This document shows positions 1 to 64,000 of a DNA stretch of 64,000 nucleotides, one piece after another (positions within the stretch are counted from its first letter, which is position 1; every line of letters starts with the position of its first letter). The stretch is taken from assembly GCA_013334245.1 (NCBI GenBank), contig JAAXXZ010000001.1:54675-118674 (forward strand), given 5' to 3'. A program made the translations under genes and the position numbers. The notes beneath the pieces are model-generated. The model saw only the letters and a program-made list of their open reading frames with translations, had not been told where the DNA came from and made no database searches. Origin of the DNA: Candidatus Moraniibacteriota bacterium (lineage in GTDB: Bacteria > Patescibacteriota > Minisyncoccia > Moranbacterales > UBA1568).

Positions 1-443
1 GCGATGCTCCGATTCTCGTCCGTCACCGGCTGCGGGAATCCGACCGCATACAGGGACGAAATCAAAATCCAGGCGAGCAGGAAATTCATCACGACCCCGG
101 CGGCGAGTACCGCCACCCGCGTTCCCACGGACTTCGAGGCGAAACTGTCCGAGTCGAGCAGCGCGTTCGAATCCTCGCCTTTCATCCGGACGAACCCACC
201 GAACGGGATCCAGTTGAGGGAGTAAATCGTATGCTCGGATGTCACGTCCGTATCGCCGAGCAGTATCCGTCTTTTGCCGGTCTTCGAATCCTTCACGATC
301 CCGAGCAGGCGCGGCGGGAAACCGAACCCGAATTCTTCGGCCTTGATACCGCTTCTGATCGCCACGATGAAATGACCAAGCTCATGAGCCAGTATGAGCA
401 CCCCGAGCAGCAGAAAAAAAATGAGGAACGTCGCGAACGTCAT
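1..443 (-). CDS. rseP: RIP metalloprotease RseP / site-2 protease (peptidase M50), N-terminal part; gene continues beyond window start
   Basis: Minus-strand reading frame from ATG at 443 running off the window start, so it is absent from the ORF track. Translation MTFATFLIFFLLLGVLILAHELGHFIVAIRSG...IPFGGFVRMKGED...NKSVGTRVAVLAAGVVMNF gives the HExGH zinc motif and conserved blocks as in E. coli RseP. It lies downstream of frr as in the common frr...rseP arrangement. Confidence 0.8.
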   Translation of the reverse strand, partial: MTFATFLIFFLLLGVLILAHELGHFIVAIRSGIKAEEFGFGFPPRLLGIVKDSKTGKRRILLGDTDVTSEHTIYSLNWIPFGGFVRMKGEDSNALLDSDSFASKSVGTRVAVLAAGVVMNFLLAWILISSLYAVGFPQPVTDENRSI

Positions 444-467
444 GGCGTTTCTTCGTTTGAGATCGGA

Positions 468-1031
468 TTATACCGTGAGGATTTCCTCTTCCTTGCGCTT
501 TCGTACGGATTCGAGCTCCGCGTTCCATTTGTCCACCTCCTTCTGAAGCTCGTCCTTTCCCGAGAACTTCTCGTCTTCCCCGATCAGGCCTTCTTTTTCC
601 AGCGACAGGATCTCCTTCCATATCTCCTCCCTGATATTACGCACGGAAACGCGCGCGTCTTCCATCCTGGCGTTCAGAGTCCTGACAAGCTCCTTTCGAC
701 GGTCCTCCGTAAGCGGAGGAAGCGACAGACGGATGATGTGACCGTCGTCCGCGGGATTGAGGCCGAGATCGGAGGTCCGGATCGCATCGGCGACCGCCTG
801 GAGACTCGACTGATCCCATGGTTGGATGACCAGCATCCGCGGCTCCGGAACCGTGACGCTCGCTATCTGCTTGATCGGCGTGCGCGAACCGTAATACTCG
901 ACCATGACATCCTCGACGAGGGACGGATGCGCCCTGCCTGTCCGCAACTTCGCCGCCTCCATCTGAAAATGCTCCGATGCCGCTCGGAAACGGCTTTCGT
1001 TGCCCGAGATGATTCCTTTCACTTCGCTCAT
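468..1031 (-). CDS. frr: ribosome recycling factor
   Basis: The 187 aa ORF has the VEYYGSRTPIKQIASVTVPEPRMLVIQPWD signature and overall RRF length and architecture. ATG start at 1031. Confidence 0.92.
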   Translation of the reverse strand: MSEVKGIISGNESRFRAASEHFQMEAAKLRTGRAHPSLVEDVMVEYYGSRTPIKQIASVTVPEPRMLVIQPWDQSSLQAVADAIRTSDLGLNPADDGHIIRLSLPPLTEDRRKELVRTLNARMEDARVSVRNIREEIWKEILSLEKEGLIGEDEKFSGKDELQKEVDKWNAELESVRKRKEEEILTV

Positions 1032-1076
1032 ACTGATTGATAACTGGTTATCCGGATATGTGAGACCGACAAGACA

Positions 1077-2237
1077 TCACTTGAAATTCCGCAGACCGAC
1101 GAACAGATACCTGGAGTCGAACGGGTCGTACGAGACGACGGAGGCGGAACGATCCGAGTTAAGCGCGGTGACCGACCACGTCGCCCCTTCGTTCGTCGAC
1201 CGATAGAATGTCTTTCCCGCGACGAAAACGATATTCTTCGAATCCCGAGGATCGACCGCGACCGACCGGATGGGAAATTTCTCCGCGCTCTCGATGATAT
1301 TGAGCTTGGTCCAATTCTTCCCGTCGTCGGTACTCCGATATATTCCCGAATCCGACGTACCCGCATACAGGACACCCGATCGCGAAGGATCGGCGACCAG
1401 GGTCAGCATCTGACCGGGCGCATCCGTCGCGTTTGCAGCCGACTGATCGATTCCTTTTCCCTGGAGTGCACGCGCCCTCGCCTCTTCCGCCTTCACGGTC
1501 TTCCAGTCGATCCACGTGTTTCCCCCGTCGAACGAGTGGTACATGCCCTGTCCATACGTTATGAAGGATATCGAATCGTGACGTTTCGCATCGAAGGTGA
1601 TATTCGAGATGATCCCGTACTCCGTTTTGCTGCCGAGATTCTTCCACGTCGCCCCCGCGTCGAGCGACTTCAACAGCGTTCCGGCATTCGTTCCCGCATA
1701 GATGACCTCCGCGTTCCACGGATCCTGCGCAAGCGAGGAAACGAACGTTTCGTTCCCCGGTTCCGTATAGACCTCGGTCCAATTGGATCCGTTGTCATCC
1801 GTCCGGAAAATCTTTCCGCGGCCGTTCACGACGCCGGAAACGAACATCCTGTTATCGGGATCCCTCCGATCGACGATGAAGCTGTAGATGCGTTTCGGCG
1901 GAAACGGGATAGGTAGCCAGGTCTCCCCGCCGTTATCCGTCTTGAACACCCCGTCATCGACGGTGCCGAGTACGATCGACTTCGGCTTGGTAGGGTGAAA
2001 AGCGATGGACAGTATGTCCGCCTTATCGATCATCCGGTTCGCATCAACGGTCGAACGGACCTGGAACGTAAGACCGGCATCCTCGCTTTTCCACACGCTG
2101 CCCTTCTCGTTCTTCGATACGAGCCCGCCCGGAACAGGCAATTGCAACTGACCGGTCGACGATGGTTGGGTACCGACCGAGCATCCCGACAACACTACCG
2201 CCATAAGCGGCACGAGAAACTGTATCGTTTTTTTCAT
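1077..2237 (-). CDS. secreted lipoprotein with BNR/Asp-box repeats (Ycf48/sortilin-like beta-propeller)
   Basis: Internal ATG (M31 of track ORF 1077..2327) gives MKKTIQFLVPLMAVVLSGCS, a lipobox signal peptide. There are multiple S-x-D-x-G-x-T-W repeats (TDNGGETW, TDDNGSNWT, SLDAGATW, SFDGGNTW, STDDGKNWT, STNEGATW). Confidence 0.6.
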   Translation of the reverse strand: MKKTIQFLVPLMAVVLSGCSVGTQPSSTGQLQLPVPGGLVSKNEKGSVWKSEDAGLTFQVRSTVDANRMIDKADILSIAFHPTKPKSIVLGTVDDGVFKTDNGGETWLPIPFPPKRIYSFIVDRRDPDNRMFVSGVVNGRGKIFRTDDNGSNWTEVYTEPGNETFVSSLAQDPWNAEVIYAGTNAGTLLKSLDAGATWKNLGSKTEYGIISNITFDAKRHDSISFITYGQGMYHSFDGGNTWIDWKTVKAEEARARALQGKGIDQSAANATDAPGQMLTLVADPSRSGVLYAGTSDSGIYRSTDDGKNWTKLNIIESAEKFPIRSVAVDPRDSKNIVFVAGKTFYRSTNEGATWSVTALNSDRSASVVSYDPFDSRYLFVGLRNFK

Positions 2238-2357
2238 ATTTGGGAGTTTTCCCGTGGGTTCCTGTTTTTTCAGTATATCAGAAGGACCCGAAAAGCAAAG
2301 TGGCGATTGACTCCCGACTTCGTACAAGCTATACTTCCCTTGTTTCCATTTTATGCC

Positions 2358-2446
2358 GGGTCGTTAGCTCACCCGAACGAAAGGCTTTACATAGCAATAC
2401 GGGCAGGGTTGGTAAATCCGCCAACTGGCGGAATTTCAGGTTAGCC
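2358..2446 (+). repeat. degenerate tRNA-Lys-derived repeat copy A: first 14 nt of tRNA-Lys (GGGTCGTTAGCTCA), a 36 nt insert, then GTTGGTAAATCCGCCAACTGGCGGAATTTCAGGTTAGCC carrying the TCCGCC-N4-GGCGGA palindrome
   Basis: Direct sequence comparison with the intact tRNA-Lys at 2718-2790 and with copies at 2791-2888 and 3717-3785. Confidence 0.6.
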
Positions 2447-2448
2447 TG

Positions 2449-2727
2449 ATGAATATGGATTCTCTGACGAGATACTCCATATATGTAATACAAAACGAAG
2501 CCGGTAAAAGATATATCGGATATACTTCTGATTTAGAAAAGCGGCTCAAGCGGCATAATGGGGATTTACCGAACAAAACGACGTCCTATACGCGGAAGAA
2601 TCGAGGACACTGGACATTGAAATACAAAGAGGAGTACGCTAGTAGACAGGAGGCATTACGGAGGGAAAAGGAATTGAAAAGTTGCCAAGGCAGAAAGTTT
2701 ATCACAGAGATACTCTCGGGTCGTTAG
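2449..2727 (+). CDS. GIY-YIG nuclease family protein (YhbQ/UPF0213-like small GIY-YIG domain)
   Basis: The 92 aa ORF has YSIYVIQNEAGKRYIGYTSDLEKRLKRHN, the GIY...YIG...R...H core. It is AT-rich (about 38% GC) against the 57% background. Its stop codon TAG is formed by bases 8-10 of the tRNA-Lys gene. Confidence 0.8.
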   Translation: MNMDSLTRYSIYVIQNEAGKRYIGYTSDLEKRLKRHNGDLPNKTTSYTRKNRGHWTLKYKEEYASRQEALRREKELKSCQGRKFITEILSGR

Positions 2728-2790
2728 CTCAGTTGGTAGAGCAGTGGCCTTTTAAGCCAACGGTCGCTGGTTCGAATCCAGCACGACCCA
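2718..2790 (+). tRNA. tRNA-Lys (anticodon UUU)
   Basis: Cloverleaf: acceptor GGGTCGT/ACGACCC, D-arm GCTC-AGTTGGTA-GAGC, anticodon loop CTTTTAA, T-arm GCTGG-TTCGAAT-CCAGC, discriminator A. No encoded CCA. Confidence 0.85.
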
Positions 2791-2888
2791 CACCGAGAAA
2801 ACATGCTCCATATCGATCAGTTGGTAGATCCGCCGGCTGGCGGACTGTTAAGCCAACGGTCGCTGGTTCGAATCCAGCACGACCCACC
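2791..2888 (+). repeat. tRNA-Lys-derived repeat copy C: leader CACCGAGAAAACATGCTCCATATCGATCA plus degenerate tRNA-like GTTGGTAGATCCGCCGGCTGGCGGACTGTTAAGCC...TTCGAATCCAGCACGACCCACC. It lacks a 5' acceptor strand and the anticodon arm is replaced by the palindrome TCCGCCGGCTGGCGGA
   Basis: 3' portion is identical to the tRNA-Lys 3' half. There is no GGGTCGT 5' strand, so no cloverleaf can form. The leader reappears in degenerate form after this copy (CCGAGAATAGACGCTCTATATCTATCAGTTG). Confidence 0.6.
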
Positions 2889-2919
2889 CCGAGAATAGAC
2901 GCTCTATATCTATCAGTTG

Positions 2920-3716
2920 TCCGAAATCCGCATTTGCCCTAGTGCTAAAATTAACAATTCAACAATATGACAACGAATAGATGTATCATAATTCATGGAT
3001 GCCCCTCTGATTCTGAAAAAGAGATGGATCCTGAAACAAGGACCTATGACAAGCACTGGATTCCGTGGTTAAAAAGAAATCTTATTGCAAAAAATATTGA
3101 AACGGAAACTCCCCTCATGCCATCGCCCTGGCAACCTGATTATGAAAAAATCAAAGCTGAGTTTGAAAAATATACTGTTGATGAAAACACAATCTTAGTG
3201 GGTCATAGTTGCGGTTGTGCCTTCTTGGTTCGATGGCTTGGTGAAACTAAGACCAAAATTTTTAAACTTTTTTTAGTCGCGCCTTGGAAAATTCCGCAAG
3301 AGAAAAGGAATGGTGCTGATGTAAATTTCTATACATATCAGATTGACCAGTCTATCAAGGACAGGATAAGTCAAATAGTTATGTTTACTGCGGACGATGA
3401 GGAGGAAGACGGAAAAAAAAGTTTAAAAATTTTTCATGATGTACTTGGTGGCGAGATTATCGAGCTAAAAGGGCGAGGGCATTACTGTTTGGACGATATG
3501 AAAACCGAGGAGCTTCCTGAGCTATTGGAAAAGATTTTGCAATAAGATTTCGAGGCATCCATTTCTTGCTAACAAGGACGGGCAAATGCGGACACCGCAC
3601 AACACTTCATATCCGGTTCAGGAATTTTTCACATTTATGATTCAAGGTAGGGAAAATTCCTTCTCCCAAATTTTTGTTCCGCTATCGCTGCACAAAAAAT
3701 TCGGATGATGCCGAAA
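2920..3716 (+). mobile_element. putative non-autonomous cassette inserted in a tRNA-derived repeat unit. AT-rich, carries the hydrolase gene, has internal inverted repeats TCCGCATTTGCCC (2927-2939) and GGGCAAATGCGGA (3580-3592), and is flanked by GTTG on both sides (2916-2919 and 3717-3720)
   Basis: The repeat unit ...ATCAGTTG|GTAGATCCGCC... is interrupted after GTTG at 2919 and resumes with GTTGGTAGATCCGCC at 3717. GC content drops to about 38% inside. Inverted 13-nt repeats lie near both ends. Confidence 0.4.
2967..3545 (+). CDS. alpha/beta serine hydrolase of the RBBP9/YdeN family (PF06821-like)
   Basis: 192 aa with N-terminal IIIHG, LVGHSCG nucleophile elbow (GxSxG), and C-terminal GHY motif. 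It is a paralogue of the CDS at 8266..8820. AT-rich codon usage. Confidence 0.75.
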   Translation: MTTNRCIIIHGCPSDSEKEMDPETRTYDKHWIPWLKRNLIAKNIETETPLMPSPWQPDYEKIKAEFEKYTVDENTILVGHSCGCAFLVRWLGETKTKIFKLFLVAPWKIPQEKRNGADVNFYTYQIDQSIKDRISQIVMFTADDEEEDGKKSLKIFHDVLGGEIIELKGRGHYCLDDMKTEELPELLEKILQ

Positions 3717-3785
3717 CGTTGGTAGATCCGCCGGCTGGCGGACTGTTAAGCCAACGGTCGCTGGTTCGAATCCAGCACGACCCAC
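3717..3785 (+). repeat. tRNA-Lys-derived repeat copy D (GTTGGTAGATCCGCCGGCTGGCGGACTGTTAAGCC...ACGACCCACC), identical to copy C body
   Basis: 69 nt identical to 2820-2888. No 5' acceptor strand upstream. Confidence 0.6.
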
Positions 3786-3793
3786 CGAAAACG

Positions 3794-3818
3794 AAAAGCC
3801 GCCATAGGGCGGTTTTTC
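3794..3818 (+). terminator. Rho-independent terminator-like hairpin AAAAGCCGCC-ATAG-GGCGGTTTTT
   Basis: GC stem 6 bp, 4-nt loop, followed by T5. Lies directly after repeat copy D. Confidence 0.5.
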
Positions 3819-3862
3819 GCTTGTGTCGGTCGAAGGCGAAGAAACGGGCACTTGACTGACAC

Positions 3863-4324
3863 TCATTCACTTATGGTTTTCCTCATCGGTATCAATAGCA
3901 ATCGGCGTCCCTCAAGTGGCTCCTTCGCAAGGACATCGACCGGCTCGACAGAGCTCCACCCGTTCGCCCTGAAAAATTCCACTGCGTTCGGCTCCGCACT
4001 CAGCAGCGCGGTCCGCTTTCCTCGTACCCGCAAACGCGCCTCCAATTTCGAAAGAATCTGTGTGCCGAGTCCCTGCAGACGATATTCCGGCCGCACGAAC
4101 ACATGCGTAACCCAACCGTCCTTCCGTGCCCGTCCGAATCCGGCGAATCGGTCGTTTTCCCAGGCGGTCAGGAACAGATCGCCTTCCCACGTGCGTATCT
4201 CATCCTCGGCAGGATCGTCAAACGCGACTTCGGATGCCGCATCGTCCACGTGCAAAAGGTCGACGATATCTTTCGCGCTGGCCGAACCGAAACCGTCACA
4301 CATTGAAAAGTTCGATCCGTTCAT
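3863..4324 (-). CDS. GNAT family N-acetyltransferase
   Basis: The 153 aa ORF has a GNAT-like core (HVFVRPEYRLQGLGTQIL), the acetyl-CoA binding Q/RxxGxG/A motif. ATG start overlaps the stop of the upstream gene (ATGA). Confidence 0.7.
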   Translation of the reverse strand: MNGSNFSMCDGFGSASAKDIVDLLHVDDAASEVAFDDPAEDEIRTWEGDLFLTAWENDRFAGFGRARKDGWVTHVFVRPEYRLQGLGTQILSKLEARLRVRGKRTALLSAEPNAVEFFRANGWSSVEPVDVLAKEPLEGRRLLLIPMRKTISE

Positions 4325-5313
4325 GCGATTTCTGTCTTATTGTCCGGACGCAACATCCTTGCCAGTGAACTCTTCGCTTCGAATATCCTCTTCGTCGCCT
4401 CGTATTTGGCCGCGTATTCGATATTGATCTTTATCCCGAACGCCCCGTTTTTTATATCACCGTCGAACATTTTCTTTCCCAGCTGCTGCCCCCACTTGCT
4501 GTTTCCATGCGCTACACATATTTCTTTCCGAATCTCTTCCGCCCGCCCACTCATATACGCTAAGAAGCCTGCCATAGTCGGCGCGGCGCCACTTCCCTCT
4601 TTTTCGATGCTTATCAGATATTTTCGGAAAAAGGTCGCATTATACCTGAGGACTCCGAATTTCTCCACGTCATCAGATTCGGAATATTCGCTCACTTCCT
4701 TGATGATCTCGGCGAACAGTTTCGCCGCACCCTTGGCAGATCCACCGATAGTCTTGGGATTGACATTGAACCGTCCCGCCGCCCACGGAGTCAGCTGAAA
4801 AGGCCCGCCCTTCCCCCACGTCTCGTTGTTCCAGAAAGACTCATACATGGATACCAACGCGAATGTCCTCGGAACGCTTTCCTTATCGAACTCATGCGAT
4901 ACGGTGCTCCAGTTTTGTCGGAGGCCGTCAATAGCGGAATCGAAATCGCCCGCGAAATCACCCTCCGTATACTGCCAAACCCAATAATCGACCATTTTTT
5001 CAAACTCTTCCATTCCGATCTCTTTCACGCCTTTCTCATAAGAGAACATCTCGTCCATGGGGTTTTCATGAACGTTTTCGGATTCAACGGATTCCGGTTC
5101 CTCCTGAGCTTTTCCGCGACCTTCGACGACCTCTTGTTCCTTTTTTCCATCGACCAGCAATTCATGGAGCGCACCTGCCCCTACCGCGGTCCCGGCCAGC
5201 ACTATTCCCGCATCCCGAAGAAACTTTCTTCTGCCTGGATCCGCCTCCGCGGGACGTCCCGCCTTTCTATCCGCAGCGCCTCCGACCGTTGGTTTTTCGA
5301 ATCCGAACGCCAT
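4321..5313 (-). CDS. hypothetical secreted protein with twin-arginine (Tat) signal peptide
   Basis: Internal ATG (M11 of track ORF, whose own start is TTG). RRKFLRDAGIVLAGTAVGAGA matches the Tat motif S/T-RRxFL followed by a hydrophobic stretch. The rest has no domain I can name. Confidence 0.5.
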   Translation of the reverse strand: MAFGFEKPTVGGAADRKAGRPAEADPGRRKFLRDAGIVLAGTAVGAGALHELLVDGKKEQEVVEGRGKAQEEPESVESENVHENPMDEMFSYEKGVKEIGMEEFEKMVDYWVWQYTEGDFAGDFDSAIDGLRQNWSTVSHEFDKESVPRTFALVSMYESFWNNETWGKGGPFQLTPWAAGRFNVNPKTIGGSAKGAAKLFAEIIKEVSEYSESDDVEKFGVLRYNATFFRKYLISIEKEGSGAAPTMAGFLAYMSGRAEEIRKEICVAHGNSKWGQQLGKKMFDGDIKNGAFGIKINIEYAAKYEATKRIFEAKSSLARMLRPDNKTEIA

Positions 5314-5405
5314 ATCCGTATCTGAATCAGTACGTATCAACAATATTGTACACCAAAAGGAAAACTGGAACGACCGGCCCTCGTATAGTATACTGCATTC
5401 ACTCC

Positions 5406-6593
5406 ATGTTTACGGAAAAAATCCCTATGAACCGAGACCATCCGGCCATCAAATATCACCTCGAAAGTCGCGGAAAGATCGAAACGTCCCTCAAATCCCC
5501 CTTACGTTCAGCAGAAGATCTCTCACTCGCGTATACCCCGGGAGTGGCGGAAGTATGCAGGACCATCGCGGCGGAACCCGAAACCGTGGAAACACTCACG
5601 AATCGCGGAAATACGGTCGCGATCGTGACTGATGGGACCGCCATTCTCGGGCTCGGCGATATAGGCCCCTCTGCCGGTCTTCCGGTCATGGAAGGGAAAG
5701 CCATGCTGTTCAAGAAAACGGCGGACGTCGATGCCGTACCGCTCTGCATCTCGGCGAACGGCACGGAGGACGTAGTCCGATTCTGCAAACAGATCGAACC
5801 GTCGTTCGGAGGCATCAACCTCGAGGATATCGCGGCTCCGGAATGTTTTGAAATTCTTGAAAGACTTGAAAAGGAACTTTCAATTCCCGTGTTTCATGAC
5901 GATCAGGACGGTACCGCCATCGTGGTCACGGCAGCGCTCATAAACGCTTCCAAGGTACGCGGCAGCGACATCACATCGCTTCGGGCCGTCATAAACGGAT
6001 CAGGAGCGGCCGGCATAGCGATCGCGAGACTCCTGATTTCAAAAGGTGTCGAAGACGTCGTACTCGTCGACAGCAAGGGCATCCTGAACCTCGAACGGGC
6101 GGACCTTAACGATTCGAAGCGGGAAATAGCGTCGCGATCGAATCCTCGCGCGCTTTCCGGGAATCTCGCAACCGCCTTATCGAATGCGGACGTATTCATC
6201 GGCGTCTCCAAAGGAAATATCCTCGACCGCGACGACATACGGACGATGGCCGAACGGCCCATCGTGTTCGCGATGGCGAATCCGGAACCCGAAATTCTTC
6301 CCGACGAGGCGACCGCGGGCGGAGCATTCATCGTCGGCACCGGTCGTTCCGATTTCCCCAATCAGATAAACAACGCGCTTGTTTTTCCCGGACTGTTCCG
6401 GGGACTCCTCGACGCGCGCGCCGCGGATTCTTCCCGCTCCGTTTCAAAGGTGACGGACTCCCTGAAACTCGCCGTCGCGAACGCTCTGGCGGGAACGGTC
6501 GAACCGACCGTCGACCGCATCCTCCCGGCCGTCATGGACCCTTCCGTCGTCCCGGCTGTCCGCGCAGCCGTTCTTGCATGGGACGCTTCATAA
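5406..6593 (+). CDS. NAD(P)-dependent malic enzyme (short bacterial form)
   Basis: Conserved malic-enzyme blocks LSLAYTPGVAEVC, VTDGTAILGLGDIG, GINLEDIAAPECF, VINGSGAAGIA, FAMANPEPEI. Start set at internal ATG (M40); 5427 is an alternative. Confidence 0.85.
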   Translation: MFTEKIPMNRDHPAIKYHLESRGKIETSLKSPLRSAEDLSLAYTPGVAEVCRTIAAEPETVETLTNRGNTVAIVTDGTAILGLGDIGPSAGLPVMEGKAMLFKKTADVDAVPLCISANGTEDVVRFCKQIEPSFGGINLEDIAAPECFEILERLEKELSIPVFHDDQDGTAIVVTAALINASKVRGSDITSLRAVINGSGAAGIAIARLLISKGVEDVVLVDSKGILNLERADLNDSKREIASRSNPRALSGNLATALSNADVFIGVSKGNILDRDDIRTMAERPIVFAMANPEPEILPDEATAGGAFIVGTGRSDFPNQINNALVFPGLFRGLLDARAADSSRSVSKVTDSLKLAVANALAGTVEPTVDRILPAVMDPSVVPAVRAAVLAWDAS

Positions 6594-6680
6594 TCGGCAT
6601 TTCAAGGCCCTGTCGAACCCAACACAAAAAGACGCCCTGTCTCCGGGGCGTCTTTTTGAACCGATCATCTTCGTGAAATC

Positions 6681-8003
6681 TTATACCGCGACAAGCCGGT
6701 CTTTCCCGACGTACGGACGCAGGACTTCCGGCACGACGACGGAACCGTCGGCTTGCTGGAAATTCTCAAGAATGGCGATAAGCGGACGGATGCTGGTAAG
6801 AGCGGTATTGTTGAGCATATAGACCGGGATCTTCTTCCCCGTTTCCGGATCACGATATTTCACATCGAGGCGTCGAGCCTGCCAATCGGTGAAGTTCGAG
6901 GAGCTCCCAAGCTCGCCCCAGCGGCTGAGACCCGGCATCCAGGCTTCCAGGTCGAATGCCTTGTATTTTCCGGTTCCCATATCACCCGCACAAATGCGTA
7001 TTTTTCGATACGGAAGTCCGAGTTCGGACAGTATTTCTTCCGTGATGGACAGCATCTCCGACTGCAGCGTTTCGGCCATATCGATATCGGCGGGAACAAG
7101 CACGACCTGCTCGACCTTCATGAACTCATGCACGCGATACAGACCCTTCGTATCCTTTCCATAGGAGCCGATCTCACTCCGATAGCACTGGCTGAATCCG
7201 GCATATCGGATCGGCAGATCGGCCGCTTCGAGCGTTTCACCGGAATGAAAAGCGAGGAGTGACGGCTCGGAAGTTCCCACAAGGAATTTCTTTTCCTTCG
7301 ATTCGCTCCCGTCCGTTTCCTTGTCCGATGACGCGACCTGATAGATCTCGTCCACCTCCCCGTCGTATTCGAGTCCCTTGAAATAGCCGCTGCCGAAAAG
7401 CGGAAATCCTTTCACCAATGTCGGCGGAATCATAGGAAGATATCCCTTTGCCGACATCTTGGACAGGGCATATGACATGAGTCCGAGGGCAAGAAGCGCT
7501 CCGTCCCCCTTGAGATAATATCCGCGGTACCCGGCGACCTTCGTTCCCCGCTCGAGGTCGAACAGTCCGAGCGATTCGCCAAGCGCGATATGATCCTTCG
7601 GTTCGAACCCGAATTCACGGATCTCGCCGTTGCGCGACACCTCCACGTTGTCTTCGTCACTCTGTCCTTCCGGCGTGTCCTCCGCAACGATGTTCGGTAC
7701 GAGCGCCATCAGCGCATCGAAACGCGCTTTCGTTTCACGAGCCATCGGCTCAAGCGATTCGATCTTCTCCTTGATGGCTCTCCCTTCGGCGATGGCCTCC
7801 TGCCGTTCCTCGTCCGACTTCGCCTGCGCGATTTTTTGGTTCAGGCCGTTCTTCTCCGCCTGGGCGGACTCCAAGGCCTGTGCCGCCTCGATCCGCGCCC
7901 GGTCCGCCTCAAAAAGCGCCTCGATATCGAAAGTAAGCTTCTTGCTTTTCGCCGCCTTGGCGATCTCGTCCCTATGATCACGGATGAACTGAATGTCGAG
8001 CAT
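6681..8003 (-). CDS. serS: serine--tRNA ligase
   Basis: N-terminal MLDIQFIRDHRDEI coiled-coil arm and class II core motifs (FHSGETLEAADLPIRYAGFSQCYRSE, GLYRVHEF). Start at internal ATG M16. Confidence 0.9.
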   Translation of the reverse strand: MLDIQFIRDHRDEIAKAAKSKKLTFDIEALFEADRARIEAAQALESAQAEKNGLNQKIAQAKSDEERQEAIAEGRAIKEKIESLEPMARETKARFDALMALVPNIVAEDTPEGQSDEDNVEVSRNGEIREFGFEPKDHIALGESLGLFDLERGTKVAGYRGYYLKGDGALLALGLMSYALSKMSAKGYLPMIPPTLVKGFPLFGSGYFKGLEYDGEVDEIYQVASSDKETDGSESKEKKFLVGTSEPSLLAFHSGETLEAADLPIRYAGFSQCYRSEIGSYGKDTKGLYRVHEFMKVEQVVLVPADIDMAETLQSEMLSITEEILSELGLPYRKIRICAGDMGTGKYKAFDLEAWMPGLSRWGELGSSSNFTDWQARRLDVKYRDPETGKKIPVYMLNNTALTSIRPLIAILENFQQADGSVVVPEVLRPYVGKDRLVAV

Positions 8004-8010
8004 AATCGGG

Positions 8011-8100
8011 AACTGACAACCTATAACTGACAACTTATAACCGTCCACATAATCAGTGGCTGAGATTTCTTGTTGTAAGTTGTTTGTTGTAAGTTATTCG
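8011..8100. repeat. dispersed intergenic repeat, motif B: AACTGACAACCTATAACTGACAACTTATAACC (8011-8042) and inverted GTTGTAAGTTGTTTGTTGTAAGTTATTCG (8072-8100)
   Basis: The same CAACTGACAACTTACAACTG-type motif recurs at 44471-44502 and 59080-59130. Confidence 0.55.
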
Positions 8101-8113
8101 TTTAATGACGTTG

Positions 8114-8187
8114 TGGTCGCTGGTGGACTCGAACCACCGACCCCTGCAATGTGAATGCAGTGCTCTAACCAACTGAGCTAAGCGACC
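8114..8187 (-). tRNA. tRNA-Val (anticodon CAC)
   Basis: Reverse complement GGTCGCTTAGCTCAGTTGGTTAGAGCACTGCATTCACATTGCAGGGGTCGGTGGTTCGAGTCCACCAGCGACCA. Acceptor GGTCGCT/AGCGACC, anticodon stem CTGCA/TGCAG, loop TTCACAT. Confidence 0.85.
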
Positions 8188-8265
8188 CCTCTCTACTCCG
8201 CTTATCCTAGCCGAAACGGCGAAAATTGTCCAACCGTTCACATGTTTCTTTCAACTATTCGACAT

Positions 8266-8820
8266 TCACCCCATCATTTCTTTCAAAGCATCCAGGCATG
8301 GCGGCAGTTCGAACCATCCCGCCGAAGTGTTGAGATGCTTACCGCCCTGAACGACGGTTAATTCGGCGGATAGTTCCGAGGACAGGCGTTCCGCGTCTTT
8401 CATGGGCACATAGGGATCGTCATCTCCCTGAATGACGGCGAAGCGACCGCATTTTGAAGAGATGGTCGAAAAATCGAATCCGTCTTCCAAAAAATTATCT
8501 ATCGTTCTATTGTCATTCTTGGATATCGGCCCGGCAACGAGTACGGCCCCTTGGATGGGATGCACATTGTCATTCTCCAGGTACCGCAATATCGCCGTTG
8601 CACCCAAGGAATGACCTACGAGGTACACCTCGTCGCCGACAGACCATTCTACGGCTCTTTCTATCTCGCCGACCCACTCAGAACACAGCGGCCACTCCGG
8701 ATCCGGCATGGGCAGCGCACAGGCATAGATATCCTTCTTCTCGAGTTCCGCCATGAGCCACGGCCGCCACCCGCCGTTCGGCGTCCCCTGAAAGCCATGG
8801 ATGATAAAGACCTTTTTCAT
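8266..8820 (-). CDS. alpha/beta serine hydrolase of the RBBP9/YdeN family (second paralogue)
   Basis: MKKVFIIHGFQG..., LVGHSLGA (GxSxG), PF06821-like length of 184 aa. Its start overlaps the idi stop. Confidence 0.7.
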   Translation of the reverse strand: MKKVFIIHGFQGTPNGGWRPWLMAELEKKDIYACALPMPDPEWPLCSEWVGEIERAVEWSVGDEVYLVGHSLGATAILRYLENDNVHPIQGAVLVAGPISKNDNRTIDNFLEDGFDFSTISSKCGRFAVIQGDDDPYVPMKDAERLSSELSAELTVVQGGKHLNTSAGWFELPPCLDALKEMMG

Positions 8821-9371
8821 AGACTATTCTCCGCCAACAATTCCCGTACGATCCCCTTTTCCTCCAGCAGCAAGGCCTCTTCCTCGCACCACTCCGAATA
8901 GGTCCCGGGATGCTCGCGGATCTCGGCTAGGAAGTCGTCCCAATCCGCCCACCGTGTCGCCTCGACCTCGTCAGCGGCCGGATTCGGTTCGACGGATGCG
9001 ATTCCGATAAAAACCGGGCAGATCTCGTTTTCCGTCACGCCCTCCCTGGTGAACTTGTACCGGTATGGCATGCCGAACCGGAGTATATCCGCCTTCATGC
9101 CGAGCTCGCGGTCCAGCCGTCGCGCAACCGCATCGATACGTTCCTCGCCGGGACCGGGATGACCGCAACAGCTGTTCGACCAGACCAACGGCCAAACTTT
9201 CTTCACATGACTTCGCTGCTGCAGGAGTAGCTTTCCATCAGATTTTCGGAACAGGAAACAGGAAAACGCCCGATGAAGCGGCGTCTCCAACCCGTGGACC
9301 TCCGATTTCGGCATCGTGCCGATCTCGGTATCGTTTTCGTCTATCAGGACGACCAGTTCGACTTCGGACAT
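8817..9371 (-). CDS. idi: isopentenyl-diphosphate delta-isomerase, type 1 (Nudix fold)
   Basis: HRAFSCFLF, WSNSCCGHP and E-rich Nudix-like motifs characteristic of IDI-1. 184 aa. Confidence 0.85.
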   Translation of the reverse strand: MSEVELVVLIDENDTEIGTMPKSEVHGLETPLHRAFSCFLFRKSDGKLLLQQRSHVKKVWPLVWSNSCCGHPGPGEERIDAVARRLDRELGMKADILRFGMPYRYKFTREGVTENEICPVFIGIASVEPNPAADEVEATRWADWDDFLAEIREHPGTYSEWCEEEALLLEEKGIVRELLAENSL

Positions 9372-9374
9372 AGT

Positions 9375-9408
9375 CAGTGAACAGTTAACATGGAACAGAT
9401 AACAGGGA
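9375..9408. repeat. dispersed intergenic repeat, motif A (revcomp TCCCTGTTATCTGTTCCATGTTAACTG)
   Basis: Shares CTGTTATCTGTTCCATGT exactly with 35196-35221. Related copies at 10631-10663, 26813-26864, 43089-43133, 48345-48367, 58945-58978. Confidence 0.55.
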
Positions 9409-9502
9409 GCACGAACCGCACCCCCCCCGGCTCCTCTTCCAGAGAGGCGCTGCTGAGTCGTCGAAGGTGAGGGATAGGAGGCTCAACCTTCAATATACAA
9501 AT

Positions 9503-9736
9503 CTACTTGGCTGCCGATGTATCAGCGGCTTCCATATCAGCCGGTTTCAGCTTCGAAAAGAAAAAGATGTAGATAATCTCGAGCAGACCGATCGTATTGA
9601 GCACCAGCAACACGACAAACCAGGCTTTCTGGCCGTTCCGTGCCGCCCTCCAGAGCGCGACCCCTTTCCAGGCAAGCGACCAGATAAGTACCGGCACGAG
9701 AATCGCCAGAGCCTGCGGGACAAGATTCGGATTCAT
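9503..9736 (-). CDS. small two-helix membrane protein (PLDc_N-like family)
   Basis: 77 aa with two hydrophobic helices separated by WRAARNGQKAW. AT-rich promoter region upstream. Confidence 0.45.
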   Translation of the reverse strand: MNPNLVPQALAILVPVLIWSLAWKGVALWRAARNGQKAWFVVLLVLNTIGLLEIIYIFFFSKLKPADMEAADTSAAK

Positions 9737-9827
9737 AGGATTTTTATTATCATTATATGCACGATTATATCATATCGCCTCCCGACCCGCCCCTTTCGAT
9801 CATCCATCGGATTTCGACAGAGTGACA

Positions 9828-10490
9828 TCAGCATTTCCCCTCCACTTCCTTCCAGAACTGAGTGAAAAAATCCTTCATAAAATCGCTCCTTTCCCGTGCG
9901 ATCGTTTTTCCGGTCTTCGTCAGCAATCGGTCCTTGAGATGCTTCAGATGCTTTTCGTACTCGAGAAAAACCGAGTCCTCATTCGTATACGAATAGTCCT
10001 TGTCATGCTTCGCAAGTTCCTTCTCGTTTCCCGTATAGAGTGTCTTGGAACCCGCCATCCCGGCAAAAAGAAACGCCCGCCCCACGCCTATCGCGCCGAG
10101 CGAATCCAGCTTGTCCGCATCGAACAGTATCTTCGCTTCCAGGCTCTCCGGGATGTTCTTCCCGCGTTTCCGGTGCGTCCGGATGCAATGCGTCACCCGG
10201 TCGATAAAATCCGGTTCGCAACCGAGTCGGACGAGAATGTTTCGAGCTTCTTCTGCTCCGTGCTCCGCGTGGCAGAATCCTCCACCCTTTCGCATCTCCT
10301 CGCCGCGAGACACGTCATGCAAAAGCGCTGCCGCCGCGAGCACGTGCAAATCCGCGTCCTCGGCCTTGCCGATCCGACCAGCCAGTGCCCGCACCCGCTC
10401 GACGTGTGTCCAATCATGACACCCCGAAGCATCGACGAAGTATTTCTTCGCCTCAATCTCAATCGCTTCGAGAAGCTGTTTCTTTGTCAT
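9828..10490 (-). CDS. HD-domain metal-dependent phosphohydrolase
   Basis: H...HD motif (CHDWTHVERV ... LLHDVSR) and downstream D (FDADKLD). Start at internal ATG M11; the track start is GTG. Confidence 0.7.
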   Translation of the reverse strand: MTKKQLLEAIEIEAKKYFVDASGCHDWTHVERVRALAGRIGKAEDADLHVLAAAALLHDVSRGEEMRKGGGFCHAEHGAEEARNILVRLGCEPDFIDRVTHCIRTHRKRGKNIPESLEAKILFDADKLDSLGAIGVGRAFLFAGMAGSKTLYTGNEKELAKHDKDYSYTNEDSVFLEYEKHLKHLKDRLLTKTGKTIARERSDFMKDFFTQFWKEVEGKC

Positions 10491-10522
10491 AGCCGAAATT
10501 TCATATGCGACCAAGCTCACAT

Positions 10523-10607
10523 CCTGTCATTCCGGCCTCCGAGCCGGAATCTATTTCCTGGATCCCGGGTCAACCAGCATACGCCGGTCAAAAGCCCGGG
10601 ATGACAG
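10523..10607 (-). other. nested inverted-repeat element between lysS stop and HD hydrolase start. Outer stem CTGTCAT/ATGACAG encloses hairpins TTCCGGC-CTCCGA-GCCGGAA and TCCCGGG...CCCGGGA
   Basis: Read directly from sequence. Possible attenuator, terminator or protein binding site. Confidence 0.3.
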
Positions 10608-10663
10608 TAGCAAACGACGATTCTTCTTTCGTTGTTACCTGTTCAATGTTATCTGCTCCCTGG

Positions 10664-12151
10664 CTACTCCCGACTCCGCATCGGCGGGAAGATGACGGTT
10701 TCGCGGATGGAACGGTCCATAAGGACGGCGAAGAGCCGTTCGCTCATGCCGAAACCGAACGCCGGCGGCATGCCGTATTCGAGCGCCTCGAGGAAGTCCT
10801 CGTCGAGCATCATGCCCTCTGCATCGCCAGCCTCACGAAGTCTCATCTGCTCCTCGAAGCGGCGGCGCTGGTCGGCCGGGTCATTGAGTTCCGAAAACCC
10901 GTTCCCAAGCTCGCTCATGGCCGCGATAGGCTGCATACGCAGTACGCGCCGCGGATTCGTCGGGTCTGACTTTGCCAAAGGCGACACCTCGATAGGATGA
11001 CCGACGAGAAAGCATGGCTGCACCAGTTTCTGCCGCACGGTCTTCTTGTAGATCGTGTCGATAAGTCGGCCCTTCCCGGCCGCCGGATCATATTTGATAC
11101 CACGCTCCTCCGCCTTGGCGCGAAGCATATCGACGGTAACGTCTTCCGAGAGGTCGATACCCGTTTCCTTTTCGAATTCCGTGAAATAATCCACACGCGG
11201 AAACGGCTTTGACCAGTCGAGCTCAGCGCCTTCATAGACCGTCGTGAGTTTCCCATCGTTCACGACACGTACGATCTCACGATACAGCCGCTCGGTCATT
11301 TCCATGCCCTGTTCCAGATCGAGGTATGCGGCATAGAATTCGACATCGTCGTATTCCTGCAGATGGTCGCGGTCGACACCTTCGTTCCTAAACAGTCTGC
11401 CGATCTCGAACACGCGCTCATAACCACCCACGAGAAGCCGTTTCAAGGCAAGTTCGAGAGAGATGCGGAGATAGAAGTCCTGATCAAGGGCGTTGTGATG
11501 CGTTATGAACGGCTCCGCTTCCGCACCTCCGGGAATATGCTCCAAAACGGGGGTCTGCACCTCGAGGAATCCCTCGCCGGCAAGAAACGTGCGCACGGTC
11601 TGCCAGAACTGGTTCTTCTTCCGAAACATTTCACGCGTCTCGGGATTCGTAAGCAGATCAAGATACCTGCGACGAAGCAGCTCTTCCTTGTCCTCAATGC
11701 CGAAGTGATCCGTCGGAATCGGACGCATGGATTTTCCGAGTATTCTCCACGACTTCACGGCAATCGTTTTCTCTTCCTTTTTCGTGAGAAACATCGTTCC
11801 GTGCACGTTCACGAAATCGCCCATTTCGATCGTATCGGAAAACAACTTGAACGCCTCCGAACCCAAATCCGCTTCGGAGAGAAATATCTGTATGCGACCG
11901 CTTCCGTCCTCAAGGTGCGCAAACGCGATCTTACCCATCGTCCGGACGGAACGGATCCTGCCGGCAACGATGATTTCTGCTCCGGATTCCGACAGCACCT
12001 GAAACGAAGAGGCCGCTTCAGACGCGGTGTGGGTTCGCTCCGTCTTCTCGGGGTACGCCGTACCGTACGATTCGGTCAGTCTTGCAAGTTTCTCCGCTTT
12101 CGCTGCCAGTATGTCTTCGCGCATAGGTATGTGTTGATTCAGATCGATCAT
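10664..12151 (-). CDS. lysS: lysine--tRNA ligase (class II)
   Basis: OB anticodon-binding N-domain plus class II motifs (FRNEGVDRDHLQEYDDVEFY, MSELGNGFSELNDPADQRRRFEEQ). Start at internal ATG M12; the track start is TTG. Confidence 0.9.
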   Translation of the reverse strand: MIDLNQHIPMREDILAAKAEKLARLTESYGTAYPEKTERTHTASEAASSFQVLSESGAEIIVAGRIRSVRTMGKIAFAHLEDGSGRIQIFLSEADLGSEAFKLFSDTIEMGDFVNVHGTMFLTKKEEKTIAVKSWRILGKSMRPIPTDHFGIEDKEELLRRRYLDLLTNPETREMFRKKNQFWQTVRTFLAGEGFLEVQTPVLEHIPGGAEAEPFITHHNALDQDFYLRISLELALKRLLVGGYERVFEIGRLFRNEGVDRDHLQEYDDVEFYAAYLDLEQGMEMTERLYREIVRVVNDGKLTTVYEGAELDWSKPFPRVDYFTEFEKETGIDLSEDVTVDMLRAKAEERGIKYDPAAGKGRLIDTIYKKTVRQKLVQPCFLVGHPIEVSPLAKSDPTNPRRVLRMQPIAAMSELGNGFSELNDPADQRRRFEEQMRLREAGDAEGMMLDEDFLEALEYGMPPAFGFGMSERLFAVLMDRSIRETVIFPPMRSRE

Positions 12152-12233
12152 CCCCACTCTACCGGGTTTTCGGCCCGAAGACAAGCAAAAAGGCTCCCGT
12201 AAGGGAGCCCTGGACTGATACCGGCAATAGCCG

Positions 12234-12689
12234 CTATGCCACCGACGTGATTACGCACTTGAGTTTCCCTGCCGGCACTTCGATCTCGACATGCTCGTCC
12301 TTAGATCGGCCCATGAGGGCGCGCCCGAACGGCGAATCGCTCGAGATGAGTCCTTCCGCGGGGTTCACCTCGTTCGTCCCGACGATGGTAAAACGCATCT
12401 CCTTCCCTTTGCAGTCGAGAATCACCGAGGAACCTATCTGGACGGACAAGGAGCCGGTCGTCTTCTCGACGACGGTCGCCTCTTTCAGTGTCGCTTCCAG
12501 CTCCATGATGCGGGTCTCGTTCTCGTTCTGCTGATGCTTTGCCTCGCTATACTCGGCATTCTCCGAAAGATCACCCTGTTCCTTCGCCTCCTTGATGGCG
12601 GACGCGATCTCCTGCCGGAGTCTGATTTTCCGGTCTTCGAGTTCCTCCTGCAGTTTTATCATTCCCTCGCGGGTAAGTATCTTGGCCAT
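12234..12689 (-). CDS. greA: transcription elongation factor GreA
   Basis: MAKILTREGMIKLQEELE... N-terminal coiled coil with acidic tip (GDLSENAEY) and FKBP-like C-domain. Start at internal ATG M40. Confidence 0.9.
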   Translation of the reverse strand: MAKILTREGMIKLQEELEDRKIRLRQEIASAIKEAKEQGDLSENAEYSEAKHQQNENETRIMELEATLKEATVVEKTTGSLSVQIGSSVILDCKGKEMRFTIVGTNEVNPAEGLISSDSPFGRALMGRSKDEHVEIEVPAGKLKCVITSVA

Positions 12690-12844
12690 GGTTTCTTTCT
12701 GATGTGTTACCTCAAATGTCGCCCGAAGTATCGGGCATGGGAACCCGGACGGTTCCCTCGGACAAAAAAGTGCTTCCAATGGTAGCACGGATGAATCCGA
12801 TGTCAAGAGTCAGTTTTTCTGGCTTTTATAAGGCATAAATCTGA

Positions 12845-14743
12845 CTATTGACCGCCCGCATCGCCGCCGGACAGACGCTCGCGAAAATACCAGTCATAAA
12901 TGTCCTTCGTCACCGGCACCGTATTGTACGTCTCATCCCCTTCCTGCCCCTCAACCAGGACAATGAGCGCGATTTTCGGATTGTCGTACGGGGCGAAAGA
13001 AACGAACCATCCGTGGGTCCTTCCGTTTGTCCCGAACTGGGCGGTTCCGGTCTTTCCGGCCACGGGAAAAGATAACGTCTTCAGGGACTGGGCCGTCCCG
13101 TCGGTCACCGTCTCGCGCATGCCCTCCCGGACGATGCGGAGTATATCCTTGCCGATAAATCCTTCCCGTATGACCTTCGGCGGGTTTTGGACGGTCTTTC
13201 CGTCGACTCCGCGTATCTGTGATACCACCCGCGGCTCGTACAGGGCGCCTCCGTTGGCGATGGCAGCTATCGAATTCACAATCTGCAAGGGAGTCGCCGT
13301 GATGAATCCCTGACCGATGGACGAGTGATAATCATCTCCGATATACCACGGCTCACCGGTCGTCGACTTTTTCCATTCCTGATCCGGCAAGAACCCGTCC
13401 GCTTCGCCCGGCAGGTCGATTCCGGACGGCGATCCGTATCCGAACAGGGTGGCATACTTCTTTATCCGCGAAATACCGAGTCCCGAGATATTCCCATAGC
13501 CTCCTCCTACGGTATAGAAGAAGACGTCGCTCGATACGGCGATCGCCCGGCGTATATCCGTGAAGCCGTGCGCCTTCCAATCTCCGAAGAAGAAGCTCCC
13601 TACCGAAATACCGCCTTTCGATTCAATTTCGGTGCGCTCGTCGACGACGCCTTCGGACAACGCGGCGGAAGCCATGACCGGCTTGAACGTCGAACCCGGC
13701 GCATATTCCCCGGCAATCGCACGGTTGAAAAGCGGTTTCGCATCATCCGAAAGCAGGGATTTGTACGCATCGTTCGAAATCCCTTCGGAAAACAGGTTGT
13801 TATCGAATCCGGGCACCGAAACCAATGCGAGCACGGCGCCGTCTTGCGGGTCGATCGCGACGGCCGCACCGCGGGAAAGCCCCCGCTCATCCAGTATCGC
13901 CTGCAGAGAATCGTACGTCTTCTTTTCGAGTTCGGCATCGATGTTGAGAATAAGGTCGTTTCCCGGCTTCGCGGCGACGGATCCAAGCAGCTTCTTCGGT
14001 CGGCCGAGCGCGTCCACCTCGACCCGTTCATATCCCCGTTCACCGCGGAGCGCATCCTCGTAACCTTTCTCGACCCCCTGCTTTCCGATCATTTCCGTCG
14101 GCAGATAATCCGACCCTTCGGAAAGCTCGGTTTCGGTGATTTTCCCCTCGTAACCGATCAGATGGGAAAAAATGACGCTGTCCGAATATTCACGATAGGC
14201 CGATTTGAACAGACTGACACCGGGAAACTCCTTCTGACGGGCGGCAAAGGAAATCATTTCTTCCTGAGTGAGTTTCGGCTTGATGAGAATCGGAGAAACC
14301 CGAGCAACGTCCTCTCGGACCGCCAAAACCGCGTCGACCGTGACGGGGTCCGCGTGCAGGACGGAGAGGATCGCGTTGCGAAGGCGCTCCCGATCGGCAT
14401 CGTCTTTCGGGAGGTCGACCGGGACTATTGCCGCGCCGATACTCGGGACATTGCCCACCAGCGGCTTTCCATACCGATCGTAAATTATGCCGCGCGGAGC
14501 CGTCCGAGGTATCTGCCTGACGCTGTTCCGTTCCGCCATCGCACCGTACTTCCCCCCCTGAAAAACGTTCATGAATACGACACGGCCGAAAAGAACGGCG
14601 AGCAGACCGGCGGACACTGCGAAATACCCCTTCGCCCATTTTCGGCGGAGCGGCCACTCGACCTTCGCGGCTTCCCTCTGCGTGATGGTCAGCACCGCGT
14701 CATCGATCTCGTTCCCTCTTCCTTTGGGCATTTTTCCGAACAT
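12845..14743 (-). CDS. mrdA: penicillin-binding protein 2 / peptidoglycan D,D-transpeptidase (class B PBP)
   Basis: N-terminal TM anchor, dimerisation domain, transpeptidase motifs (STFKP, SSD/SSN-like, KTGTA). Lies downstream of mreBCD. Start at internal ATG M77; the track start is GTG. Confidence 0.85.
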   Translation of the reverse strand: MFGKMPKGRGNEIDDAVLTITQREAAKVEWPLRRKWAKGYFAVSAGLLAVLFGRVVFMNVFQGGKYGAMAERNSVRQIPRTAPRGIIYDRYGKPLVGNVPSIGAAIVPVDLPKDDADRERLRNAILSVLHADPVTVDAVLAVREDVARVSPILIKPKLTQEEMISFAARQKEFPGVSLFKSAYREYSDSVIFSHLIGYEGKITETELSEGSDYLPTEMIGKQGVEKGYEDALRGERGYERVEVDALGRPKKLLGSVAAKPGNDLILNIDAELEKKTYDSLQAILDERGLSRGAAVAIDPQDGAVLALVSVPGFDNNLFSEGISNDAYKSLLSDDAKPLFNRAIAGEYAPGSTFKPVMASAALSEGVVDERTEIESKGGISVGSFFFGDWKAHGFTDIRRAIAVSSDVFFYTVGGGYGNISGLGISRIKKYATLFGYGSPSGIDLPGEADGFLPDQEWKKSTTGEPWYIGDDYHSSIGQGFITATPLQIVNSIAAIANGGALYEPRVVSQIRGVDGKTVQNPPKVIREGFIGKDILRIVREGMRETVTDGTAQSLKTLSFPVAGKTGTAQFGTNGRTHGWFVSFAPYDNPKIALIVLVEGQEGDETYNTVPVTKDIYDWYFRERLSGGDAGGQ

Positions 14744-14808
14744 AGACGATAGGACGTTATATTCCGGCTCCGTCCGATAGACGGTCAGGTTCCGAATCAG
14801 ACCGTATC

Positions 14809-15339
14809 TCAAAAGGCATTGGGGGAATCGAAGTACGCAAGCCAGTCCTCGACCCGGCGCAGGACGACCGATATGATCGGGAACATCAGGATTCCGATTC
14901 CGAACGTCACCGCAACGGTACCCCACGATATGATGCCGGGCTCGCGTCCAAAGGCATTGCCATCGAACCACGGAGCCACCATCAGGAATCCGAGAGCACC
15001 ACCTCCCACGATGACGCCCGCGGACAGATGCATCATGATCCCATGTTCGACCGCGAAACGACGGGACAGGAAACTAACGGTGTACGCCAGGCCGGCACAA
15101 AACGCGGCCAGAAGCCCCAACCGGCCAAGCGAGGCTATATCGCATACGAGCCCGATGACGATTACGGCCGGAAGGGCGCGCATGAAACCGTGGGTCAAGG
15201 AAAGCGACACCGCCACGCAAAAGAGGACGATCGGAAACAGCATGGGAACGTCCGGATATGCGACGTTCAGAACGGACGCTCCGAACAACGCGAGAAGCAC
15301 GACAAGAATGATACGGATCAGGAACGCGTTCATATGCAT
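14809..15339 (-). CDS. mreD: rod shape-determining protein MreD
   Basis: About 175 aa polytopic membrane protein immediately downstream of mreC. Start at second codon ATG; the track start is TTG. Confidence 0.7.
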   Translation of the reverse strand: MHMNAFLIRIILVVLLALFGASVLNVAYPDVPMLFPIVLFCVAVSLSLTHGFMRALPAVIVIGLVCDIASLGRLGLLAAFCAGLAYTVSFLSRRFAVEHGIMMHLSAGVIVGGGALGFLMVAPWFDGNAFGREPGIISWGTVAVTFGIGILMFPIISVVLRRVEDWLAYFDSPNAF

Positions 15340-15413
15340 CAATCGTACGACGAACCGGCTGCCTGCACCGGATAACTCGGGTGACGCGAATCGGGCAAGG
15401 CCACCATGCCTAA

Positions 15414-16220
15414 CTACCGTATCAGAAACAGGAATCGAAGTTTTCCGAAATCGACCGGAGACAACACGCTCGCCTCCCGAAACAGCCGATCGCCGGAATC
15501 CCGGACGGAACTCACCGTCCCGATCAATAATCCCGACGGCACCGTCCCACCGACGCCGGACGTCACGACCCGGTCCCCCTGCGCGAGCGGAGCGGACTGA
15601 AGGACGTTGACATACGAAATCCCAAGATTCCTGTCTCCCCGAACGACCCCCTGCGTCCCGTTCACCAGAGTGATTCCCCCGAGAGCGCTGTCGGAATCGG
15701 TAACGAGTGCGATCCGCGCACTCGCGGGATACGTTTCCTCCACGATGCCCACCAAGACGCCCTCTCCGACAATGGCCGGCATCCCGCTCCGGACGCCGTG
15801 CATCGAACCGCGGTTTATGACGACGGATCCGCGCTCGTTCACACCGCCCGAAGCGATCACTTCGCCTGCGAGCAGGTCGAATTTTTCGCGCGCTTCCAAT
15901 CCTATCGATTTCCGGAGTGTCTCGTTCTCGTCCCGCATCGAGAGCAATCCGGAATTCTCCGCCAACAGACGGACGTTCTCCTCGGTCAGCCGTTCGTTCT
16001 CACGCTTCATGTCGCCGACAGAGGTCAGAAAGTCCCGAGCGTCGACGAACGAGTGGGAAATCGCGGAAAGCAGGCGCTCAACGGGAAGGAATATCGTATG
16101 AAAGCTGCCTCTCAGGAATGATCCGACCGGTGTCGGATTCCACGAAGCGAGACCGAAAAGCATGAAAAGCGAGACGAGTATCCGAAACAGTTTCGAATGT
16201 GAGAATCCTCTCGGGTTCAT
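15414..16220 (-). CDS. mreC: rod shape-determining protein MreC
   Basis: N-terminal TM, coiled coil (ENERLTEENVRLLAEN), beta-rich C-domain with GGxFPxG-like motif (GGTVPSGLLIGTV). Confidence 0.8.
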   Translation of the reverse strand: MNPRGFSHSKLFRILVSLFMLFGLASWNPTPVGSFLRGSFHTIFLPVERLLSAISHSFVDARDFLTSVGDMKRENERLTEENVRLLAENSGLLSMRDENETLRKSIGLEAREKFDLLAGEVIASGGVNERGSVVINRGSMHGVRSGMPAIVGEGVLVGIVEETYPASARIALVTDSDSALGGITLVNGTQGVVRGDRNLGISYVNVLQSAPLAQGDRVVTSGVGGTVPSGLLIGTVSSVRDSGDRLFREASVLSPVDFGKLRFLFLIR

Positions 16221-16280
16221 ATGATATCGTTCTGATAGGACACACGCCTTTTTCGAACGCCCGTCGCGACCGTTCGAAGT

Positions 16281-17375
16281 TTATCGGAGCGAACCGGCCG
16301 ATCCCGATTCGATGAGCACTTCCTGCAGATGCTCCATATCGTCAAGCACCACACCGGTCCCGCGAGCGACCGCGGTAAGCGGATCTTCCATCAGCCGGAC
16401 CGGGATTCCGGTCTGGTTCGCGAAGAGCTTGTCGATTCCGCGTATAAGACTCCCACCGCCCGCCAAAATGATGCCGCGACCCATGATATCCGCGATAAGC
16501 TCGGGCGGCGTTTCCTCGACGATCGTCTTGATGGTGTTCGTGATGACGCGTATCGAATGCGAAAGCGCTTCGCGGACGTGCTCGTCGTTCATGATGATTT
16601 CCTTCGGCAGCCCGGATACGAGATCGCGACCCCGAACCGGCATCGTCATCTTTTCCCTCATGGGATACGCGCTTCCGATGGCGATTTTCGCCTCCTCGGC
16701 GGTGCGTTCACCGATCAGGAGATTGAATTCGTCCCGGCAATACCGGACGATATCCTGATTCATCTTGTCTCCCGCGATCCGAAGACTGCGCGATATGACA
16801 ACGCCACCGAGCGAAATGACTGCGATTTCCGTGGTGCCGCCGCCGATGTCGACTACCATGTTTCCCGCTGCTTCCGTAACCGGGAGCCTCGCCCCGATAG
16901 CGGCAGCCATAGGCTCATCGATCAGGAACGCCTGTCGGGCACCCGCGTTCTGTGCGGCTTCGACGACGGCACGCTTCTCCACTTCGGTGACGCCGGACGG
17001 GATACCGATCAACACCCGGGGTCGCCTGAGAAACATCATGTTACCCTGATGAACCTTGCTGATGAAATACCGGAGCATCTGTTGCGTCACTTCGAAATCG
17101 GAAACCACACCATTGACCAGAGGGCGGGTCACCGTAATATGTCCAGGGGTTTTCCCGACCATCCGCTTGGCATTCTTCCCGATAGCAAGAATCTGCCCGG
17201 TCCGCTTGTTCACCGCGACGACTGACGGTTCGTTTATGACGATTCCCCGACCACGGACGAAAACCAACGTATTCGCCGTACCGAGATCGATTCCGATATC
17301 CTGGGAAAAACGCCCAAAAATGCTTTCAATGAAGTTTTTTTTCAGTGTGCCAAAAAATGTTTCGATCGAAGACAT
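16281..17375 (-). CDS. mreB: rod shape-determining protein MreB (actin homologue)
   Basis: IGIDLGTANTLVFV phosphate-1 motif, VVDIGGGTTEIAVIS phosphate-2, adenosine motif. Start at internal ATG M28. Confidence 0.9.
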   Translation of the reverse strand: MSSIETFFGTLKKNFIESIFGRFSQDIGIDLGTANTLVFVRGRGIVINEPSVVAVNKRTGQILAIGKNAKRMVGKTPGHITVTRPLVNGVVSDFEVTQQMLRYFISKVHQGNMMFLRRPRVLIGIPSGVTEVEKRAVVEAAQNAGARQAFLIDEPMAAAIGARLPVTEAAGNMVVDIGGGTTEIAVISLGGVVISRSLRIAGDKMNQDIVRYCRDEFNLLIGERTAEEAKIAIGSAYPMREKMTMPVRGRDLVSGLPKEIIMNDEHVREALSHSIRVITNTIKTIVEETPPELIADIMGRGIILAGGGSLIRGIDKLFANQTGIPVRLMEDPLTAVARGTGVVLDDMEHLQEVLIESGSAGSLR

Positions 17376-17514
17376 AGGGTACGCCGAAAAAAAAGGGCGG
17401 AATAGGTCACTCCCCATTCTATCCCATATACTGGAAAACTTCCAGTGCGGGCACATACGACTTTCGCAATTCGAAAAGTGTGAGCGCCGGGAGCCGAAAC
17501 CGGTGCCGAGTCCC

Positions 17515-19299
17515 CTATCGAAGTCCTATATGTACATCCCTCAGCTGCTTTTCGCCGATCGCACCCGGGCTCTCCATCATGAGGTCCCGTCCGGAACCGT
17601 CCTTCGGAAACGCATAGATATCCCGGATGGAATCCAAATCCGAAAGCACCATAAGGATACGGTCGATACCGGGAGCGTTTCCGCCGTGTGGCGGCGCGCC
17701 GTATTTGAAGGCGTTGATAAGCGCACCGAAACGATTATCCACCTCCGTCTTGGAATATCCGGCTATCTCGAACGCCTTGTACATGATTTCGGGATCATGA
17801 TTCCGTATCGCACCGCTCGAGGCCTCGAAACCGTTCAGGACCATGTCGTACTGATAGGCAAGGATATCGAGCGGATTCTGCTCCTGCAGCGCCTTCAAAC
17901 CGCCCTGGGGCATGGAAAACGGATTGTGCTCGAAGTCCACTCTGCCGGGTTCGATCTCGGAATAGGAATACATCGGAAAATCGACGACCCAGCACCACGC
18001 GGCTTTCGAATCATCCTTCAGACCCAATCGTGAACCGCATTCGCTCCGAACCGCTCCGAGACTCTTGCAGACGACTTCCCACGTATCTGCTCCGAAGAAG
18101 ACGATATCCCCTACCTTCGCTCCGAGCTCTGAAACGAGTTCGGCGGCAAAGTCGTTCCCGAGAAATTTCACGATGGGCGATTGTAGCTCTCCTCCCTCAC
18201 GCACGATCACGTACGCGAGACCTTTCGCGCCCTTGCTCTTGGCGATTTCGACCAGCTCGTCGATTTCCTTGCGCGAAAATTTCGCACCGCTCTCGACCCG
18301 CATAGCATGAACGACGTTGCCGCCCGCAACCGCATCGGCGAAGACCGAGAACCCGCATCCGGCTACTTTTTCCGTAACAGGAACGATTTCCATCCCGAAC
18401 CGCAGGTCGGGCTTGTCGGATCCGTATCGGGTCATCGCCTCGCGCCACGGAATTTTCCGGAACCGCCCTTCGGCATCGAGATTCACGACCTTCTTCTTGG
18501 AAAACTTTTCCGTCAGCTCGAGCATCAATGGCTCCATGATGGCGAACACGTCGTCTTGGGTCACGAAGCTCATCTCCATATCGAGCTGATAGAATTCGCC
18601 GTAATGACGGTCCATCCGAGGATCTTCGTCTCGGAAACAAGGTGCGATCTGGAAGTAGCGGTCCAGCCCCCCGACCATGAGGAGTTGCTTGAACTGCTGT
18701 GGTGCCTGCGGAAGCGCATAGAATTTCCCGGGATGCAGTCGGGACGGGATGACGAAATCCCGTGCGCCCTCGGGTGAGGAATTCGCCAAAATCGGCGTCT
18801 GCACCTCGAGGAATCCACGAATATGGAAATACTCCCGCATGTGTCGGATATATTCGGCCTTCAAACGGAGAAGCTCCTGCAGCTCCGATCGGCGAAGATC
18901 CACAAACCGGTACTGCAGCCGCAGGCCTTCATTCGTTTCGGAAGCCTGCTTTCCACTGATTTCGAACGGCGGCGTTTCGGATTCGTTCAACACTTCGAGG
19001 CTTCGCACCTCGATCTCGATCGCGCCGGTCGCAATTTCGGTATTCACCATCGCATCCGGTCGAGCCACGACCTTTCCCATAACCGAAACCACCCATTCGC
19101 TCCGAAGTGAATCGGCCTTCTCCCACATATCCTCCCCGACGTTCGGATGGAATGTGATCTGCGTAAGGCCGTATCGGTCCCGAAGATCGATGAATATTAT
19201 TCCGCCGTGATCCCTCCGGCGATGCACCCAACCGGCGAGCGTCACTTCCCTCCCGACGGATGTCGCGTCGAGCTCCCCACACGTATGCGTCCTCATCAT
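17515..19299 (-). CDS. aspS: aspartate--tRNA ligase
   Basis: MMRTHTCGEL N-terminus, OB domain, class II motifs (FYALPQAPQQFKQLLMVGG, GGNAPGIDRILMVLSDLDSIRDIYAFP). 594 aa with GAD insertion. Start at ATG M17. Confidence 0.9.
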   Translation of the reverse strand: MMRTHTCGELDATSVGREVTLAGWVHRRRDHGGIIFIDLRDRYGLTQITFHPNVGEDMWEKADSLRSEWVVSVMGKVVARPDAMVNTEIATGAIEIEVRSLEVLNESETPPFEISGKQASETNEGLRLQYRFVDLRRSELQELLRLKAEYIRHMREYFHIRGFLEVQTPILANSSPEGARDFVIPSRLHPGKFYALPQAPQQFKQLLMVGGLDRYFQIAPCFRDEDPRMDRHYGEFYQLDMEMSFVTQDDVFAIMEPLMLELTEKFSKKKVVNLDAEGRFRKIPWREAMTRYGSDKPDLRFGMEIVPVTEKVAGCGFSVFADAVAGGNVVHAMRVESGAKFSRKEIDELVEIAKSKGAKGLAYVIVREGGELQSPIVKFLGNDFAAELVSELGAKVGDIVFFGADTWEVVCKSLGAVRSECGSRLGLKDDSKAAWCWVVDFPMYSYSEIEPGRVDFEHNPFSMPQGGLKALQEQNPLDILAYQYDMVLNGFEASSGAIRNHDPEIMYKAFEIAGYSKTEVDNRFGALINAFKYGAPPHGGNAPGIDRILMVLSDLDSIRDIYAFPKDGSGRDLMMESPGAIGEKQLRDVHIGLR

Positions 19300-19383
19300 A
19301 AATTCCGTCCGATAAGCTGCGATTCCGAATCTCCCGGGAAATACCACGGATCCGATCGTATAAATTAGTAGGTCGACGAGTCC

Positions 19384-20199
19384 TTAAGATCTTTTCTTGA
19401 ACACATCATTGACCGCATACGCCAGTTCGCTCGGCGTGATTCGCGTCTTCGAAAAAGCCCGATCGACCGCCGAACCCTCGGCAATTTCGGAAAGTTGCTC
19501 ATCCTCGAGTGAGGCTGAGAGAAGGATGATCGGGATATTCTTTCCGAAATCAGTCTGTCGAAGCCGGGAAACTATCTCATGTCCGCCCACACCCGGCATC
19601 ATGATATCCGTGATCAGCATATCAAACCCGCCGGCCATCGCGACATCAAGACCGGAAACGCCTTCGCCTTTCAGTACAACGTCATATCCTTCATCTCGAA
19701 GTCGTTTCCCAAACATCTCGATAAACACCGATTCGTCTTCCAAGAAAAGAATTTTTTTTCCGCGTCTTCCGAGACCGCCCTCGAACCCCGAGGCCGACTC
19801 GCGAATACCGTTTCGTTCCTGTTCTTCGAACTGTCTCAAAAAGCGTTGGATCTCTTCCACAACTTCCGACGGAGTGTATTCCGTCTTCGAAATGAAGCCG
19901 TTCGCACCGAGTTGAAGGCACTCATCGCGATCCTCAGCGCTGCTCAGGTTGCTGAAGACGACGATTTTCAGGTTCTTGTCATATTCGTCGTTGGTCCGGA
20001 GCTCCTTCAGGACCTCCTTCCCGCTCATTTCCGGAATGACCAGATCGAGCAGCACGAGATCGTACGAATCTCCCTTCACGGCACGAAGAACGGCCTTTCC
20101 GGTGCCTACATTGTCGGCATCCAAGCCGGACGTCTCGAATTTCTTCTTGTAGATCTCCGCGATGAACTGATCGTCCTCGACAAACAGTATTTTCGGCAT
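19384..20199 (-). CDS. response regulator with two tandem receiver (REC) domains and no output domain
   Basis: Two CheY-like blocks: ILFVEDD...DLVLLDLVIPEMSG...K and ILFLEDE...DMLITDIMMPGVGG...ILLSAS. Start at internal ATG M21. Confidence 0.75.
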   Translation of the reverse strand: MPKILFVEDDQFIAEIYKKKFETSGLDADNVGTGKAVLRAVKGDSYDLVLLDLVIPEMSGKEVLKELRTNDEYDKNLKIVVFSNLSSAEDRDECLQLGANGFISKTEYTPSEVVEEIQRFLRQFEEQERNGIRESASGFEGGLGRRGKKILFLEDESVFIEMFGKRLRDEGYDVVLKGEGVSGLDVAMAGGFDMLITDIMMPGVGGHEIVSRLRQTDFGKNIPIILLSASLEDEQLSEIAEGSAVDRAFSKTRITPSELAYAVNDVFKKRS

Positions 20200-20268
20200 A
20201 ATCGGTACGGTTAGAGGGGTACCTGAAAACAGTCTATCCGAAACCATGGCTGAAATCAAGGGAAAAGC

Positions 20269-21933
20269 CTATTTCTCTCCCTCTTCGCCGCTCCCGTTCT
20301 CCATGGGCGCCTTCGGATTGACCACCGGTAGTTCTATATAAAACCGGGAACCCTTCCCCAGGCCATCGGATTCTGCCCACATCCGGCCGCCGTGGGCCTC
20401 CACGAAGCTCTTTCCGACGAAAAGCCCAAGACCGGTCCCGGATACGTATACTTTGGTCGTTTCCTGAGTTCGCACGAACTTCCCGAACAGTTTCGCGCCG
20501 TCCTCCTCGCGGAATCCGATCCCTGTGTCCTCCACCAGAATCCGCACCGCCTCATCCCGAACCAGTTCGACACTGACGATCACAGAGCCCTTTTCCGTGT
20601 ATTTTATGGAATTGTCAACCAAGTTCGAGACCGCCTCGCGCATCTTGCTTGGGTCGATCATCATCTTGGGCAACGCCTTCTTCGGCAAACGTAGTCCGAG
20701 CTCTATCCCCCGGTCCCTCGCGATGGGCATGAACATGTCCACGCGCTCCGCCACCAACGTTTCAAGCTGCGTCGGTTCGAACGAATATTTGATGCGCCCC
20801 GCATCGATACGTGACACGTTCAAAAGATCCTCGACGAGTTGTATCAGGTTCCGATTCACGAGATTGACCTTCTCGAGCACGTCCATAACCTCGGCCGAAA
20901 CCGCCCCATAAGAGCCCTCCAGGAGCAACGACAGGTATCCCTTGATCGCCGTAAGCGGCGTCCGCAGCTGATGCGAAGCGATGGAAATGAATTCCGTCTT
21001 CGTATTGTCAAGTTCCCGCAGCCGCTCATTCGCCTTGGCCAACGAATCGGAAATTCGTTGTAATTCTTCTTTTCGCCGCATTTCTTCGCGAACCGATCGC
21101 ATCAGGGCGATCCCGAAGATCACGACGAGAATGAACGTCGCGAATATGAGAATTTTGCTTGTCAGGTTCTGGACGAAAAGCAGCTGCGACCCGACAAGAA
21201 TCCATATGACGACGGTGAATATATTCGTAGCCGCAATTTTTACATCGAACAGCCGGCGTCTCAACATCGCGTATGTCAACATCCCAATAAATATCAGAAT
21301 CCCAGCCGGCATTATCTGGGACAATTCGTCACCTAGTCCCGTTGAAACCGTATAATCGATAAGGAACGGGAAGAGGGCGAACCAGCATACGGAAAATATC
21401 ATCGCTACGACTATGAGAACTATCTGTTTCCGAATATTCTGTTCCCTGGACTGTTTTCGGGCCTGAATGAGCATCCATACCGAGCGGGCTATGTAAACGA
21501 AAGAAAAAAATGAAAAATAGTAATAGAGTATCCCCGTCTGAGTATTGCAGTCCTCGGGATTGATTTGAATATTGAGATTCGAAAAAATAAACAGGCATCC
21601 GAAAATAAAGGGCGCGAGCAACAGGAGCGTCTGTTTCATTCCCGGAATCCTCCCGAGAAATGACATCGCGAAGAGAAGAAAGAAGGGCATCGCCATGAAG
21701 CCAAGAATCGATATCCTGGAAACAAACAGGTTCATCGCGACGTCATGAATGACCCATTGCGCTACGAGATCGAGCAACCAGAGAGAAAATATTATAAACG
21801 TGATCGCGAGATGCCTAATCACCCAGCTCCGTGCATCAACCGAAAAGAGAAAGAATATCGCCAACAACGAAAACAACAGCACGGGGATATGCGTGTACCA
21901 GAGAAGCATCGGCGTTTGGAAAATGCACTGCAT
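20269..21933 (-). CDS. membrane sensor histidine kinase (HisKA + HATPase_c)
   Basis: Six or more N-terminal TM helices, H-box ISIASHQLRTPLTAIKGY, N/G1/G2 boxes (DNSIKYT, DTGIGF, GTGLGL). Confidence 0.8.
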   Translation of the reverse strand: MQCIFQTPMLLWYTHIPVLLFSLLAIFFLFSVDARSWVIRHLAITFIIFSLWLLDLVAQWVIHDVAMNLFVSRISILGFMAMPFFLLFAMSFLGRIPGMKQTLLLLAPFIFGCLFIFSNLNIQINPEDCNTQTGILYYYFSFFSFVYIARSVWMLIQARKQSREQNIRKQIVLIVVAMIFSVCWFALFPFLIDYTVSTGLGDELSQIMPAGILIFIGMLTYAMLRRRLFDVKIAATNIFTVVIWILVGSQLLFVQNLTSKILIFATFILVVIFGIALMRSVREEMRRKEELQRISDSLAKANERLRELDNTKTEFISIASHQLRTPLTAIKGYLSLLLEGSYGAVSAEVMDVLEKVNLVNRNLIQLVEDLLNVSRIDAGRIKYSFEPTQLETLVAERVDMFMPIARDRGIELGLRLPKKALPKMMIDPSKMREAVSNLVDNSIKYTEKGSVIVSVELVRDEAVRILVEDTGIGFREEDGAKLFGKFVRTQETTKVYVSGTGLGLFVGKSFVEAHGGRMWAESDGLGKGSRFYIELPVVNPKAPMENGSGEEGEK

Positions 21934-21949
21934 AACTTTGTTCTTTTTA

Positions 21950-23254
21950 TCACTTCAACCATCCCCATTCACGAAGTTTTGGAAGATCTCTCGTCATGAA
22001 CCTGAGACCGATGTCTGTCCGGTAGAACATTTTCGGAATGATTATCTTTTTAATCAGCCCATACGCGTTTTCCCTCGCCATCTCGATGGTATCCCCGATT
22101 CCGCTCACGTGCAAAACCTGTCCACCTTCTCCTGAGACATAATAGTTACCGTCTTCGGAACGTGATACTTCCTGAAAATGAATCCGGTTCCATTCGTCCT
22201 CCGTCAGTTTTTCACGAAAAAATATATCCAAATCCTGCCGTTCTATCTTTCTCCCTAGAATGGAAAACGGAAATGGCGGGATCGCCACCAGGATGACGAC
22301 GCCATATTTTCCCTTTTCATATTTGAAATCGTATGGCCGCCCATCGGCCACAGCCTTCAAAAACTCACCCCAAGGCGAGGATGACAGTGCCATCTGTAAC
22401 TGAAGTGCCGGGAACCCGAACCGGGCGGTAAACTCCAAAGGGAAAACTCCCCGTTCGTTCACAATACAGTTAATATCAACATCGCCGTGAAACTTCGCAC
22501 TTCGAAGAAAGTCCGCAACCTTGGCAAGAGTCTCCTTGTAGAGCGGATTCTCTTCATCATCATCGTACCATGTCAGGGTCCCCATTTCGAACGTTTTCGG
22601 TCCGAGATCGCCATCGCAGAGGTCCTTATGTTCAACATTCATTTCGATGGGTCCGACCCAATCATTCCCGTTAAAATACCTTCCTATCCCTATCTCCACG
22701 CCATAAATCCGCTCCTGCAACTCTATGTTGACTATGTGCTTCTTTTTCTGATGTTCGCGATAATGTCCAAGCACGTTTATGACATCACTCCCATCCGACA
22801 TGCTTCCCACATAATTGAAAATCTTTGAAGCGTTCCCATTCTGTTTGATCACCCACTTTCGAGGATGCTTTTTAACAAAATCAATGGCCTCATCAAGCGA
22901 ACTAAAATCCACAGATGTTACAATCCGCACACCACTCGCCCAAAGTATCGTCTGCCCATACGCCCGGTCTTCTTCACTCCGATCCCCAAGTTCGCTTCCG
23001 CCGGTCACAGAATATCCCTTTTTCCTGAGTTGGTCCTGGATATCCCCCCAACCAGTGCCGTCAAACAGAATCAATCCATCTTTCCCGACCCAGCGCAACT
23101 CCCTCTTCCAATCGCGCACTTTCACGATCATTCTTTCCAAATCGACCGACTGTCTCTTATCGGAGACGAAGACTTTGACATCATGCCCCTCTTTCATGAG
23201 TCGGATACACAAATCTCCGGCTGACAAATCATTCGATACCATCAAGATGTTCAT
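21950..23254 (-). CDS. ATP-grasp protein related to phosphoribosylamine--glycine ligase (PurD-like)
   Basis: ATP-grasp signatures (ELQERIYGVEIGIGRYFNG; PLEFTARFGFPALQ, compare PurD LEFNARFGDPE). Lacks the canonical PurD N-terminal GGREHA. Confidence 0.5.
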   Translation of the reverse strand: MNILMVSNDLSAGDLCIRLMKEGHDVKVFVSDKRQSVDLERMIVKVRDWKRELRWVGKDGLILFDGTGWGDIQDQLRKKGYSVTGGSELGDRSEEDRAYGQTILWASGVRIVTSVDFSSLDEAIDFVKKHPRKWVIKQNGNASKIFNYVGSMSDGSDVINVLGHYREHQKKKHIVNIELQERIYGVEIGIGRYFNGNDWVGPIEMNVEHKDLCDGDLGPKTFEMGTLTWYDDDEENPLYKETLAKVADFLRSAKFHGDVDINCIVNERGVFPLEFTARFGFPALQLQMALSSSPWGEFLKAVADGRPYDFKYEKGKYGVVILVAIPPFPFSILGRKIERQDLDIFFREKLTEDEWNRIHFQEVSRSEDGNYYVSGEGGQVLHVSGIGDTIEMARENAYGLIKKIIIPKMFYRTDIGLRFMTRDLPKLREWGWLK

Positions 23255-23274
23255 ATCGTACGCATCCGCAATTG

Positions 23275-23892
23275 TTAATCAGTATCGGTGCCCCACTTCG
23301 CGGTCAAATCCTCGGCTTCTATATACATCGTCGGCTCATCGTTCTCATAGAACGGCCAATGCTCGATCAGCCTCTTCTCCTTGACCTCGGAAATTCTCTC
23401 AAGATAACGTAACGTCGCGGCAGCGAGCCCACCTTCGACCCTGGCATGCATAGAAACCGTGGTCACGTTTCTTCGACGGCACTCTTCCCGCAAACCGATG
23501 AGAAGCTTCAAAAAGCCGGTTCCCTTCCTATACGACTCGATAAGCTCGGCCGTTTCCACATAATATGCCTTTTGGCCGGAGACATCCCGAAACTCCGGAT
23601 CCGCATCCCGAAGCTCATCATCTGAAAGCGCCTCGCTCCGGGGGATCGCAAGAAGATAACCGACTGCCTTCTCTCCCGCCTTGAGAAAAATGTTCAAATT
23701 TTCGGGGTCTCCAAGCCGGCCGCCGTAGTATTCCTCCGCGTCTTCATACTGGGCACCCTCACCGAACGCCGCCTTTTCCAAATCCAAAATATCTTGTAAC
23801 GCCTTCGCGTCGAAACGATCTATTGAAACGGCCGCAAGTTTCCCTTCCTCCGACTTCTCCGGATGGGGAAGAAACGTCTTATCTCCGAGCAT
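23275..23892 (-). CDS. GNAT-fold acetyltransferase-like protein
   Basis: GNAT motif A-like region (YVETAELIESYRKGTGFLKLLIGL). 205 aa. Confidence 0.45.
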   Translation of the reverse strand: MLGDKTFLPHPEKSEEGKLAAVSIDRFDAKALQDILDLEKAAFGEGAQYEDAEEYYGGRLGDPENLNIFLKAGEKAVGYLLAIPRSEALSDDELRDADPEFRDVSGQKAYYVETAELIESYRKGTGFLKLLIGLREECRRRNVTTVSMHARVEGGLAAATLRYLERISEVKEKRLIEHWPFYENDEPTMYIEAEDLTAKWGTDTD

Positions 23893-23921
23893 ATGTTTTT
23901 CGAAATATGTTGCGGAACCGT

Positions 23922-23966
23922 GTAAAAAAAAATCGAGGGTCTGTAACGCAATGTTAACAGACCCTC
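23922..23966 (-). terminator. Rho-independent terminator (GAGGGTCTGT-loop-ACAGACCCTC followed by U9 on the minus strand)
   Basis: 10 bp perfect stem beginning at the stop codon of the 23965..24510 gene. A9 run on the plus strand corresponds to a U-tract on the transcript. Confidence 0.65.
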
Positions 23967-24510
23967 AATGAAAGAACAAGTGGCGGAAGAGATCGGAAAA
24001 GTTGTCATAACCGAGCCCATAGAGCACGGTCCAGACGGCCATCTGGATCGCTGACGCCATCACGAAGACAACGGCCAGGAGTCGGAAATTCGGAATTCTC
24101 CTCTTCAGGAAAATCACGAATTGGTCCGCACCGTCCCAAAGCAGCAGTCTGATAAGAACTACAGACTCCAGCATCAGTCCGGTAACCCTCGATTTCTCTA
24201 TTGCGGCGTCTATCAGCCGCCGAAGCGCTTCCATAAGCGTCAAATCCAATGACGTCTTTTCTGCAGCGATAACGACCGATGCCGACAGCGCCATATTCGT
24301 CACCCAGAGGATGAGAAAGATTCCCCATTCGGGAAATCCTTGGTTTTTTAGGAATCCGACCGCAGTGGCCGTCGCCCCAACCAGCACCCAGTCAACCCAC
24401 TTGATAGCAGGTACCGCAGCAGAGAGTACCAGACCCTTCTTCTTCATCTCTTCGGGACTGTCAACGCCGAAGAAAATCAGAAGTCCCTTTCTGAACATTT
24501 CTTTTAGCAT
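23965..24510 (-). CDS. hypothetical polytopic membrane protein
   Basis: 181 aa with 4-5 hydrophobic helices and an AT-rich promoter upstream. No motif I recognise. Confidence 0.45.
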   Translation of the reverse strand: MLKEMFRKGLLIFFGVDSPEEMKKKGLVLSAAVPAIKWVDWVLVGATATAVGFLKNQGFPEWGIFLILWVTNMALSASVVIAAEKTSLDLTLMEALRRLIDAAIEKSRVTGLMLESVVLIRLLLWDGADQFVIFLKRRIPNFRLLAVVFVMASAIQMAVWTVLYGLGYDNFSDLFRHLFFH

Positions 24511-24589
24511 TGTCGTCCTTAAATATATGATTGTTGATGAACTAAATCATAGTATATTATCATATTTTGTTATTCTTGTCAATAATAAT

Positions 24590-24618
24590 ATAAAAAGCCC
24601 ACAGTGTGGGCTTTTTTG
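24590..24618. terminator. bidirectional terminator hairpin AAAAAGCCCACA-GTG-TGGGCTTTTTT
   Basis: Perfect 6-7 bp GC stem flanked by an A-run and a T-run. Lies 10 nt downstream of the DUF2892 gene stop. Confidence 0.65.
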
Positions 24619-24627
24619 ATTCGTTTC

Positions 24628-24816
24628 CTATTTTTCCCGATGAGTGGTGATCTTGAACGGCGAATAGAGTGGGCAGGAACGGAAGGTTCCCGTCGCAAGC
24701 ATGATAAGCCCCAAAATACCCCACAATGACTCGTAATAGATGGCGACCGACAGGATCAGAACTCCGAGGACGATCCGGGCGATGCGATCGAGCCCGCCGA
24801 CGTTCTTCTCAAACAT
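24628..24816 (-). CDS. DUF2892 (YgaP-like) small membrane protein
   Basis: DRIARIVLGVLIL...ATGTFRSCPLYSPFKITT matches the DRxxRxxxG...TG...CPxY signature of DUF2892. Confidence 0.7.
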   Translation of the reverse strand: MFEKNVGGLDRIARIVLGVLILSVAIYYESLWGILGLIMLATGTFRSCPLYSPFKITTHREK

Positions 24817-24866
24817 AGAAGGGTGGTTAGTGGCGATCCGTCAGCCGAACCGCAATATCTCTATTC

Positions 24867-26048
24867 CTATCCTAGCACATCCGAGACCTCTGGTGAAGCC
24901 GCGGTGTCGAACAACCGGGATACGCGCTTCGCCGCGGCGTCCCATGAGAACGTCTTGGACCTGGCGATACCGCGCTCACGGAGCGTCGTTCTGAATTTGC
25001 GGTCCAGGAGGACCGACTCGAGCGCCCGGAATATCTCGTCGGGACGATGCGGGTCGACCAGGACGCCGGCATCCCCGACCACCTCCGGCAACGATGATGA
25101 GTTCGACGCGATGACCGGTGCCCCGCAGGCCAACGCTTCGAGTGCCGGAAACCCGAACCCCTCGTAAACGGAAGGATAGACGAACGCACTCGCAAGATTG
25201 AAAAAAGCCGGCTTGTCCGCATCCTCCACGAATCCGGTAAGGATAATGTTCCCGCGATAGGGCGAATGTTCGACCTCTCGCGATATGACGCCCCCCTTCC
25301 ATCCCGAAACGCCGGCCAGAACGAGCGCCGTTTTCTCGAGCTCTGGGTGCTTCGCCCGACGAAGCGCATTGTATGCGCGAACGATGGCATCGATATTCTT
25401 TCGCGGTTCGAACGCCCCGAGGAATAATATGAACGAATATGGCAATTCGTATTTCTCCTTCACGGCGGACATCTTCGGGTCGTTCCGGTCATAGGCATGG
25501 AAACGGGCATCGATTCCGCTTGGCACGACCGTGATCTTTTCCGACTCGATCCCGTACCGGAATACGAGATCGTCTCGCGTGGATTTCGACACCGCGATGA
25601 CGCGATACGCCCGTTTGAACAGACCCTTTGGGTCCACGAACGCGTGCCACATCCGCTGTTTCCACGAGAAGGTCTCCGGACAGATGCGGAACGACAGGTC
25701 ATGTGCCGTCACGAACAGCTTCGCTTCGGCGGACACGGCACAGAAATTGATATTCGGCATGAAATAGGCATCAACGCCGCCGATCAGCCGATCGAGTTTC
25801 GGATAGCGGAGATACCACAGCGAGAGATTGAGCAGCTTATTCGGAATCCGGAACTTCCGAATAGAGACGTTCGAAAAACCTTCGGCCCACGAAAGGTCGA
25901 TGGCCTCCCTATGCCACTCGTTCAGAAAGAGTATGTAGTCATTCTCGCTGTCGGTCCGAAAGAGGGCCGAAAGCAATCCTACCGCGTATTCCTCCACCCC
26001 GCTCCGTCGTCCGCTCGCGAGGCATCGAAGGTCGATTCCGATTCTCAT
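24867..26048 (-). CDS. glycosyltransferase family 4 (GT1-fold, GT-B)
   Basis: EGFGFPALEALACGAPVIASNSSSLPEVVGDAG matches the E-x7-E motif region of GT4 enzymes. Confidence 0.8.
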   Translation of the reverse strand: MRIGIDLRCLASGRRSGVEEYAVGLLSALFRTDSENDYILFLNEWHREAIDLSWAEGFSNVSIRKFRIPNKLLNLSLWYLRYPKLDRLIGGVDAYFMPNINFCAVSAEAKLFVTAHDLSFRICPETFSWKQRMWHAFVDPKGLFKRAYRVIAVSKSTRDDLVFRYGIESEKITVVPSGIDARFHAYDRNDPKMSAVKEKYELPYSFILFLGAFEPRKNIDAIVRAYNALRRAKHPELEKTALVLAGVSGWKGGVISREVEHSPYRGNIILTGFVEDADKPAFFNLASAFVYPSVYEGFGFPALEALACGAPVIASNSSSLPEVVGDAGVLVDPHRPDEIFRALESVLLDRKFRTTLRERGIARSKTFSWDAAAKRVSRLFDTAASPEVSDVLG

Positions 26049-26096
26049 ATCCTTGGTTCGCGGCGCCCCTCCGAAACCGTCTTCTTATCATTCAAA

Positions 26097-26723
26097 TCAC
26101 TTGGCCTTCCCCGCCCCGACTTTTCCATCCCCCGTTCCCCGAAAATACCAATCGATGAGGACGATCCAGAATCCGAAAAACGCGCCGAGCGCCACGCCGA
26201 GGAGAAGCAGGAACCGAAGTGGAATCCGTGCATCGCGCACCACCGGATCGTCCGCCACGACCGCAAACCAGTCCGCATCTTTCGAACGCTCGTTCAATTT
26301 CCCGGCTTCGCGGTTCAACACTTCGGGAACGGCCTTCGACATGTCGCCGAAACCGTTCCGGACACCCGACACATAGGTCACCGCGATCATCTGCGACGAC
26401 AGCCGTTTTGCCGAAATCGAATCCGTCACCGCCGCCGATACCCCGGACACTTTCATGACATCCGTCCGGATAGACGGGGCGGCAAGCCACCTGACGACCG
26501 TGTCGGCGAATCGTTCGTCCGCCTGAAGACGATAGAACTGATCGTACGTATAGTCCTGCGTCTCGTGCATGCCCGACCGAGAGACGTTCAACGTGAGGCT
26601 CGTTTCGAATCGTGCCGGCTGAAATCGAAACACGAGCAGCGCCACGGCGATAGAGGCGAAAAAGACGCCTGCGAACAGGTTCCGACGATACGCGAATATG
26701 AGACAAAAGTCGCGAAATTCCAT
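26097..26723 (-). CDS. Wzz/PCP-like polysaccharide chain-length determinant family membrane protein (tentative)
   Basis: N- and C-terminal TM helices bracketing a soluble domain of about 140 aa. Sits between two glycosyltransferase genes. Confidence 0.4.
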   Translation of the reverse strand: MEFRDFCLIFAYRRNLFAGVFFASIAVALLVFRFQPARFETSLTLNVSRSGMHETQDYTYDQFYRLQADERFADTVVRWLAAPSIRTDVMKVSGVSAAVTDSISAKRLSSQMIAVTYVSGVRNGFGDMSKAVPEVLNREAGKLNERSKDADWFAVVADDPVVRDARIPLRFLLLLGVALGAFFGFWIVLIDWYFRGTGDGKVGAGKAK

Positions 26724-26812
26724 AGATTCAACAACCGGTTAACGGTGAGCGGATAACAGAGGAGCGGATGAGCCGACATACCGGATGAAACATAAAGGGT
26801 GCATTTTTTTAT

Positions 26813-26864
26813 CGTTCCCCGTTCCCGGTTCCATGTTCCCCGTTATCTGTTATTTGATTTCCGT
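26813..26864. repeat. dispersed repeat motif A copy (CGTTCCCCGTTCCCGGTTCCATGTTCCCCGTTATCTGTTATTTG)
   Basis: Sequence similarity to 35229-35282, 9375-9408 and 43089-43133. Confidence 0.5.
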
Positions 26865-27952
26865 TTTTCGGCCAGCGCAGCCTCAACATACTCCCTTATT
26901 CTCCTCTTAAATACCTCCTTGTCAAACGGAACCGCCCTTTCCCTGATCCGATCCGGATTAAATGTCGCATCATTGAAACCAGAAACGGCATCCACGATCG
27001 CCTCCGGTGTCTGCTCTTCGAAAAATATCCCGGATACCCCCTCCTCGATACGCTCCTCCACATCCCCTCCCCGATAGGCGATGACCGGCCGCCCCGACGC
27101 CAGGGCCTCCATGGCCACGATGCCGAAATCCTCCTCCTGAGGAAAGATGAAGGCGCGACATTCGGCATAGAGCCGGGCCAATTCGTCGTCGGGAACACGT
27201 CCGAGAAACGTCACGTTCGGGCCGGCCATCTTCCGAAGACGCCTCAGCTCCGGTCCGCGACCGGCGATCTTGAGCGGAATGCCGAGCCGGGTGAATGCCT
27301 CGACGGCGATATCGAAACGTTTGTACGTGATCAGACGTCCCACCATGAGGAAATAATCACCACGCTTTTCCGAAGGCCGAAACCGGGTCGTATCGACCGG
27401 CGGCGGCACGACTTTCGCCTCTCGCCCGTAATATTTTCTGATGCGCCGCGAGACGAACCCCGAATTCGCCAAAATGAGATCCGGCCGATCGGCGCTCGCC
27501 TTGTCCCACAGTCGAAGCGGATTCATGAAAAACGGTACCGCATGACGTATGATCCTCGGAAAGCCGAAGTCCTCGGTATATTTCTGACAGTCGTCCCACG
27601 CGTACCGCATGGGAGTATGGATATACGAGATGTGCAACGTTTCCGGCCTCGTGAGGGCCCCCTTCGCGAAACTCGCCGAATCGGACAACACGACGTCGTA
27701 TCCGGAAAAATCGAACTGCTCGATGGCTCCGGGCATCAGGAGCGGAAAGATTCGATGCGACCGTCGTGCGCCCGGAAGGCGTTGCAGAAAGGACGTATAC
27801 ACCCGGGCATCGTCAAAACACCCATGCACCGACTCGCGGTCATGGATAAGCGTATAGATCGGGGCGTCGGGATAGACTTCCCGAAACGCCTGCAGCACCT
27901 GCTCCGCCCCGCCGTATTGCACCAGATAGTCGTGAACCAGGGCGATTTTCAT
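26843..27952 (-). CDS. glycosyltransferase family 4
   Basis: MKIALVHDYLVQYGGAEQV N-terminus and C-terminal E-x7-E region (EDFGIVAMEALASGRPVIAY). Confidence 0.8.
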   Translation of the reverse strand: MKIALVHDYLVQYGGAEQVLQAFREVYPDAPIYTLIHDRESVHGCFDDARVYTSFLQRLPGARRSHRIFPLLMPGAIEQFDFSGYDVVLSDSASFAKGALTRPETLHISYIHTPMRYAWDDCQKYTEDFGFPRIIRHAVPFFMNPLRLWDKASADRPDLILANSGFVSRRIRKYYGREAKVVPPPVDTTRFRPSEKRGDYFLMVGRLITYKRFDIAVEAFTRLGIPLKIAGRGPELRRLRKMAGPNVTFLGRVPDDELARLYAECRAFIFPQEEDFGIVAMEALASGRPVIAYRGGDVEERIEEGVSGIFFEEQTPEAIVDAVSGFNDATFNPDRIRERAVPFDKEVFKRRIREYVEAALAEKRKSNNR

Positions 27953-27988
27953 AGCCGTATGGGCATTATAGCAGACATGCCCGAGAAG

Positions 27989-28348
27989 CTACTCTTTTTC
28001 GTTCCTCCCGAACCGGTCCAGAATGCCCTTCACGACCGAACCGACGATCGACATGACAAGTGACCCGAGAAGCGCGGCCGCAAACGAATCGACGGTAAAT
28101 CCGACGATCACATGACCGAGCCACGCGAACAACGCCGCGTTTATGACGAAAATGAACAGGCCGAACGTGACGATCGTCACCGGCAAGGTAAGAACGACGA
28201 GAATCGGCCGGACGATGAGCCCGAGGATGCCCCAGATCGCCGCAAGCAGTATCGCCGTCATGAAGCCGTCGACATGCACACCCGGGACGAACCGGGCCGC
28301 CACGAAGAACCCGACCGCGACCGCGAACCATCGGATAATGAGTTTCAT
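27989..28348 (-). CDS. phage holin family 4 / YvlD-like four-TM membrane protein
   Basis: Close pattern match to B. subtilis YvlD (AARFVPGVHVDGF...IVRPILVVLTLPVTIVTFGLFIFVINA...GFTVDSFAAALLGS). Confidence 0.75.
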   Translation of the reverse strand: MKLIIRWFAVAVGFFVAARFVPGVHVDGFMTAILLAAIWGILGLIVRPILVVLTLPVTIVTFGLFIFVINAALFAWLGHVIVGFTVDSFAAALLGSLVMSIVGSVVKGILDRFGRNEKE

Positions 28349-28435
28349 AGGAGTGTCCGAATGATGTTACGTTCCGCTCCGTGAATATATCATCCTCACG
28401 GCCTTCCCTTCAAGCCGCACAGGATCGAGTACCGG

Positions 28436-29002
28436 TCAGCCAGGATACGATTCCGCATCCGGATGACGTTCACTGAGCGAATACCTGCATCCGCAATAAT
28501 CCTGACGATAGATGTTCCGGTCACAGACCATCTTTCTGGCCATTTCCTGCCTACCACCCTTTTTCCAATCCTCGGCAAGATATCGTATACCGAACGCCTC
28601 GGCTGCTTCTTGCGCAACGGGATCGATTATCGCAGCCGACTTGTTTCGCCCGCTCGAAAGCGTCGTCCCGAATATCGAAAATCCCAATTCCGAGGCGATT
28701 TTCGCGACTCGGAACAACCGGAACCGAAAACACGCCGCGCAGCGCTTTCCACCTTCCGGTTCGCTCTCAAGCCCCCTCACCGCATCGTCCCATGCGGCGA
28801 CATCGTAGTCCTCGTCGATCATCGGAACACCCCATTCCTCACAGAGGCGGACGACCTCTTGCTTCCGCTTCAGATATTCCCCTTCCGGATGGATGTTCGG
28901 ATTGTAAAACAGTACCCACAGATCATACGACTTCCTGAGTTCGTCGATTACCGCGATTCCGCACGGCGCACAGCAGGTATGGAGAAGAAATCGCTCGTGC
29001 AT
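28436..29002 (-). CDS. queH: epoxyqueuosine reductase QueH (DUF208)
   Basis: LLHTCCAPCG signature plus later CAAC and CGC cysteines. Start set at internal ATG M17. The first ATG at 29050 sits in the loop of a palindrome GAGACGAG...CTCGTCTC and is unlikely to be the start. Confidence 0.8.
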   Translation of the reverse strand: MHERFLLHTCCAPCGIAVIDELRKSYDLWVLFYNPNIHPEGEYLKRKQEVVRLCEEWGVPMIDEDYDVAAWDDAVRGLESEPEGGKRCAACFRFRLFRVAKIASELGFSIFGTTLSSGRNKSAAIIDPVAQEAAEAFGIRYLAEDWKKGGRQEMARKMVCDRNIYRQDYCGCRYSLSERHPDAESYPG

Positions 29003-29073
29003 GTTGTTATTATGATACTCAATATTTTCCCAGACATAGAGACGAGACATGCCTCGTCTCTACAAGAACCATA

Positions 29074-30495
29074 TCAGTTCCGCCGCCGCGCGATTAGGGA
29101 TCCTGCCGTCTTGAAACAAATGCCGATATCGAGCCACAGCGACCAGTTCTCTATGTAGAACACGTCAAGACGGTATTCGTCCTCGAACGCGAGGTCGGAA
29201 CGGCCGGACACCTGCGCCATGCCGGTAAGGCCCGGCTTGATGGTCAGCAGACGACGGTGATATTCGCGGTATTTCTCCACCTCACGCTTCTGGTGCGGAC
29301 GCGGTCCGACCAGACTCATCTCGCCGCGGAACACGTTGAAAAACTGCGGGAACTCGTCGATCGAATACTTCTCGATAAACGCGCCGACTTTGGTCTTTCG
29401 GGGATCGTCCTTGATCTTGTAGAGCGGGCCTTTGCGGATGCTCCGTTCCTCGATAAGCTGTTTCTCGAACGCGAGCGCCTCGTCGAAGTCGGGATTGTCA
29501 TGCGTCACGCAGTACTTCCATTTCATGTACCGGAACTTGTACACGAAGAATTTCTTTCCGTTCTCGCCGACGCGTTCGTTCTTGTAGACGATCGGCCCCG
29601 AACCGTCCTCGAGCTTGATGAGGAGCGCGACGATCCCCATGACCGGCGAAAAAAACGCGATCAAGGCAGCCGATGCCAACACGTCGAAGATCCGCTTCAA
29701 CACGCGACCCCATCCGTCGAGCGGCGTATGCAGGAACTCTATGAGCGGTTCTCCGTTCATGACCCGCATGGCGAACCGAGATGTCTGCAGCGTGGTGGGG
29801 AAATACTTGAACGAGATGTTGTGGATCTGGCAATAGTCGAGGATCTTTTCCTGCTCGTCGTCGGTGATCGACTGGTCGCAGACGATGATCTCGTCGATCC
29901 CCTTCTCTTCGCGGATCACATCGATGCGGTGCAGGCTCGCGGATTCCATGATGTCCACCGCCTTATAGCCGAATTCCGGATGCTTGGTGAACATTTTCGC
30001 GAACCGCCTGACGCGCCCGTTCCCGCCGATCAGCAGCACGCGATAGACCCCGACGCCTTTTTTCACGAGATAATATCGTTGAATCTTCCGCAGAAGAAGC
30101 CGCGCGATGGAAACGTAAATCGCGACCGCGAACCAGCCGGCGACGATGATGAACCGGGACGAGAACCAGTCCCGCTCGAGGAAGACCGCGATGATTATGA
30201 CGACGACACCGAGGGATGTCGCCTTGAACACCTGGAACGATTCCTTCCAGAACGAACGCATGGACCGGATGGCATAGAGCCCCTCGATCGCGTATGTGAT
30301 AAGGAAGAGCGGCGCGACAACGAGCGACAGCTCGAAAAACGGCTGGAAGGTCATGGAATAGACCTTCGGATTGATGATATCCGAAATCTGCGGCAGGATA
30401 TCGCGGAGCAGAAATACCGAAACCGCCGCGAGGACGATCATGAGATAATCCACCGGCACCTGCACCACACTGAAGATGATTTCCGACCGTTTCAT
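29074..30495 (-). CDS. undecaprenyl-phosphate sugar phosphotransferase (WbaP/PssY-type bacterial sugar transferase with CoA-binding domain)
   Basis: Four or more N-terminal TM helices, Rossmann-like middle, C-terminal PF02397 core (KRIFDVLASAALIAFFSPVMGIVALLIKLEDGSGPI, MSLVGPRP). Confidence 0.85.
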   Translation of the reverse strand: MKRSEIIFSVVQVPVDYLMIVLAAVSVFLLRDILPQISDIINPKVYSMTFQPFFELSLVVAPLFLITYAIEGLYAIRSMRSFWKESFQVFKATSLGVVVIIIAVFLERDWFSSRFIIVAGWFAVAIYVSIARLLLRKIQRYYLVKKGVGVYRVLLIGGNGRVRRFAKMFTKHPEFGYKAVDIMESASLHRIDVIREEKGIDEIIVCDQSITDDEQEKILDYCQIHNISFKYFPTTLQTSRFAMRVMNGEPLIEFLHTPLDGWGRVLKRIFDVLASAALIAFFSPVMGIVALLIKLEDGSGPIVYKNERVGENGKKFFVYKFRYMKWKYCVTHDNPDFDEALAFEKQLIEERSIRKGPLYKIKDDPRKTKVGAFIEKYSIDEFPQFFNVFRGEMSLVGPRPHQKREVEKYREYHRRLLTIKPGLTGMAQVSGRSDLAFEDEYRLDVFYIENWSLWLDIGICFKTAGSLIARRRN

Positions 30496-30526
30496 ATCGT
30501 CTATGGATCACGAGTTCATATTCTTT

Positions 30527-30957
30527 CGCTCCCGAAACAGGCTCATAAGCCGGATTCTGTTTGAATCATCATTTATCTGGGACCGTCGTTACCGACGACC
30601 TCGAGCGGCACTTCCCGGCTTTCGCCGGGACACGGCCTTGCACACGGATAAGGGTTTAGCCGTTTCACCCCGCGCGTTTCCGCACGGACTCATCCCGCAC
30701 CTATTTCGCACCCCGCTTTCGCGAACCGGATTTTTTCCGTTCAGAAATATTCCGGCCCTCAGAAATGGATAGGATGTGGAATAGGTGCGGGATGTCCTGC
30801 CCTTTCGGGCTGGGACGTCTCTGCTCGCACCTCGCGCCTCGCGGCGGACGGGTATTACCCGCTACCTGGTCCTCGGCTTGCGCCGATTCATGTGTCCGGA
30901 CTTTCCTCTCAAACGCCGCAAGCGGCGACTGAGCGATGATCCGACCTGTTTCGGGAA
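30527..30957 (-). ncRNA. rnpB: RNase P RNA (bacterial type A)
   Basis: Minus-strand transcript contains the universally conserved P4 strands GAGAGGAAAGTCCGGACAC (5') and ACAGAATCCGGCTTATGAGCC (3'). P1 pairs CCCGAAACAGG with CCTGTTTCGGG. Internal CCAGGTAGCGGGTAATACCCG and GGGTGAAACGGC resemble the P11/P12 regions. Fills a 555 bp gap with no plausible CDS. Confidence 0.8.
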
Positions 30958-31051
30958 TGAAGGAACACGAAAAAACACCCTCCACCTACTATTTAAAGAT
31001 TATATCATATTTTTTATATTTAGTCAATTTTTGTCTTGTTTCAGATAAAAA

Positions 31052-33415
31052 TCACGAGGCTCGATCGCCACGGAAAGCCGCCCGAACGGAGCCGAGGACA
31101 GCTTCTACGGCCGCATCGGTTTCCTCGCCCGTAACGGTCCTATCGTCGTGTCCGAAGGTCAGATGAAAGGCTACGTTCTTCGTATCCCCCTTTTCGAATA
31201 TGTCGAACACCTCCGCCTTGCGTAACAGCGGTGAGGAATCACGGATCACACGTTCGATTTCCCCGATCGTTGTCCGCTTCGGAACTTCGATCGAGAGATC
31301 GCGTACCGAATACGGGAACCGCGGAAGCGGAACAAACGTCCGAACCGTGCCGTACGCCGACCGAAGAACGTCGAAATCGATCTGTGCCGAGACGACCGCC
31401 CCACGCAAATCGTACGCGGCGGTTGCCGAGGGAGAAATCTCCCCGGCCTCGCCAAGTACCTTCCCGCTCACCGAAAGCAGACCGACGCGCGTCGGATGAA
31501 ACATAGGGAACTCGTCGACCGCCCTCTCGAACGGAATCGGTTCCCAGGCGATTTCGCCAAGCCCCGCGAATGCGGACAGTTTCGAAATAAGACCCTTGAG
31601 CGCAGCGAAGGAATCCTCCCCTTTCTTCGCGACCAGCACGAGGGACAACATCGCGTTTTCGATCGGCTTCCCTCCTTCGCCGACCCTATACCGGTCGCCG
31701 ACTTCGAAAAATCCGAACGAATCGAAATATCGTATGTTTTCACCCGCCTTGCGAAGCGATGACGGGAGCAGGCTTGCCCGAAGCAGCGCCTGATCCGGAT
31801 TCATCGGATTCGCGAGACGCAGATGCCTGTCCGACATTCCCGGACCAAGCCGTTTCCCGTCGGTTTCCGAATAGAAGGAATAGGTCCTGATCTCGTCCAG
31901 ACCGGAAGCGGCAAGGAACTCGCGCAACTCGCGGGCGAACATTCCCGCTTCGTTTTTTTCAGGAGCGCAAAGCGGAACCAGCGGAGTCGTCGAAGGGAAA
32001 TGATCGTATCCGAGCATGCGGCCGATCTCCTCCGCGAAATCCCACCCGTCCCGGATATCGGGCCGGAAGGCGGGGACACGAACACTCCATTCCTCATCAC
32101 CCTCGGTCACCGTCATACCCAGATGTCCGAGTTTTTCCTTCGCGTCCGCCAGGTCTATGTCGGCACCGAACATATCTTTAAACACGGATGGTGAAAACGA
32201 TACGGAGACCGGTTCATCCGCTCGGGTCACTATGTCGACCGCGCCGACCACGTGAGCACCCGCCTCGGTGACGAAGAGATTCACCGCATCGATGGCGGAT
32301 GCGGTCGCCCGATCGGTATCGACGTTCCTTTCGTACCGATACGACGCGTCGGTCGGCAACCGATGCCTGACGACCGTCTTCCGGATCGATGCGGGATCGA
32401 ACGTGGCAACCTCGAGAAAAACGCGTTTCGTGTGCTCGGTAATACCGGTACGGTTCCCTCCCATCACTCCCGCAAGCGCGAGCGGACGGCTTTTGTCCGC
32501 GATGACCAGGTCTTCGACGGAAAGGCTCACGGTCTTGCCGTCGAGCAATTCCAACGTCTCCCCGTCCTTCGCCTGCCGCACCACGATGCCCCCTTCCACG
32601 GTATCCGCGTCGAACGCATGCATCGGCTGTCCGAAGACCAGGAGCGAGTAGTTCGTGATATCGACCGCCATGGAAATCGGTCGGAATCCTGACCGGAGCA
32701 GCACGGATCGCAGCCACAGAGGAGATGAACCCGAAGTCACTCCCTCGAACGCGATACCGAGATACCGCCGACATCGGTCTGATTCGATCGACACCGGAAC
32801 CGAGAATTCGGGATACGACGGGAGCGGTGACGATTCAAGATCGAACGTGGCAGAGCGGCCTTCAAGCGCCGAGATTTCCCGCGCCATCCCACGATACGAG
32901 ACCGCATCGCACCCGCGATTCGGGAGGATATTCACGTCGAGAATCATATCCTCGAGGCCGACATATGTCGCGAACGGTGTTCCAATCGGCGCATCCTCCG
33001 GAAGGACAAGGATGCCCTCGTGACCGGTACCGATGCCAAGCTCGTCTTCCGCACAGATCATGCCCGACGATGCCACGCCACGAATGACGGTTTCCTTTAT
33101 AACGATACCGCCGGGGAGCGAGGCTTGAGGCAAAGCGACAGCGACTTTCTGGCCGACCGCCACGTTCGGCGCCCCACAGACGATGGTCCTCGCAGGATTA
33201 CCTTCCTCGGTCACGACCGTCGTCACGCGCAGACGATCGGCATCGGGATGCTGTACGACCGATTCCACCCGGCCGACCACGACACCCTCGAGTCCGTGTG
33301 CGAACGGCTCGACGGATTCGACCTCGAACGAATGAAACATGATGAGCTCCGCGAGCTGTTCGGCGGTCTTCTCGGTTCCGGACAACTGTCTAAGCAGGTT
33401 GTAGGAAAATTTCAT
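31052..33415 (-). CDS. pheT: phenylalanine--tRNA ligase beta subunit
   Basis: MKFSYNLLRQL N-terminus, tRNA-binding OB, B3/B4, B5 and FDX-ACB domains. 787 aa. Paired with pheS. Confidence 0.9.
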   Translation of the reverse strand: MKFSYNLLRQLSGTEKTAEQLAELIMFHSFEVESVEPFAHGLEGVVVGRVESVVQHPDADRLRVTTVVTEEGNPARTIVCGAPNVAVGQKVAVALPQASLPGGIVIKETVIRGVASSGMICAEDELGIGTGHEGILVLPEDAPIGTPFATYVGLEDMILDVNILPNRGCDAVSYRGMAREISALEGRSATFDLESSPLPSYPEFSVPVSIESDRCRRYLGIAFEGVTSGSSPLWLRSVLLRSGFRPISMAVDITNYSLLVFGQPMHAFDADTVEGGIVVRQAKDGETLELLDGKTVSLSVEDLVIADKSRPLALAGVMGGNRTGITEHTKRVFLEVATFDPASIRKTVVRHRLPTDASYRYERNVDTDRATASAIDAVNLFVTEAGAHVVGAVDIVTRADEPVSVSFSPSVFKDMFGADIDLADAKEKLGHLGMTVTEGDEEWSVRVPAFRPDIRDGWDFAEEIGRMLGYDHFPSTTPLVPLCAPEKNEAGMFARELREFLAASGLDEIRTYSFYSETDGKRLGPGMSDRHLRLANPMNPDQALLRASLLPSSLRKAGENIRYFDSFGFFEVGDRYRVGEGGKPIENAMLSLVLVAKKGEDSFAALKGLISKLSAFAGLGEIAWEPIPFERAVDEFPMFHPTRVGLLSVSGKVLGEAGEISPSATAAYDLRGAVVSAQIDFDVLRSAYGTVRTFVPLPRFPYSVRDLSIEVPKRTTIGEIERVIRDSSPLLRKAEVFDIFEKGDTKNVAFHLTFGHDDRTVTGEETDAAVEAVLGSVRAAFRGDRAS

Positions 33416-33465
33416 AAATGCGCGTCATTAGCTTCATTAGCTTCGTCAAGCTTCTTAAGCTTCCT
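33416..33465. repeat. AGCTT-rich direct repeats (CATTAGCTT x2, AAGCTTC x3) at the 3' end of the four-helix-bundle gene
   Basis: TCATTAGCTTCATTAGCTTCGTCAAGCTTCTTAAGCTTCC read from sequence. Partner block at 33833-33985. Confidence 0.5.
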
Positions 33466-33838
33466 CCGATTTCGGATTAAGTTTTCTGATCATACTTCTG
33501 AGCATTCGGCCGGTTTCCGATAGAAGACACTCCGACCTCTTGAAATCGAGCTTCTTCGTCTTCGGGAGCATCTTCGCGATTTCCACTTGTGTTTCCAATT
33601 CTCCGGTCGAACCGAGCGCTATCCTTAAGAACTGGATGAATTCTTTTTTCGTCCCCCGGTACCTCCCCTCCGCGATATTGGACGGAATGGATACTGCGGC
33701 CCGACGCATCTGCGATACCAACCCGTACACCTCCTCTTTCGGAAACTCTTCCGTCACATCATATGTCTCAGTGACCAATTCCATAGCTCTCTGCCAGACG
33801 ATCAACTCCTTGTAACTGTGTAACATATCAAGCCTCAT
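33455..33838 (-). CDS. four-helix-bundle protein (23S rRNA intervening-sequence protein family, TIGR02436-like)
   Basis: 127 aa; LIVWQRAMELV...VSQMRRAAVSIPSNIAEG...FLRIALGSTGELETQ is the family signature. Inserted between pheS and pheT. Confidence 0.8.
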   Translation of the reverse strand: MRLDMLHSYKELIVWQRAMELVTETYDVTEEFPKEEVYGLVSQMRRAAVSIPSNIAEGRYRGTKKEFIQFLRIALGSTGELETQVEIAKMLPKTKKLDFKRSECLLSETGRMLRSMIRKLNPKSEEA

Positions 33839-33985
33839 TAGCTTTTTTAAAGCTTCGCGTGCTTCATAAATTTTCTCTTAGGAAGCTTTTGCAGCTTCCG
33901 AAGATTCTGCAGCTTTTCTTCTTCCCCGTTCCCTTAAGCTATCGAAGCTCTCGCAACTTATTCAGCTTCCGAAGCTCATCTAAAA
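33833..33985. repeat. AGCTT/GCAGCTTCCGAAG-rich repeat block (CATTAGCTT, AAGCTTC, GCAGCTTCCGAAG x2-3) between the four-helix-bundle gene start and pheS stop
   Basis: Read from sequence. AT-richer than surroundings. Confidence 0.5.
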
Positions 33986-35017
33986 TTGCCTTATAAATCG
34001 GAGGTCGCCGCTCATGAACATGCGAGTATCTGGAATACGGTTCTTCATCATCGAAAGTCGTTCCAGACCGAACCCCCACGCGAATCCCTGATATTTTCCG
34101 CGCGGATAGCCGGCCGCCTCGAACACCTTCTGCTGCACCATCCCCGCCCCTCCGATCTCCAGCCATCCGATCCCCTTACATGCCGGACACCCCTTCCCGC
34201 CGCAGAACACGCACGAGATGTCGAATTCGAAACCCGGCTCGACAAACGGGAAATAACTCGGACGAAGCCGAACGGTGATCGAACGGCCGAAAAACTCGGA
34301 AAAGAACGTCTCCGCGACATGCTTGAGATGTCCCACGGTCACGCTTCCGGTCTCGCCGACGACCAGGCTCTCGAACTGATGGAACGTATGTTCGTGCACG
34401 GCATCCGTCGACTCGCACCGGAACGTACGCCCCGGAACGATGATACGGAACGGCGGTGTATGCGTTTCCATATACCTGACCTGCACCGGGGACGTGTGCG
34501 TACGAAGCACGTAGCGGGTATCCAACCCGTCGCTGTCCACCCAGAAGGTGTCCTGCATATCACGCGCCGGATGATCGGCGGGAAAGTTCAACGCCTCGAA
34601 ATTATAGAAATCACTTTCGACATCCGGACCGTCGGCGATCCCGAATCCCATTCCCGTGAATATGTCCTCGATCTCGTGGATCAACGTGGTGATCGGATGC
34701 AGATGACCCATCGGGGTCGGAACGCCGGGTGCCGTCACGTCGATCCGCTCGGCCTCCCAATCGCGGCCTTCGTGTGCGATGCGCTCAGCCGCCGCCGAGA
34801 ACGCCTCCGAAAGTGCCGCACGGACACCCTGTACGAGCGGACCGACCGTCCGCTTCTCTTCAGCATCGAGATCTTTGAGTCCCTTCAGGATTCCCGTAAG
34901 CTCGCTCTTTCTCCCCAAAAACCGAACCTCGAGCTCGCGAAGCGATTCTTCGGAGTCCGCTTCCGCGAACGCTTTCTTCCCTTCCTCCTCGATAGCCCTG
35001 ATTCGTTCGGTATCCAT
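33980..35017 (-). CDS. pheS: phenylalanine--tRNA ligase alpha subunit
   Basis: Class II motifs (FPFVEPGFEFDISC, GWLEIGGAGMV, FAWGFGLERLSM). 345 aa. Confidence 0.9.
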   Translation of the reverse strand: MDTERIRAIEEEGKKAFAEADSEESLRELEVRFLGRKSELTGILKGLKDLDAEEKRTVGPLVQGVRAALSEAFSAAAERIAHEGRDWEAERIDVTAPGVPTPMGHLHPITTLIHEIEDIFTGMGFGIADGPDVESDFYNFEALNFPADHPARDMQDTFWVDSDGLDTRYVLRTHTSPVQVRYMETHTPPFRIIVPGRTFRCESTDAVHEHTFHQFESLVVGETGSVTVGHLKHVAETFFSEFFGRSITVRLRPSYFPFVEPGFEFDISCVFCGGKGCPACKGIGWLEIGGAGMVQQKVFEAAGYPRGKYQGFAWGFGLERLSMMKNRIPDTRMFMSGDLRFIRQF

Positions 35018-35195
35018 AAGAAAAGCGCATTAAAACGCTTTTATGGTATCACCGAACCGCCCGCGGGTCAAAAAGGCCAGTGAACCATAATCGGTTTGCA
35101 AAGAGCACATAACATATGACGGGGAATCCCGGACTCGCTTCCCGACTACAGGCTGACGCGTTCACATTCTTGTATCCCAACTTCTTATCCGTATT

Positions 35196-35282
35196 CCCTG
35201 CCACCTGTTATCTGTTCCATGTAACAACCCCTGTTCCCGCTCCCTTCTACCTGCCACCTGTTATCTGTTATTTGTTGTCTGT
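35196..35282. repeat. dispersed repeat motif A, two direct copies of CTGCCACCTGTTATCTGTT (35196-35221 and 35229-35282) upstream of pheS
   Basis: Exact 19-nt direct repeat. Related to motif A copies elsewhere. Confidence 0.55.
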
Positions 35283-35403
35283 CTTTGTGTTATACTGTTT
35301 TCGAAGACCTCCAGAACGGGGCGTTGAATACAATGAAACCCACCTGGCCTTTCAGGGAAAAGCATTTTTTTCCGACAATCGCTTATCATGGGATTCATAC
35401 GCG

Positions 35404-35566
35404 CCCCCGCATTGGGGGTTTTTCGTTTTCAAAAACTGCCCCCTCCGATTCCGACGCACACAGGAGGCGACTCATCCGGCCTCCGCAACGGGGTTTTTCG
35501 TATAAAAAAATTCGTCGGAAAAATCAGCACCATTCAGGCTCCATACTGCCCCCACAACGAGGTTTT
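35404..35566 (+). terminator. three tandem terminator-like hairpins, each GC-stem/5-nt-loop followed by TTTTTCG (35404-35425, 35479-35497, 35548-35566)
   Basis: CCCCCGCATTGGGGGTTTTTCG, CCTCCGCAACGGGGTTTTTCG and CCCCCACAACGAGGTTTTTCG. No plus-strand CDS lies upstream, so they may end an unannotated small RNA or act as regulatory hairpins. Confidence 0.4.
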
Positions 35567-35710
35567 TCGTTTTTTGGAAAAACTGCAGCTTTAAACGACA
35601 AGGATGGAGCTGCTTTTGTTTAATCGTCCACATATCCACTTGCTATCCTTTGGGAAAAATGGTATGAAGGACTGTTCATTTTGAACACCAACTTAACAAT
35701 AAGGCAGAAC

Positions 35711-36745
35711 ATGGATACTCAAGCAGATCCCTTAACGAAGGCACCTTCGGGTGCCTGGCCGATATCGGCCCTGGAGTCCGGCCCGAGCGGGCGGACTGTC
35801 TTGCATTACGTTTCACAAAACGGAATGGGCCAGTTCATCGATATGGTGTCTGGCGCGCCGCTTTTCGACTTCTCCGAGCGTTATAGCCGGATGAAATACG
35901 GAAGCGTCCCCGACATCGAATGGATGGGGGCGAAGATCGCCAGGTCATTTATCGGACGCCTGAACGACCCCGCGGACAACCTAATTCGACTGTTTCAGAA
36001 CGCCGAGTGCGCCGGAGAATTCGTGACGGTCATCTCCCCCGCTTCCCGTAACGTCGAGTCGGCACAGAAGCGCATGGTCGAGATAGCCGTCAGGCACATC
36101 GATATCTGGCTCGCCCTCCACGGCCTCCCGACGATGATACTCGCCAAATTATCGCGCTTCCGGTCGGGAACGACCGACTACGCAAGAATGTCCTATAGTG
36201 AACGGATAAAGGACAATACGGATCCCGGGGTCAACAGGCAGTATCTTCCGGAACCGGATTTCTTCGCAGCCGGCACGCACGTCTTTTTTTTCGACGACAT
36301 CCATGTCACCGGCGCTTCGGCGGAGCAGATAGGGAGAATCGCCATGGCGCGGGGAGCGAAATCGTTCTCGACGGTCTTCTGCGTCGCGCTCGATCCCAAG
36401 ATCGTCGCCGAAAATCCGGGCGTCGAGGACCGTCTCAACCGCTCTTTCATTCACGGATGTCTTGACGAACATGTCGCCGCTATCTTGAACCAGGACGGCT
36501 TCATGCCGGTTCAAAAAATGCTCCGCTTGCTACTCGACGGAAAAAATCGAACCACGCTCGCGGCGTTCCTGCGGAGCAGCATCCACGACGACGCCCTGCT
36601 GAAACTCTATGCATCCTGCCTCGGAAACGACTACCTCCGGGATTCACGCTTCACCGATTCGGTGTTCATACTCATGAACACTCTCAAAGAATCGGGTCTC
36701 ATCGGCACGGATGGCCTACCGCACCTTGATCGCATGAAAACCTGA
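35711..36745 (+). CDS. phosphoribosyltransferase (PRTase type I) domain protein, ComF-like core with a C-terminal extension of about 140 aa
   Basis: PRPP-binding loop THVFFFDDIHVTGAS (hydrophobic4-DD-x-x-TG-x-S/T). N-terminal region (ERYSRMKYGS...WMGAKIARSF) loosely ComF-like. Start at ATG M11; the track start is TTG at 35681. Confidence 0.5.
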   Translation: MDTQADPLTKAPSGAWPISALESGPSGRTVLHYVSQNGMGQFIDMVSGAPLFDFSERYSRMKYGSVPDIEWMGAKIARSFIGRLNDPADNLIRLFQNAECAGEFVTVISPASRNVESAQKRMVEIAVRHIDIWLALHGLPTMILAKLSRFRSGTTDYARMSYSERIKDNTDPGVNRQYLPEPDFFAAGTHVFFFDDIHVTGASAEQIGRIAMARGAKSFSTVFCVALDPKIVAENPGVEDRLNRSFIHGCLDEHVAAILNQDGFMPVQKMLRLLLDGKNRTTLAAFLRSSIHDDALLKLYASCLGNDYLRDSRFTDSVFILMNTLKESGLIGTDGLPHLDRMKT

Positions 36746-36894
36746 AACCGGTACCCCCATCGACAACGTTGCTCACGCGACAAAACAAGAAACGCCATCC
36801 GTGCAATGCGGATGGTCGTTTTTTTGCCACATCTGGCGCGTCAATATGATCAGCCACTGTAACGGCAGCAAAACATATTCAACCGGCCGCACCG

Positions 36895-37965
36895 TTATCG
36901 ACTATTCACGTCCGTTCTGTTCCCCAACGCAAGATCCTGGTGCGCCAAGATCGACCCCGGGATGAGTGGGATCCATAAAGTAAGGCCGCGAAGCAGGAGC
37001 GTTCCGGTAAGCGCCCCTTCGAACGGGACGCCGAGTCCGACGAGCGTCGATACCGCACCCACTTCGAAGACCCCTACACCGCCGGGAATGAACAGGACGG
37101 TGCCGGCGACCATCGCTATCACATACGCGGAAAACGTTATCGGCAAAGAGGTATGTATGCCCACGGCACGCAGCGTCATCCAAAGCGTAGCCCCGTCGAG
37201 GACGAATATGGCCAGTTGGAAAAATGACGCCTTGAAGAAAATGTCCCACGCAAGAATCCGTTCCGAGGAAACCGCGGAGACGGCCCGTATCAGCCGATCC
37301 ACCATTTTACGACGTGTGATCCATGCCGGTATGTTCTTGATCCAGTCCCGATTCAACAGGAAGGCGATCGTTCCGCCGAATACCACGATGGAGATGGCGG
37401 CGAACGCGCCGAGACTCAGCAACACGATCGGCGTGACCTCGTGATGGAACGAAAGGACGGCGAAAGCGGCAAGCGCGGCGGACGCGTACGCGGCATAGTG
37501 CGACAAGAGATCCACGAAGAGCGCTTCCATGGCGACCGGCGTCGGCACCCCGAAGTGCCGCAATGCCTGCAACGTACCGACGTGCCCGGCAACTCCGGCA
37601 CTCGGCATGAACTGATCGATGGTCAGACGTTCGATGGCAAGGCGCGCCAGTATTCGGGAACGGAGCGGGTGCTTGGCCGCTCGCACCGCGACATTCCACA
37701 CCTCGCCCGCCGACACGTACGTCAGCATCTGAAGCACGACCGCGGCGACCAGCCACCAGGGCTCGGCCTGGCGCGCGGTCCGGAGAAACTTCTCGAAATC
37801 ACCGAAACGCGCGAACACCGCTACCGACAATCCCAGTATCAGAATAAAACTGACCACGACCGTGCGTATCGGAAACGCACGAAACGATTGAACGGTCCCG
37901 TTGACGGTGCCACCCTTCTTTTCTTCACTCATAGGCAAGGAATACCATGCCTCATATCGTATCAT
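36895..37965 (-). CDS. flippase-like / lysylphosphatidylglycerol-synthase-TM-region family membrane protein (UPF0104)
   Basis: Eight or more TM helices over about 350 aa, characteristic of PF03706 family proteins. 37932 (M12) is an alternative start. Confidence 0.5.
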   Translation of the reverse strand: MIRYEAWYSLPMSEEKKGGTVNGTVQSFRAFPIRTVVVSFILILGLSVAVFARFGDFEKFLRTARQAEPWWLVAAVVLQMLTYVSAGEVWNVAVRAAKHPLRSRILARLAIERLTIDQFMPSAGVAGHVGTLQALRHFGVPTPVAMEALFVDLLSHYAAYASAALAAFAVLSFHHEVTPIVLLSLGAFAAISIVVFGGTIAFLLNRDWIKNIPAWITRRKMVDRLIRAVSAVSSERILAWDIFFKASFFQLAIFVLDGATLWMTLRAVGIHTSLPITFSAYVIAMVAGTVLFIPGGVGVFEVGAVSTLVGLGVPFEGALTGTLLLRGLTLWIPLIPGSILAHQDLALGNRTDVNSR

Positions 37966-38450
37966 ATTTTCCGTTTCCCGGGCTGGGAGTCAAGCACCGA
38001 GTATTCGTTTTTTCATTCACACATTAATCGAAATCTCTCTTTTTACAACCAAAAACGAATACTACGCCCCTTTTACACTGCGCCCGTATAAACGCGCCAG
38101 GAGACGGTAATGACCGCTAAAAAGAAAAAAATCACCGACAAAGTGATAAACAGCCTATGAGTTTTCTTGACCATATCCGGTTCGTTTCAGTGTTATGCCG
38201 AACACGAAACAGTATACGCCAAATCATTCATATTGAACAGCGCTACGAAAACCTCCGGTCGCCATTCCGATTTATTTACATGCAACGCGCACCCTCATGT
38301 GGCCGTCTTTGAGAGCTCGTACCCCGCATATGCCGGAGCGCCGATCCGGCGCCATAGACTCAGACCTGGACCGCCACGCCCGACTCTCGCGAGGTCGGAA
38401 CTCGCGGAGACACGAAAAAATGAGCTCATGAAGCAGCATAACAACAGCAG

Positions 38451-39104
38451 CTATCCCTCCGAAATGACCGCCTCAAGCTTTTCGACAAGCTCGGGAAAGC
38501 TCGCGACCGCGAAGTGACCGTAATCCCCCACGACGATCGCTTCGGCACCCGAAAGCGCATGGGAATATTTTTCCAGTTCCGAAAACGGCACCACCGGATC
38601 ATCCTTGGAATAGCAGAGCAGTATCTGCCCGGCCTGACGGGCGATACCGTCGAGATTCCCCGGGAGGCGGAAGTCGCCGAGCGTATAGTCGGATTCGTCG
38701 TCGAACGGGGCCGCGATAAGCACCAGGAGCCGGACCTTCACGGGAAGTATCCTGGTCGAAAGATATTTTGCCAGGAACATGCCGCCAAGGCTGCTTCCGA
38801 CCAGGATGACACCGTCGCGAAAAAGCGGCACATACCGGTCGAACCACGCCTCCCACTCCGTATACCGCGAATCCATCTTGTTCGGCATCTCGGGAATGAA
38901 GATCTCGGCCCGGTCGAAAAATTGTCGTGCGATGTCCTCACGCCAATGCGGCTTAGGCTCCGGCGTCCACACAGGATTTCTCAGTTCTCGACCGTTACGC
39001 AGATATGCCAGAACATCCTTCCGATCGGCGAACACCTCTCCTCCGTGCACGAACACGATCTGCGGTTTCTCGATTGGCTTCATATCGTCATTACTTGCAT
39101 TCAT
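38451..39104 (-). CDS. alpha/beta hydrolase fold protein
   Basis: IVFVHGG N-terminus, LVGSSLGG nucleophile elbow, C-terminal DxxH region. Start at internal ATG M21; the track start is GTG. Confidence 0.6.
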   Translation of the reverse strand: MNASNDDMKPIEKPQIVFVHGGEVFADRKDVLAYLRNGRELRNPVWTPEPKPHWREDIARQFFDRAEIFIPEMPNKMDSRYTEWEAWFDRYVPLFRDGVILVGSSLGGMFLAKYLSTRILPVKVRLLVLIAAPFDDESDYTLGDFRLPGNLDGIARQAGQILLCYSKDDPVVPFSELEKYSHALSGAEAIVVGDYGHFAVASFPELVEKLEAVISEG

Positions 39105-39212
39105 ACCCGATACGACTATAGTAACACGATACCGGATTTCGGGATACGAATACGAAAAGAGCACCTCCGGTTATTGGTGGTGCTCGTTTCATTTTCGTTT
39201 CCCGACCTCGCA

Positions 39213-39797
39213 TCAGGGAATGATGGCGCGTTCGGGAAGATGTTCCGACGTGATCAGGGAATGGAATATCGCAGGCACGTCGTGATACTCGATCTCTCGT
39301 GGCTGAGCGGAAAGCTTTACGCCCTCCGGCTCATCCCGCCGTTTCGACCGGCAGAAACCCGAAGCATAGCGATCGTGTCTCGTATACACGAAGTATTTCA
39401 ACACACGTTCTTCCGCACATCCACCATGGCCGGCATAGATAACAGTGTAATTCAGCTCCACTGTTACCTCCCCCTTGATGTACTTTGCGGGTTCATCCGA
39501 GTCCTTCCTGATGATGCTCATCTCCGACATCATGCCCTCAAGCGTATGCGGCGTCACCCCCCGCCAGAGCAGGGTGTACAGAATGGTATAGACCTCATAC
39601 TCATTGTTGATAATAAGATGACGGTCCTTCACTTCCCCTTTCCTGTTGGCCTGTTCTTCGCGATAAATTTCGAGCCTCATCGGTCCGGCTACATCAGGTT
39701 TCTTGATCACATACCTCGTCCCCTTGATAGTGACGATAACTTCAGTGTGGGTGGTTTTTTCCACCACGGCTTTCGGAGCGACTGCTGCTGCTTGCAT
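39213..39797 (-). CDS. hypothetical protein (no recognisable domain)
   Basis: 194 aa, soluble, ATG start, coding-like composition. Single HGGCAEE motif only. Confidence 0.4.
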   Translation of the reverse strand: MQAAAVAPKAVVEKTTHTEVIVTIKGTRYVIKKPDVAGPMRLEIYREEQANRKGEVKDRHLIINNEYEVYTILYTLLWRGVTPHTLEGMMSEMSIIRKDSDEPAKYIKGEVTVELNYTVIYAGHGGCAEERVLKYFVYTRHDRYASGFCRSKRRDEPEGVKLSAQPREIEYHDVPAIFHSLITSEHLPERAIIP

Positions 39798-39903
39798 GGT
39801 TGAATGGGTCTTGGATTATTAAAACTACAACTACGAGAACAACGTAATATACCGCAAAAAGGCGTCTATGTCAAGACACCTTTAAAAAAGCCTTGGTAAA
39901 GGG

Positions 39904-40830
39904 TTATCCGCCCAATCCGACAAGAATGGCGCCGGAAATCATGATGATCGTGCCCAAAAGCTTCCGGAAAGCGTCCCTTCGCTCATGGAAGACGAAGTAT
40001 CCCAGGAAGAAGGCGAAGATCGGCATCGTCCGTTTGAGACTCATCACTCCGCCCACGCTCGCGCCCGAAAGGGCGAAATGCGTGCTCAGGTTTCCATAAG
40101 CGGTAACGACAGCCGCGATAGCGATCGCCGCAACAAACGCCTTCGTATGAAACGACTGTCTGACGAGTTCGAAGTCACGATATTTTGGACGCAGGAGCAG
40201 TGAGATCAGGAACACTATCCCGATGCCGAGATGAATGATATACGATGCAAACATCGGCTCCGTGGCCGTGATCGCGAGCTTCTCCCCGGTCGGCGAGATG
40301 CTGTAAAAGATCATCGCGCAGAAAAAGTATCCGAGCGCCTTGCGGTTCCGTGCCCGATCGGCATGTTCCTGCTTGGTCAGGATTCGTTTCCGTCCGACTT
40401 TCCCCTCCAGAACGAGCGCGCCGATGATGATGACAATCATACCCGAAACCTCGGACAAGGTCGGCACCTCGTGAAGGAACAGATAGGCGGGAATGAAATA
40501 GAGCACGGTCGCGACCACGGAATACGGCGACACCGCCGAAAGGTCCCCGAGATCGAGAGAACGATAGGAAAACAGGACGCCGAGCGTACCGAACACGACC
40601 GCCATCACGACACCGCCCCAGAACTGAAGCGGGATCGGACCGTCATAGAGCGGAGTTCCGAACGAGATGGAACGGGTCACGAACAAAACGACTCCGGCAC
40701 CCAAAAAAATACACGCCGCGACAAGACCGTTCGCCCCGCTTACGCGGATGGCGTGCTTCTTGAGCGCGAGCCCGACCGCTTGTAGGAATGCGCCGGTAAG
40801 CGCGAGTAGGAACCAAGGCGGCATGATCAT
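39904..40830 (-). CDS. DMT superfamily transporter (EamA-like, 10 TM)
   Basis: Two EamA half-repeats. Overlaps upstream gene stop by 4 nt. Confidence 0.75.
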   Translation of the reverse strand: MIMPPWFLLALTGAFLQAVGLALKKHAIRVSGANGLVAACIFLGAGVVLFVTRSISFGTPLYDGPIPLQFWGGVVMAVVFGTLGVLFSYRSLDLGDLSAVSPYSVVATVLYFIPAYLFLHEVPTLSEVSGMIVIIIGALVLEGKVGRKRILTKQEHADRARNRKALGYFFCAMIFYSISPTGEKLAITATEPMFASYIIHLGIGIVFLISLLLRPKYRDFELVRQSFHTKAFVAAIAIAAVVTAYGNLSTHFALSGASVGGVMSLKRTMPIFAFFLGYFVFHERRDAFRKLLGTIIMISGAILVGLGG

Positions 40831-41660
40831 AGAATGTGTGTATCGGTTCGGATAAGTGCAAAGTCCCGAAGCCTGGCAAGCAGATCCTCATGAAGAATGC
40901 CGTTACTCGCAAGGGTGAGTGCGGAAAACCGTTCGTCGGGCACGAGATAGTCGAGCGGTGCACCGTCGAACCCGGTGATGCATCCGCCCGCTTCCTCGAG
41001 GATGACCTGTGCCGCGCAGAAATCCCACTTCATGGCTCGCGGATTCGAGTTGAACACCGCATCGGCGATACCTTCCGCCACATATGCGATTTTAAGACCA
41101 GTGCTCGCCCCGGAAATACGTTTCCCGATCCCGAGCGTCTCCACCAACCGATCGATCGGCCGGTCCTCTCCCTTGCTTGTCCGCTCGACAAGCGTCATCC
41201 CCTCGACCTGTCCGGTCCGCGATACGAAAAGCCTCTGCGCCGGTCCGTCGCCGTTTTTTCGGAACGCCCCTTCACCGCGCTTCGCGAAATACGTCGCGTC
41301 GAGGACCGGATCATGTACGATGCCTATCTCCGGGCGACCGTCGATCGCCAGACCGATCATGACCGAGAATCCGTCGCTCCCCTCGACGAAGTGTCGGGTA
41401 CCGTCCAATGGGTCGATCATCCAGACACGACCGTGATAGTCGGTCGGACGAAGTTCGGTCTCTTCCGTCAATATCGCATCGCCTGGAAACCGTTCACGGA
41501 TGGCGGCGGACAGGAACCGATCGCTCTCGCGGTCCGCATCCGTCACGTAATCAAGCGCGTCCGCCTTCGTGCCGACGGAAAAACCGTCACGACGATACGC
41601 CATGACGATCTTTCCGGCTTCCCGGACCACGGAAATGAGTTCGACAATATCTTCGGTCAT
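40827..41660 (-). CDS. inositol monophosphatase / CysQ-family phosphatase
   Basis: Motifs ILTEETE, WMIDPLDGT, WDFCAAQVILEEAGG. Start at internal ATG M36. Confidence 0.75.
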   Translation of the reverse strand: MTEDIVELISVVREAGKIVMAYRRDGFSVGTKADALDYVTDADRESDRFLSAAIRERFPGDAILTEETELRPTDYHGRVWMIDPLDGTRHFVEGSDGFSVMIGLAIDGRPEIGIVHDPVLDATYFAKRGEGAFRKNGDGPAQRLFVSRTGQVEGMTLVERTSKGEDRPIDRLVETLGIGKRISGASTGLKIAYVAEGIADAVFNSNPRAMKWDFCAAQVILEEAGGCITGFDGAPLDYLVPDERFSALTLASNGILHEDLLARLRDFALIRTDTHIL

Positions 41661-41677
41661 ACGTACGCCCGGCCCGA

Positions 41678-42880
41678 TCAGTTCCAATTGATCCGAACGA
41701 AACCGGTCTTGCCGATCTTCATCACTTTCCCGTGATGCGTGTCCTTTTCGAGAACGAGCGCCCAATCGGCGACCTTCTCGTCCCCGATCGAAACGCCACC
41801 CTGTTCGATCTTCCGACGCGCATCGGATTTGCTGACTGCATTACCGGAGCGGACCACGAAGTCGACGACGGATTCCGATTCTCCGTCGACGAACACTTCC
41901 GGGATATCTTGCGGGATTTCGCGCCTTGAGAACGCCGTGACAAAATATTCCTCCGCCTCCGAAGCGGCGTTTTCGGAGTGGTACATGCGAACGATTTCCT
42001 TGGCAAGCCGCATCTTCGCGTCACGCGGATTCAGGTCGCCGCCGTTCATAGACTCCCGCATCACATCGATTTCCCCCATCGGGATACGCGTCGCATGAAC
42101 GAGATACGTATCGATCAGCTCATCGGGAACGCTCATCACTTTCCCGTACATCTCATTCGGTTCGTCGGAAAGATTGATCGTATTCCCCCAGCTCGAGCTC
42201 ATCTTCCGTCCGTCGATTCCGGGAATCAGGTTGACGGTGACGATATCCTGGGCCTCCTGTCCGTATTTCGACTGCAGCGACCGGCCGGCAAGGATATTGA
42301 ACCGCTGGTCCGTACCGCCGATCTCGACATCGGCTCTCACCTGCACGCTGTCATATCCCTGCATCAGGGGGTACAGCACTTCGCGGAGCGACACCCGTTT
42401 CCCGGCGTCGAGTCGCTTCTTGATATTCTCGCGCGAGATGAATTCGTGGACCGAAAACGCGTCCGCCTGTTCCCCGATTTCGAGATACCCGAGCTCCCGC
42501 AACCATTCGGCGTTGAAATGACGCTCGGCGGAACCCATGTCGACGATCTTCGCGGCCTGGTCGAAGTACGAACCCATGTTGAACTCGACCGTCGCCTGGT
42601 CGAGCATCGGCCGTTCTGCGTCCTTGTCGCTCGTATCCCCGATGAGTCCGGTGAAGTTACCGACGATGAGCACGACCTGACACCCGAGATCCTGGAAGTC
42701 ACGAAGTTTCAATAGCACGACGGACCGGCCAAGATGGATGTTCGGACTTGTCGGATCGATACCGAGTTTCACCCGAAGTTTTTCGCCGGCCAGAAGACGC
42801 TTTTTCAGATGCTCCCGGTCGATGACCTCGGCCACACCGCGCGTGAGCAGCTCTTCGATTTTCGCTTCGCGTTCGTTCAT
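41678..42880 (-). CDS. tyrS: tyrosine--tRNA ligase (with C-terminal S4 domain)
   Basis: HIGH-like PTSPNIHLGR, KMSKS-like KMSSS, C-terminal S4 RNA-binding region. 400 aa. Confidence 0.9.
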   Translation of the reverse strand: MNEREAKIEELLTRGVAEVIDREHLKKRLLAGEKLRVKLGIDPTSPNIHLGRSVVLLKLRDFQDLGCQVVLIVGNFTGLIGDTSDKDAERPMLDQATVEFNMGSYFDQAAKIVDMGSAERHFNAEWLRELGYLEIGEQADAFSVHEFISRENIKKRLDAGKRVSLREVLYPLMQGYDSVQVRADVEIGGTDQRFNILAGRSLQSKYGQEAQDIVTVNLIPGIDGRKMSSSWGNTINLSDEPNEMYGKVMSVPDELIDTYLVHATRIPMGEIDVMRESMNGGDLNPRDAKMRLAKEIVRMYHSENAASEAEEYFVTAFSRREIPQDIPEVFVDGESESVVDFVVRSGNAVSKSDARRKIEQGGVSIGDEKVADWALVLEKDTHHGKVMKIGKTGFVRINWN

Positions 42881-43088
42881 AGCGTTCGGTTAGATACGGA
42901 TATTTTCGCCTCCATTGTACCATGGAATGCGGATGCGAAGATTCCCGCTGCCCTGCCCGCATCGATAAGAAGCGTTGCAGGCGGGCGCGGGAATGACAGA
43001 GGAAATCGACTCTCCTTGCTCCGACTTTAGACCCCGTAAAAACCTCTTCGCCGGCCGACGAATCGGTCACGGGACGTACTTTTTTGAC

Positions 43089-43133
43089 GTTCCAGTCCCG
43101 TTCCCCTGTTATCTGCTCAATGTTCCGCCGTTC
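43089..43133. repeat. dispersed repeat motif A copy (GTTCCCCTGTTATCTGCTCAATGTTCCGCC)
   Basis: Similarity to 10631-10663 and 35196-35282. Confidence 0.5.
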
Positions 43134-43138
43134 TCTGA

Positions 43139-43459
43139 CTATTTGATTCCGTACTTGCGCTTCATGAGGCGATACTGGTCATCGGAAATCATCCTGTTCC
43201 GTTTCATCTCGTCGAGCGAAGCGACTATCTGTGACTTGTTCTTTTCGAGTTCCTCAGGCTTCATTTTCTTCATAGCCTTCTCAGCAGCCTTCTTCTGTTC
43301 CTCGGGACTCATTTTGAGAAACTGTTTCATCGCGACCTTCTCGTGCCACTTCATATCCTCAAGCTTCGGCGCGCCTGGAAACGCCGCGAGCTGTTCCTCG
43401 AGGGTCTTCTCGTCAGACTGTTTCGAATCCTTCTTCTTTCCCGGAAAGATGTTCAACAT
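43139..43459 (-). CDS. hypothetical lysine/glutamate-rich small protein
   Basis: 106 aa, ATG start, low complexity, K-rich. No recognisable domain. Confidence 0.4.
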   Translation of the reverse strand: MLNIFPGKKKDSKQSDEKTLEEQLAAFPGAPKLEDMKWHEKVAMKQFLKMSPEEQKKAAEKAMKKMKPEELEKNKSQIVASLDEMKRNRMISDDQYRLMKRKYGIK

Positions 43460-43571
43460 AATCGAAGCGGAGTAATGAATGAAGAATCAGGAATAAAGAA
43501 TACGGCCTCAGAAATCAAAACTGGAACATGCGTACCGTATCGACTTTCGACTTTTCACTTTCGACTCGACA

Positions 43572-44468
43572 CTATCGCGTTCTCATCTTGTACCGCGACA
43601 CAAGCAGCGCCGAGGCGACGAATATCGAAGAGTAGGTTCCGAAAGAGACACCGAGGAGCAGCGCGATAGCGAACCAACGGATTCCTTCGCCACCGAAGGC
43701 CGCCACCGCGGCGAGCACGATAAGCACGGTCAGCGAAGTATTGATCGAGCGCGACATCGTCTCGTTCACGGAACGGTTCACGATCACCTCGAAGTCGGAC
43801 TTGGCACGGGACCGAAGCAGATTCTCGCGGATACGATCATACACTACGATCGTATCGTTCACGGAATACCCGAGAATGGTCAAAAGCGCCGCGATAAACG
43901 GCACGCCGACCTCGACTCCCAGGAACTTCCCGAAGAAAGCGAAAAAGCCGGTCGTGATAAGCAGGTCATGCGCGAGCGCGATGACCGCCCCCCATCCGTA
44001 ATCCCACGAACCGATCGGATGCGATACCTTGCGGAACGCGAACGCGATATAGGCGGCGATAGCGATGACGGAAAGCAACGTCCCCCAGATGGCGTTCTTG
44101 CGGATATCGCCCGACACGGAAGCGCCGATGAAATCGGTCCGTAGGACCGAAAGGTCCGGATCGGTCTTTTTCAGCTCCTCGAGCGCCTTGTCGTTCACGG
44201 TTTCATCTGAAGCGAGAAAGCGTATGATCGCGCCATTATCTCCCGTTGCCTGGACCGTGAGACTCCGCAGATCGAGCGTGGCGAGCGCATCCTGAACTTC
44301 GGAGACCTGTGGCGCCGGAGTCTTCGCGAAACGGATTTCGATCATGGTCCCGCCCTTGAAGTCGAGCCCGAGACGGAGCCCGAAGACGGCGATCGCCGCT
44401 ACCGAGAACACGGCGAGCGCGCCAGAGATCCAATACGTATATTTTCGTTTCTGGATGATGTCGATCAT
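43572..44468 (-). CDS. secF: protein translocase subunit SecF
   Basis: Six TM, SecD/SecF family signature, immediately downstream of secD. Start at internal ATG M6; the track start is TTG. Confidence 0.85.
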   Translation of the reverse strand: MIDIIQKRKYTYWISGALAVFSVAAIAVFGLRLGLDFKGGTMIEIRFAKTPAPQVSEVQDALATLDLRSLTVQATGDNGAIIRFLASDETVNDKALEELKKTDPDLSVLRTDFIGASVSGDIRKNAIWGTLLSVIAIAAYIAFAFRKVSHPIGSWDYGWGAVIALAHDLLITTGFFAFFGKFLGVEVGVPFIAALLTILGYSVNDTIVVYDRIRENLLRSRAKSDFEVIVNRSVNETMSRSINTSLTVLIVLAAVAAFGGEGIRWFAIALLLGVSFGTYSSIFVASALLVSRYKMRTR

Positions 44469-44470
44469 AG

Positions 44471-44502
44471 AACTGACGTACAACTGACAACTTACAACTG
44501 AG
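44471..44502. repeat. dispersed repeat motif B copy (AACTGACGTACAACTGACAACTTACAACTGAG)
   Basis: Matches 8011-8042. Confidence 0.55.
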
Positions 44503-44525
44503 ACGTTGGAACCGGAGCATTGTAG

Positions 44526-46340
44526 CTATCTCTTCCTATGCTTCGACTTTTTCTTTTTCACTGTTTTCACTTTCCCCTCATTCTTGATTGCCGATTCCGT
44601 ATTCTTGATTTCCTTTTTGATCACCGATTCCACATGCTTCTCACCTGCTTCCCCGTCTTCCGGTGGCGCCTTCGGCGCGACGAGAATCGCCTTGTGTCCC
44701 TCGGCCCAATTACCGACGACGAAGCGAAGCCAGGTATGAACGAGGACGACGGCGGTGAACAGCGAAAGAAGAACTCCGAGCGCAAGTATGACCGCGAACC
44801 CCTTCACGAATCCGGTACCAAGAATCATCAGTACGACCGTCGTGATCAGAGTCGACACGTGCCCGTCCCGGATACTCGGCCAGGCGCGATGGAATCCTTC
44901 TTCAAGGGACTTGGCGACGGTCTTCCCATATGAGAGTTCTTCCCGGGTACGTTCGAATATGAGCACGTTCGCGTCGACCGCGATACCGATGGAAAGGATG
45001 AACCCGGCGATTCCGGAAAGCGTTAGCGTGATCGGGAAGGGCGTATAACCGGAAAGGCGGAAGATCGCGAGCAACATCGCCGAATAGATGAGCAATGCGA
45101 ACACCGCGCCGAGACCGAGAAACCGGTAATAGAGAACCATGAACACGGATACGGCGAGAAGCCCTATCAGGCCCGCGAAAATGCTCTGACGCAGCGCGCC
45201 CTCTCCGAGCGACGCGTCGATCGACTGTTGGCCGACGAGCGTGATCGGAACCGGAAGGGCGCCTTCGTTCAACCGTTTCACGAGATTCTTCACTTCCTCG
45301 AGCGTGAAGTTGCCGGTGATGACCGCACGGCCATCGGGAATCTCGCTTTGCACCGTCGGCGCGCTCACCACCTCTCCGTCGAGAAAAATGGCTATCGGCT
45401 TGCCGATACTGCGTTTTGTCAGATCGGCGAACAGCTTGGCACCCTCCGCATCGAACTGGAGTGCCACCTGCGGCATGCCGAATCCCTGCCCCTGATAATC
45501 CACGGAGGCATTCTTGAGGTTCTTGCCGGAAAGACCGGTCACCTTGTATTTGTACGAGTCCGGCACCATGTCGATGGACTGCTTCGGCAACAGGACATGT
45601 GCCGCACGTACTTCCTTCGCGTCGCCCTCGCCACGCTCGTCGAGCTTCTTGATGATGTGCCAACCGTACTGACTCTCGACGAGTTCCGGATAGACGGTTC
45701 CCGTCCTGAAGTCATCCTTGAAAATGACCGCGTCGAACTCCGGAACGAACATCCCCTTCTTCGCAAAGTCGAGATCGCCACCTTTGTCCTTGGAGCCCGG
45801 ATCCTGGCTGTACGTTTTCGCGAGCGTCGCAAAATCCTCGCCACCCTTTGCTTTGGAAAGAACGTCCTCGGCCAGCTTCTTCGATTCCTCGTTCGCTTGG
45901 GCGATCTGGGCGGCAAGTTCGGATTCGTTCGATTCACGGAACTCGAGGAACGGCGTCTCCTTGAGCATCTTCTTCGCCTCTTCCACGTCCTTCACTCCCG
46001 GAAGCTCGACGATGATCCGATCCTCGGAACCTGATTTGGAGAGCTGGATGACCGACTCTCCGACACCGAACGCGTTCACGCGCCGCTCCACGACCGAAAG
46101 TGCCGCCTGAAGGGCTTCGGTCTTCTTGCCGACCGGCACCTGCGACGTGTCCGCCGCGTATTCGAGATGGATACCGCCCTGGAGGTCGAGCCCGAGGTTG
46201 ACCTTGAGCTTCTGCTCGATACCGGCCGCATTCAGAAACGGAAGATACGAAAACACCTTCGGATACGCGATGATACCCGAAACGAGAGCCAATCCCAACA
46301 CTCCGGCGAATTGCCAGCGGATCTTTTCTTTCTGCTTCAT
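44526..46340 (-). CDS. secD: protein translocase subunit SecD with an embedded parvulin-type PPIase (PpiC) domain and a lysine-rich C-terminal tail
   Basis: SecD blocks (GLDLQGGIHLEY; C-terminal 6-TM SecDF core) with an insertion of about 100 aa, GGDLDFAKKGMFVPEFDAVIFKDDFRTGTVYPELVESQYGWHIIKK, that is a rotamase signature. Start at internal ATG M43. Confidence 0.85.
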   Translation of the reverse strand: MKQKEKIRWQFAGVLGLALVSGIIAYPKVFSYLPFLNAAGIEQKLKVNLGLDLQGGIHLEYAADTSQVPVGKKTEALQAALSVVERRVNAFGVGESVIQLSKSGSEDRIIVELPGVKDVEEAKKMLKETPFLEFRESNESELAAQIAQANEESKKLAEDVLSKAKGGEDFATLAKTYSQDPGSKDKGGDLDFAKKGMFVPEFDAVIFKDDFRTGTVYPELVESQYGWHIIKKLDERGEGDAKEVRAAHVLLPKQSIDMVPDSYKYKVTGLSGKNLKNASVDYQGQGFGMPQVALQFDAEGAKLFADLTKRSIGKPIAIFLDGEVVSAPTVQSEIPDGRAVITGNFTLEEVKNLVKRLNEGALPVPITLVGQQSIDASLGEGALRQSIFAGLIGLLAVSVFMVLYYRFLGLGAVFALLIYSAMLLAIFRLSGYTPFPITLTLSGIAGFILSIGIAVDANVLIFERTREELSYGKTVAKSLEEGFHRAWPSIRDGHVSTLITTVVLMILGTGFVKGFAVILALGVLLSLFTAVVLVHTWLRFVVGNWAEGHKAILVAPKAPPEDGEAGEKHVESVIKKEIKNTESAIKNEGKVKTVKKKKSKHRKR

Positions 46341-46605
46341 GATGAAATCGTTATAGAGGCAGTATAGACGCAATCGTTTCAGTTGGAAAGGGTTGACGGG
46401 AGCTACGTATTTATTTGTAATATCATATTGATCGGAAGCTGATATTCCGGAGTTCCAAGACCTCATCGGCCACAGGATTGAATCACGCGTACGCCATTAT
46501 CAGCACAGAAGATCGGTTCGTTTAAAACCCACCGGAACAACAAACGAGACAGAGCGGGCTCGCCGCCATGTCTCGTGAGCATTCGCATCAGGAAATGCCC
46601 CATCG

Positions 46606-48279
46606 CTACATATGCTGTCCGGCATCCTGCACGGCTTTCTTCAGATAGGTATCGTAATCCTTTTCGACGAACAGTTTTCCGTCATCGACGGAGAGAACCT
46701 GCGAGAAGACTCGGTTCTGCAGGAACGCGCGATCGTGCGAGACGAGGATGACGGTTCCTGGAAACAGGTCCACCGCCTCGGAAAGCGCCGACACGGCTTC
46801 GAGATCGAGGTGATTCGTCGGCTCGTCCAGGATGAGCACGTTCGATCGCGTCGCCATCAGAAATGCCAATGAAAGCCGCATGCGCTCTCCCGGGGACAGT
46901 TCACCCATCCGAAACGACGCCACGTCTCCTATAAGCAGGAATTTCCTCAGGAATCGTATGATCTCGTTCTCATCTTTGATCTCGGTCTCCTGTTCGAACC
47001 ATTCCAACGCGGATTTCTCCTTCGGTATGATATCGTTCTCCTGGGTAAGAATGCCAAGCTTCACATCCTCGCCGAGCGAGACCGTTCCGGACTTGAGCGG
47101 TAATGTTCCGGCGATCATCCGCAGTATGGTGGATTTGCCCGAACCGTTCCGGCCGAACAGTCCGACATGCGCACCATACGGGATGGCAAGATCGACGGGC
47201 CCGGCGGAAAACGCATCCCCATATCCTGTGACGGCTCCGACCAAAGCGATGTCGCGTCCCTCCCCTTCCGACGGTTCGAAATAGATCGCAAGCGGATCAC
47301 GGACCGCGGCAATCGATACCCGCTTCACCTGGTCGGCCCGGGTGGTGAGCGCATGTGCCGCCGCGCCGAACTTCCGTTCCGCCCGGTCGCGATGGTATCC
47401 CTGTGACATACGGTCCTTGTCCGGCATCATCTGCGCCCCGCCGATCTTCGCCCACTCGCGCTTCTCGTCCGCCGTTTCATATAATCGGACACGTTCACTT
47501 TCCGAGCGTTCATATTCCTCGCGATCTCGACGAAGCTCCTCCGCCTTTTCCTTGAAGTAGAGACTGTAATTCCCCGTCCAGATGCGCGTCGTACGGAAGT
47601 GCCAATCGATTTCGAGTACCTTGTCCGCGACCGAATCCAGAAACGCCCGGTCATGCGATGCGACGATGACGGCCGAGGCGCTTTTTTTCAGGTACGATTC
47701 GAGCCACAGGATCGCGGACAGATCAAGGTCGTTCGTCGGCTCATCCAGAAGCAGCAGGTCCGCGCCGGAAAGCAGCGAAGCCGCGAGCGCCACGCGCCGC
47801 CTTTCCCCGCCGCTTATCCCCGAAAGATTCCTGTTCAAAAAATCGCCGCGTAAACCGAGTCCGGAAAGGGCTGCAGCCGCTTTCTCGTCGAAAGAGTACC
47901 CGTCCATCCTGTCATAGCGGTCTCGAAGATCACCGTACCGTTCGAGCGACTCCTCATCGGTAAGTTTCGATTCGAGCTCCGTCATCTCCATCTCGAGCTC
48001 GGCGATACCCGAGACGCGACGCAGATAACCAAGCGCCGTATCATCGGACGCCTCGTCGGACACTTCCTGGGGAAGATACGAGATGCTGGCACGACGTTCG
48101 CGCACGACTTCGCCCCGGTCCTCCTTCTCCACGCCTGCGATGATACGAAGCAGCGTCGTTTTTCCGACCCCGTTCGCGCCGACGAGCGCGACCTTCTGCC
48201 CGCGTGAAACCGAAAACTCCGCGCCGAGAAGAACCCGGATCGGACCATAACGTTTGAAGAGTTTTCGGACGGTCAACAT
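46606..48279 (-). CDS. ABC-F family ATPase (two tandem ABC domains, no TMD)
   Basis: Two Walker A (GANGVGKTT, GRNGSGKST), two LSGGE signatures, inter-domain linker. 557 aa. Confidence 0.85.
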   Translation of the reverse strand: MLTVRKLFKRYGPIRVLLGAEFSVSRGQKVALVGANGVGKTTLLRIIAGVEKEDRGEVVRERRASISYLPQEVSDEASDDTALGYLRRVSGIAELEMEMTELESKLTDEESLERYGDLRDRYDRMDGYSFDEKAAAALSGLGLRGDFLNRNLSGISGGERRRVALAASLLSGADLLLLDEPTNDLDLSAILWLESYLKKSASAVIVASHDRAFLDSVADKVLEIDWHFRTTRIWTGNYSLYFKEKAEELRRDREEYERSESERVRLYETADEKREWAKIGGAQMMPDKDRMSQGYHRDRAERKFGAAAHALTTRADQVKRVSIAAVRDPLAIYFEPSEGEGRDIALVGAVTGYGDAFSAGPVDLAIPYGAHVGLFGRNGSGKSTILRMIAGTLPLKSGTVSLGEDVKLGILTQENDIIPKEKSALEWFEQETEIKDENEIIRFLRKFLLIGDVASFRMGELSPGERMRLSLAFLMATRSNVLILDEPTNHLDLEAVSALSEAVDLFPGTVILVSHDRAFLQNRVFSQVLSVDDGKLFVEKDYDTYLKKAVQDAGQHM

Positions 48280-48344
48280 AGCAAAAGAATCAAGAATGAA
48301 GAATATGAAATCAAGAATCCAAAACGGGGAATCAGGCTCTTTTC

Positions 48345-48367
48345 CCCCTGTTCCCTGCTATCTGCCC
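48345..48367. repeat. dispersed repeat motif A copy (CCCCCTGTTCCCTGCTATCTGCC)
   Basis: Similarity to other motif A copies. Confidence 0.45.
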
Positions 48368-48419
48368 GCTCGTCCTTGCGAGCGGGTCCGTTCACTCCGC
48401 TTTGCGGAGATGTAGCGGA

Positions 48420-48656
48420 TTATCTGACTATCGTCGCTTCGATTTCAGGCCAGCGACCCTCGAGATCGCTTTCGATGGTCTGCAGATCCTCATTGACATC
48501 AAACACACCCTCGTTCAGCTTCTCCTGGAGCAGTTCCTGAACAAGTTCCTTGAACTCTCCGTACGTGTCCGTCCCCTCCTCCCTCACACGTTCGCGAAGC
48601 TCCTGGAACAGTGATTGAACGGAGTCCTCATGGAATGCCGGTTTTCGATCTTTCAT
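48420..48656 (-). CDS. hypothetical small acidic protein
   Basis: 78 aa, ATG start, E/D-rich helices. Confidence 0.35.
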   Translation of the reverse strand: MKDRKPAFHEDSVQSLFQELRERVREEGTDTYGEFKELVQELLQEKLNEGVFDVNEDLQTIESDLEGRWPEIEATIVR

Positions 48657-48688
48657 AGCCTTCTTTACTGGTTTCTCCCCATTATCCC

Positions 48689-49210
48689 TTATTTCAAGCT
48701 TTCCGTCAATGCTGACTGCTCGGCCATATCCAGAACCCGTCGTGCGTTCTCAAAGGTCAGCTTTTTCCGCGCTTCCCCATATGGCAACCATTCAAAACCG
48801 ATGTGCTCGTCGGAAATCGTCACGTCCGACCGGGTCGTTTCCGCCGGTCGAAAATGGACCGCCTTGAATATCCACAATCCGCGTCCATCGCGTTTTCGCC
48901 ATCCGGCCTCCTCCCCTTTTGCCGTATAGAAATATCGGATGCTCGTACGCCCACGCAGGATTCGGAGATCGTCGATTCCCGTCTCCTCCCGAGTCTCGCG
49001 CCTGAGCGCTTCCTCTTCGGTCTCACCTTCCTCGACATGCCCTTTCGGAAAATCGAAATGACCGCTTGGATACCGGAGAACGAGATAAAGTCTTTGTCCG
49101 TTTTCTACCCGAAAAACGGCCGAACCGGCCGACACCTCCCACGCCACCGGGGCGCCGAAGAGTCGAAAGAGGAGATACAGGGGCTTCCAAACAGGAGGTT
49201 TCATATGCAT
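48689..49210 (-). CDS. NUDIX hydrolase
   Basis: Nudix box GHVEEGETEEEALRRETREETGI. Confidence 0.7.
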   Translation of the reverse strand: MHMKPPVWKPLYLLFRLFGAPVAWEVSAGSAVFRVENGQRLYLVLRYPSGHFDFPKGHVEEGETEEEALRRETREETGIDDLRILRGRTSIRYFYTAKGEEAGWRKRDGRGLWIFKAVHFRPAETTRSDVTISDEHIGFEWLPYGEARKKLTFENARRVLDMAEQSALTESLK

Positions 49211-49281
49211 TCACTTTCTCGCAAATACGCGTTTCGCGCAAGCGAAATCCCGGCTGCGAACCGGGATTATATATGACTCGC

Positions 49282-50619
49282 TTATTTCCGTTCCTCCAAG
49301 GTCGCCTTCACGTCCTTTTCCTCGCCCTTGTGCCAGACCTTGAGCGTCACGACATCGCCTGATCGGTGATCGGCGACGACATTGCCAAGCGGATGTTCGG
49401 TATCGATTTTCGTCCCTTCGATCTCTAGGATGATATCGTTCTCGACGATACCGGCCTTATCGGCAGGCGACCCCGGAATGACGGCGAACTCCGTCGGCTT
49501 CGTACCCCGGACGACGACCGCGCCGTAGTTATACGGAAGACCGTTTTCTTTCTGGGCAGCCTCATCGATGACCGCGTATCGAACACCCAGATACGGTGTC
49601 GATATCTTCCCGGTCGTCTTCACGTCATCGATGACACGCTTGACCTGGTCGATCGGAATGGCGAAACCGATGTTCTCCGCACCCTGCGCCACCGCGACGT
49701 TTATACCGATCACGTTCCCCCCGATATCGAGCAACGGACCACCGGAATTCCCGGGGTTGATGGCCGCATCCGTCTGAATGATATCGGACAGGGTCTCGGC
49801 ATCGCCGAAAGCGCTTCCGGCGGTGACGTTCCGGTTGAGACCGGAAATTATTCCGCGACTGACCGAATTCGGGAATTCTCCAAGCGGATTGCCGATCGCG
49901 ATCGCCGTCTGACCGACCCGGAGCGAACCGGAGTCACCGAGCGGGAGCGACGGAAAGTCGGATCCGTCTATCTTGAGCACGGCGATGTCCTGATTCGGCG
50001 AAACTGCCAGCACTTTCGCGGAATACTCCTTCCCGCCCGAAAGGACTACCGTATAATCGGCGGTCTGGTCGGAAACGACGTGCTTGTTCGTCACCACGAG
50101 GCCGTCGGATGACACGAAAAAGCCGGTCCCGCTTCCGACCTTCTGTTTTTCCGGAGCTCCCTGGTCCGTCCGATTCCGCCCGTCATTCCCGTTGGTACCG
50201 ATACCGAACCCGAACGGACCGAAAGAAAACGGGAGACTGCCGAAACCGCCACGCACCTGGGAAACTTCCTTCGTCACGACGACGGAAACGACGGAAGAGG
50301 ACGAGCGTTCGACGATACCGACAAGAGCCTCATCGGAAGGATCCGCCAAGACCGCAGAAGCAGCCGTACCGGATTTCCTTTCTTCCGACCCGCCGTTCCC
50401 CTTCGAAAACAGTGAGGCAAACGGTATCTTCGCGACGTACCCGGGCAGCCAACGTTCAAAAACGGAACCAGCCATACCGGCCGCGAACGAAAACATCAAA
50501 ACGGCAAGAAAAAGAACGAGTCTGCAGAAACACCGTCGGGACCCATGTCCGCACGCGGATTTTCCCGGGCAGCACGTATCCTTTACCAGCGAATCCGTCA
50601 CGATGGTATCGTTTTCCAT
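49282..50619 (-). CDS. htrA: HtrA/DegP-family serine protease with PDZ domain
   Basis: Catalytic triad region (TNKHVV, DIAVLKI, GNSGGPLLD), C-terminal PDZ, N-terminal membrane anchor. Confidence 0.85.
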   Translation of the reverse strand: MENDTIVTDSLVKDTCCPGKSACGHGSRRCFCRLVLFLAVLMFSFAAGMAGSVFERWLPGYVAKIPFASLFSKGNGGSEERKSGTAASAVLADPSDEALVGIVERSSSSVVSVVVTKEVSQVRGGFGSLPFSFGPFGFGIGTNGNDGRNRTDQGAPEKQKVGSGTGFFVSSDGLVVTNKHVVSDQTADYTVVLSGGKEYSAKVLAVSPNQDIAVLKIDGSDFPSLPLGDSGSLRVGQTAIAIGNPLGEFPNSVSRGIISGLNRNVTAGSAFGDAETLSDIIQTDAAINPGNSGGPLLDIGGNVIGINVAVAQGAENIGFAIPIDQVKRVIDDVKTTGKISTPYLGVRYAVIDEAAQKENGLPYNYGAVVVRGTKPTEFAVIPGSPADKAGIVENDIILEIEGTKIDTEHPLGNVVADHRSGDVVTLKVWHKGEEKDVKATLEERK

Positions 50620-50717
50620 ATTCGTTTGACAGTTCTTTTTATACGCACCGAAAAAATATCATGCACTTCTACGAATGTGTCACGAAACAGTTTTCAAAAA
50701 GTTTGCAGAGGAAAACG

Positions 50718-51785
50718 TCAAAACATCACCGAAGCATCCCCTTCGGAGTTCTGTAACAAATTCGTCTCGAACTGGCGAAGTTCCGGATCACGGAAGTCTA
50801 CCCGCGCCGCATCCCGGTTCCATTCATATTCGGGCGCCAATACGCGGACGGACGCACTCTTCATCTCCTCCGCCAGCCAGTCACCGAACGTCTGCTTCCT
50901 GACGAAAATCTGGCTCAGATCGACCAGATCTTTCCCGTTTTCCGTTTTTCGGTCATTCACGAGAATGATATGGAATCCGAGTTCGCTTTCGATCACGTTT
51001 CCAGAAACGCCGATCTTTTGCCCCTTCGCGGCGCCCTGGAGGGCCGTATCCAGATCGTCGTACGAGAACCATCCCATTTCTCCGCCTTTTTCGGCCGTGC
51101 GACCGTCGGAAAGCTCGGCTGCGACATCGGAAAAGGTGCGGCCATCATCAAGACGCTTCTTCGCCTCCTCGATCTTTTTCTTCGAATCCGCGAACCTCGA
51201 TAAATCCGCCTCGAAACGTTTTCGCAGTTCCTCCTCGTAGAGCGACGGAAGGACGATCTTCTCCGTGAATTGCGGTATGGTCCATCCGTACAGCTGCGAA
51301 AGCCGTCTCTCAACTCCCTTCACGTCGTTTCCCTCCGTATTCAACTGTTCGGATACGGCCTTTTTCGCCTGATCCGACGAGATCACGATGCCCTCATGCT
51401 TCGCCGCCTTCCGGATAATCTCGTTTTCCAGCATCCGATTGATGATTTCCCGTTCCCGAATCTTCAGACGCTTCTTCCCATCCTCGGTCGAGAAATCGAC
51501 ACGCAGACCGACCGCCGAAAAATCCTGATTTTCATAAAAACTTTTTACCGATGAAAGATTGTCGGCGACATCGCCGAAGGATGCGGCATCCCGGAACCCT
51601 ACCATGACCATCGGGAACGGCAGGCGTGCACGGACAGACTTGGTAACCGACCATGAACCCGGAGCAAGATACGCGAAAACCAGGCCGAACATGACCGCCA
51701 CGAGCAGCGCGACCACCACACCGAGCAACCAGGACCCCAACCGCCACTCATCCCATATCCTTCGTACGTTCTCGATTCGTATCAT
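50718..51785 (-). CDS. membrane-anchored parvulin-type peptidyl-prolyl isomerase (SurA/PrsA-like)
   Basis: N-terminal TM, chaperone-like domain, rotamase GGEMGWFSYDDL...ESELGFHIILV. Confidence 0.7.
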   Translation of the reverse strand: MIRIENVRRIWDEWRLGSWLLGVVVALLVAVMFGLVFAYLAPGSWSVTKSVRARLPFPMVMVGFRDAASFGDVADNLSSVKSFYENQDFSAVGLRVDFSTEDGKKRLKIREREIINRMLENEIIRKAAKHEGIVISSDQAKKAVSEQLNTEGNDVKGVERRLSQLYGWTIPQFTEKIVLPSLYEEELRKRFEADLSRFADSKKKIEEAKKRLDDGRTFSDVAAELSDGRTAEKGGEMGWFSYDDLDTALQGAAKGQKIGVSGNVIESELGFHIILVNDRKTENGKDLVDLSQIFVRKQTFGDWLAEEMKSASVRVLAPEYEWNRDAARVDFRDPELRQFETNLLQNSEGDASVMF

Positions 51786-51804
51786 ATTTTTTCGTTTATC
51801 CCCG

Positions 51805-52197
51805 TTACCTGTTTATTCCGAAATACACGGCCCATTTCCGGTAATTCGGCGACTCGACACCGACCCGGGAACCATTCACATCGACAGCTTCCGACCCGGA
51901 CGATTCGGCTCCAAGCACCGATCCGGTATCCAGCACGACCACCTCCTCGTCGCGCTTCTTCATGCCAAGTTTTTCCTTCGCTTCACGCTCCTCGAAAGGT
52001 TCCGTCGAAAAGAAAGCGATTTTTTCCTCGATAGTCCGGTTTTCGCCCCGGATGCGGTCCGCCTCCCGACGCAGGGAATCCACCTCCGCTTCGATGCGTT
52101 TGGAGCGTTCCATCTCTTTCCATCCGGAAGAGAGCACGGCTCCGGTCCCCACTATCAATACCGCAAGCATCAATTTCGCAAACAAAGGAATCTTCAT
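51805..52197 (-). CDS. cell division protein FtsB/DivIC-like (septum formation initiator)
   Basis: N-terminal TM plus coiled coil (IEAEVDSLRREADRIRGENRTIEEKIA). 130 aa. Confidence 0.6.
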   Translation of the reverse strand: MKIPLFAKLMLAVLIVGTGAVLSSGWKEMERSKRIEAEVDSLRREADRIRGENRTIEEKIAFFSTEPFEEREAKEKLGMKKRDEEVVVLDTGSVLGAESSGSEAVDVNGSRVGVESPNYRKWAVYFGINR

Positions 52198-52211
52198 AAT
52201 GCGATTCCGCC

Positions 52212-52325
52212 CTATCTGGAATAGAATATCGGCGCCAGAAGGAACGCCACCATCGATACCGCGACGATGAGCGAGGATATCATCCAGAACAGATAGAGCT
52301 TTTTGTGACGTTTTCTGAATTCCAT
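52212..52325 (-). CDS. possible 37-aa single-TM micro-protein (MEFRKRHKKLYLFWMISSLIVAVSMVAFLLAPIFYSR)
   Basis: ATG-initiated ORF below the track size cut-off, lying between the VirD4-like gene and the ftsB-like gene. Basic N-terminus followed by one hydrophobic helix. Confidence 0.25.
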   Translation of the reverse strand: MEFRKRHKKLYLFWMISSLIVAVSMVAFLLAPIFYSR

Positions 52326-52397
52326 ACGATATTTTTCACTATTATACCAGAAAAGGGTTTCCGCCGGAAACACTTTCCGGATCGGGTCCCGACCGGC

Positions 52398-54611
52398 TCA
52401 TCCGACGGACTCATCATTCAATTCGTTTTCCCGAGCCGGTCTCGCGGCTCCGATGATATTCCGTACGGCCCCCAAGTCGGGCGCGGGCCGCTCCCGCAAG
52501 GAACGGAATTTTTTCGGTGAAACCAAGGCGGCTCTCGAAAGGGAAATCGGGGCTTCTTCCGGCACGTACGTCCTGGCCGTCCTGACCGGCTGAGAACGGA
52601 CCGACTCGCTCCTCTTCGGCTGGACCGGCCGACGCGGAGGTGCGGACGCGGCATGCGGTTGCGGCGGCAGGCTTTCCCTTGCCTTCACGACGGCACGCTG
52701 GTGATTCTTGAAACAATCGCGACAGAACGTCGGCCGTTTCCCATCCGGTTGGAACGGGACACGGATTTCCGTTCCGCAGGTGTCGCAGATCGCCGGGAAG
52801 GTCGGACGATCGTCATACGATTCCTTCGGCGGTTTCACGGGACGGGTCGCGGCCGCGAGGAGAAGTTCCTCGTCCTCATCCGCGATAGAAATCGGCACTT
52901 TCCGACGTGACGTCATGGGAGCGGAAGACGTGGAATCGGACAGCGTCGGCAGGCCGGCAGGAACGGATTCCGGAACCGGCTCCCGTTCCGATCGTTCTTC
53001 GATCGCGGGACGAGCGATATCCGCGGTGCCCGTCATCGGAGCTACGGGTCCGAAAGATTGCGAATCCAACGAGGAAACCGTTTCCAGTCGGGGCGGTTTT
53101 TGAACGGACGGACGTTCGGAGACGGCGGCACGTGAAGCGGCGTCGTTCCCGATTGCCGCGCTACTTGATTCCGTCCGCGCGCTCACCACCTGACGTTGCG
53201 CGGGACGGATCGTCTCCGCCACCGGCGTCGGCGCGGGCACCGGAGGAGCGACGGTCACTGCTTGAGGCGGTATCAATCCCCGTTTCTGCAACAGCTCGGC
53301 ACGCTCCTCGTCGGTCAGCATGCCGCTCCATCTCCGTATCTTGTCCTCGACCTCCTTCTTCGACGACGCATATCGCTCCCTCGATACGCGGATCACCTTC
53401 TCCTCGTTTTCGATCGTCCCCTCGAGCGAGATCGGCGGAAGCACCGTCGCGGAGAACGCGTCCCCGGCGATGCCATCGATCATGAGCTTGAGATAGACAT
53501 TGTATTTCGGAAGGTTCACGATATCGTTCATCATGAAAACCGGCTCGAATTCCTTCTCGAGCGCTTCGGCATCCGCCGCCCCCACACGGAACGAGATAAT
53601 CGTTCCCGCGTTTCCGAAAATCGCGTCGGCTACCTTCTCGTCAAGTTGGGTTATGTATTGGTTCGCGAGAATCAGGTTCAGATGGTATTTCCGAGCCTCG
53701 GAAAGGATGTTCGCGAACGACTCCGTCGCGAAGTTCTGGAACTCATCCACATAGAGATAGAAATCGGCGCGGTCGTCTTCCGGTATGTCCACGCGTTCCA
53801 TCGCGGCAAGCTGGATCTTGGTGATCATCATAGCGCCGATCAAGGCGCTCGCATCCTCTCCGACACGACCCTTGGAAAGGTTCATGATGAGGATCTTCCG
53901 ATTATCCATGATATCGCGCACATCGAACGACGAGACGGTCTGGCCGACGATGTTTCGGATGAGCGACGTGGAAAGGAACTGACCGACCTTGTTCTGGATA
54001 GGCGAGATGACTTCCTGAAGAACGCGATCGTTCCATTTCGAAAACTCGTCCACCCAGAACGCCCGCACCACCGGGTCCGTCACTTTGGCGACGACCCGCT
54101 CACGGTAATCCTTATCGACAAGAATTCGGGTGACGCCGAGGAGCGTCGACCCCGGATATTCGAGCAGCGCCAGAATGGCGTTCCGGAGGATGTATTCGAG
54201 CCGCGGACCCCAGGAATCCGCCCAGAGTTTCTTGAAGACCCCGACAAGTCCGGATGCGACGAGGTGCTTGTATTCAGGATCGACACTCTCCATCACGTTG
54301 AAAGCGATCGGAAAATCCTGGTCGGCGGGATTGAAATAAATGACATCGTTGATGCGATCCGCGGGAATCGCCTTGATGAGCTTTTCGGCCGTATCGCCGT
54401 GCGGATCGATAAACGCTACTCCCTTGCCATGCTTGATATCCTGGATTGCGAGGTTTTCCAGAAGGTTCGTCTTGCCCATACCCGTCTTGCCGATCACATA
54501 CATGTGCCGGCGACGATCGTCCGTCTTGATACCGAAAATCCGTTCCTGATTCCGGAAGTTCGTCTTGGCAAAGAAACTGATCTCATTCTTTTCTGGCATA
54601 CGCGTTTTCAA
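52398..54611 (-). CDS. VirD4/TraD/HerA-superfamily P-loop ATPase (soluble), with long disordered P/S/A-rich tail and C-terminal C4 zinc ribbon
   Basis: Walker A YVIGKTGMGKTN, Walker B-like FYLYVDEFQNF, TrwB/TraG-like blocks over about 420 aa. Then low-complexity linker of about 200 aa. Terminal CDTCGTEIRVPFQPDGKRPTFCRDCF. No N-terminal TM helices. Confidence 0.65.
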   Translation of the reverse strand: MKTRMPEKNEISFFAKTNFRNQERIFGIKTDDRRRHMYVIGKTGMGKTNLLENLAIQDIKHGKGVAFIDPHGDTAEKLIKAIPADRINDVIYFNPADQDFPIAFNVMESVDPEYKHLVASGLVGVFKKLWADSWGPRLEYILRNAILALLEYPGSTLLGVTRILVDKDYRERVVAKVTDPVVRAFWVDEFSKWNDRVLQEVISPIQNKVGQFLSTSLIRNIVGQTVSSFDVRDIMDNRKILIMNLSKGRVGEDASALIGAMMITKIQLAAMERVDIPEDDRADFYLYVDEFQNFATESFANILSEARKYHLNLILANQYITQLDEKVADAIFGNAGTIISFRVGAADAEALEKEFEPVFMMNDIVNLPKYNVYLKLMIDGIAGDAFSATVLPPISLEGTIENEEKVIRVSRERYASSKKEVEDKIRRWSGMLTDEERAELLQKRGLIPPQAVTVAPPVPAPTPVAETIRPAQRQVVSARTESSSAAIGNDAASRAAVSERPSVQKPPRLETVSSLDSQSFGPVAPMTGTADIARPAIEERSEREPVPESVPAGLPTLSDSTSSAPMTSRRKVPISIADEDEELLLAAATRPVKPPKESYDDRPTFPAICDTCGTEIRVPFQPDGKRPTFCRDCFKNHQRAVVKARESLPPQPHAASAPPRRPVQPKRSESVRSQPVRTARTYVPEEAPISLSRAALVSPKKFRSLRERPAPDLGAVRNIIGAARPARENELNDESVG

Positions 54612-55891
54612 TCTTCAAGTACAGGCAGGTTAGACGGAGCGGTACCTCGTTTGGCCGATACCCGGGTAAGCGCAGGAGCCATGACGGCGAGATCCGGCGG
54701 ATGGAACACCGTCGCCAATTCCTCGACCGACAGATGGAACTGTTTCGAAAACGGCGTCCGGTCACGCGTCACGTACCGGCTGTAAATCCTCCGCTGCATG
54801 AATCGCAGACGCTCGGTCACGAACAGGAAGTCGGCCTGCGTCTTCGAAAAACCCTCGGGTTTGAAACCGTTCAGGTTGTTGTCTGAGAACTGCTTGATAA
54901 CGCCCATGAACATCGAAACGAACGTCTTCGTGAACCCTTCGCGGAGTCCGAAGTACACCATGCGCATCTTCACCGTGAACATCTGCTTTCCAAGATTGCT
55001 TTCGAGCGCCTTCAGGACCTCCTTCTCGCCGGGCGACAAGCGGAATTCGAGCGGCTGTTCCTGCTTGTCGTCCTTCTTCGCCTTCGAGAATTCGGGTTCC
55101 GAAAGGAACGCCTTGAGGAGATTCCGAAGGATGTCCATGATATCGGCGAAAAGTCCCGCCTCGACCTTTTTCGTCTTGCCGAGAAACGCGTCGACGGTGG
55201 AACGCCCCTTTTCCTTATGCCAGTTATCCTTCGAGGGCGCGATGATCATCTGAAGCCACATCGTCTGTCCCGGAGGCAGCTTTCCCATCATTTCGATCAT
55301 TCCGGCCAACGGATCGATCATCTTCCCCGTCACGTCCTCCTCGAAGAATTTGTAGGTCTTTATGGGATAGAGATCGTCCTTCGCTAAAACGAAATCCGAC
55401 CCCCACAGTTCGTACTTGTCATTGGGAATGGTCGCCGGGGCGTTCTTGACATAGTCCGGCACTTCCACGATTTCCATGTCCGGATACTGCGCGAAGAAAT
55501 TCGCCTCGACAAGGTTCCGGAACACCGCCGCCGTGCGGATGTAAAAATGCACGGCACCGTTATCGCTTGCTATCTCGAGACTGAGCGGCGGCACGAACAT
55601 ACCCTCGACATAGACCTCGTACGTATTGTAGTTTTTCTGGATTCCCGCCAGACCGGAGAAAACCGTCTCCATCAGTTTCGGGCTCTTCTCGACTTCCCGG
55701 GGAGGAATCAGCTCAAGCAGGATGTATTTCGTCCCACCTATATACCGGCCCTGCATGTGATCGAGCCAGATATCGAGGAACACCCAATAGAAAGCGGGCG
55801 GAAGGACCAGAAACCACACTTCGCCGAACAGCGAGAACGCGCGGCCGATACTATGGAACAGGTCCGCCAATGAGAGAAGAAGGACGTTCAT
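54608..55891 (-). CDS. hypothetical N-terminally membrane-anchored protein, translationally coupled to the VirD4-like ATPase
   Basis: 427 aa with one or two N-terminal hydrophobic helices then a soluble domain. Stop overlaps the downstream start (ATGA). Confidence 0.4.
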   Translation of the reverse strand: MNVLLLSLADLFHSIGRAFSLFGEVWFLVLPPAFYWVFLDIWLDHMQGRYIGGTKYILLELIPPREVEKSPKLMETVFSGLAGIQKNYNTYEVYVEGMFVPPLSLEIASDNGAVHFYIRTAAVFRNLVEANFFAQYPDMEIVEVPDYVKNAPATIPNDKYELWGSDFVLAKDDLYPIKTYKFFEEDVTGKMIDPLAGMIEMMGKLPPGQTMWLQMIIAPSKDNWHKEKGRSTVDAFLGKTKKVEAGLFADIMDILRNLLKAFLSEPEFSKAKKDDKQEQPLEFRLSPGEKEVLKALESNLGKQMFTVKMRMVYFGLREGFTKTFVSMFMGVIKQFSDNNLNGFKPEGFSKTQADFLFVTERLRFMQRRIYSRYVTRDRTPFSKQFHLSVEELATVFHPPDLAVMAPALTRVSAKRGTAPSNLPVLED

Positions 55892-55999
55892 GGTTGTCTG
55901 GGAGCCGGATCGCGTCGTTGCGCGTCATCCGTTCCGTTTTTCCGTTTTTTATCGTTCCGGTCGAAAACAAGACCGCAAGAGGGCCCTCCGGGGACGAAT

Positions 56000-57064
56000 C
56001 TATTTCACAGTATACCTGTCTTTCCCGACCTTGCCAAAAAAGGCGTTCAGATTGATGACGATGGTCGAACGCTTCACCTTCCGGACACGAAGCACCTCCT
56101 CGATGATCTCATCGCGGGTCATGGATGCGTTTCCCTTTCGAAGCACGGAGTCGATCACTTCCCGGACCGTCCCCTTCTCGAAACCCCATTCCGAGAGCGC
56201 GTACAATCCGCGACCCACGAGTACGAATTTCTTGTCCTTGATAAGTTCGTTGTGAACCGTCTGCGGATGCGTAGCCCGACCCCGCTTCTGCAGCCCGGAC
56301 TCGTCGATCCGCTTGGCAATCTCCTTGAAGTGCATCGGGGAACCGTTCATCTTGAGAACGAGATATGCCTTCTCCCGCGTACCGCGCGGGCTGATCTCAT
56401 TCGAATCGGAAAGTCCCCACCGGCCGAACGGATTGCGCCGGATACGGGACGAGACGGAAAGGTATCCGAAAAAGGTTCCGCGATTGACGGTGATGCCCTT
56501 CTTTTTCGCCTTGGAATAAAAAGCATCCTCGGTCAACGCGTTCTCGACCGACTGCGCGATCTCGAGCGCGGCGGTGTGAACCGCCTCCCAGGCGTCGAAG
56601 TCGAATCCGGTGACAGCGAAGGCTCGAACGCGGTTTTTCGTCTCCCGCTCCTCCTTCACGCTCTTCACACACTCGAGGAAAAATGAAAGCGATCCGGCCT
56701 CCGTCTTCGAATCGGCCGCAAGTACGGCGAACAGCTCTTCCACGGAAACGATTCCGGAACGGTCCCGAACTGCGGATTCGATCTTCTCGGAAATCCAAAC
56801 GAACGCCGGGTCTTCGCGACGCTGCTTCACTGACGCGAACGCTCCCGCCAGAATCTGCCGGACACGCTCCCTCGTGATCCCATAGGTCTTCCCGATTTCC
56901 TCGAGAGTCTTCGGTTTGGAGCCGGACAGTCCGAACCTGGCACGAACGATATCGTTCGTCCGCGGAAGGAATGCCTCGGAAAACATTTTCAGACGACCAT
57001 AAAACATCGTCTCATCCGCTTCCTGTGCAGCAACCGTCGTTTTGACTGGTTTCACGTTCGCCAT
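56000..57064 (-). CDS. DNA-binding protein with sigma-70 region 4-like HTH and C-terminal HARE-HTH domain
   Basis: TLEEIGKTYGITRERVRQILAGA matches sigma70_r4. The C-terminal FKEIAKRIDESGLQKRGRATHPQTVHNELIKDKKFVLVGRGLYALSEW matches the HARE-HTH pattern. Confidence 0.55.
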   Translation of the reverse strand: MANVKPVKTTVAAQEADETMFYGRLKMFSEAFLPRTNDIVRARFGLSGSKPKTLEEIGKTYGITRERVRQILAGAFASVKQRREDPAFVWISEKIESAVRDRSGIVSVEELFAVLAADSKTEAGSLSFFLECVKSVKEERETKNRVRAFAVTGFDFDAWEAVHTAALEIAQSVENALTEDAFYSKAKKKGITVNRGTFFGYLSVSSRIRRNPFGRWGLSDSNEISPRGTREKAYLVLKMNGSPMHFKEIAKRIDESGLQKRGRATHPQTVHNELIKDKKFVLVGRGLYALSEWGFEKGTVREVIDSVLRKGNASMTRDEIIEEVLRVRKVKRSTIVINLNAFFGKVGKDRYTVK

Positions 57065-57254
57065 ACTGAGATTATGCGTTAGTTCCCGAATCCGGCCTCC
57101 AGGCCCTTCCCTCCAGCGCGCCGGGGTAAGCCTCGTTTGGACGGCCAGATCCGTGCGATTTACGAATGAGTATACTATCGCATATTATAAAACTTTGTCA
57201 AGTATCGGTGCCGGGAAGTCGATCCTTCCATACTCTGGACAAACTTCCGCAAGC

Positions 57255-57283
57255 TTGTCGATTTTTGTCATTCCGTCTATAAT
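57255..57283 (+). promoter_or_regulatory. sigma-70-type promoter: -35 TTGTCG, 17-nt spacer, -10 TATAAT
   Basis: Consensus-like hexamers with ideal spacing about 50 nt upstream of the 57333/57354 ORF, in a divergent intergenic region. Confidence 0.45.
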
Positions 57284-57353
57284 GAAGACAATATAAAAAG
57301 TAGGGGGCGTATCGCGGCCATAAAAAGGACGCGTGTCGGTCCGAAACAAAAAT

Positions 57354-58163
57354 ATGACCACGGGGGATCATTCAGACGACTATTCGCAAGGCATCGCCGA
57401 CAGCGCCGGAAAGGTTCAGGCACTGCGCGACATGATACTCAACGCCGAAAGGACCATTCAGGGAGCCAAGGCCATGCTCCTTCAGCTTGAAGGAAAGAAG
57501 AAGACCGGCCGGCCTCGGAAAAACGATTACGATGATGCGCAGGGTACCATCGTCCAAGGGACGTTTGACGGTCAGTTCATGCAAGGCGCGGACGGAAAGC
57601 AATATCCGATTCCGGCGAACTACGCCTCGAAATCGAAACTGGTCGAGGGAGACATGCTGAAATTGGCCATCACTCCCGACGGCTCGTTCATCTACAAACA
57701 GATCGGCCCGGTCGAAAGGAAGCATGCGATCGGCATCGTCACGCAGGATGAACACGGGAATTTCCTGATAGCCGCCGAAAACCGGATGTATCGAATCCTG
57801 TTCGCCTCGGTCACATACTTCAAACTCGAACCCGGTGACGAGGTGGCCATCCTGCTACCAAGGGACCTCCAGGCGAATTTCGCGGCGATCGAACACGTAC
57901 TGCAAAAAGGTGCGCTCGTTGCCGAGGAGGCGCTCGCGATCGCCAAGGCGACTGCTTCGGCCGGAGAGGCGCGCATGGGCGACTGGAAAACGGATCTTAA
58001 GCCCGCATCGGAGACGCCCCACACACCGGCGTCATCCCTGATTGCCGATGCGCCCGGGCCGGAAAGCGACAGCGGCGTATTGGAAGAATGGATACGGGAC
58101 ATGGAAGCACTCGAAAAGGAAATCGAAGAACAGCAGAAGGCCGGAGTCGGGAAGTCGGAATAA
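57354..58163 (+). CDS. hypothetical protein (N-terminal coiled coil, beta-rich C-terminal domain)
   Basis: ATG-initiated, preceded by a consensus promoter. No domain I can name. Start at M8 of the track ORF. Confidence 0.45.
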   Translation: MTTGDHSDDYSQGIADSAGKVQALRDMILNAERTIQGAKAMLLQLEGKKKTGRPRKNDYDDAQGTIVQGTFDGQFMQGADGKQYPIPANYASKSKLVEGDMLKLAITPDGSFIYKQIGPVERKHAIGIVTQDEHGNFLIAAENRMYRILFASVTYFKLEPGDEVAILLPRDLQANFAAIEHVLQKGALVAEEALAIAKATASAGEARMGDWKTDLKPASETPHTPASSLIADAPGPESDSGVLEEWIRDMEALEKEIEEQQKAGVGKSE

Positions 58164-58186
58164 GTCAATCGTTTTACGACAACGCT

Positions 58187-58864
58187 ATGACAGCAAGCAC
58201 GACTGCGGCTAACGGACCGGCGACAAAACGAGATTATGAGGCAAGCATCGCCGCAGGACTCCTGATAGGCTTCCTGGTGATACCGATTCTTGCGACGGCA
58301 CTCCCCGATCTCTACAGCAAGATATGGCCCGCGGTAATGATTTTTTTCCTGGTCGCTTCGCCGGCCGGAATTTTCATCGCCTCGAAGCTCTACAACGTCA
58401 TTCCGCTCATCTGGCAGGTGGCGAAGTTCGTGCTGATCGGCGGATTGAATACGTTGGTCGACATCGGTATCCTCGCCGCCCTCATGTCCTTCTTCAAGAC
58501 CTCAGCCGGAATCGATCCTGATTCAGCCATCGTGAATGCCGGAATCCTGACGATAACGTTCTATTTCGTCTACAAGGCCACATCGTTCCTGTTCGCGAAC
58601 GTCAACAGCTTCTTCTGGAACAAGTACTGGACATTCTCCGGCAATCCCGCCAAGAACAGCGGTCAGCAATTCGTTCAGTTTCTCATCGTCAGCGTGATCG
58701 GATTCCTCATCAACATTTTTTTCACCTCGTTCATATTCACGTCCGTCAGCCATATCGGGGCCATCAATCCCTCGCAGTGGGGACTGATCTGCGGAGCGAT
58801 CGGCAGTATCGCCGGGCTGGCATGGAACTTCGTCGGATATAAGCTGTTTGTCTTCAAAAAATAG
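58187..58864 (+). CDS. GtrA-family membrane protein
   Basis: Four TM helices with VKFVLIGGLNTLVDIGILAALM and GYKLFVFKK typical of GtrA (PF04138). Start at internal ATG M34. Confidence 0.7.
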   Translation: MTASTTAANGPATKRDYEASIAAGLLIGFLVIPILATALPDLYSKIWPAVMIFFLVASPAGIFIASKLYNVIPLIWQVAKFVLIGGLNTLVDIGILAALMSFFKTSAGIDPDSAIVNAGILTITFYFVYKATSFLFANVNSFFWNKYWTFSGNPAKNSGQQFVQFLIVSVIGFLINIFFTSFIFTSVSHIGAINPSQWGLICGAIGSIAGLAWNFVGYKLFVFKK

Positions 58865-58888
58865 CGACTACGCAGGCGTTTTCGGATC

Positions 58889-58918
58889 GGAACGCTCCCC
58901 TTCCCGGGAGCGTTTTTG
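58889..58918 (+). terminator. Rho-independent terminator GGAACGCTCCC-CTTCC-GGGAGCGTTTTTG
   Basis: 9-bp GC stem plus T5, 25 nt after the gtrA-like stop. Confidence 0.65.
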
Positions 58919-58944
58919 ATTGGTATACTGGAGTCAGTAAACGG

Positions 58945-59130
58945 AGAGCAGATAACAATTAGCAGGGAACAAATAACGTTTTCCTTCGTAGTTATTGGTT
59001 ATTAACCGCTCTCCCGTTCCCAGTCAACCGTTTAATGCGGAGTTATCAGTCATTGATCGTTCCCGTTCCATGCAACTATTGTCAGTGGTCAGTTATTAGT
59101 TGTCAGTCATCTGTTGTAGTTGTTAGTTAT
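58945..59130. repeat. cluster of dispersed repeats upstream of dnaX: motif A copies (58945-58978, 59058-59076) and motif B-like GTCAGT/GTTGT repeats (59080-59130)
   Basis: Sequence similarity to motif A and B copies elsewhere in the window. Confidence 0.5.
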
Positions 59131-59136
59131 ATTGCT

Positions 59137-60750
59137 ATGCCCGCCTTCTATCGAACCTATCGTCCCTCGAGCTTCTCGGACATGGTCGGCCAGGAACATA
59201 TCGTCCGGACACTCGAGAATTCCATCAAGGCCGATACCATTTCTCACGCCTATCTTTTTACCGGCCCGCGCGGCACGGGAAAGACCACCCTTGCACGCCT
59301 CCTCGCGAAAGCGGCCAACTGCACCGATCGCAAGGGAGCGGAGCCCTGCGGGAAATGCGAGAATTGTATCCTTATGGCCGAGGGGCGGTCGCTCGACCTG
59401 ATCGAGTTCGATGCCGCGACACACACGCAGGTCGATAAGATGCGCGAGATCCTTGAAACCGTACCCACTCCGCCCGCCTCCGGACGATACAAGATCTATA
59501 TCATCGACGAGGCACATATGCTCACGACCGGAGCATGGAACGCCTTTCTGAAGACCCTCGAGGAGCCACCGGCGCACGCCGTCTTCATACTCGCGACGAC
59601 CGCGCTTCATAAGGTTCCCGAAACGATCGTCTCGCGCTGTCAACGTTTCGACCTGACCCGGTTTCCCGTGAAGGATCTGGTCGAAAAACTGTCCCGTATC
59701 GCAAAGAAGGAGAATTTGAAGATAGACGACGATGCACTTCGCATGATAGCGCTGGCGGCCGAGGGAGGCATGCGCGATGCCGAGTCCCTCCTCTCGCAGG
59801 TCGCGACGCTCCAGGAAAATCCTATCACCGAGGAAGACGCCTCACTCATCCTCGGCATCACAAGCCAGGCAAAGCTGGCCGGCCTTGCCCGACTGCTCTC
59901 GTCGGACGATCTTCCCGGGGCACTTGCCTACGTGCGCGATCTCTCCGAGAAGGGGGAGAATCTGAACGCGTTCGTTCCGTCCTTCCTAAGGTATCTCCGC
60001 GTACTCCTCCTGGCGTCGATCGGGCCAAAAACGGCGGAAACCGATCTCGAATCACTTACGAAAGAACGACGTCAGGAACTGCTCGCGATCGCGGCTTCGC
60101 TTCCGACCGCGAAAATCGTCGAGATAATCGGTTATTTCCGAACCGCGGAAACTGAAATGAGAAATTCTTCCCTCCCCGAACTTCCGATCGAAATAGCCAT
60201 CGTTAAATCCTTGGCGGATTTCTCTCGACAAAAAGAATCCGTACGGGAGCTCAAGCGTGAGGAGGAGGAAGAAGAGGAAGAGGCTATCGATACCAGGCCA
60301 ACTGTTCCCTACGATTCGCCGAAAGCAATTGTACGGCCCGAAGTCGCTGCAATTTCAGAAATATCGGATACGAACGTCGACAATGCGGTCGAAACAACCT
60401 CACCCGGAGATAGCGTCTCTGTAGCCGGCTCGTTCTCGCTTGTCGACGTGCAGGACCGATGGAAGGAAATCCTCCGGGAAGCCACCCGGGTCAACGCGTC
60501 GCTCACACTCGCCCTTTCGAATGCCCGCCCAAAAGAAGTCGTCGGTAACAAGATCACGATCGCCGTCCGTTTCCCCTTCCATAAGGACCGTCTCGCGGAC
60601 CACGCAAACGCATTGACCCTTGCCCAGGCCTTTGATACCATACTTTCCACCAAGGTGAAGATCGCGATCGTCGTGGAAACGAAGGAGGAACAGGCCGGAA
60701 ATCCGCTCGTTTCCCATGCGCTCTCGATGCTTGGAGGCGAAGTGGTGTAG
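59137..60750 (+). CDS. dnaX: DNA polymerase III subunits gamma/tau
   Basis: AAA+ clamp-loader motifs (GPRGTGKTT, DEAHML, SRC). C-terminal acidic EEEEEEE linker and tau-like domain. Start at internal ATG M35. Confidence 0.9.
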   Translation: MPAFYRTYRPSSFSDMVGQEHIVRTLENSIKADTISHAYLFTGPRGTGKTTLARLLAKAANCTDRKGAEPCGKCENCILMAEGRSLDLIEFDAATHTQVDKMREILETVPTPPASGRYKIYIIDEAHMLTTGAWNAFLKTLEEPPAHAVFILATTALHKVPETIVSRCQRFDLTRFPVKDLVEKLSRIAKKENLKIDDDALRMIALAAEGGMRDAESLLSQVATLQENPITEEDASLILGITSQAKLAGLARLLSSDDLPGALAYVRDLSEKGENLNAFVPSFLRYLRVLLLASIGPKTAETDLESLTKERRQELLAIAASLPTAKIVEIIGYFRTAETEMRNSSLPELPIEIAIVKSLADFSRQKESVRELKREEEEEEEEAIDTRPTVPYDSPKAIVRPEVAAISEISDTNVDNAVETTSPGDSVSVAGSFSLVDVQDRWKEILREATRVNASLTLALSNARPKEVVGNKITIAVRFPFHKDRLADHANALTLAQAFDTILSTKVKIAIVVETKEEQAGNPLVSHALSMLGGEVV

Positions 60751-60867
60751 GAACGAGTCACAAGTTACGAGTCGAAAGTCAGAACGGAAAGTCGGGTCAA
60801 AGAATCTGCCCGCTCCCCCGTCTGAGGGGAGCTGTCGAGTATTCGAGTCTGAAGGGTGGGTGAAGAT

Positions 60868-60939
60868 TGGGGAGTCGCCAAGCGGTAAGGCAACAGGTTT
60901 TGGTCCTGTCATACGGGGGTTCGAATCCCTCCTCCCCAA
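60868..60939 (+). tRNA. tRNA-Gln (anticodon UUG)
   Basis: TGGGGAGTCGCCAAGCGGTAAGGCAACAGGTTTTGGTCCTGTCATACGGGGGTTCGAATCCCTCCTCCCCAA closely parallels E. coli tRNA-Gln (UGGGGUAUCGCCAAGCGGUAAGGCACCGGUUUUUGAUACCGG...). Acceptor TGGGGAG/CTCCCCA, anticodon loop TTTTGGT. Confidence 0.85.
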
Positions 60940-60955
60940 CACGAGCATAGCGAGG

Positions 60956-61470
60956 GTTGGGGAGGAGGGATTCGAACGGGCAGGAACGATCCGCCAGCTG
61001 GCGGAGAGCGTAGATGAATGCGAGCGAGCGCAGCATTCAACTCTGCCCTGGACAAGGAGCGAAGCGACGCGAAAATCCCTCATAACAGATTGCATAGTGA
61101 GCGTTGTTGGGGAGGAGGGATTCGAACGAGCAGAAGCGATCCGCCAGCTGGCGGAGAGCGTAGATGAATGCGAGCGAGCGCAGCATTCAACTCTGCCCTG
61201 GACAAGGAGCGAAGCGACGCGAAAATCCCTCCCCCGCTCTAGCATAGCGAGGGTTGGGGAGGAGGGATTCGAACCGGTGACAGCAAAGCAAGGTAGAGTC
61301 CAGCAGGACGATACCGCCACGTTCGCCGACAAATGCGACCTTAGAAGCATTTGGCGCCACCGTGGACAAGAAGCCTTCCGTAGGAAGGTGACGCGAAAAT
61401 CCTTCCGCATATTCAAACACAGTGAGCGTTGTTGGGGAGGAGGGATTCGAACGAGCAGAAGCGACTACCC
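60956..61470 (-). repeat. tandem array of four MITE-like units (periods of about 150, 147 and 178 bp; last unit truncated). Each starts with GTTGGGGAGGAGGGATTCGAAC, the reverse complement of the tRNA-Gln 3' end. Units 1-2 carry the perfect palindrome TCCGCCAGCTGGCGGA and end in an imperfect terminal inverted repeat (..GCGAAAATCCCTCC)
   Basis: Units at 60956, 61106, 61253 and 61431. Units 1 and 2 are near-identical internally; unit 3 has a different core. ORF-track ORFs 60400..61416 and 60716..61489 across this region are artefacts of the repeats. Confidence 0.6.
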
Positions 61471-61505
61471 GGTTGAATATCGCGAATAAACCTAATACGG
61501 ATATC

Positions 61506-61793
61506 ATGCAAGACAGGATCGAGGCCATCGAGCAGGAATTAGCCGTCATACGCGAACGCAACGCCCGAGTAGAAGCGGACAAGGCTTGGGAGACCGGCCC
61601 GGTCCGCGTCGTTTCCGTCATGATTGTGACATACATGATCGCCGCCATAGTGCTTACGACCATCGGAAATGATGCGCCGATACGTAACGCACTAATTCCC
61701 ACACTAGGTTATTATCTCTCGACACGATCGCTCAGAATCGTCCGTTCCGTATGGTCTAAAGATCAGCTCCGCTCGAATCTGAAGCGAATATAG
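61506..61793 (+). CDS. hypothetical small protein with N-terminal coiled coil and two TM helices
   Basis: 95 aa from the internal ATG of track ORF 61422..61793; the upstream part of that ORF lies in repeat unit 4. Confidence 0.35.
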   Translation: MQDRIEAIEQELAVIRERNARVEADKAWETGPVRVVSVMIVTYMIAAIVLTTIGNDAPIRNALIPTLGYYLSTRSLRIVRSVWSKDQLRSNLKRI

Positions 61794-61821
61794 CGTGTAT
61801 TAAATCCACATCCAACCCGAA

Positions 61822-62742
61822 ATGCTCCCCTCCTGGACTCTTCTCGCGTTTCTCGCCCCGCTCCTGTGGTCGCTTGTCGGCTTCTTGGACAAGTTCGTCA
61901 TCTCGAAATACGTTCGGGACGATCAGGGTGCCGAGTCACTCGTCATCTTCACCGGACTCACCGGGTTCATCATGGCGACGGGAATTTTTCTCTTCGGCCA
62001 TCCGGTGACCGGCATCCCCGTCCGCGACATCTTGTATATCATGATCGCGGGAATCATCTACGTCACAGCGTTCATTCCGTACCTGACGGCGATGAAGGAA
62101 GCCGACGCAAGCATCGTCGTCTCGCCCTACCAGCTTACGCCCATCTTCAGCTATGTTCTCGGCCTCGTGTTCCTCGGCGAACACCTCACCGCTCTGCAGA
62201 TGCTCGCGGGGGTCCTTGTCATAGCCGGCGCCGTCTCACTTTCGTCCGATCCGAAAAAACCGTTCCGACCGACCGGAAAGATGTTCGGATTGATGGCTCT
62301 CTCATCGTTCGGACTGGCGACCAGCGCGCTCCTCTTCAAATATTTCGCGCTCGACTCGCTCGACCCGTGGGCGACGGCATTCTGGGAATACGTCGGCGGC
62401 GGAATATGTTCGCTTTTCCTCTTCGCCTTCATCGGATCGTATCGGAAGCCGTTCATCGTATTGCTTGAAACCGGCGGCGCGCGCATCGCCGCCCTCAACC
62501 TGTCCGGCAAAATCCTCACCGTTTTCGGAACGCTCGCGATGTCGTTCGCCTCGCTTTCCGCACCGCTCGCGGTCGTATCGATCATCAATGGGACCCAGCC
62601 GTTCATCATGCTGCTCATCGGAGGAATGTTCACTCTGTTCCTGCCGCATATCATCTCTGAACAGAACGGGCGCGCCAGCCTTGTCCATCGCATCGTTTCG
62701 AGTGCCGTCATTTTCGCGGGTGTCGTCTTTCTTTTTATCTGA
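61822..62742 (+). CDS. DMT superfamily transporter (EamA-like)
   Basis: Ten TM helices in two EamA repeats. 306 aa. Confidence 0.75.
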   Translation: MLPSWTLLAFLAPLLWSLVGFLDKFVISKYVRDDQGAESLVIFTGLTGFIMATGIFLFGHPVTGIPVRDILYIMIAGIIYVTAFIPYLTAMKEADASIVVSPYQLTPIFSYVLGLVFLGEHLTALQMLAGVLVIAGAVSLSSDPKKPFRPTGKMFGLMALSSFGLATSALLFKYFALDSLDPWATAFWEYVGGGICSLFLFAFIGSYRKPFIVLLETGGARIAALNLSGKILTVFGTLAMSFASLSAPLAVVSIINGTQPFIMLLIGGMFTLFLPHIISEQNGRASLVHRIVSSAVIFAGVVFLFI

Positions 62743-62811
62743 CGACCGCCGCTTGGGACGGAACGGGAAATGCTGTATAATGGCTTCCTAAGGCCATTCG
62801 AACGATATTTC

Positions 62812-63456
62812 ATGCACGAATTTCTTGCTTTCATTTTCGAGGATACCGGCAGCGCCGGTTCGATCAGTCGATCGGCGGTATGGACGTTCGTTCTCGTAAT
62901 CGTCGCGTACCTGCAGTTTCGGAAAGCCAACCACATTTCGAGCGCCGATTTCATCCATCGTCTCAAGAACGATTTCTTCGGCAAGGAGACCCGGGAACTC
63001 TTTTTTCTTTTCGAAAAGGACTATCTTCGATATGACGAGGAAAACGAGGTCTTCGAGGTCGTAAAGATCGATGAGAAAACCAAATCCGAACTTGGCATAA
63101 CGAGAAAATTCTTCACGATTTATGAAGTCGACGACTTCATTCTCGGCGATGTGTATGATCTCGGCCTGTTCGAGCAAAAACGCATCGTCGACATCGACAT
63201 GGTGTACGAAGAGTTCGGATATTACGTCGCCACGATATGGGAAAATAAGGCTATCCGTTACTACATCGAAAACCAGCGGAAAGACCCGAAACACAGGGAC
63301 GTCTATAACAAACTCGACTACATCGGACTCAAATGCGAGCTGTATGCTTCGGCGAAACGGAAGAAAGACGCCCTGCTTCTCTTCCGGGTACGGCGATGTT
63401 TCACTAAACTCTGTCTCCGACGCCTGGAGAAGCGCTTTCGCGGCACGACGGAATGA
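62812..63456 (+). CDS. hypothetical protein with one N-terminal TM helix
   Basis: K/E-rich soluble domain. Preferred over the antisense track ORF 62788..63906 on composition and because the downstream gene is co-oriented. Start at internal ATG M15. Confidence 0.4.
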   Translation: MHEFLAFIFEDTGSAGSISRSAVWTFVLVIVAYLQFRKANHISSADFIHRLKNDFFGKETRELFFLFEKDYLRYDEENEVFEVVKIDEKTKSELGITRKFFTIYEVDDFILGDVYDLGLFEQKRIVDIDMVYEEFGYYVATIWENKAIRYYIENQRKDPKHRDVYNKLDYIGLKCELYASAKRKKDALLLFRVRRCFTKLCLRRLEKRFRGTTE

Positions 63457-63468
63457 GAAAGATCGCAT

Positions 63469-64000
63469 ATGACACACACCAACTTCACGGACGGTTCCCT
63501 GCAACGACTCCGACGGATATCCTGGGAGGAGGTTATGTCGATCTGGAAAGACGGAGAGGCATGGCAAGATTCGTGGAAACAGCATTGGGAAGAGCGGGGT
63601 TTCGGATCCTGGGAAGACTGGAGAATGCACTATCTTCAGCCATATCATCCCGAAACATTGGAATGGTCCCTCTATCGCATAACCGACCCCCTCGCGACCG
63701 TCCCCGACTTCTTCGGGGCGCCGTCGCGAAACTGGATAGAAAAGGCATACGGCGGAGAGATGACAAAACGACTCCGCGATGTCGTTCAGCTTCCGTTTGT
63801 CACCGAGAACGCGAAAATCAATGCCGTTCGCGGGCATTTCCCCAATAAGGTCATGCTGGTCGCATTCCTTCACGAGAAGCGGATAATTCTCATCGAGGGA
63901 ATGCACCGCTCATGTGCGATGGCAACGTGGGACCCTGCCGTGCCGTTTCAAAGCGAAGTGACCATCGCCATCGCTCGGTGGGAAGGATCAGAACTCCTCA
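63469..64000 (+). CDS. hypothetical Trp-rich protein, N-terminal part (continues past window end)
   Basis: Open frame from ATG 63469 to the window end, not in the track because it has no stop. MTHTNFTDGSLQRLRRISWEEVMSIWKDGEAWQDSWKQHWEERGFGSWEDWRMHY has W-x2-3-W periodicity. Confidence 0.4.
   Translation, partial: MTHTNFTDGSLQRLRRISWEEVMSIWKDGEAWQDSWKQHWEERGFGSWEDWRMHYLQPYHPETLEWSLYRITDPLATVPDFFGAPSRNWIEKAYGGEMTKRLRDVVQLPFVTENAKINAVRGHFPNKVMLVAFLHEKRIILIEGMHRSCAMATWDPAVPFQSEVTIAIARWEGSELL

What the first reader, a model, noticed from the sequence alone, without database searches (positions are those of the whole stretch)
2889..3720. Mini-cassette of about 800 bp carrying an RBBP9/YdeN-type hydrolase, with internal inverted repeats and possible 4-bp target duplication (GTTG)
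The tRNA-derived repeat unit is cut after ...ATCAGTTG (2916-2919) and resumes with GTTGGTAGATCCGCC at 3717. The intervening AT-rich DNA carries one gene, a YdeN-like serine hydrolase. It has 13-nt inverted repeats TCCGCATTTGCCC (2927-2939) and GGGCAAATGCGGA (3580-3592) near its ends, and a terminator-like hairpin just outside (3794-3818). A second, GC-normal paralogue of the same hydrolase family is at 8266-8820. This resembles a passenger-only cassette such as a MITE with cargo or an integron-like cassette that has inserted into a pre-existing repeat.
Basis: seen in the sequence. Interest (0 to 1): 0.55.

Follow-up and report, generated by a model that had tools for sequence, protein, structure and literature searches.

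The report
Stray integron-type gene cassette in pseudo-tRNA
The 800-bp AT-rich insert is a single integron-style gene cassette, a serine hydrolase gene plus its folded recombination site, that was spliced into a dead copy of a tRNA-Lys gene in a Moranbacteria (candidate phyla radiation) genome. The same cassette circulates in cassette arrays of other ultra-small bacteria and archaea.

Summary
A pseudo-tRNA-Lys unit downstream of tRNA-Lys is interrupted between TCAG (ending at 2916) and TTGGTAGA (starting at 3719) by 802 bp of 39% GC DNA in a 55% GC genome. The insert carries one PF06821 (YdeN/RBBP9) hydrolase gene.

The insert is an integron-type gene cassette, not a MITE. Its 3' end (3597-3724) is an attC-like site with R'', L'', L' and R' boxes. 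A covariance model built only from attC sites of other loci hits the window once (72.8 bits) and nowhere else in 64 kb. The same cassette, with the same limits, sits in same-strand cassette arrays in Uhrbacteria, Falkowbacteria, Moranbacteria and Nanoarchaeota/Pacearchaeota contigs. Two of these arrays lie beside a divergent tyrosine recombinase.

"GTTG" is not a target duplication. It is the G|TT crossover core shared by the target and the cassette's R' box.

The 13-nt inverted repeat is a conserved feature of this cassette and shows compensatory changes, but it is not terminal.

The window copy is an isolated and probably immobilised cassette: its attC has decayed and no recombinase lies nearby. 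It is positioned for read-through expression from the tRNA promoter.

The associated recombinases are XerA-like and lack the IntI-specific domain, so this is a variant of the integron theme.

The parts
2307..2335 (+). Sigma-70-like promoter match (TTGACT-17-TATACT) upstream of the tRNA-Lys unit. It is the likely source of read-through transcription into the cassette.
   Evidence: 10 of 12 matches. This is a consensus match only; function is inferred.
2358..2440 (+). Upstream pseudo-tRNA-Lys: tRNA positions 1-14 (2358-2371), a 36-nt filler (2372-2407), then D-loop GTTGGTAAA plus the 16-nt palindrome TCCGCCAACTGGCGGA (2417-2432).
   Evidence: (15-nt direct repeat CGGGTCGTTAGCTCA at 2357 and 2717).
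2449..2727 (+). 92-aa GIY-YIG nuclease gene containing only the catalytic domain. Its stop codon TAG is tRNA-Lys positions 8-10. It is context for the cassette, not part of it.
   Evidence: (PF01541, E = 5.5e-16).
2718..2791 (+). Intact tRNA-Lys(UUU).
   Evidence: Rfam tRNA, 73.9 bits.
2792..2888 (+). Uninterrupted pseudo-tRNA-Lys unit: spacer, TCAGTTGGTAGA, palindrome, tRNA 3' half. It serves as a paralogous 'empty site' for the cassette target. It is absent from the close relative L043.
2889..2916 (+). Left part of the interrupted target pseudo-tRNA: spacer plus TCAG, ending at the G of the crossover G|TT.
   Evidence: Compared with 2792-2819 and with L124.
2917..3718 (+). The integron-type gene cassette (802 nt), running from the TT of its own R' remnant to the G of its attC R'.
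   Evidence: the same limits are seen in at least 4 other genomic contexts.
2916..2939 (+). Left arm of the cassette-specific inverted repeat. The exact 13-nt core is 2927-2939, which starts 40 nt before the ATG.
2967..3545 (+). 192-aa YdeN/RBBP9-family serine hydrolase with G79-H-S81-C-G83, D143/D144 and H172. GC content is 38%.
3580..3603 (+). Right arm of the inverted repeat (core 3580-3592). Its last 7 nt are the attC R'' box.
3597..3724 (+). attC-type recombination site: R'' GCACAAC (3597-3603), L'' (3605-3616, two mismatches at 3606-3607), two internal hairpins, L' (3701-3713, with an extra G at 3707), and R' (3718-3724), which is now chimeric (G from the cassette, TTGGTA from the target).
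   Evidence: (72.8 bits, E about 1e-17, the only hit in 64 kb).
3719..3786 (+). Right part of the interrupted target pseudo-tRNA: TTGGTAGA, the palindrome TCCGCCGGCTGGCGGA (3727-3742), and the tRNA-Lys 3' half.
3794..3818 (+). GC hairpin plus T-run (AAAAGCCGCCATAGGGCGGTTTTTCGC). It is the terminator of the tRNA-Lys unit and lies downstream of the cassette.
   Evidence: read directly. One search lists the same hairpin on the minus strand. The homologous hairpin follows the pseudo-tRNA in L020, L043 and L124.

Best explanation
Window 2917-3718 is one integron-type gene cassette: a promoterless hydrolase gene followed by an attC-like folded recombination site.

Inferred steps:
- The cassette was excised as a circle from a cassette array in a low-GC Patescibacteria or DPANN donor.
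- A tyrosine recombinase acting in trans inserted it at a GTT triplet (G|TT) in the D-loop of a non-functional pseudo-tRNA-Lys, between the real tRNA-Lys and its terminator. This is an off-platform ('attG-type') insertion that produces an isolated cassette (SALIN).
- The insertion happened before the window organism and L043 diverged.
- The cassette points the same way as the tRNA, so it can be transcribed by read-through from the tRNA promoter and stopped by the tRNA terminator.

Shown: the attC has since decayed (two L'' substitutions and a chimeric R'), and no recombinase lies within 64 kb. The cassette is therefore probably fixed in place, while the gene is still under purifying selection.
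For: 1. attC identity. A covariance model trained on 13 attC-like sites from other loci (the window was excluded, though attCs of closely related copies of this same hydrolase cassette were among the 13) finds exactly one site in the window, 3597-3724, at 72.8 bits. Nothing else scores up to E = 10.
2. Arrays. The same model finds 54 sites in the hydrolase-bearing metagenome loci. All are on the strand of the genes, and they form arrays of 3-5 per 3-5 kb. It also finds 10 sites in a row in a Falkowbacteria contig.
3. Structure rather than sequence is conserved. The L-box helix is 97% paired, and 9 of its 12 pairs change on both sides. No shuffle out of 500 reached the observed values on any of the five whole-structure measures, and partners slid by 1-3 columns drop to 32-42% paired.
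4. Circle logic. The R'' of a cassette complements the 7 nt at its own 5' boundary (7/7 in 8 of 10 correctly paired cases) better than the R' at its 3' junction. In the window the figures are 6/7 against 4/7.
5. Same limits in different contexts. Flanks diverge exactly at ...AC|GTT on both sides in L044, L047, L048, L052, L053 and the window.
6. Platform. A divergent tyrosine recombinase lies 89-165 nt upstream of the first cassette in L062 (labelled Nanoarchaeota) and in L131/L133 (Falkowbacteria).
7. Empty sites. Window 2792-2888, L124 and L020 show the target continuous across the insertion point.
8. Foreign origin. The cassette is 39% GC against 55% for the window. Its closest relatives (89-93% aa) sit in 32-38% GC contigs, and identical or near-identical proteins are labelled Uhrbacteria, Falkowbacteria and Moraniibacteriota.
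9. Known precedent. Off-platform insertion at 5'-GWT-3' giving SALINs is documented (bioRxiv 10.1101/2022.09.11.507474).
10. Decay. The array copy of the attC (L047) folds as a closed R/L stem (-25.6 kcal/mol, z = -5.6). The window copy does not (-16.5 kcal/mol, z = -2.05).
11. Gene still constrained. Against L047 there are 29 synonymous and 17 non-synonymous codon differences; against L043 there are 7 and 5.
Against: - No recombinase is present in the window, so the enzyme that made the insertion is unknown.
- The recombinases found beside related arrays lack the IntI-specific domain: about 42 residues are missing relative to VchIntIA, and TIGR02249 scores 194 against a cut-off of 265. No activity on folded attC sites is shown for them.
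- Most of these attCs lack the extrahelical bases typical of classical attCs.
- Expression by read-through is inferred from geometry only.
- The covariance model's E-values are rough, and its training set included attCs of close relatives of this cassette.
Confidence: 0.85

Rival explanations
1. MITE-like or IS-derived transposon with cargo. The 13-24-nt inverted repeats are transposase binding sites, and GTTG is a 4-bp target-site duplication made by staggered cleavage.
For: An inverted repeat flanks the ORF, and GTTG is present at both junctions.
Against: - The right repeat arm is 126 nt inside the right boundary, and the left arm core starts 11 nt inside the left boundary.
- In groups 2 and 3 of the cassette family, about 60 nt separate the right arm from the attC.
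- In other contexts the junction heptamers differ (GTTATGT, GTTGTAC, GTTAGCT and others) and follow the R''/own-5'-end rule rather than a duplication rule.
- No transposase is associated with any copy.
Confidence: 0.03
2. Remnant of a larger tRNA-targeting integrative island. The 69-nt direct repeats (tRNA 3' half) would be attL/attR of an element that integrated into tRNA-Lys and later lost everything but the hydrolase.
For: There are identical 69-nt direct repeats at 2820-2888 and 3718-3786, and tRNA 3' ends are classical integration sites.
Against: - The same pseudo-tRNA repeats exist without any hydrolase in L124, L020 and about 30 other Patescibacteria loci, where they accompany a GIY-YIG gene.
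- The foreign DNA ends inside the D-loop of one unit, not at the repeat borders.
- The foreign DNA is exactly one cassette, as delimited in arrays elsewhere.
Confidence: 0.05
3. The hydrolase was carried in by the neighbouring GIY-YIG homing-type element through co-conversion during double-strand-break repair.
For: The locus is a hot spot of GIY-YIG-associated rearrangement. The window differs from L043 by the presence of the GIY-YIG ORF and an extra 96-nt unit.
Against: - L043 has the cassette but no GIY-YIG ORF. L124 has the GIY-YIG (89% identical) but no cassette.
- None of the 35 genome loci found through the palindrome motif (L009-L043) other than L043, which is the window's own close relative, contains the hydrolase.
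- The cassette limits are attC-defined.
Confidence: 0.04
4. Metagenome mis-assembly joined a low-GC fragment into a repeat-rich tRNA region.
For: There is a sharp GC drop and repeats at both sides.
Against: The same structure is seen in two further assemblies. L001 is 99.9% identical. L043 is an independent bin whose flanks are 94-96% identical, whose ORF differs at 12 of 579 nt, and whose junctions are identical.
Confidence: 0.02

Closest known systems
Isolated integron cassettes (SALIN) inserted at genomic attG sites (Loot et al., bioRxiv 10.1101/2022.09.11.507474)
   Same: - One ORF plus one attC, with no integrase and no other attC nearby.
- Insertion at a 5'-GWT-3' triplet (here GTT) with crossover after the G.
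- Orientation that allows expression from a host promoter.
   Different: - The host is a Patescibacterium, and the target is a pseudo-tRNA D-loop inside a tRNA transcription unit.
- The recombinase family associated with this cassette pool is XerA-like and lacks the IntI domain.
- The attC has decayed after insertion.
Sedentary chromosomal integrons and CALINs (IntegronFinder definition; Cury 2016, Neron 2022 PMC9024848)
   Same: - Related loci show same-strand arrays of short ORFs separated by attC sites with R''-L''...L'-R' architecture.
- R' is GTTRRRY-like, and attCs are similar within a lineage.
- A divergent recombinase plus an attI-like gap lies at one end (L131/L133, L062).
   Different: - The recombinase passes NF040815 (XerA_Arch, 234 against a cut-off of 220) but not TIGR02249 (194 against 265), and it lacks about 42 residues at the IntI-specific domain.
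- The attCs share conserved internal modules (GGTTC, CCCAAAT).
- Extrahelical L-box bases are mostly absent.
Archaeal integrons (Ghaly et al. 2022, PMC9668308)
   Same: - Cassette arrays occur in DPANN (Nanoarchaeota) genomes.
- A cassette pool is shared between Archaea and Bacteria. Here one hydrolase cassette family occurs in contigs labelled Nanoarchaeota/Pacearchaeota and in Patescibacteria.
   Different: - That study defined IntIs by the IntI-specific domain and found only 6 IntIs for 75 genomes with arrays.
- The recombinases seen here would fail that definition.
- Patescibacteria are not mentioned in that paper.
B. subtilis YdeN / human RBBP9 serine hydrolases (PF06821; PDB 1UXO)
   Same: Alpha/beta hydrolase of about 190 aa with a GHSxG nucleophile elbow and conserved Asp and His.
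   Different: - The substrate is unknown.
- This clade is unusually conserved: the best 120 of 1,857 matching protein clusters are all 70-87% identical.
- The gene exists both as a mobile cassette and as a fixed gene, often fused or adjacent to NUDIX.

Membership tests
Integron gene cassette (attC-bounded) | An attC site 3' of the ORF with the R''(RYYYAAC)-L''...L'-R'(GTTRRRY) imperfect palindrome, conserved in structure rather than in sequence. | tested here: met
   - Window 3597-3724 has R'' GCACAAC and R' GTTGGTA (chimeric).
- Covariance model hit of 72.8 bits, the only hit in 64 kb.
- The L helix is 97% paired, with 9 of 12 pairs changed on both sides; no shuffle out of 500 reached the observed whole-structure values.
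- IntegronFinder's own attC model could not be run.
Integron gene cassette (attC-bounded) | The cassette is a discrete mobile unit: the same ORF plus attC, with identical limits, is found in different arrays or contexts. | tested here: met
   The limits coincide at AC|GTT in L044, L047, L048, L052, L053, L131 and the window, each with different neighbours.
Integron gene cassette (attC-bounded) | Crossover between G and TT, so that R'' matches the cassette's own 5' end (circular intermediate). | tested here: met
   8 of 10 adjacent-cassette comparisons give 7/7 with the cassette's own 5' boundary, against a mean of 4.9 with the 3' junction. The window gives 6/7 against 4/7.
Integron gene cassette (attC-bounded) | Extrahelical bases in the folded bottom strand that direct strand choice. 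| tested here: inconclusive
   - A single bulged G is present in L' of the hydrolase attC (window 3707; also L047, L048, L053), but it is absent from most other attCs of the arrays.
- The R-L spacers are asymmetric (1 nt against 4 nt).
- The functional role cannot be tested here.
Integron (platform) | An IntI tyrosine recombinase with the IntI-specific additional domain, adjacent and divergent to attI and the array. | tested here: not met
   - Window: there is no tyrosine recombinase at all.
- Relatives L131/L133 and L062: a divergent recombinase is present, but TIGR02249 scores 186-194 against a cut-off of 265, and it matches in two stretches.
- The alignment to VchIntIA (2A3V) leaves 64 IntI residues opposite 22 query residues.
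- The best family is XerA_Arch NF040815.
SALIN / attG insertion | A single attC with no integrase or further attC nearby, inserted at a GWT triplet outside attI/attC. | tested here: met
   - One attC and no recombinase in 64 kb.
- The junctions are TCAG|TTGTCC and GAAACG|TTGGTA.
- The target is continuous in window 2792-2888, L124 and L020.
- The target itself is not an attC (no covariance model hit).
MITE / non-autonomous DNA transposon | Terminal inverted repeats at the very ends, plus a target-site duplication of fixed length and variable sequence. | tested here: not met
   The repeat arms are internal (11 nt and 126 nt from the ends), and the junction heptamers in other copies follow attC rules.
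PF06821 Ser_hydrolase (YdeN/RBBP9) | A profile match above the gathering score, and a Ser-Asp-His triad with a GxSxG elbow. | tested here: met
   - 46.7 bits against a cut-off of 22.
- GHSCG at residues 79-83, D143/D144 and H172 align with the paralogue's GHSLG, DDD and H.
- PDB 1UXO matches at E = 2.7e-11.
- Enzyme activity was not tested.

The most novel reading that the evidence does not exclude
The cassette is a stray from a cassette-exchange system that is widespread in Patescibacteria and DPANN archaea. In this reading the system is laid out like an integron (divergent recombinase, attI-like gap, same-strand attC arrays), but it is run by XerA-type recombinases that lack the IntI-specific domain. 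It would therefore be invisible to IntI-based surveys. This could explain why most archaeal arrays were reported without an integrase, and the system would act as a vehicle for gene flow between ultra-small bacteria and archaea.
Probability: 0.45. Interest if true: 0.75.

Novelty: new variant of a known kind. Interest (0 to 1): 0.55.

Why it matters
- It gives a concrete, dated example of how a candidate-phyla-radiation (CPR) genome acquired a foreign gene. One integron-type cassette was captured off-platform inside a tRNA transcription unit and then became fixed there.
- Integron-type cassette arrays with an adjacent recombinase occur in Patescibacteria (Falkowbacteria; proteins labelled Uhrbacteria, Moraniibacteriota). 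I found no report of this in the searchable literature.
- The same hydrolase cassette family occurs in contigs labelled as DPANN archaea.
- The recombinase beside these arrays lacks the domain that defines IntI. If these recombinases do act on the attC sites, the current definition and survey tools for integrons under-count them in the two most gene-poor, symbiosis-dependent branches of life. That would make inter-domain cassette traffic directly testable.

Tried and rejected
- Rfam scan of 2000-4200 at permissive threshold: only the tRNA is significant.
- BLASTN of the whole region against the first homologue loci: similarity seemed confined to the ORF. This was misleading, because the short flanks escaped BLAST. 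Reading the flanks directly revealed the conserved repeat and tail.
- A hand-written R/L-box scanner was too permissive: 12 hits in the window against about 7.5 in Markov-simulated windows. I dropped it in favour of the covariance model.
- MAFFT mis-aligned the two shortest attCs, so I removed them.
- Pseudo-tRNA plus palindrome as an attC mimic: rejected. GTTGG...CCAAC has the opposite box order (GTT at the 5' end, AAC at the 3' end), and the model does not hit it.
- IS200/IS605-like or group I intron readings of the hairpins: no supporting protein or RNA family match.
- Literature searches for the GIY-YIG/tRNA-Lys arrangement and for integrons in CPR found nothing specific.
- Exact look-up of the window's 92-aa GIY-YIG product found no record, because annotators call a 90-aa version.
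Full report
**What is in the sequence**

The region 2300-3830 is one plus-strand tRNA-Lys transcription unit that has been repeatedly remodelled. In order it contains:
- a promoter-like site at 2307-2335;
- a pseudo-tRNA 5' half (2358-2440);
- a 92-aa GIY-YIG gene (2449-2727) whose stop codon lies inside the tRNA;
- the intact tRNA-Lys(UUU) (2718-2791);
- an uninterrupted pseudo-tRNA unit (2792-2888);
- a second pseudo-tRNA unit split into 2889-2916 and 3719-3786;
- a hairpin plus T-run (3794-3818).

The pseudo-tRNA units share the D-loop GTTGGTAGA and a 16-nt palindrome, TCCGCC-NNNN-GGCGGA, that replaces tRNA positions about 24-31. The downstream units also carry the tRNA 3' half. The two downstream units are 69-nt, 100% identical repeats.

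Between the two halves of the split unit lie 802 bp of 39% GC DNA in a 55% GC window. This DNA has a single ORF, a PF06821 YdeN/RBBP9-type serine hydrolase.

The structure is not an assembly artefact. L043, an independent Moranbacteria bin whose flanks are 94-96% identical, has the same insert with the same junctions.

**What the insert is**

The hydrolase has more than 1,800 homologues. The best 120 are 70-87% identical and come from many Patescibacteria and from Pacearchaeota. They sit in varied contexts: after parB, next to or fused with NUDIX, or next to ROK.

BLASTN suggested that only the ORF was shared. Reading the flanks showed otherwise. The Pacearchaeota loci carry an inverted repeat at the same two positions, with compensatory differences, and a similar 3' tail.

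A metagenome scan then returned 80 loci. In the closest ones (89-93% aa; 32-38% GC), both non-coding flanks of the window insert are conserved, and the DNA upstream of each copy looks like the tail of another unit. The junction signature ...TTCRSAT(N6-8)AC|GTTRNNNGAAAT recurs every 0.5-1.1 kb on the same strand. That pattern is a cassette array.

**The tail is an attC-type site**

Each tail folds as R''(NNNNAAC)-A-L''(12 nt) ... L'(12-13 nt)-NNAC-R'(GTTRNNN). I aligned 13 distinct tails from other loci and counted base pairs.
- The L helix is 97% paired, and 9 of its 12 pairs change on both sides.
- No shuffle out of 500 reached the observed values on any of the five whole-structure measures.
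- Partners slid by 1-3 columns fall to 32-42% paired.
- The R helix is only 78% paired. This is expected if the R' seen in an array is chimeric.

Consistent with that, the R'' of a cassette complements the heptamer at that cassette's own 5' boundary (7/7 in 8 of 10 correctly paired cases). It matches the heptamer at its 3' junction less well (mean 4.9). This is the signature of a circular cassette recombined between G and TT.

A covariance model built from these 13 sites gives:
- one hit in the whole 64-kb window, 3597-3724, at 72.8 bits and E about 1e-17, with nothing else up to E = 10;
- 54 hits, all same-strand, in the hydrolase loci;
- ten consecutive sites in a Falkowbacteria contig.

**The platform**

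In L131/L133 (Falkowbacteria MAGs), a 286-aa tyrosine recombinase lies on the opposite strand just upstream of about 10 cassettes. The hydrolase is one of them. In L062 (the identical protein is labelled Nanoarchaeota), a recombinase ORF that is interrupted by a stop or frameshift lies 89 nt upstream of a hydrolase cassette. The two recombinases are 36% identical over their full length.

They match NF040815, 'XerA_Arch site-specific recombinase/integron integrase'. The Falkowbacteria protein scores 234 against a cut-off of 220, and the L062 protein scores 206. Both fail the integron-integrase model TIGR02249 (186-194 against 265), which they match in two stretches.

Against V. cholerae IntI4 (2A3V), 22 query residues face 64 IntI residues exactly where the IntI-specific domain lies. 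Ghaly et al. (PMC9668308) and IntegronFinder define IntI by that domain. The layout and the sites therefore behave like an integron, but the defining recombinase feature is not met.

**How the window copy arose (inferred) and its present state**

The left junction is TCAG|TTGTCC and the right junction is GAAACG|TTGGTA. The uninterrupted target reads TCAGTTGGTAGATCCGCC in the window's own unit 2792-2888. It is continuous in L124 (there TCAGCTGG) and in L020. This fits a single crossover at G|TT between the cassette's R' (GTTGTCC, 6/7 complementary to R'') and a GTT in the pseudo-tRNA D-loop.

That is the off-platform 'attG' route, which yields isolated cassettes (SALINs) at a GWT consensus (bioRxiv 10.1101/2022.09.11.507474). 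The 'GTTG duplication' is thus the shared crossover core plus one coincidental G. It is not a target-site duplication.

No tyrosine recombinase is encoded in the window.

The window's attC carries two substitutions in L'' (TT for GG at 3606-3607, shared with L043) and a chimeric R'. As single-stranded DNA it no longer closes its R/L stem (-16.5 kcal/mol, z = -2.05). The array copy in L047 does close it (-25.6 kcal/mol, z = -5.6). The cassette is probably immobilised.

The ORF is intact, with its catalytic motifs. Synonymous changes outnumber non-synonymous ones: 29 to 17 codons against L047, and 7 to 5 against L043.

The cassette lies between the tRNA and its terminator in the same orientation. 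Expression by read-through is therefore plausible, but it is not shown.

**The inverted repeat**

The 13-nt arms are specific to the hydrolase cassette. Other cassettes in the same arrays lack them. The arms are conserved in three sequence variants:
- TCCGCATTTGCCC / GGGCAAATGCGGA (13/13 paired);
- TCCGTTTTTGCCC / GGGCAAAAACGGA (13/13 paired; two positions changed on both sides relative to the first variant);
- TCCGCCTCCGCCC / GGGCTACGGCGGA (10/13 paired).

In the window-type variant the right arm abuts R''. In the circular cassette the arms would then extend the attC stem beyond a 4x4 internal loop. In the other variants about 60 nt intervene, so a role in pairing the 5' and 3' untranslated regions of the mRNA is equally possible. 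The function is unknown. The pairing is under selection, and the repeat is not a transposon end.

**Rivals**

The MITE, decayed tRNA island, GIY-YIG co-conversion and mis-assembly readings are each contradicted by specific comparisons. These are the internal position of the repeat arms, pseudo-tRNA repeats that exist without the hydrolase, the independent presence and absence of GIY-YIG and cassette in L043 and L124, and independent assemblies.

**Novelty and verdict**

The mechanism class (integron cassette, SALIN, attG) is known. What departs from it:
- the host group is Patescibacteria, for which I found no integron report in the searchable library;
- the associated recombinase is XerA-like and lacks the IntI domain;
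- the attC family has conserved internal modules and few extrahelical bases;
- the target is a pseudo-tRNA inside a tRNA operon;
- the same cassette family occurs in contigs labelled as DPANN archaea.

I rate it a new variant of a known kind, of moderate interest.

Noticed in passing
window 2357-2888 and 3718-3786; loci L009-L043, L124-L130: A catalytic-domain-only GIY-YIG gene (83-95 aa) is nested at tRNA-Lys genes across many Patescibacteria.

- Constant architecture on one strand: the local tRNA 5' part up to the D-loop; a conserved 16-nt palindrome TCCGCC-NNNN-GGCGGA replacing tRNA positions about 24-31; the anticodon loop; the ORF, whose stop is often the tRNA's own U8-A9-G10; then the intact tRNA-Lys.
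- Extra or tandem palindrome-bearing pseudo-tRNAs often follow (L038, L126, L016).
- 30 of 36 motif loci have the palindrome within 400 nt upstream of tRNA-Lys.
- Three contexts reached through GIY-YIG homologues, and so unbiased with respect to the motif, all show tRNA-Lys plus the palindrome.
- In L030 the palindrome and a Lys-type anticodon loop sit in front of a tRNA-Val.
- The close relative L043 lacks the ORF.

This looks like a free-standing homing-type element that inserts in the D-loop and restores the tRNA 5' end. I found no description in the literature I could search. It may be more novel than the cassette itself.
   Followed up: partly
L131 2673-3533 (-), L133 2862-3674 (-), L062 1533-2342 (-): The recombinases placed like intI beside attC arrays, in Falkowbacteria and in a contig labelled Nanoarchaeota, are XerA-like. 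They lack about 42 residues at the IntI-specific domain and would be missed by IntegronFinder's IntI criterion.
   Followed up: partly
window 2372-2407; L030, L026, L019, L031, L015, L017 at the equivalent place: Short fillers of 20-36 nt, often hairpin-forming and ending in GGCAGG(N)CA, are inserted exactly between GCTC(A) and GTTGGTA of the upstream pseudo-tRNAs. That position is the presumed GIY-YIG element junction. Their origin is unknown.
   Followed up: no
L131 4877-, 8906-, 9755-, 10777-, 11666- (and L051 after the hydrolase attC): Five attC sites end in GAT instead of GTT. Each is followed by the same sequence, GATAGGCTAAATTCACTCGCTAACGCT. This may be a repeated small non-coding cassette or an attC-targeting element.
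   Followed up: no
hydrolase homologues P0057, P0073, P0090 etc.; loci L003, L063, L067, L069: The same hydrolase clade also exists as a fixed gene adjacent to or fused with a NUDIX domain (proteins of about 326 aa). The clade is unusually conserved: the best 120 of 1,857 matching protein clusters are all 70-87% identical, and they come from many Patescibacteria lineages and Pacearchaeota. This suggests frequent horizontal spread.
   Followed up: partly
window 8113-8187 (-) and 8266-8820 (-): The GC-normal PF06821 paralogue (24% identical to the cassette copy) also lies directly next to a tRNA gene (tRNA-Val, 78 nt away). It has no attC hit and no palindrome, so this is probably coincidence.
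   Followed up: partly
L020 (minus strand) about 560-1100; L124 2030-2250: In related Moranbacteria the tRNA-Lys 3' end plus terminator is duplicated around a conserved non-coding segment of about 140 nt (TGAGCGAGTGAA...GGCGAGGGAG). This segment is absent from the window. The GNAT gene and the 340-aa gene at window 3863-5343 are absent from L124.
   Followed up: no
loci L011, L018, L026, L028, L029, L035: Six contigs that carry the Patescibacteria-type pseudo-tRNA-Lys/palindrome motif are labelled 'uncultured Gammaproteobacteria/Pseudomonadales' in their records. This may be mis-binning or mislabelling.
   Followed up: no

What the first reader, a model, noticed from the sequence alone, without database searches (positions are those of the whole stretch)
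33416..33985. Four-helix-bundle (rRNA intervening-sequence family) gene inserted between pheS and pheT, flanked by CATTAGCTT / AAGCTTC direct repeats
pheS and pheT are normally adjacent and co-transcribed. Here a 127 aa TIGR02436-type four-helix-bundle gene sits between them. The same short repeats occur at both ends: CATTAGCTT at 33425 and 33434 and again overlapping the gene start at about 33836, and AAGCTTC / GCAGCTTCCGAAG several times in the 140 bp before pheS. This protein family was first found inside 23S rRNA intervening sequences and is suspected to travel with small mobile insertions. The flanking direct repeats fit a cassette-like insertion into the pheST operon.
Basis: partly seen in the sequence, partly recalled or inferred. 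Interest (0 to 1): 0.55.

Follow-up and report, generated by a model that had tools for sequence, protein, structure and literature searches.

The report
Four-helix-bundle gene cassette splitting pheS-pheT
A small, conserved gene of the "23S rRNA intervening-sequence protein" family sits between the two phenylalanyl-tRNA synthetase genes of a Moranbacteria genome. It is bracketed by arrays of short repeats that accompany this gene family wherever it occurs, so it looks like a self-contained cassette that can live inside operons.

Summary
A PF05635/TIGR02436 four-helix-bundle (4HB) gene lies between pheS and pheT on the minus strand. All three window copies of CATTAGCTT are at this locus (0.13 expected), as are 11 of the 46 GAAGCT sites.

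The repeats are not insertion scars. They are arrays of short units flanking the ORF. Among 75 unrelated 4HB loci, 55 have a chain of TAG-containing units upstream and 57 a chain of complementary CTA units downstream, mostly 7 nt apart. The arrays abut the neighbours' stop and start codons. Between different genomic contexts, nucleotide homology is confined to arrays plus ORF, so the unit has relocated as a whole.

At this site the cassette is old. It is present in relatives down to 67% PheS identity and evolves under purifying selection (dN/dS 0.06-0.16). It is also polymorphic: very close relatives lack it cleanly, and others keep deletion remnants. Other lineages carry a different 4HB subfamily, a NUDIX gene or ORF-less hairpins at the same junction.

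The flanks are predicted to pair and enclose the ORF, as in the RNase III-excised 23S rRNA intervening sequence of Coxiella. That RNA-level mechanism is inferred, not shown. I found no description of this architecture in the searchable literature.

The parts
33980..35017 (-). pheS (phenylalanine--tRNA ligase alpha subunit, 345 aa); stop codon TAG at 33982-33980
   Evidence: TIGR00468, 293.7 bits; identical to NCBI NTW89359.1
35043..35071 (-). sigma-70-like promoter match about 25 nt upstream of the pheS ATG. No promoter-like or terminator-like match lies between the pheS stop and the pheT start.
   Evidence: consensus scan only; the count does not exceed the shuffles
33936..33987 (-). Outer upstream array, the predicted 5' arm. 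Units are GAGCTTCG / GAAGCTGAA / TAAGTTGCGA / GAGCTTCGA / TAGCTTAAGG, degenerate TAGCTT-type units. It overlaps the pheS stop codon.
   Evidence: pairs with 33408-33462 in the MFE and centroid folds, 40 bp in 10 short helices, mean pair probability 0.89
33827..33935 (-). Inner upstream segment specific to the WIN/L001/L003/L004 sub-clade and absent from L008. It holds the GGGAACGGGGAAG motif, further GAAGCT units, one AAGCTAATG unit (33844-33836) and a GAGG (33836-33833) 6 nt before the likely start codon.
33455..33826 (-). Four-helix-bundle protein gene (PF05635 / TIGR02436 / NF008911), 123 aa from M5. The longest ORF starts at 33838 (127 aa).
   Evidence: PDB 2GSC E 4.2e-22; dN/dS 0.06-0.16
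33408..33466 (-). Downstream array, the predicted 3' arm. Units are GAAGCTTAA / GAAGCTTGAC / GAAGCTAAT / GAAGCTAAT / GAC. It begins in the last codons of the 4HB ORF and runs to the pheT ATG (33415-33413).
31052..33415 (-). pheT (phenylalanine--tRNA ligase beta subunit, 787 aa)
   Evidence: TIGR00472, 649 bits; NTW89357.1

Best explanation
What it is (shown). This is a self-contained gene cassette of the 23S-rRNA-intervening-sequence-protein family. It consists of an upstream array of short tandem units, a 123-aa four-helix-bundle ORF, and a downstream array of related units. It is fitted exactly between the stop codon of pheS and the start codon of pheT, and no promoter-like or terminator-like match lies inside it. 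The same architecture accompanies this gene family in dozens of unrelated operon junctions in Patescibacteria. It also appears on cyanobacterial plasmids and in the Coxiella 23S rRNA IVS. Arrays plus ORF behave as one relocatable unit. At this site the cassette was acquired once, at the base of a Moranbacteria sub-clade. It has been kept under purifying selection and lost several times by deletion, so it is now a presence/absence polymorphism in a recombining population. How it works (inferred). In the pheS-4HB-pheT transcript the two arrays pair into a long, interrupted stem that loops out the 4HB ORF. This brings the 3' end of pheS next to the 5' end of pheT. As with the rRNA IVS, that stem would make the insertion tolerable to the host in one of two ways. 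It could be an RNase III processing site that releases the 4HB mRNA and separates the flanking cistrons. Alternatively it could restore termination-reinitiation coupling of pheT to pheS, because the pheS stop and the pheT AUG lie in the same predicted helix. The conserved 4HB protein has a function of its own, probably nucleic-acid binding as in its relative Avd. That function is not identified here.
For: Gene identity. Same position and synteny in relatives with 74-99% 4HB identity. The 4HB is as conserved as PheS (WIN vs L008: PheS 67%, 4HB 73%, PheT 55%). dN/dS 0.06-0.16. Flank arrays of the same type occur in all clade members despite upstream lengths of 44-197 nt. Family-wide data on 75-80 loci follow. 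TAG is the commonest trinucleotide in the 60 nt upstream (4.0 per locus) and CTA downstream (4.2), with spacings of 7 nt (116), 8 nt (52) and 9 nt (18). There are 56 TAG chains within 120 nt upstream against 27 in about 398 kb elsewhere, with strict polarity: upstream 56 TAG chains against 7 CTA chains, downstream 58 CTA chains against 4 TAG chains. Upstream and downstream arrays of the same locus are complementary. Shared 6-mers are 11.2 against 5.1 for other loci's flanks. Duplex energy is -45.1 kcal/mol against -34.2 cross-locus and -28.6 shuffled. The dominant core matches in 32 of 53 loci against 14.8 after permutation, maximum 23 in 2000 permutations. In whole-element MFE folds, 63 of 80 loci have at least 15 flank-to-flank pairs, against 16 of 80 with shuffled 3' flanks. 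Window fold: 40 pairs, mean probability 0.89, including the pheS stop and the pheT AUG. L008 folds the same way. Operon-internal position: 64 of 75 loci lie between co-directional genes. The upstream gene ends at a TAG in 49 of 64 loci, and in 35 of those another TAG follows at 7-9 nt. The downstream ATG overlaps the last CTA in 14 of 57 loci. Relocation as a unit: homology is limited to about -30..+390 in pairs from different contexts. Gain and loss. Coxiella precedent: a 28-bp terminal stem cut by RNase III, and 2-3 tandem heptamers directly upstream of the S23p ATG (PMC4990558).
Against: There are no transcript data. Within the clade the predicted pairs are invariant AGCU cores, with no compensatory change in 27 pairs, which says nothing for or against the stem. 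Mismatches between the arms show no G.U-over-A.C bias (145 against 167, p = 0.23), so selection on the sense RNA strand is not demonstrated. The stems consist of 4-7 bp helices separated by internal loops and about 69% of aligned positions match, so they are poorer RNase III substrates than the Coxiella stem. Swapped flanks from other loci also pair in 41 of 80 folds, because many loci share the AGCT core. On a Pseudanabaena plasmid the arrays are in direct orientation, and in the window an inner segment carries direct GAAGCT units. Whole-element fold z-scores are modest, -2.0 and -1.5.
Confidence: 0.5

Rival explanations
1. DNA-level mobile cassette. The arrays are the ends recognised by a trans-acting recombinase or transposase, or they form ssDNA hairpins or cruciforms used for insertion, excision and cargo exchange. 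Any RNA stem would be a by-product. This does not exclude the RNA model.
For: Arrays plus ORF relocate as a unit with sharp boundaries. The same junction holds different cargo in related lineages: two 4HB subfamilies, a NUDIX gene, an unknown ORF, or nothing. A clean empty site exists in L098. ORF-less TAG/CTA hairpins are scattered in the same genomes, in a MITE-like manner. No sense-strand G.U bias was found.
Against: No recombinase, transposase or integrase travels with the cassette. No target-site duplication was seen. No pair of near-identical copies in different sites was found; the closest is about 80% nt, 88% aa. The array core varies among loci, which is hard to reconcile with one sequence-specific enzyme.
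Confidence: 0.3
2. The arrays are binding sites for the 4HB protein itself. Relatives of this protein form homopentamers, and each array holds about 3-5 units. Binding would give autoregulation or an RNP or DNP complex around its own gene.
For: The closest solved relative, XCC0516 (2GSC), is a pentamer of four-helix bundles (PMC4990558). The protein shows weak similarity to the DGR protein Avd; that Avd binds nucleic acid is from my own knowledge. Arrays have about 3-5 units, and the array-gene association is strict.
Against: The units differ among loci (AGCT, AGGT, AGTT, AGGG, AGGC cores) while the proteins stay 55-70% identical. ORF-less arrays and arrays around a NUDIX gene exist. No binding data exist.
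Confidence: 0.15
3. The arrays are neutral, slippage-prone low-complexity spacer DNA typical of these genomes, like cyanobacterial STRR repeats. They would only coincide with 4HB genes.
For: Other spacers of the window hold heptamer-type arrays without a 4HB gene. Array copy number varies between relatives and between Coxiella strains.
Against: TAG-chain density next to 4HB genes is about 90 times that elsewhere, with strict TAG-upstream and CTA-downstream polarity relative to the gene. Arms are complementary in a locus-specific way. The arrays move together with the ORF.
Confidence: 0.08
4. A recent insertion whose flanking direct repeats are target-site duplications, or the Avd accessory gene of a diversity-generating retroelement.
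For: The unit AAGCTAATG occurs on both sides of the ORF. There are weak Avd hits.
Against: The cassette is present at this site down to 67% PheS identity, where dS is saturated. The repeats are multi-copy arrays, not a single duplicated target. Avd model NF033474 scores 28.8 against a cutoff of 80 and PF22296 scores 28.1 against a cutoff of 40. No reverse transcriptase is called within about 5 kb in any relative.
Confidence: 0.03

Closest known systems
23S rRNA intervening sequences carrying an S23p/PF05635 ORF (Leptospira, Coxiella burnetii, Brucella, Xanthomonas)
   Same: Same protein family. The ORF is looped out by complementary termini. Short tandem repeats (heptamers GACAGAT x2-3 in Coxiella) lie directly upstream of the ATG and vary in copy number. 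The element sits inside a host transcript without its own obvious promoter (PMC4990558).
   Different: The host transcript here is an mRNA operon junction, not helix 25 or 45 of 23S rRNA. The predicted stem is an interrupted series of 4-7 bp helices rather than a near-perfect 28-bp stem. The ORF here is under purifying selection, whereas the Coxiella ORF is decaying. RNase III cleavage is untested here.
Cyanobacterial STRR (short tandemly repeated repetitive) heptanucleotide sequences
   Same: Both are tandem 7-nt units in intergenic spacers. Cyanobacterial PF05635 genes are flanked by such heptamers, including the same AGCT core: TAGCTGT / AAAGCTA in Calothrix and AAAGCTA x17 in Pseudanabaena.
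   Different: STRRs are described as dispersed repeats (my own knowledge). I found no paper linking them to PF05635 genes. The window's units have a 9-nt period.
DGR accessory variability determinant (Avd)
   Same: Homologous four-helix-bundle fold family (PF22296 and NF033474 weak hits; phrog_3206) (PMC10053308).
   Different: All scores are below the family cutoffs. No reverse transcriptase, template repeat or variable repeat is nearby.
REP/BIME-type intergenic palindromes and MITEs
   Same: Both are hairpin-forming repeats placed between co-transcribed genes. ORF-less versions of the arrays exist.
   Different: The arms here are built from tandem TAG/CTA-containing 7-9-nt units. They usually enclose a conserved gene. 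No RAYT-type or other transposase is associated.
Integron gene cassettes
   Same: Both are promoterless single-gene units inserted in the host's transcriptional orientation, with cargo that differs between relatives at one site.
   Different: There is no attC, attI or integrase. Repeats flank both sides. The sites are scattered operon junctions rather than one array.

Membership tests
PF05635 / TIGR02436 four-helix-bundle (23S rRNA IVS) protein | Match to the family HMMs above the curated cutoffs | tested here: met
   PF05635: 126.8 bits against a cutoff of 33.8. TIGR02436: 123.4 against 24. NF008911: 143.5 against 137.
PF05635 / TIGR02436 four-helix-bundle (23S rRNA IVS) protein | Four-helix-bundle fold assembling into a homopentamer, as in XCC0516 | not tested
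   Only sequence similarity to 2GSC was obtained (E 4.2e-22 over residues 5-94). No structure was predicted.
PF05635 / TIGR02436 four-helix-bundle (23S rRNA IVS) protein | Conserved motif GxxRxxxSxxxNxxE, reported in PMC3936711 | tested here: inconclusive
   The protein has R-AAV-S-IPS-N-IA-E (RxxxSxxxNxxE), read directly from the translation. The position three residues before the R is Q, not G. S49, N50, E53, G54 and R55 are invariant in alignment A1.
23S rRNA intervening sequence (IVS) element | Located inside a 23S rRNA gene (helix 25 or 45) | tested here: not met
   It lies between pheS and pheT. Rfam finds only RNase P RNA and three tRNAs in the window.
23S rRNA intervening sequence (IVS) element | Complementary termini forming a stem that encloses the ORF | tested here: met
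   Prediction only: 40 flank-to-flank pairs, mean probability 0.89. At least 15 such pairs occur in 63 of 80 family loci. There is no covariation within the clade.
23S rRNA intervening sequence (IVS) element | Excision by RNase III | not testable with these tools
   Needs transcript ends or an in-vitro cleavage assay.
23S rRNA intervening sequence (IVS) element | [quoted passage not shown] | tested here: met
   Window: units with a 9-nt period. Family: 7-nt spacing is dominant.
DGR Avd | Equivalog HMM above its cutoff and adjacency to a DGR reverse transcriptase and TR/VR | tested here: not met
   NF033474 scores 28.8 against a cutoff of 80. No RT is among the genes called within about 5 kb in six related loci. 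The window itself was not scanned gene by gene for an RT.
Transposon / MITE | Terminal inverted repeats plus a target-site duplication, and multiple near-identical copies | tested here: inconclusive
   The ends are inverted arrays and unit-like relocation is seen. No TSD was seen, and no copies above about 80% nt identity were found in different sites.
Integron cassette | A single attC downstream, with integrase and attI nearby | tested here: not met
   Repeats lie on both sides. No integrase is among the genes called around any related locus.

The most novel reading that the evidence does not exclude
PF05635 four-helix-bundle genes with their TAG/CTA short-repeat arrays form a previously undescribed class of operon-resident, IVS-like mobile cassette. 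They would be widespread in Patescibacteria and cyanobacteria. They insert seamlessly between the stop and start codons of co-transcribed housekeeping genes and neutralise themselves through an RNA stem, by RNase III processing or restored translational coupling. They would leave ORF-less hairpins or exchange cargo at the same landing pad. The Avd-like protein might take part in its own mobility, possibly through reverse transcription, or in RNA processing. The classical 23S rRNA IVS would then be one special case of this element.
Probability: 0.3. Interest if true: 0.8.

Novelty: new variant of a known kind. Interest (0 to 1): 0.62.

Why it matters
The PF05635/TIGR02436 family is very large: the search scored 8000 candidates and 7996 passed E <= 0.001. 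It is routinely annotated and still has no known function. Its one studied context, the 23S rRNA IVS, has been treated as an oddity of rRNA. The data here suggest the IVS is one instance of a general cassette that lives inside transcripts. It has a recognisable signature: TAG-unit array, ORF, CTA-unit array. That gives three practical results. First, a sequence rule for finding such cassettes and their ORF-less remnants. Second, an explanation for why these genes turn up inside unrelated operons, including cas operons (PMC3936711; Pseudanabaena cas6-4HB-cas4). Third, testable hypotheses for how small streamlined genomes tolerate insertions in essential operons. It also warns annotators that the arrays can extend or terminate neighbouring ORFs: the upstream gene ends at a TAG in 49 of 64 loci, and in 35 of those another TAG follows at 7-9 nt, so the stop lies within an array.

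Tried and rejected
1. An exact look-up of the 127-aa ORF found nothing. The database holds the 123-aa form.
2. The GTDB representative genomes hold no close relative of this cassette. The best hit is 69% identical, so the clade analysis relied on metagenome contigs.
3. A G.U versus A.C mismatch asymmetry test for sense-strand RNA selection showed no bias.
4. RNAalifold on the arms of six clade members gave a conserved structure with zero compensatory changes.
5. Whole-element fold z-scores are only -2.0 and -1.5.
6. PADLOC gave no hit, and PHROGs gave only a weak Avd hit. A defence-system or DGR role is not supported.
7. The promoter/terminator scan found nothing inside the cassette. This is consistent with co-transcription but is not evidence for it.
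8. Literature searches for TIGR02436, PF05635, four helix bundle + Patescibacteria, and STRR + S23/four helix bundle found no description of the flanking arrays. Ralph & McClelland 1993 is not held in the library.
9. Target-site duplication was rejected because the repeats are multi-copy arrays shared by the whole family.
10. Recent insertion was rejected on the phylogenetic distribution.
11. One duplex-energy script timed out and one script failed on a coding error. Both were rerun.

Full report
**The locus.** On the minus strand the window encodes pheS (35017..33980), a small ORF (33838..33455) and pheT (33415..31052). Pfam and NCBIfam identify the outer genes unambiguously. The small ORF is a PF05635 "23S rRNA-intervening sequence protein" / TIGR02436 "four helix bundle protein" (E about 1e-36). 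It also passes the cutoff of subfamily NF008911, while the DGR-Avd models score far below their cutoffs. The nearest solved structure by sequence is XCC0516 (2GSC, E 4e-22). PMC4990558 describes XCC0516 as a pentamer of four-helix bundles. All relatives start at MIHSYKEL, which corresponds to M5 of the window ORF (33826). NCBI annotates the 123-aa form (NTW89358.1), between NTW89357.1 (pheT) and NTW89359.1 (pheS), in a "Candidatus Moranbacteria bacterium" MAG. An RNase P RNA follows pheT. A promoter-like match precedes pheS, and no promoter-like or terminator-like match lies between the pheS stop and the pheT start.

**The repeats are real.** CATTAGCTT occurs three times in 64 kb, all at this locus (33426, 33435, 33836), against 0.13 expected. 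Eleven of the 46 GAAGCT sites lie in 33430-33976. TRF reports a 9-nt period array at 33425-33463. Read in gene orientation, the 141 nt between pheS and the longest ORF, and the 39 nt between the ORF and pheT, consist largely of (G/A)AGCT(T/G)-type units.

**History at this site.** Proteins 74-99% identical to the window's 4HB all lie between pheS and pheT in the same neighbourhood: LPG-synthase-like gene, pheS, 4HB, pheT, Bac_transf, QueH. The 4HB is as conserved as PheS and more conserved than PheT. For the window against L008 the identities are PheS 67%, 4HB 73% and PheT 55%. Its dN/dS is 0.06-0.16, similar to that of the synthetase genes. So it is a functional, vertically inherited gene.

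The cassette is nevertheless not universal:
- L098 (PheS 96% aa, pheT 97% nt identical to the window) has pheS-TGA-TCGT-ATG-pheT.
- L096 and L097 have a 49-nt spacer with a single GAAGCTA unit.
- L101 keeps only about the last 20 codons of the 4HB ORF plus the downstream array.
- L106 keeps both arrays and the two ends of the ORF.
- L102 has a 32-nt spacer.

On a PheS tree the deepest branch of the clade (L008) has the cassette and the sister group lacks it. The simplest history is one gain followed by at least four losses. Sliding-window identity shows a mosaic. The window and L001 are 100% identical across the cassette but only 84-94% identical in pheS. The cassette is therefore a segregating polymorphism in a recombining population.

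**The junction elsewhere.** Among 68 metagenomic relatives with both genes on one contig, 39 have pheS and pheT 30 nt or less apart. Other lineages carry different content at the same junction:
- a different PF05635 subfamily, 33-35% identical to the window's (L143, L174; probably also L134 and L159);
- a 59%-identical 4HB in a distant genome, L065 (PheS 47% identical);
- a NUDIX gene inside the same kind of arrays (L135);
- an unknown ORF (L137);
- ORF-less hairpins built from tandem heptamers (L121, L124, L126, L141), with fold z-scores of -5.1 and -7.6 for L124 and L126.

**The arrays belong to the gene family.** In 80 loci from species-representative genomes, mostly Patescibacteria, nearly every 4HB gene has the same layout. 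Upstream there is an array of 3-5 units that each contain TAG. Downstream there is an array of the reverse-complement units that each contain CTA, and it starts within the last codons of the ORF. That overlap explains C-terminal tails such as NEANEAKS. The figures are:
- TAG is the commonest trinucleotide in the 60 nt upstream (4.0 per locus) and CTA downstream (4.2).
- Spacing between successive TAGs is 7 nt (116 cases), 8 nt (52) or 9 nt (18).
- Chains of three or more TAGs are about 90 times denser next to the gene than elsewhere in the same loci.
- The polarity is strict: upstream there are 56 TAG chains against 7 CTA chains, and downstream 58 CTA chains against 4 TAG chains.
- The core after TAG differs among loci (CTT, GTT, TTT, GGA and others), but the upstream and downstream cores of one locus match: 32 of 53, against 14.8 after permutation.
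- Shared 6-mers between the upstream flank and the reverse complement of the downstream flank average 11.2, against 4.3 in direct orientation and 5.1 for other loci's flanks.
- Duplex energies are -45.1 kcal/mol for a locus's own flanks, -34.2 cross-locus and -28.6 shuffled.

The window's TAGCTT/AAGCTA type is the commonest (24 of 53). Its clade is atypical in two ways. The units have a 9-nt period and have drifted towards the palindrome GAAGCTTC. In addition, the WIN/L001/L003/L004 sub-clade has an extra segment of roughly 100 nt between the canonical upstream array and the ATG. L008 keeps a compact 44-nt array.

**Position and mobility of the unit.** Of 75 loci, 64 lie between two co-directional genes with very short spacers. 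The upstream gene ends at a TAG in 49 of 64 loci, and in 35 of those another TAG follows at 7-9 nt. The downstream ATG overlaps the last CTA (CTATG) in 14 of 57 loci. Some contexts recur, for example upstream of a PrgI-like MQFKVPQF gene, a cysS-like gene, and ligA-like, fpg-like and pilC-like genes. The 4HB sequences do not cluster by context. In pairs 78-88% identical in protein but sitting in different contexts, nucleotide homology of 70-90% covers only the ORF plus about 30 nt of array on each side. It drops to background outside. Arrays plus ORF have therefore relocated as one unit. No near-identical copies at different sites were found, so no recent event is documented. The same loci also hold ORF-less pairs of a TAG array and a CTA array 8-57 nt apart, and the window has two such hairpins.

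**Beyond Patescibacteria.** On cyanobacterial plasmids PF05635 genes are also flanked by heptamer arrays:
- Calothrix: TAGCTGT upstream and AAAGCTA downstream.
- Pseudanabaena: AAAGCTA x17 upstream and AAAGCCA x9 downstream, between cas6 and cas4, in direct orientation.
- Nostoc: AAACTTC upstream and CTTCTGC downstream.

A metagenomic study had already noted 23S_rRNA_IVP genes inside cas loci (PMC3936711). In the Coxiella 23S rRNA IVS the S23p ORF is preceded by 2-3 tandem GACAGAT heptamers of variable copy number. It is enclosed by a 28-bp terminal stem that RNase III cleaves (PMC4990558). The architecture found here therefore matches the classical IVS, but the host is an mRNA operon.

**Mechanism.** Folding the window's element (33990..33405, minus strand) pairs 33987-33936 with 33408-33462. 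This gives 40 bp in ten short helices with a mean pair probability of 0.89. The helices include the pheS stop codon and the U and G of the pheT AUG. L008 folds in the same way. Across the family, 63 of 80 elements have at least 15 flank-to-flank pairs in the MFE structure, against 16 of 80 with shuffled 3' flanks. I therefore favour an RNA-level, IVS-like role. The stem loops out the 4HB ORF and juxtaposes the flanking cistrons. It could act either as an RNase III site or as a device that restores termination-reinitiation coupling of pheT to pheS.

This step is inference, and several results weaken it:
- The clade shows no compensatory changes.
- Arm mismatches show no G.U bias.
- The stems are interrupted.
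- Some loci have arrays in direct orientation.

A DNA-level role of the arrays in insertion, excision or cargo exchange is a serious and non-exclusive rival. Binding of the arrays by the probably pentameric protein is a third possibility. Neutral slippage DNA, a recent insertion with target duplication, and a DGR Avd are disfavoured by the data cited above.

**Novelty.** The gene is an ordinary, already annotated member of a known family. To my knowledge, and within the searchable literature, three things are not described:
- the family-wide signature of TAG array, ORF and CTA array;
- its seamless placement at operon junctions;
- the gain, loss and cargo-exchange pattern at the pheS-pheT junction.

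I rate it a new variant of a known kind: an IVS-type element resident in mRNA operons.

Noticed in passing
window 2746-2823, 2842-2919, 3740-3817: The 3' half of tRNA-Lys(ttt) (gene at 2718-2791), plus some downstream sequence, is repeated twice more at 90% and 73% identity. This resembles att-site scars of elements integrated at the tRNA.
   Followed up: partly
window 60943-61464: Directly after tRNA-Gln (60868-60940) lies a 150-nt tandem repeat of 2.2 copies at 89-98% identity, with a further partial copy at 61418-61464. Each unit holds a GGGATTCGAAC piece resembling a tRNA 3' end.
   Followed up: partly
window 35398-35570: Three copies of a roughly 29-nt motif, a G+C-rich hairpin followed by TTTTTCGT on the + strand, are spaced 69-75 nt apart in the 660-nt non-coding region upstream of pheS. 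The nearby 29-nt repeat TCC..CTGCCACCTGTTATCTGTT occurs twice, at 35188 and 35241.
   Followed up: no
window 8004-8106 and 58935-59035: ORF-less hairpins whose arms are tandem heptamer-type units (AACTGACAAC.. / ..GTTGTAAGTT; CAGATAACAA.. / ..GTTATTGGTTAT). Fold z-scores are -3.0 and -2.1. They look like cargo-less versions of the cassette arms.
   Followed up: partly
window 9372-9410, 10630-10663, 26813-26844, 43476-43571, 44469-44500, 48280-48330: One-sided arrays of 7-nt-type units (GGAACAG/ATAACAG, CGTTCCC x4.6, AAGAATC x5, TCGACTT, ACAACTG) lie at gene boundaries throughout the window. Their function is unknown.
   Followed up: no
window 30530-30952 (-): RNase P RNA (class A) lies directly downstream of pheT. 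It scores only 112 bits against a gathering score of 100, so it is a divergent RNA.
   Followed up: no
window 33400-35000 compared with L001, L098, L096 and L003: Nucleotide identity between strains is strongly mosaic. Against L001 the cassette is 100% identical while pheS is 84-94%. Against L098 pheT is 98-100% identical while pheS is 85-92%. This indicates frequent homologous recombination, with breakpoints near the pheS/cassette junction.
   Followed up: partly
L181 (Pseudanabaena galeata plasmid pPg_01) 1040-1700: A PF05635 gene lies between cas6 and cas4, flanked by AAAGCTA x17 upstream and AAAGCCA x9 downstream. Such arrays next to cas genes could be mistaken for CRISPR-like repeats.
   Followed up: partly
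L135 4529-5182: A NUDIX-domain gene (E 6e-15) sits between pheS and pheT inside TAGCT/AGCTA arrays of the same type that flank 4HB genes. The arrays can therefore carry other cargo.
   Followed up: partly
L096 (GCA_035560715.1): This MAG is labelled 'Candidatus Fimivivens sp.', but its PheS and PheT are 91% and 93% identical to those of this Moranbacteria window. The label is probably a binning or naming error.
   Followed up: no

What the first reader, a model, noticed from the sequence alone, without database searches (positions are those of the whole stretch)
35018..36745. Orphan PRTase-like protein behind a 660 bp noncoding region with three tandem terminator-like hairpins and direct repeats
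Region 35018-35710 has no credible CDS. It contains two exact copies of CTGCCACCTGTTATCTGTT. It also holds three consecutive G/C-stem hairpins, each followed by TTTTTCG, all in the plus orientation although no plus-strand gene lies upstream. A further hairpin AAAAGCGCATTAAAACGCTTTT abuts the pheS start codon. It is followed by a 345 aa protein whose core is a type I PRTase / ComF-like fold (PRPP loop VFFFDDIHVTGAS) with an unexplained C-terminal extension of about 140 aa. PRTase-like proteins act as effectors in some retron and other defence systems, but no reverse transcriptase is present here. The noncoding region could instead encode a plus-strand small RNA ended by the hairpins, or be a regulatory leader.
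Basis: inference. Interest (0 to 1): 0.5.

Follow-up and report, generated by a model that had tools for sequence, protein, structure and literature searches.

The report
Unrecognised small RNA gene beside solo PRTase
The "empty" 690-bp spacer holds a conserved, folded small RNA gene of Moranbacteria that matches no catalogued RNA family, and the enzyme gene behind it is an unrelated accessory gene that only two genomes carry.

Summary
The sequence features are real, but they belong to two independent units.

**1. A small RNA gene, window 35303-35428 (+).**
- It has its own extended -10 promoter, TGTTATACT.
- It is found in 13 other distinct loci, all that carry an organism name being Moranbacteria, usually divergent from pheS.
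- Its sequence is better conserved than pheS (81-99% against 70-90% nucleotide identity).
- It folds into a closed rod tipped by two hairpins. 13 of 37 base pairs show compensatory changes, against 4.0±1.4 in shuffles (0 of 500 reach 13).
- It has no Rfam 15 match and no conserved reading frame.
Only the first is a stable hairpin.

**2. A 344-aa PRTase_3 (PF15610) protein, window 35711-36745 (+).**
- The "unexplained C-terminal extension" is part of the family domain.
- The gene occurs in only two of the sRNA loci, and in one of them an opposite-strand purC gene separates it from the RNA.
- No reverse transcriptase, Ter gene, ComF signature or PADLOC match was found.

The 19-nt direct repeat belongs to a genome-wide intergenic motif.

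The retron/defence reading and the leader reading are not supported. The small-RNA reading is supported. The RNA's function is unknown.

The parts
35023..35044 (-). Hairpin in the short pheS 5' leader, just upstream of the pheS ATG at 35017
   Evidence: Sequence. It lies downstream of the pheS promoter. It is conserved only in window, L013 and L014; other relatives have different sequence there.
35043..35071 (-). pheS promoter, TTGACC-17-TACCAT with TG upstream
   Evidence: It is the only site in 34900-36950 that passes the promoter scan. A TTGACC/TTGAC-type -35 and a TAC(C/T/G)AT-type -10 are present at the same distance upstream of pheS in most relatives.
35188..35276 (+). Pyrimidine-rich direct repeats: two 29-nt copies containing the exact 19-mer, plus an overlapping third degenerate copy
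   Evidence: The motif is genome-wide and intergenic: 10 hits against 0.67 expected. It also lies upstream of the sRNA promoter in L001, L013 and L014. It is not conserved in more distant relatives (the upstream flank is ~50% identical).
35288..35296 (+). Extended -10 promoter of the small RNA (TGT-TATACT)
   Evidence: TG(N)TATACT or TATAAT is present in nearly all sRNA loci at the same 6-7 nt distance from the first G of the RNA (in L018 the TG lies one base closer). Sequence further upstream is unalignable. It falls below the threshold of the -35/-10 scan because the -35 is poor.
35303..35428 (+). Structured small RNA gene of ~126 nt. Helices, counting RNA position 1 as 35303: P1 1-12/110-122, P2 16-22/99-105, P3/P4 31-39/88-96, P5 41-45/50-54, P6 55-59/66-70. 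The internal loop UUGAAUACA / UA is largely conserved.
   Evidence: nhmmer E 1e-42 to 2e-29 in the relatives with the short form. Covariation: 97.6% of cells paired, 13 pairs with compensatory change against 4.0±1.4 in shuffles, 0-3 in slid controls. MFE -44.4 kcal/mol, z -3.15 on +, against z -1.64 on -. No Rfam match.
35398..35429 (+). It is also the 3' strand of closing helix P1.
   Evidence: Terminator scan. Hairpin -11.6 kcal/mol. The 3' arm pairs with the RNA's 5' end in the MFE and consensus folds.
35473..35501 (+).
   Evidence: Repeat family D1. Weak hairpin, -6.2 kcal/mol, z 0.0. The same module CATCCGGCCTCCGCAACGGGGTTTTT is conserved downstream of the sRNA in L001, L005, L007 and L013, with close variants in L014 and L015.
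35542..35570 (+).
   Evidence: 83% identical to the unit at 35473. The stem is disrupted in the window. It is intact in L001 (CCCCCGCAACGGGG).
35585..35621 (+). Fourth hairpin plus UUUUGUUU. It lies just upstream of the window-specific junction that precedes the PRTase cassette.
   Evidence: -13.6 kcal/mol, z -3.9. Part of it (35585-35638) falls within 35574-35638, which has no counterpart in L001.
35640..35668 (+). Promoter-like site of the PRTase cassette (TTGCTA-17-TGgTATGAA)
   Evidence: Read from the sequence. It is conserved in L001 (TTGCCA ... TGGTATGAA), inside the block shared with L001 that starts at 35639. It falls below the scan threshold, so this part is an inference.
35711..36745 (+). 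PRTase_3 (PF15610) gene, 344 aa. Type I PRTase core with PRPP loop at aa 191-203, plus family-specific N-terminal and C-terminal helical parts.
36794..36826 (+). Intrinsic terminator of the PRTase cassette
   Evidence: 10-bp stem plus T-run. -16.4 kcal/mol, z -4.2. Conserved in L001.

Best explanation
The interval holds two independent transcription units.

**(A) A small non-coding RNA gene.**
- Shown: it is a stand-alone gene at 35303-35428 (+) found in Moranbacteria. It starts 6-7 nt after a conserved extended -10 box.
- Shown: the RNA folds into a closed rod. Its 5' end pairs with the G-run and U-run at its 3' end (P1). P1 is followed by P2, a largely conserved asymmetric internal loop (UUGAAUACA / UA) and P3/P4. 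The tip carries a variable hairpin (P5), an A/U hairpin (P6) and a ~16-nt single strand.
- Inferred: the P1 3' strand plus U-run, or the competing local hairpin, ends transcription.
- Shown: Inferred: they act at most as weak back-up terminators. Their number changes between genomes by duplication and recombination.
- Inferred, with low confidence: the RNA is an abundant trans-acting RNA that works through its invariant loop and junction nucleotides, by binding a protein or other partner. It is not an antisense RNA or a cis-regulator.

**(B) A self-contained accessory cassette, 35639-36826.**
- It consists of a promoter-like site, a 344-aa PRTase_3 enzyme and a terminator.
- Shown: it sits in a variable slot between the sRNA and the LPG-synthase-like gene, and relatives carry other genes there.
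- Inferred: the enzyme keeps an intact PRPP loop and probably transfers phosphoribose from PRPP to a base-like acceptor. It may act as a solo salvage-type enzyme or be a remnant of a Ter-type nucleotide-metabolite module.

The RNA and the PRTase are neighbours by accident of insertion, not partners.
For: **RNA**
- The 20-mer TGAATACAATGAAACCCACC hits only loci that carry this sRNA; every one with an organism name is a Moranbacteria/Moraniibacteriota MAG, the rest being unnamed metagenome contigs with the same pheS neighbourhood.
- nhmmer finds the RNA upstream of pheS in 7 of the 8 further loci fetched through pheS homologues, at E 1e-42 to 1e-29.
- The window and L001 are 100% identical from the -10 box to the terminator, while the PRTase cassette is 88% identical.
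- RNA identity exceeds pheS identity in all 8 comparisons, and the upstream flank is ~50% identical beyond the closest relative.
- Covariation: 13 of 37 pairs have both-sided changes, 0 of 500 shuffles reach that, and slid controls give 0-3. RNAalifold recovers P1, P2, P3/P4 and P6.
- The AT-rich L011 homologue folds the same way, z -4.9.
- G-U pairs and the z-scores favour the + strand.
- ORFs are not conserved.
- No Rfam hit, even on the 136-nt stretch alone.

**Independence of the two units**
- The PRTase is present only in the window and L001.
- In L001 purC lies between the RNA and the PRTase on the opposite strand.
- The slot carries purC, a 400-aa membrane protein, vWA-TerF-like/MoxR/VWA genes, HAD and Znu ABC-transporter genes, or GNAT and a P-type ATPase in other relatives.

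**Terminator copies**
-. L015 has three exact tandem copies that include their 'spacers'.

**PRTase**
-.
Against: - No expression data exist. The promoter and terminator are inferred from sequence, and the promoter fails the generic -35/-10 scan.
- The covariation comes from only 10 distinct sequences of one clade. P5 has one covarying pair and P6 has none.
- A calibrated covariance model could not be built, so the RNA's wider distribution is unknown.
- The RNA's function is not established by any result here.
- Only 64 kb of the genome was seen, so Ter partners or an RT could lie elsewhere.
- Distant homologues of the PRTase sit in conflict-system contexts: Ter clusters and a plasmid defence island. 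A defence-related role therefore cannot be excluded.
Confidence: 0.75

Rival explanations
1. The variable slot is an integration hot spot. Mobile elements target the 3' end of the sRNA gene, as they do with tRNA and tmRNA genes. The partial copies of the RNA's 3' end are att-site scars, and the PRTase cassette is cargo. This is compatible with the main explanation for the RNA. It differs on the origin of the hairpin copies and of the PRTase.
For: - Each extra module copies the last ~30 nt of the sRNA.
- Gene content downstream differs in almost every lineage.
- IS630-type transposase fragments flank L001 and L014.
- The PRTase cassette has sharp borders at 35639 and 36824.
Against: - No integrase was seen in the gene tables or ORFs examined at these loci.
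- The copies lie only 46-75 nt apart, with nothing island-sized between them.
- L015 has three exact 47-nt tandem units, which is the signature of slippage or unequal crossing-over rather than integration.
- No copy of the module follows the PRTase gene. Its terminator at 36794-36816 is unrelated.
Confidence: 0.15
2. The RNA is a cis-acting leader or riboswitch. It would control the downstream PRTase, or whatever gene follows, through a terminator/antiterminator choice between the local 3' hairpin and the long-range P1 helix.
For: - Two mutually exclusive foldings of the 3' end exist: hairpin 35403-35419, or pairing with the 5' end.
- In the window the PRTase is co-directional and 280 nt downstream.
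- In L011 valS follows in the same orientation.
Against: - Among the loci where the neighbouring gene could be identified, it runs in the opposite direction to the sRNA in all but the window and L011.
- Both alternative folds end in the same U-run, so both would terminate.
- L011 has no local terminator hairpin, only P1.
- Further terminator-like hairpins and a separate promoter-like site lie between the RNA and the PRTase.
- No riboswitch family matches.
Confidence: 0.04
3. The locus is a retron-like or other ncRNA-plus-PRTase defence system. The structured RNA would partner the PRTase effector, as in type III-A retrons.
For: - PRTase-like effectors exist in type III-A3 retrons (PMC12746101, PMC7736814).
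- The RNA has paired 5' and 3' ends, like the a1/a2 repeats of retron ncRNA.
- Remote PRTase_3 relatives lie in Ter clusters and in a plasmid defence island.
Against: - No RT was found among the immediate neighbours scanned with Pfam.
- PADLOC gave 0 hits at E<=1.
- The RNA is conserved in 12 distinct loci that lack the PRTase, and it is more conserved than pheS, which is housekeeping-like behaviour.
- The PRTase and RNA are separable in L001.
Confidence: 0.03
4. The RNA is the lineage's divergent version of a universal housekeeping RNA that Rfam models miss, for example a 6S-like RNA polymerase-binding RNA.
For: - It has a rod-like shape with a closing stem and a conserved internal loop.
- It is very highly conserved.
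- It has a strong constitutive-looking promoter.
- It lies in a block with pheST and RNase P RNA.
Against: - About 125 nt is short for a 6S RNA.
- The internal loop is highly asymmetric (9 nt against 2 nt), not a central bubble.
- The apex is a three-way junction.
- There is no GNRA-capped SRP helix-8 motif.
- cmscan gave nothing for 6S, SRP, tmRNA or 5S even at E<=10 on the isolated RNA.
Confidence: 0.1
5. The repeats form a CRISPR/TIGR-like array, or the region encodes a small repeat-containing protein. The spacings of 75 and 69 nt are multiples of three, and a 112-aa ORF runs through the repeats.
For: - The repeat spacings are divisible by 3.
- ORF 35285-35623 reads RPRIGGFSF, RPPQRGFSY and LPPQRGFSF in one frame.
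Against: - The frame is shifted in L001 (one A fewer) and in L007 (1-nt indel), and stopped after MKPT in L011.
- The repeats are only 62-83% identical.
- No cas or tas gene was found among the immediate neighbours scanned with Pfam.
- In L015 the 'spacers' are identical to each other.
Confidence: 0.02

Closest known systems
Pfam PF15610 PRTase_3 (ComF-like PRTases of Ter-type stress/conflict gene clusters)
   Same: - It scores above the gathering threshold over almost the whole profile.
- The acidic PRPP loop and family-invariant residues are intact.
- It has a type I PRTase core.
- Length and domain extent match single-domain members.
   Different: - Relatives at 33-37% identity occur as tandem pairs next to TerD, TerY/VWA, PP2C and kinase genes.
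- Many cluster representatives are 2- or 3-domain fusions.
- Here the gene is solo, among housekeeping genes of a CPR bacterium. None of the Ter-system proteins or second PRTase_3 sequences used as tblastn queries matched the 64 kb.
ComF / GntX competence proteins
   Different: - NCBIfam GntX equivalog scores 10.8 bits against a cut-off of 304.
- There is no CxxC zinc-finger N-terminus: only 4 scattered Cys.
- No competence gene is among the neighbours scanned.
- It has an extra C-terminal helical bundle, aa 253-327.
Type III-A retrons with PRTase-like effectors (e.g. Retron-Eco11; PMC12746101, PMC7736814)
   Same: A PRTase-fold protein lies next to a structured ncRNA whose ends pair.
   Different: - No RT was found.
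- No PADLOC retron or effector match.
- The ncRNA is conserved without the PRTase, and the two are separable.
Stand-alone bacterial structured sRNA genes with intrinsic terminators, and tandem terminators after strongly expressed RNA genes (own knowledge: e.g. rrn T1/T2)
   Same: - It has its own promoter and a closing helix plus U-run.
- Conservation is confined to the transcript.
- There is covariation.
- Extra terminator-like modules lie downstream.
   Different: - It matches none of the 4227 Rfam 15 families.
- The back-up modules are partial copies of the RNA's own 3' end, and their number varies from 0 to 3 between close relatives.
- One lineage carries a 200-235-nt expansion in hairpin P5.

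Membership tests
Pfam PF15610 PRTase_3 | Score above Pfam gathering threshold across the profile | tested here: met
   41.0 bits against 28.7, E 2e-10, profile positions 16-260 of 264, aa 52-317. All close homologues carry PF15610.
Pfam PF15610 PRTase_3 | Type I PRTase fold with acidic PRPP-binding loop | tested here: met
Pfam PF15610 PRTase_3 | Typical context: Ter-type cluster and/or tandem or fused second PRTase_3 | tested here: not met
   The TerD, TerY, vWA-TerF-like and second PRTase_3 queries gave no tblastn hit in the window. Neighbours are pheS and an LPG-synthase-like gene. The rest of the genome was not seen.
Pfam PF15610 PRTase_3 | Phosphoribosyl transfer from PRPP to a base-like acceptor | not testable with these tools
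   Needs an enzyme assay.
ComF/GntX competence protein | Equivalog-level sequence match | tested here: not met
   NF008616 scores 10.8 bits against a cut-off of 304.
ComF/GntX competence protein | N-terminal Cys4 zinc finger and competence-gene synteny (own knowledge of the family) | tested here: not met
   No CxxC pairs in the sequence. No comFA or other competence gene among the nine window neighbours scanned.
Retron (tripartite RT + ncRNA + effector) | Adjacent reverse transcriptase | tested here: not met
   No RT domain in the nine window neighbour proteins scanned, nor in the called genes of L001.
Retron (tripartite RT + ncRNA + effector) | Effector or RT recognised by defence-system HMMs | tested here: not met
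   PADLOC gave 0 families at E<=1.
Retron (tripartite RT + ncRNA + effector) | ncRNA co-inherited with the effector | tested here: not met
   The RNA is present in 12 distinct loci that lack the PRTase.
Any Rfam 15 family (6S, SRP, tmRNA, 5S, T-box, riboswitches, etc.) | Covariance-model match | tested here: not met
   No relevant hit at E<=10 on 2 kb, on the isolated 136 nt, or on the L008 and L011 versions. RNase P is detected normally nearby.
Conserved structured non-coding RNA | Base pairs maintained by compensatory substitutions above controls | tested here: met
   97.6% of cells paired. 13 pairs have both-sided change against 4.0±1.4 in shuffles (0 of 500 reach it). Slid controls give 0-3. 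P6 is invariant, so it is uninformative.
Conserved structured non-coding RNA | Not protein-coding | tested here: met
   Frames shift or stop between homologues.
Conserved structured non-coding RNA | Discrete transcript in vivo | not testable with these tools
   No transcriptome data were available.
Intrinsic (Rho-independent) terminator | Stable G/C stem followed by a U-run | tested here: inconclusive
   Unit 1 is met (-11.6 kcal/mol, passes the scan). Unit 2 is weak (-6.2, z 0.0). In unit 3 the stem does not form. A fourth hairpin at 35585-35613 is strong (-13.6, z -3.9).

The most novel reading that the evidence does not exclude
The ~125-nt RNA is a previously undescribed class of structured RNA specific to Moranbacteria (Patescibacteria/CPR). 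It is conserved more strongly than an essential aminoacyl-tRNA synthetase gene and tolerates a 200-235-nt expansion segment in one hairpin. It would act as a core cellular ribonucleoprotein or regulatory RNA in these reduced-genome symbionts. That would add a new member to the very short list of lineage-wide housekeeping-type RNAs.
Probability: 0.35. Interest if true: 0.65.

Novelty: new member of a known kind. Interest (0 to 1): 0.45.

Why it matters
CPR/Patescibacteria have tiny genomes, and no lineage-specific structured RNA from them turned up in the literature searches made here. An RNA with covariation support that is conserved above the level of pheS and absent from Rfam is a concrete candidate for experimental and comparative follow-up. 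It also gives a model to add to annotation pipelines, which currently call spurious ORFs across it (for example the 76-aa 'gene' in L001 and the 156-aa one in L014).

The result also removes a tempting but wrong link between a PRTase-fold protein and a neighbouring ncRNA. It shows that a Ter-type PRTase_3 can occur as a solo cassette in a symbiont genome. That bears on how such organisms acquire nucleotide-metabolism genes.

Tried and rejected
- **Related loci by protein:** The search for related loci with the PRTase in genome contigs found nothing.
- **Viral and phage searches:** the sRNA 20-mer in viral contigs and blastn of the region against phages gave no match.
- **Structure:** the first AF2 run with 4 sequences was unusable, pLDDT 48.6. 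It was repeated with 16 sequences. The afdb50 fold library was unavailable.
- **Sequence search of PDB:** only noise.
- **Literature:** searches for a described Moranbacteria/CPR sRNA or 6S RNA found nothing relevant.
- **T-box or attenuator for pheS, rejected:** the RNA is on the opposite strand, G-U pairs and z-scores favour the + strand, and there is no T-box hit.
- **CRISPR/TIGR-like array, rejected:** the repeats are degenerate, no cas or tas gene is present, and the L015 'spacers' are identical.
- **Small repeat protein, rejected:** the frames are broken in relatives.
- **SRP, 6S or 5S identity, rejected:** no motif and no covariance-model match.
- **sRNA-aaRS functional link, considered:** pheS lies divergent and valS lies downstream in L011. 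This is judged to reflect local gene order. tyrS is also nearby, and L017 has pheS without the RNA.
Full report
**What is in the sequence**

- pheS (PF01409) runs on the minus strand and starts at 35017.
- The next credible gene is a plus-strand ORF at 35711-36745, encoding 344 aa.
  - two exact copies of CTGCCACCTGTTATCTGTT, at 35198-35216 and 35251-35269;
  - three related ~29-nt units ending in TTTTTCGT, at 35398, 35473 and 35542;
  - a hairpin next to the pheS start.
- ORFs of up to 129 aa cross the spacer, but none is conserved (see below).

**The protein**

- Pfam places it in PF15610 (PRTase_3, 'PRTase ComF-like') at 41 bits against a cut-off of 28.7. The match covers profile positions 16-260 of 264, which is aa 52-317.
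- An exhaustive phmmer search of 1.84 billion cluster representatives finds only 181 relatives at E<=1e-3. Full-length matches span aa 27-337. Many relatives are two- or three-domain fusions of about 630 and 940 aa.
- The 'unexplained C-terminal extension' is therefore part of the family domain.
- With a 16-sequence alignment AlphaFold gives a usable model (pLDDT 80.8, pTM 0.78).
  - Only 130-150 residues align. The helical bundle at aa 253-327 and the N-terminal part are family-specific.
- The PRPP loop residues H190, D195, D196 and G201 are invariant in 16 homologues, and T200 is nearly so.
- It is not ComF/GntX (NCBIfam 10.8 bits against 304).
- It matches no PADLOC model.
- The NCBI record starts the protein at M39 (P0001, 306 aa). 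That is probably too short, because homologues align from residue 27.

**Context of the protein family**

- The 33-37% identical relatives P0003 and P0004 lie as tandem PRTase_3 pairs beside TerD, TerY/VWA, PP2C and kinase genes. This fits the published view of Ter systems, in which PRTases and HAD phosphoesterases make a nucleoside or nucleotide derivative (PMC7824862).
- The best plasmid matches (35.5% identity over 90%) sit beside radical-SAM and PHP-phosphatase genes inside a defence island with JukA, PDC-M40B, WYL, AbpA and DUF262.
- In the window nothing of this kind is present. The neighbours are pheST, an LPG-synthase-like membrane protein, an EamA-family transporter, an inositol-monophosphatase-family protein and tyrS.
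- tblastn with TerD, TerY, vWA-TerF-like and second-PRTase_3 queries finds nothing in the 64 kb.

**The key comparison**

- The only close homologue (P0002, 83% aa identity) is on contig L001.
- The PRTase cassette, window 35639-36824, aligns there at 88% nucleotide identity.
- A separate block, from the -10 box at 35291 to 35427, is 100% identical over about 137 nt.
- In L001 this block is separated from the PRTase by a purC gene on the opposite strand.
- The conserved non-coding block is therefore its own entity.

**Distribution of the non-coding block**

- A 20-mer from its centre retrieves eight further loci. The four from the genome collection are all Moranbacteria/Moraniibacteriota MAGs, and the four metagenome contigs carry the same sRNA-pheS neighbourhood.
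- Contigs fetched through pheS homologues add seven more (nhmmer). After removing duplicate records, this makes 14 distinct loci including the window.
- In the clade whose pheS is >=70% identical to the window's, the element always lies divergent from pheS. This holds for every locus in which pheS was found (L001 has none).
- L017 (pheS 68% identical) lacks it at this position.
- In the AT-rich L011 it lies upstream of valS.
- tblastn shows the PRTase only in the window and L001.
- The slot between the element and the LPG-synthase-like gene holds different genes in different relatives:
  - purC in L001 and L005;
  - a 400-aa membrane protein in L007 and L008;
  - vWA-TerF-like, MoxR and VWA genes in L015;
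  - HAD and Znu ABC-transporter genes in L016 and L019;
  - GNAT and a P-type ATPase in L021.

**Evidence that it is a structured RNA gene on the plus strand**

1. *Promoter.* Nearly every copy is preceded at a fixed 6-7 nt by TG-N-TATACT (TATAAT in L011); in L018 the TG sits one base closer. Sequence further upstream is unalignable.
2. *Conservation.* Nucleotide identity to the window RNA exceeds that of the essential pheS gene in all eight comparisons: 99/90, 99/82, 91/78, 87/76, 84/76, 81/75, 82/76 and 85/70 %. The upstream flank is at ~50% beyond the closest relative.
3. *Fold.*
   - The window RNA folds at -44.4 kcal/mol (z -3.15).
   - The AT-rich L011 version adopts the same architecture at -40.6 kcal/mol (z -4.9).
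   - The minus strand folds at z -1.6.
4. *Covariation.*
   - On ten distinct sequences, 97.6% of pair cells are canonical.
   - 13 of 37 pairs show changes on both sides, against 4.0±1.4 in shuffles (0 of 500 reach 13) and 0-3 when partners are slid by 1-3 columns.
   - Examples are AUGAA/UUCAU changing to AUGGA/UCCAU and AUGGG/CCCAU in P3, and GAAGA.../...UUUUUC changing to GAAAG.../...CUUUUC in P1. In L011 the CCUCC/GGGGG segment of P1 is replaced by UCUUC/GAGGA.
   - P6 is invariant, so it says nothing either way.
5. *Strand.* Conserved G-U pairs such as U8-G114 would be C-A mismatches on the other strand.
6. *Not coding.* The ORFs through it are frame-shifted in L001 and L007 and stopped after four codons in L011.
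7. *Expansion.* In L005, L006, L008 and L010 hairpin P5 carries a 200-235-nt insertion. The insertion folds as its own branched arm while P1, P2 and P6 are kept (z -5.5).

cmscan against Rfam 15 gives no meaningful hit at E<=10. This holds on 2 kb, on the isolated 136 nt, and on the L008 and L011 versions. The same tool finds RNase P RNA at 30530-30952 and in eight of the related loci searched. Literature searches found no description of the RNA.

**The 'three terminators'**

- Unit 1 is the RNA's own 3' end. Its G-run and U-run are also the 3' strand of closing helix P1.
- Units 2 and 3 are partial copies of the last ~30 nt of the RNA, (U)CCAUMCGGCCUCCGCAACGGGGUUUUUC.
- Their number varies:
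  - none in L008, L011, L016, L018, L019 and L021;
  - one in L005, L007 and L014;
  - two in the window, L001 and L013;
  - three exact 47-nt tandem copies, including their 'spacers', in L015.
- This pattern points to duplication and unequal recombination.
- In the window only unit 1 is a stable hairpin (-11.6 kcal/mol). Unit 2 is no better than shuffles, and unit 3 has lost its stem.
- A fourth hairpin at 35585-35613 followed by UUUUGUUU is strong (-13.6 kcal/mol, z -3.9).
- I read the copies as weak, decaying back-up terminators. This is an inference.
- The alternative is that they are att-type scars at an integration hot spot. The variable slot and nearby IS630 fragments fit that idea. The absence of any integrase, the short spacing, and the absence of a copy distal to the PRTase argue against it.

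**The direct repeat and the pheS hairpin**

- The 13-nt core CCTGTTATCTGTT occurs 10 times in the window against 0.67 expected, and most of the other strong matches lie at gene boundaries.
- Similar pyrimidine-rich copies precede the sRNA promoter in L001, L013 and L014, but not in more distant relatives. It is a genome-wide intergenic motif, not part of this locus's machinery.
- The hairpin at 35023-35044 lies between the conserved pheS promoter (TTGACC-17-TACCAT, 35071-35043) and the ATG. It is conserved only in the nearest relatives.

**Interpretation**

- Two independent units lie side by side: a Moranbacteria-specific structured sRNA gene, and a solo PRTase_3 cassette that landed in the variable slot downstream of it.
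- The retron/defence reading and the leader reading fail on synteny and on the absence of partner genes.
- The small-RNA reading is supported.
- The RNA's function is not shown by anything here. My best guess, at low confidence, is a trans-acting RNA that binds a protein or other partner. This rests on its conservation, the largely conserved asymmetric loop UUGAAUACA/UA, the conserved junction nucleotides, and its tolerance of a large insertion at the P5 tip.
- The PRTase keeps its catalytic loop and probably uses PRPP. Whether it serves salvage in a nucleotide-dependent symbiont, or is a stray piece of a Ter-type module, cannot be decided from 64 kb.

**Limits**

- There are no expression data.
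- The covariation rests on ten sequences from one clade.
- No calibrated covariance model could be built.
- Only part of the genome was seen.

Noticed in passing
window 30530-30952 (-); L007, L008, L010, L012, L013, L014, L015, L020: RNase P RNA lies just downstream of pheT, so the block sRNA / pheS-pheT / rnpB is syntenic across these Moranbacteria. In L008 and L010 the RNase P match spans 535 nt against 331-417 nt elsewhere. That is the same lineage whose sRNA carries the large P5 expansion.
   Followed up: partly
window 33455-33838 (-): A 127-aa PF05635 '23S rRNA-intervening-sequence protein' (with a weak bAvd-like match) is wedged between pheS and pheT. Among the loci compared, only the window and its closest relative L013 have it there (tblastn).
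   Followed up: partly
window 9380-9406 (-), 26839-26851, 43105-43117, 51801-51813, 35204-35276: A pyrimidine-rich motif (GTTCCC)CTGTTATCTGTT recurs at gene boundaries: 10 hits against 0.67 expected. It is also present upstream of the sRNA promoter in L001, L013 and L014. Its role is unknown.
   Followed up: partly
L005 2900-3210, L006, L008 5819-6162, L010: A 200-235-nt expansion segment is inserted in hairpin P5 of the sRNA. It folds as its own branched arm (z -5.5). L005 lacks a 36-nt sub-hairpin of it. It has no Rfam match.
   Followed up: partly
L015 42-3211: A relative carries vWA-TerF-like, bpMoxR AAA and VWA_CoxE genes in the same variable slot downstream of the sRNA. This is a second Ter-related cargo at the position where the window has the Ter-type PRTase.
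   Followed up: no
L015 ~3440-3588 (minus strand of the locus): Three exact tandem 47-nt copies of [spacer + terminator-like module] follow the sRNA.
   Followed up: partly
L022 (Citrobacter freundii plasmid NZ_CP056645.1, 114860-133777): The closest plasmid homologue of the PRTase (35.5% identity; no Pfam hit of its own) lies with radical-SAM, PHP-phosphatase and glycosyltransferase-like genes. These sit inside a defence island with JukA, PDC-M40B, WYL, AbpA plus a DEAD-box helicase, and DUF262. This may be an uncharacterised nucleotide-modifying conflict operon.
   Followed up: partly
L001 2-247 and 3219-3500; L014 18-1105: IS630-type transposase fragments (DDE_3/HTH in L014) flank the sRNA/PRTase region in L001 and L014. 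This is consistent with local rearrangement.
   Followed up: no
window 35711-35825: The public annotation (P0001, 306 aa) starts the PRTase at M39. Homologues align from residue 27, and L001 conserves the longer N-terminus, so the start at 35711 is more likely.
   Followed up: partly
L001 569-799 (-), L014 1614-2084 (-): Gene callers placed hypothetical ORFs of 76 aa and 156 aa across the sRNA. These are probably spurious calls caused by the unannotated RNA gene.
   Followed up: partly
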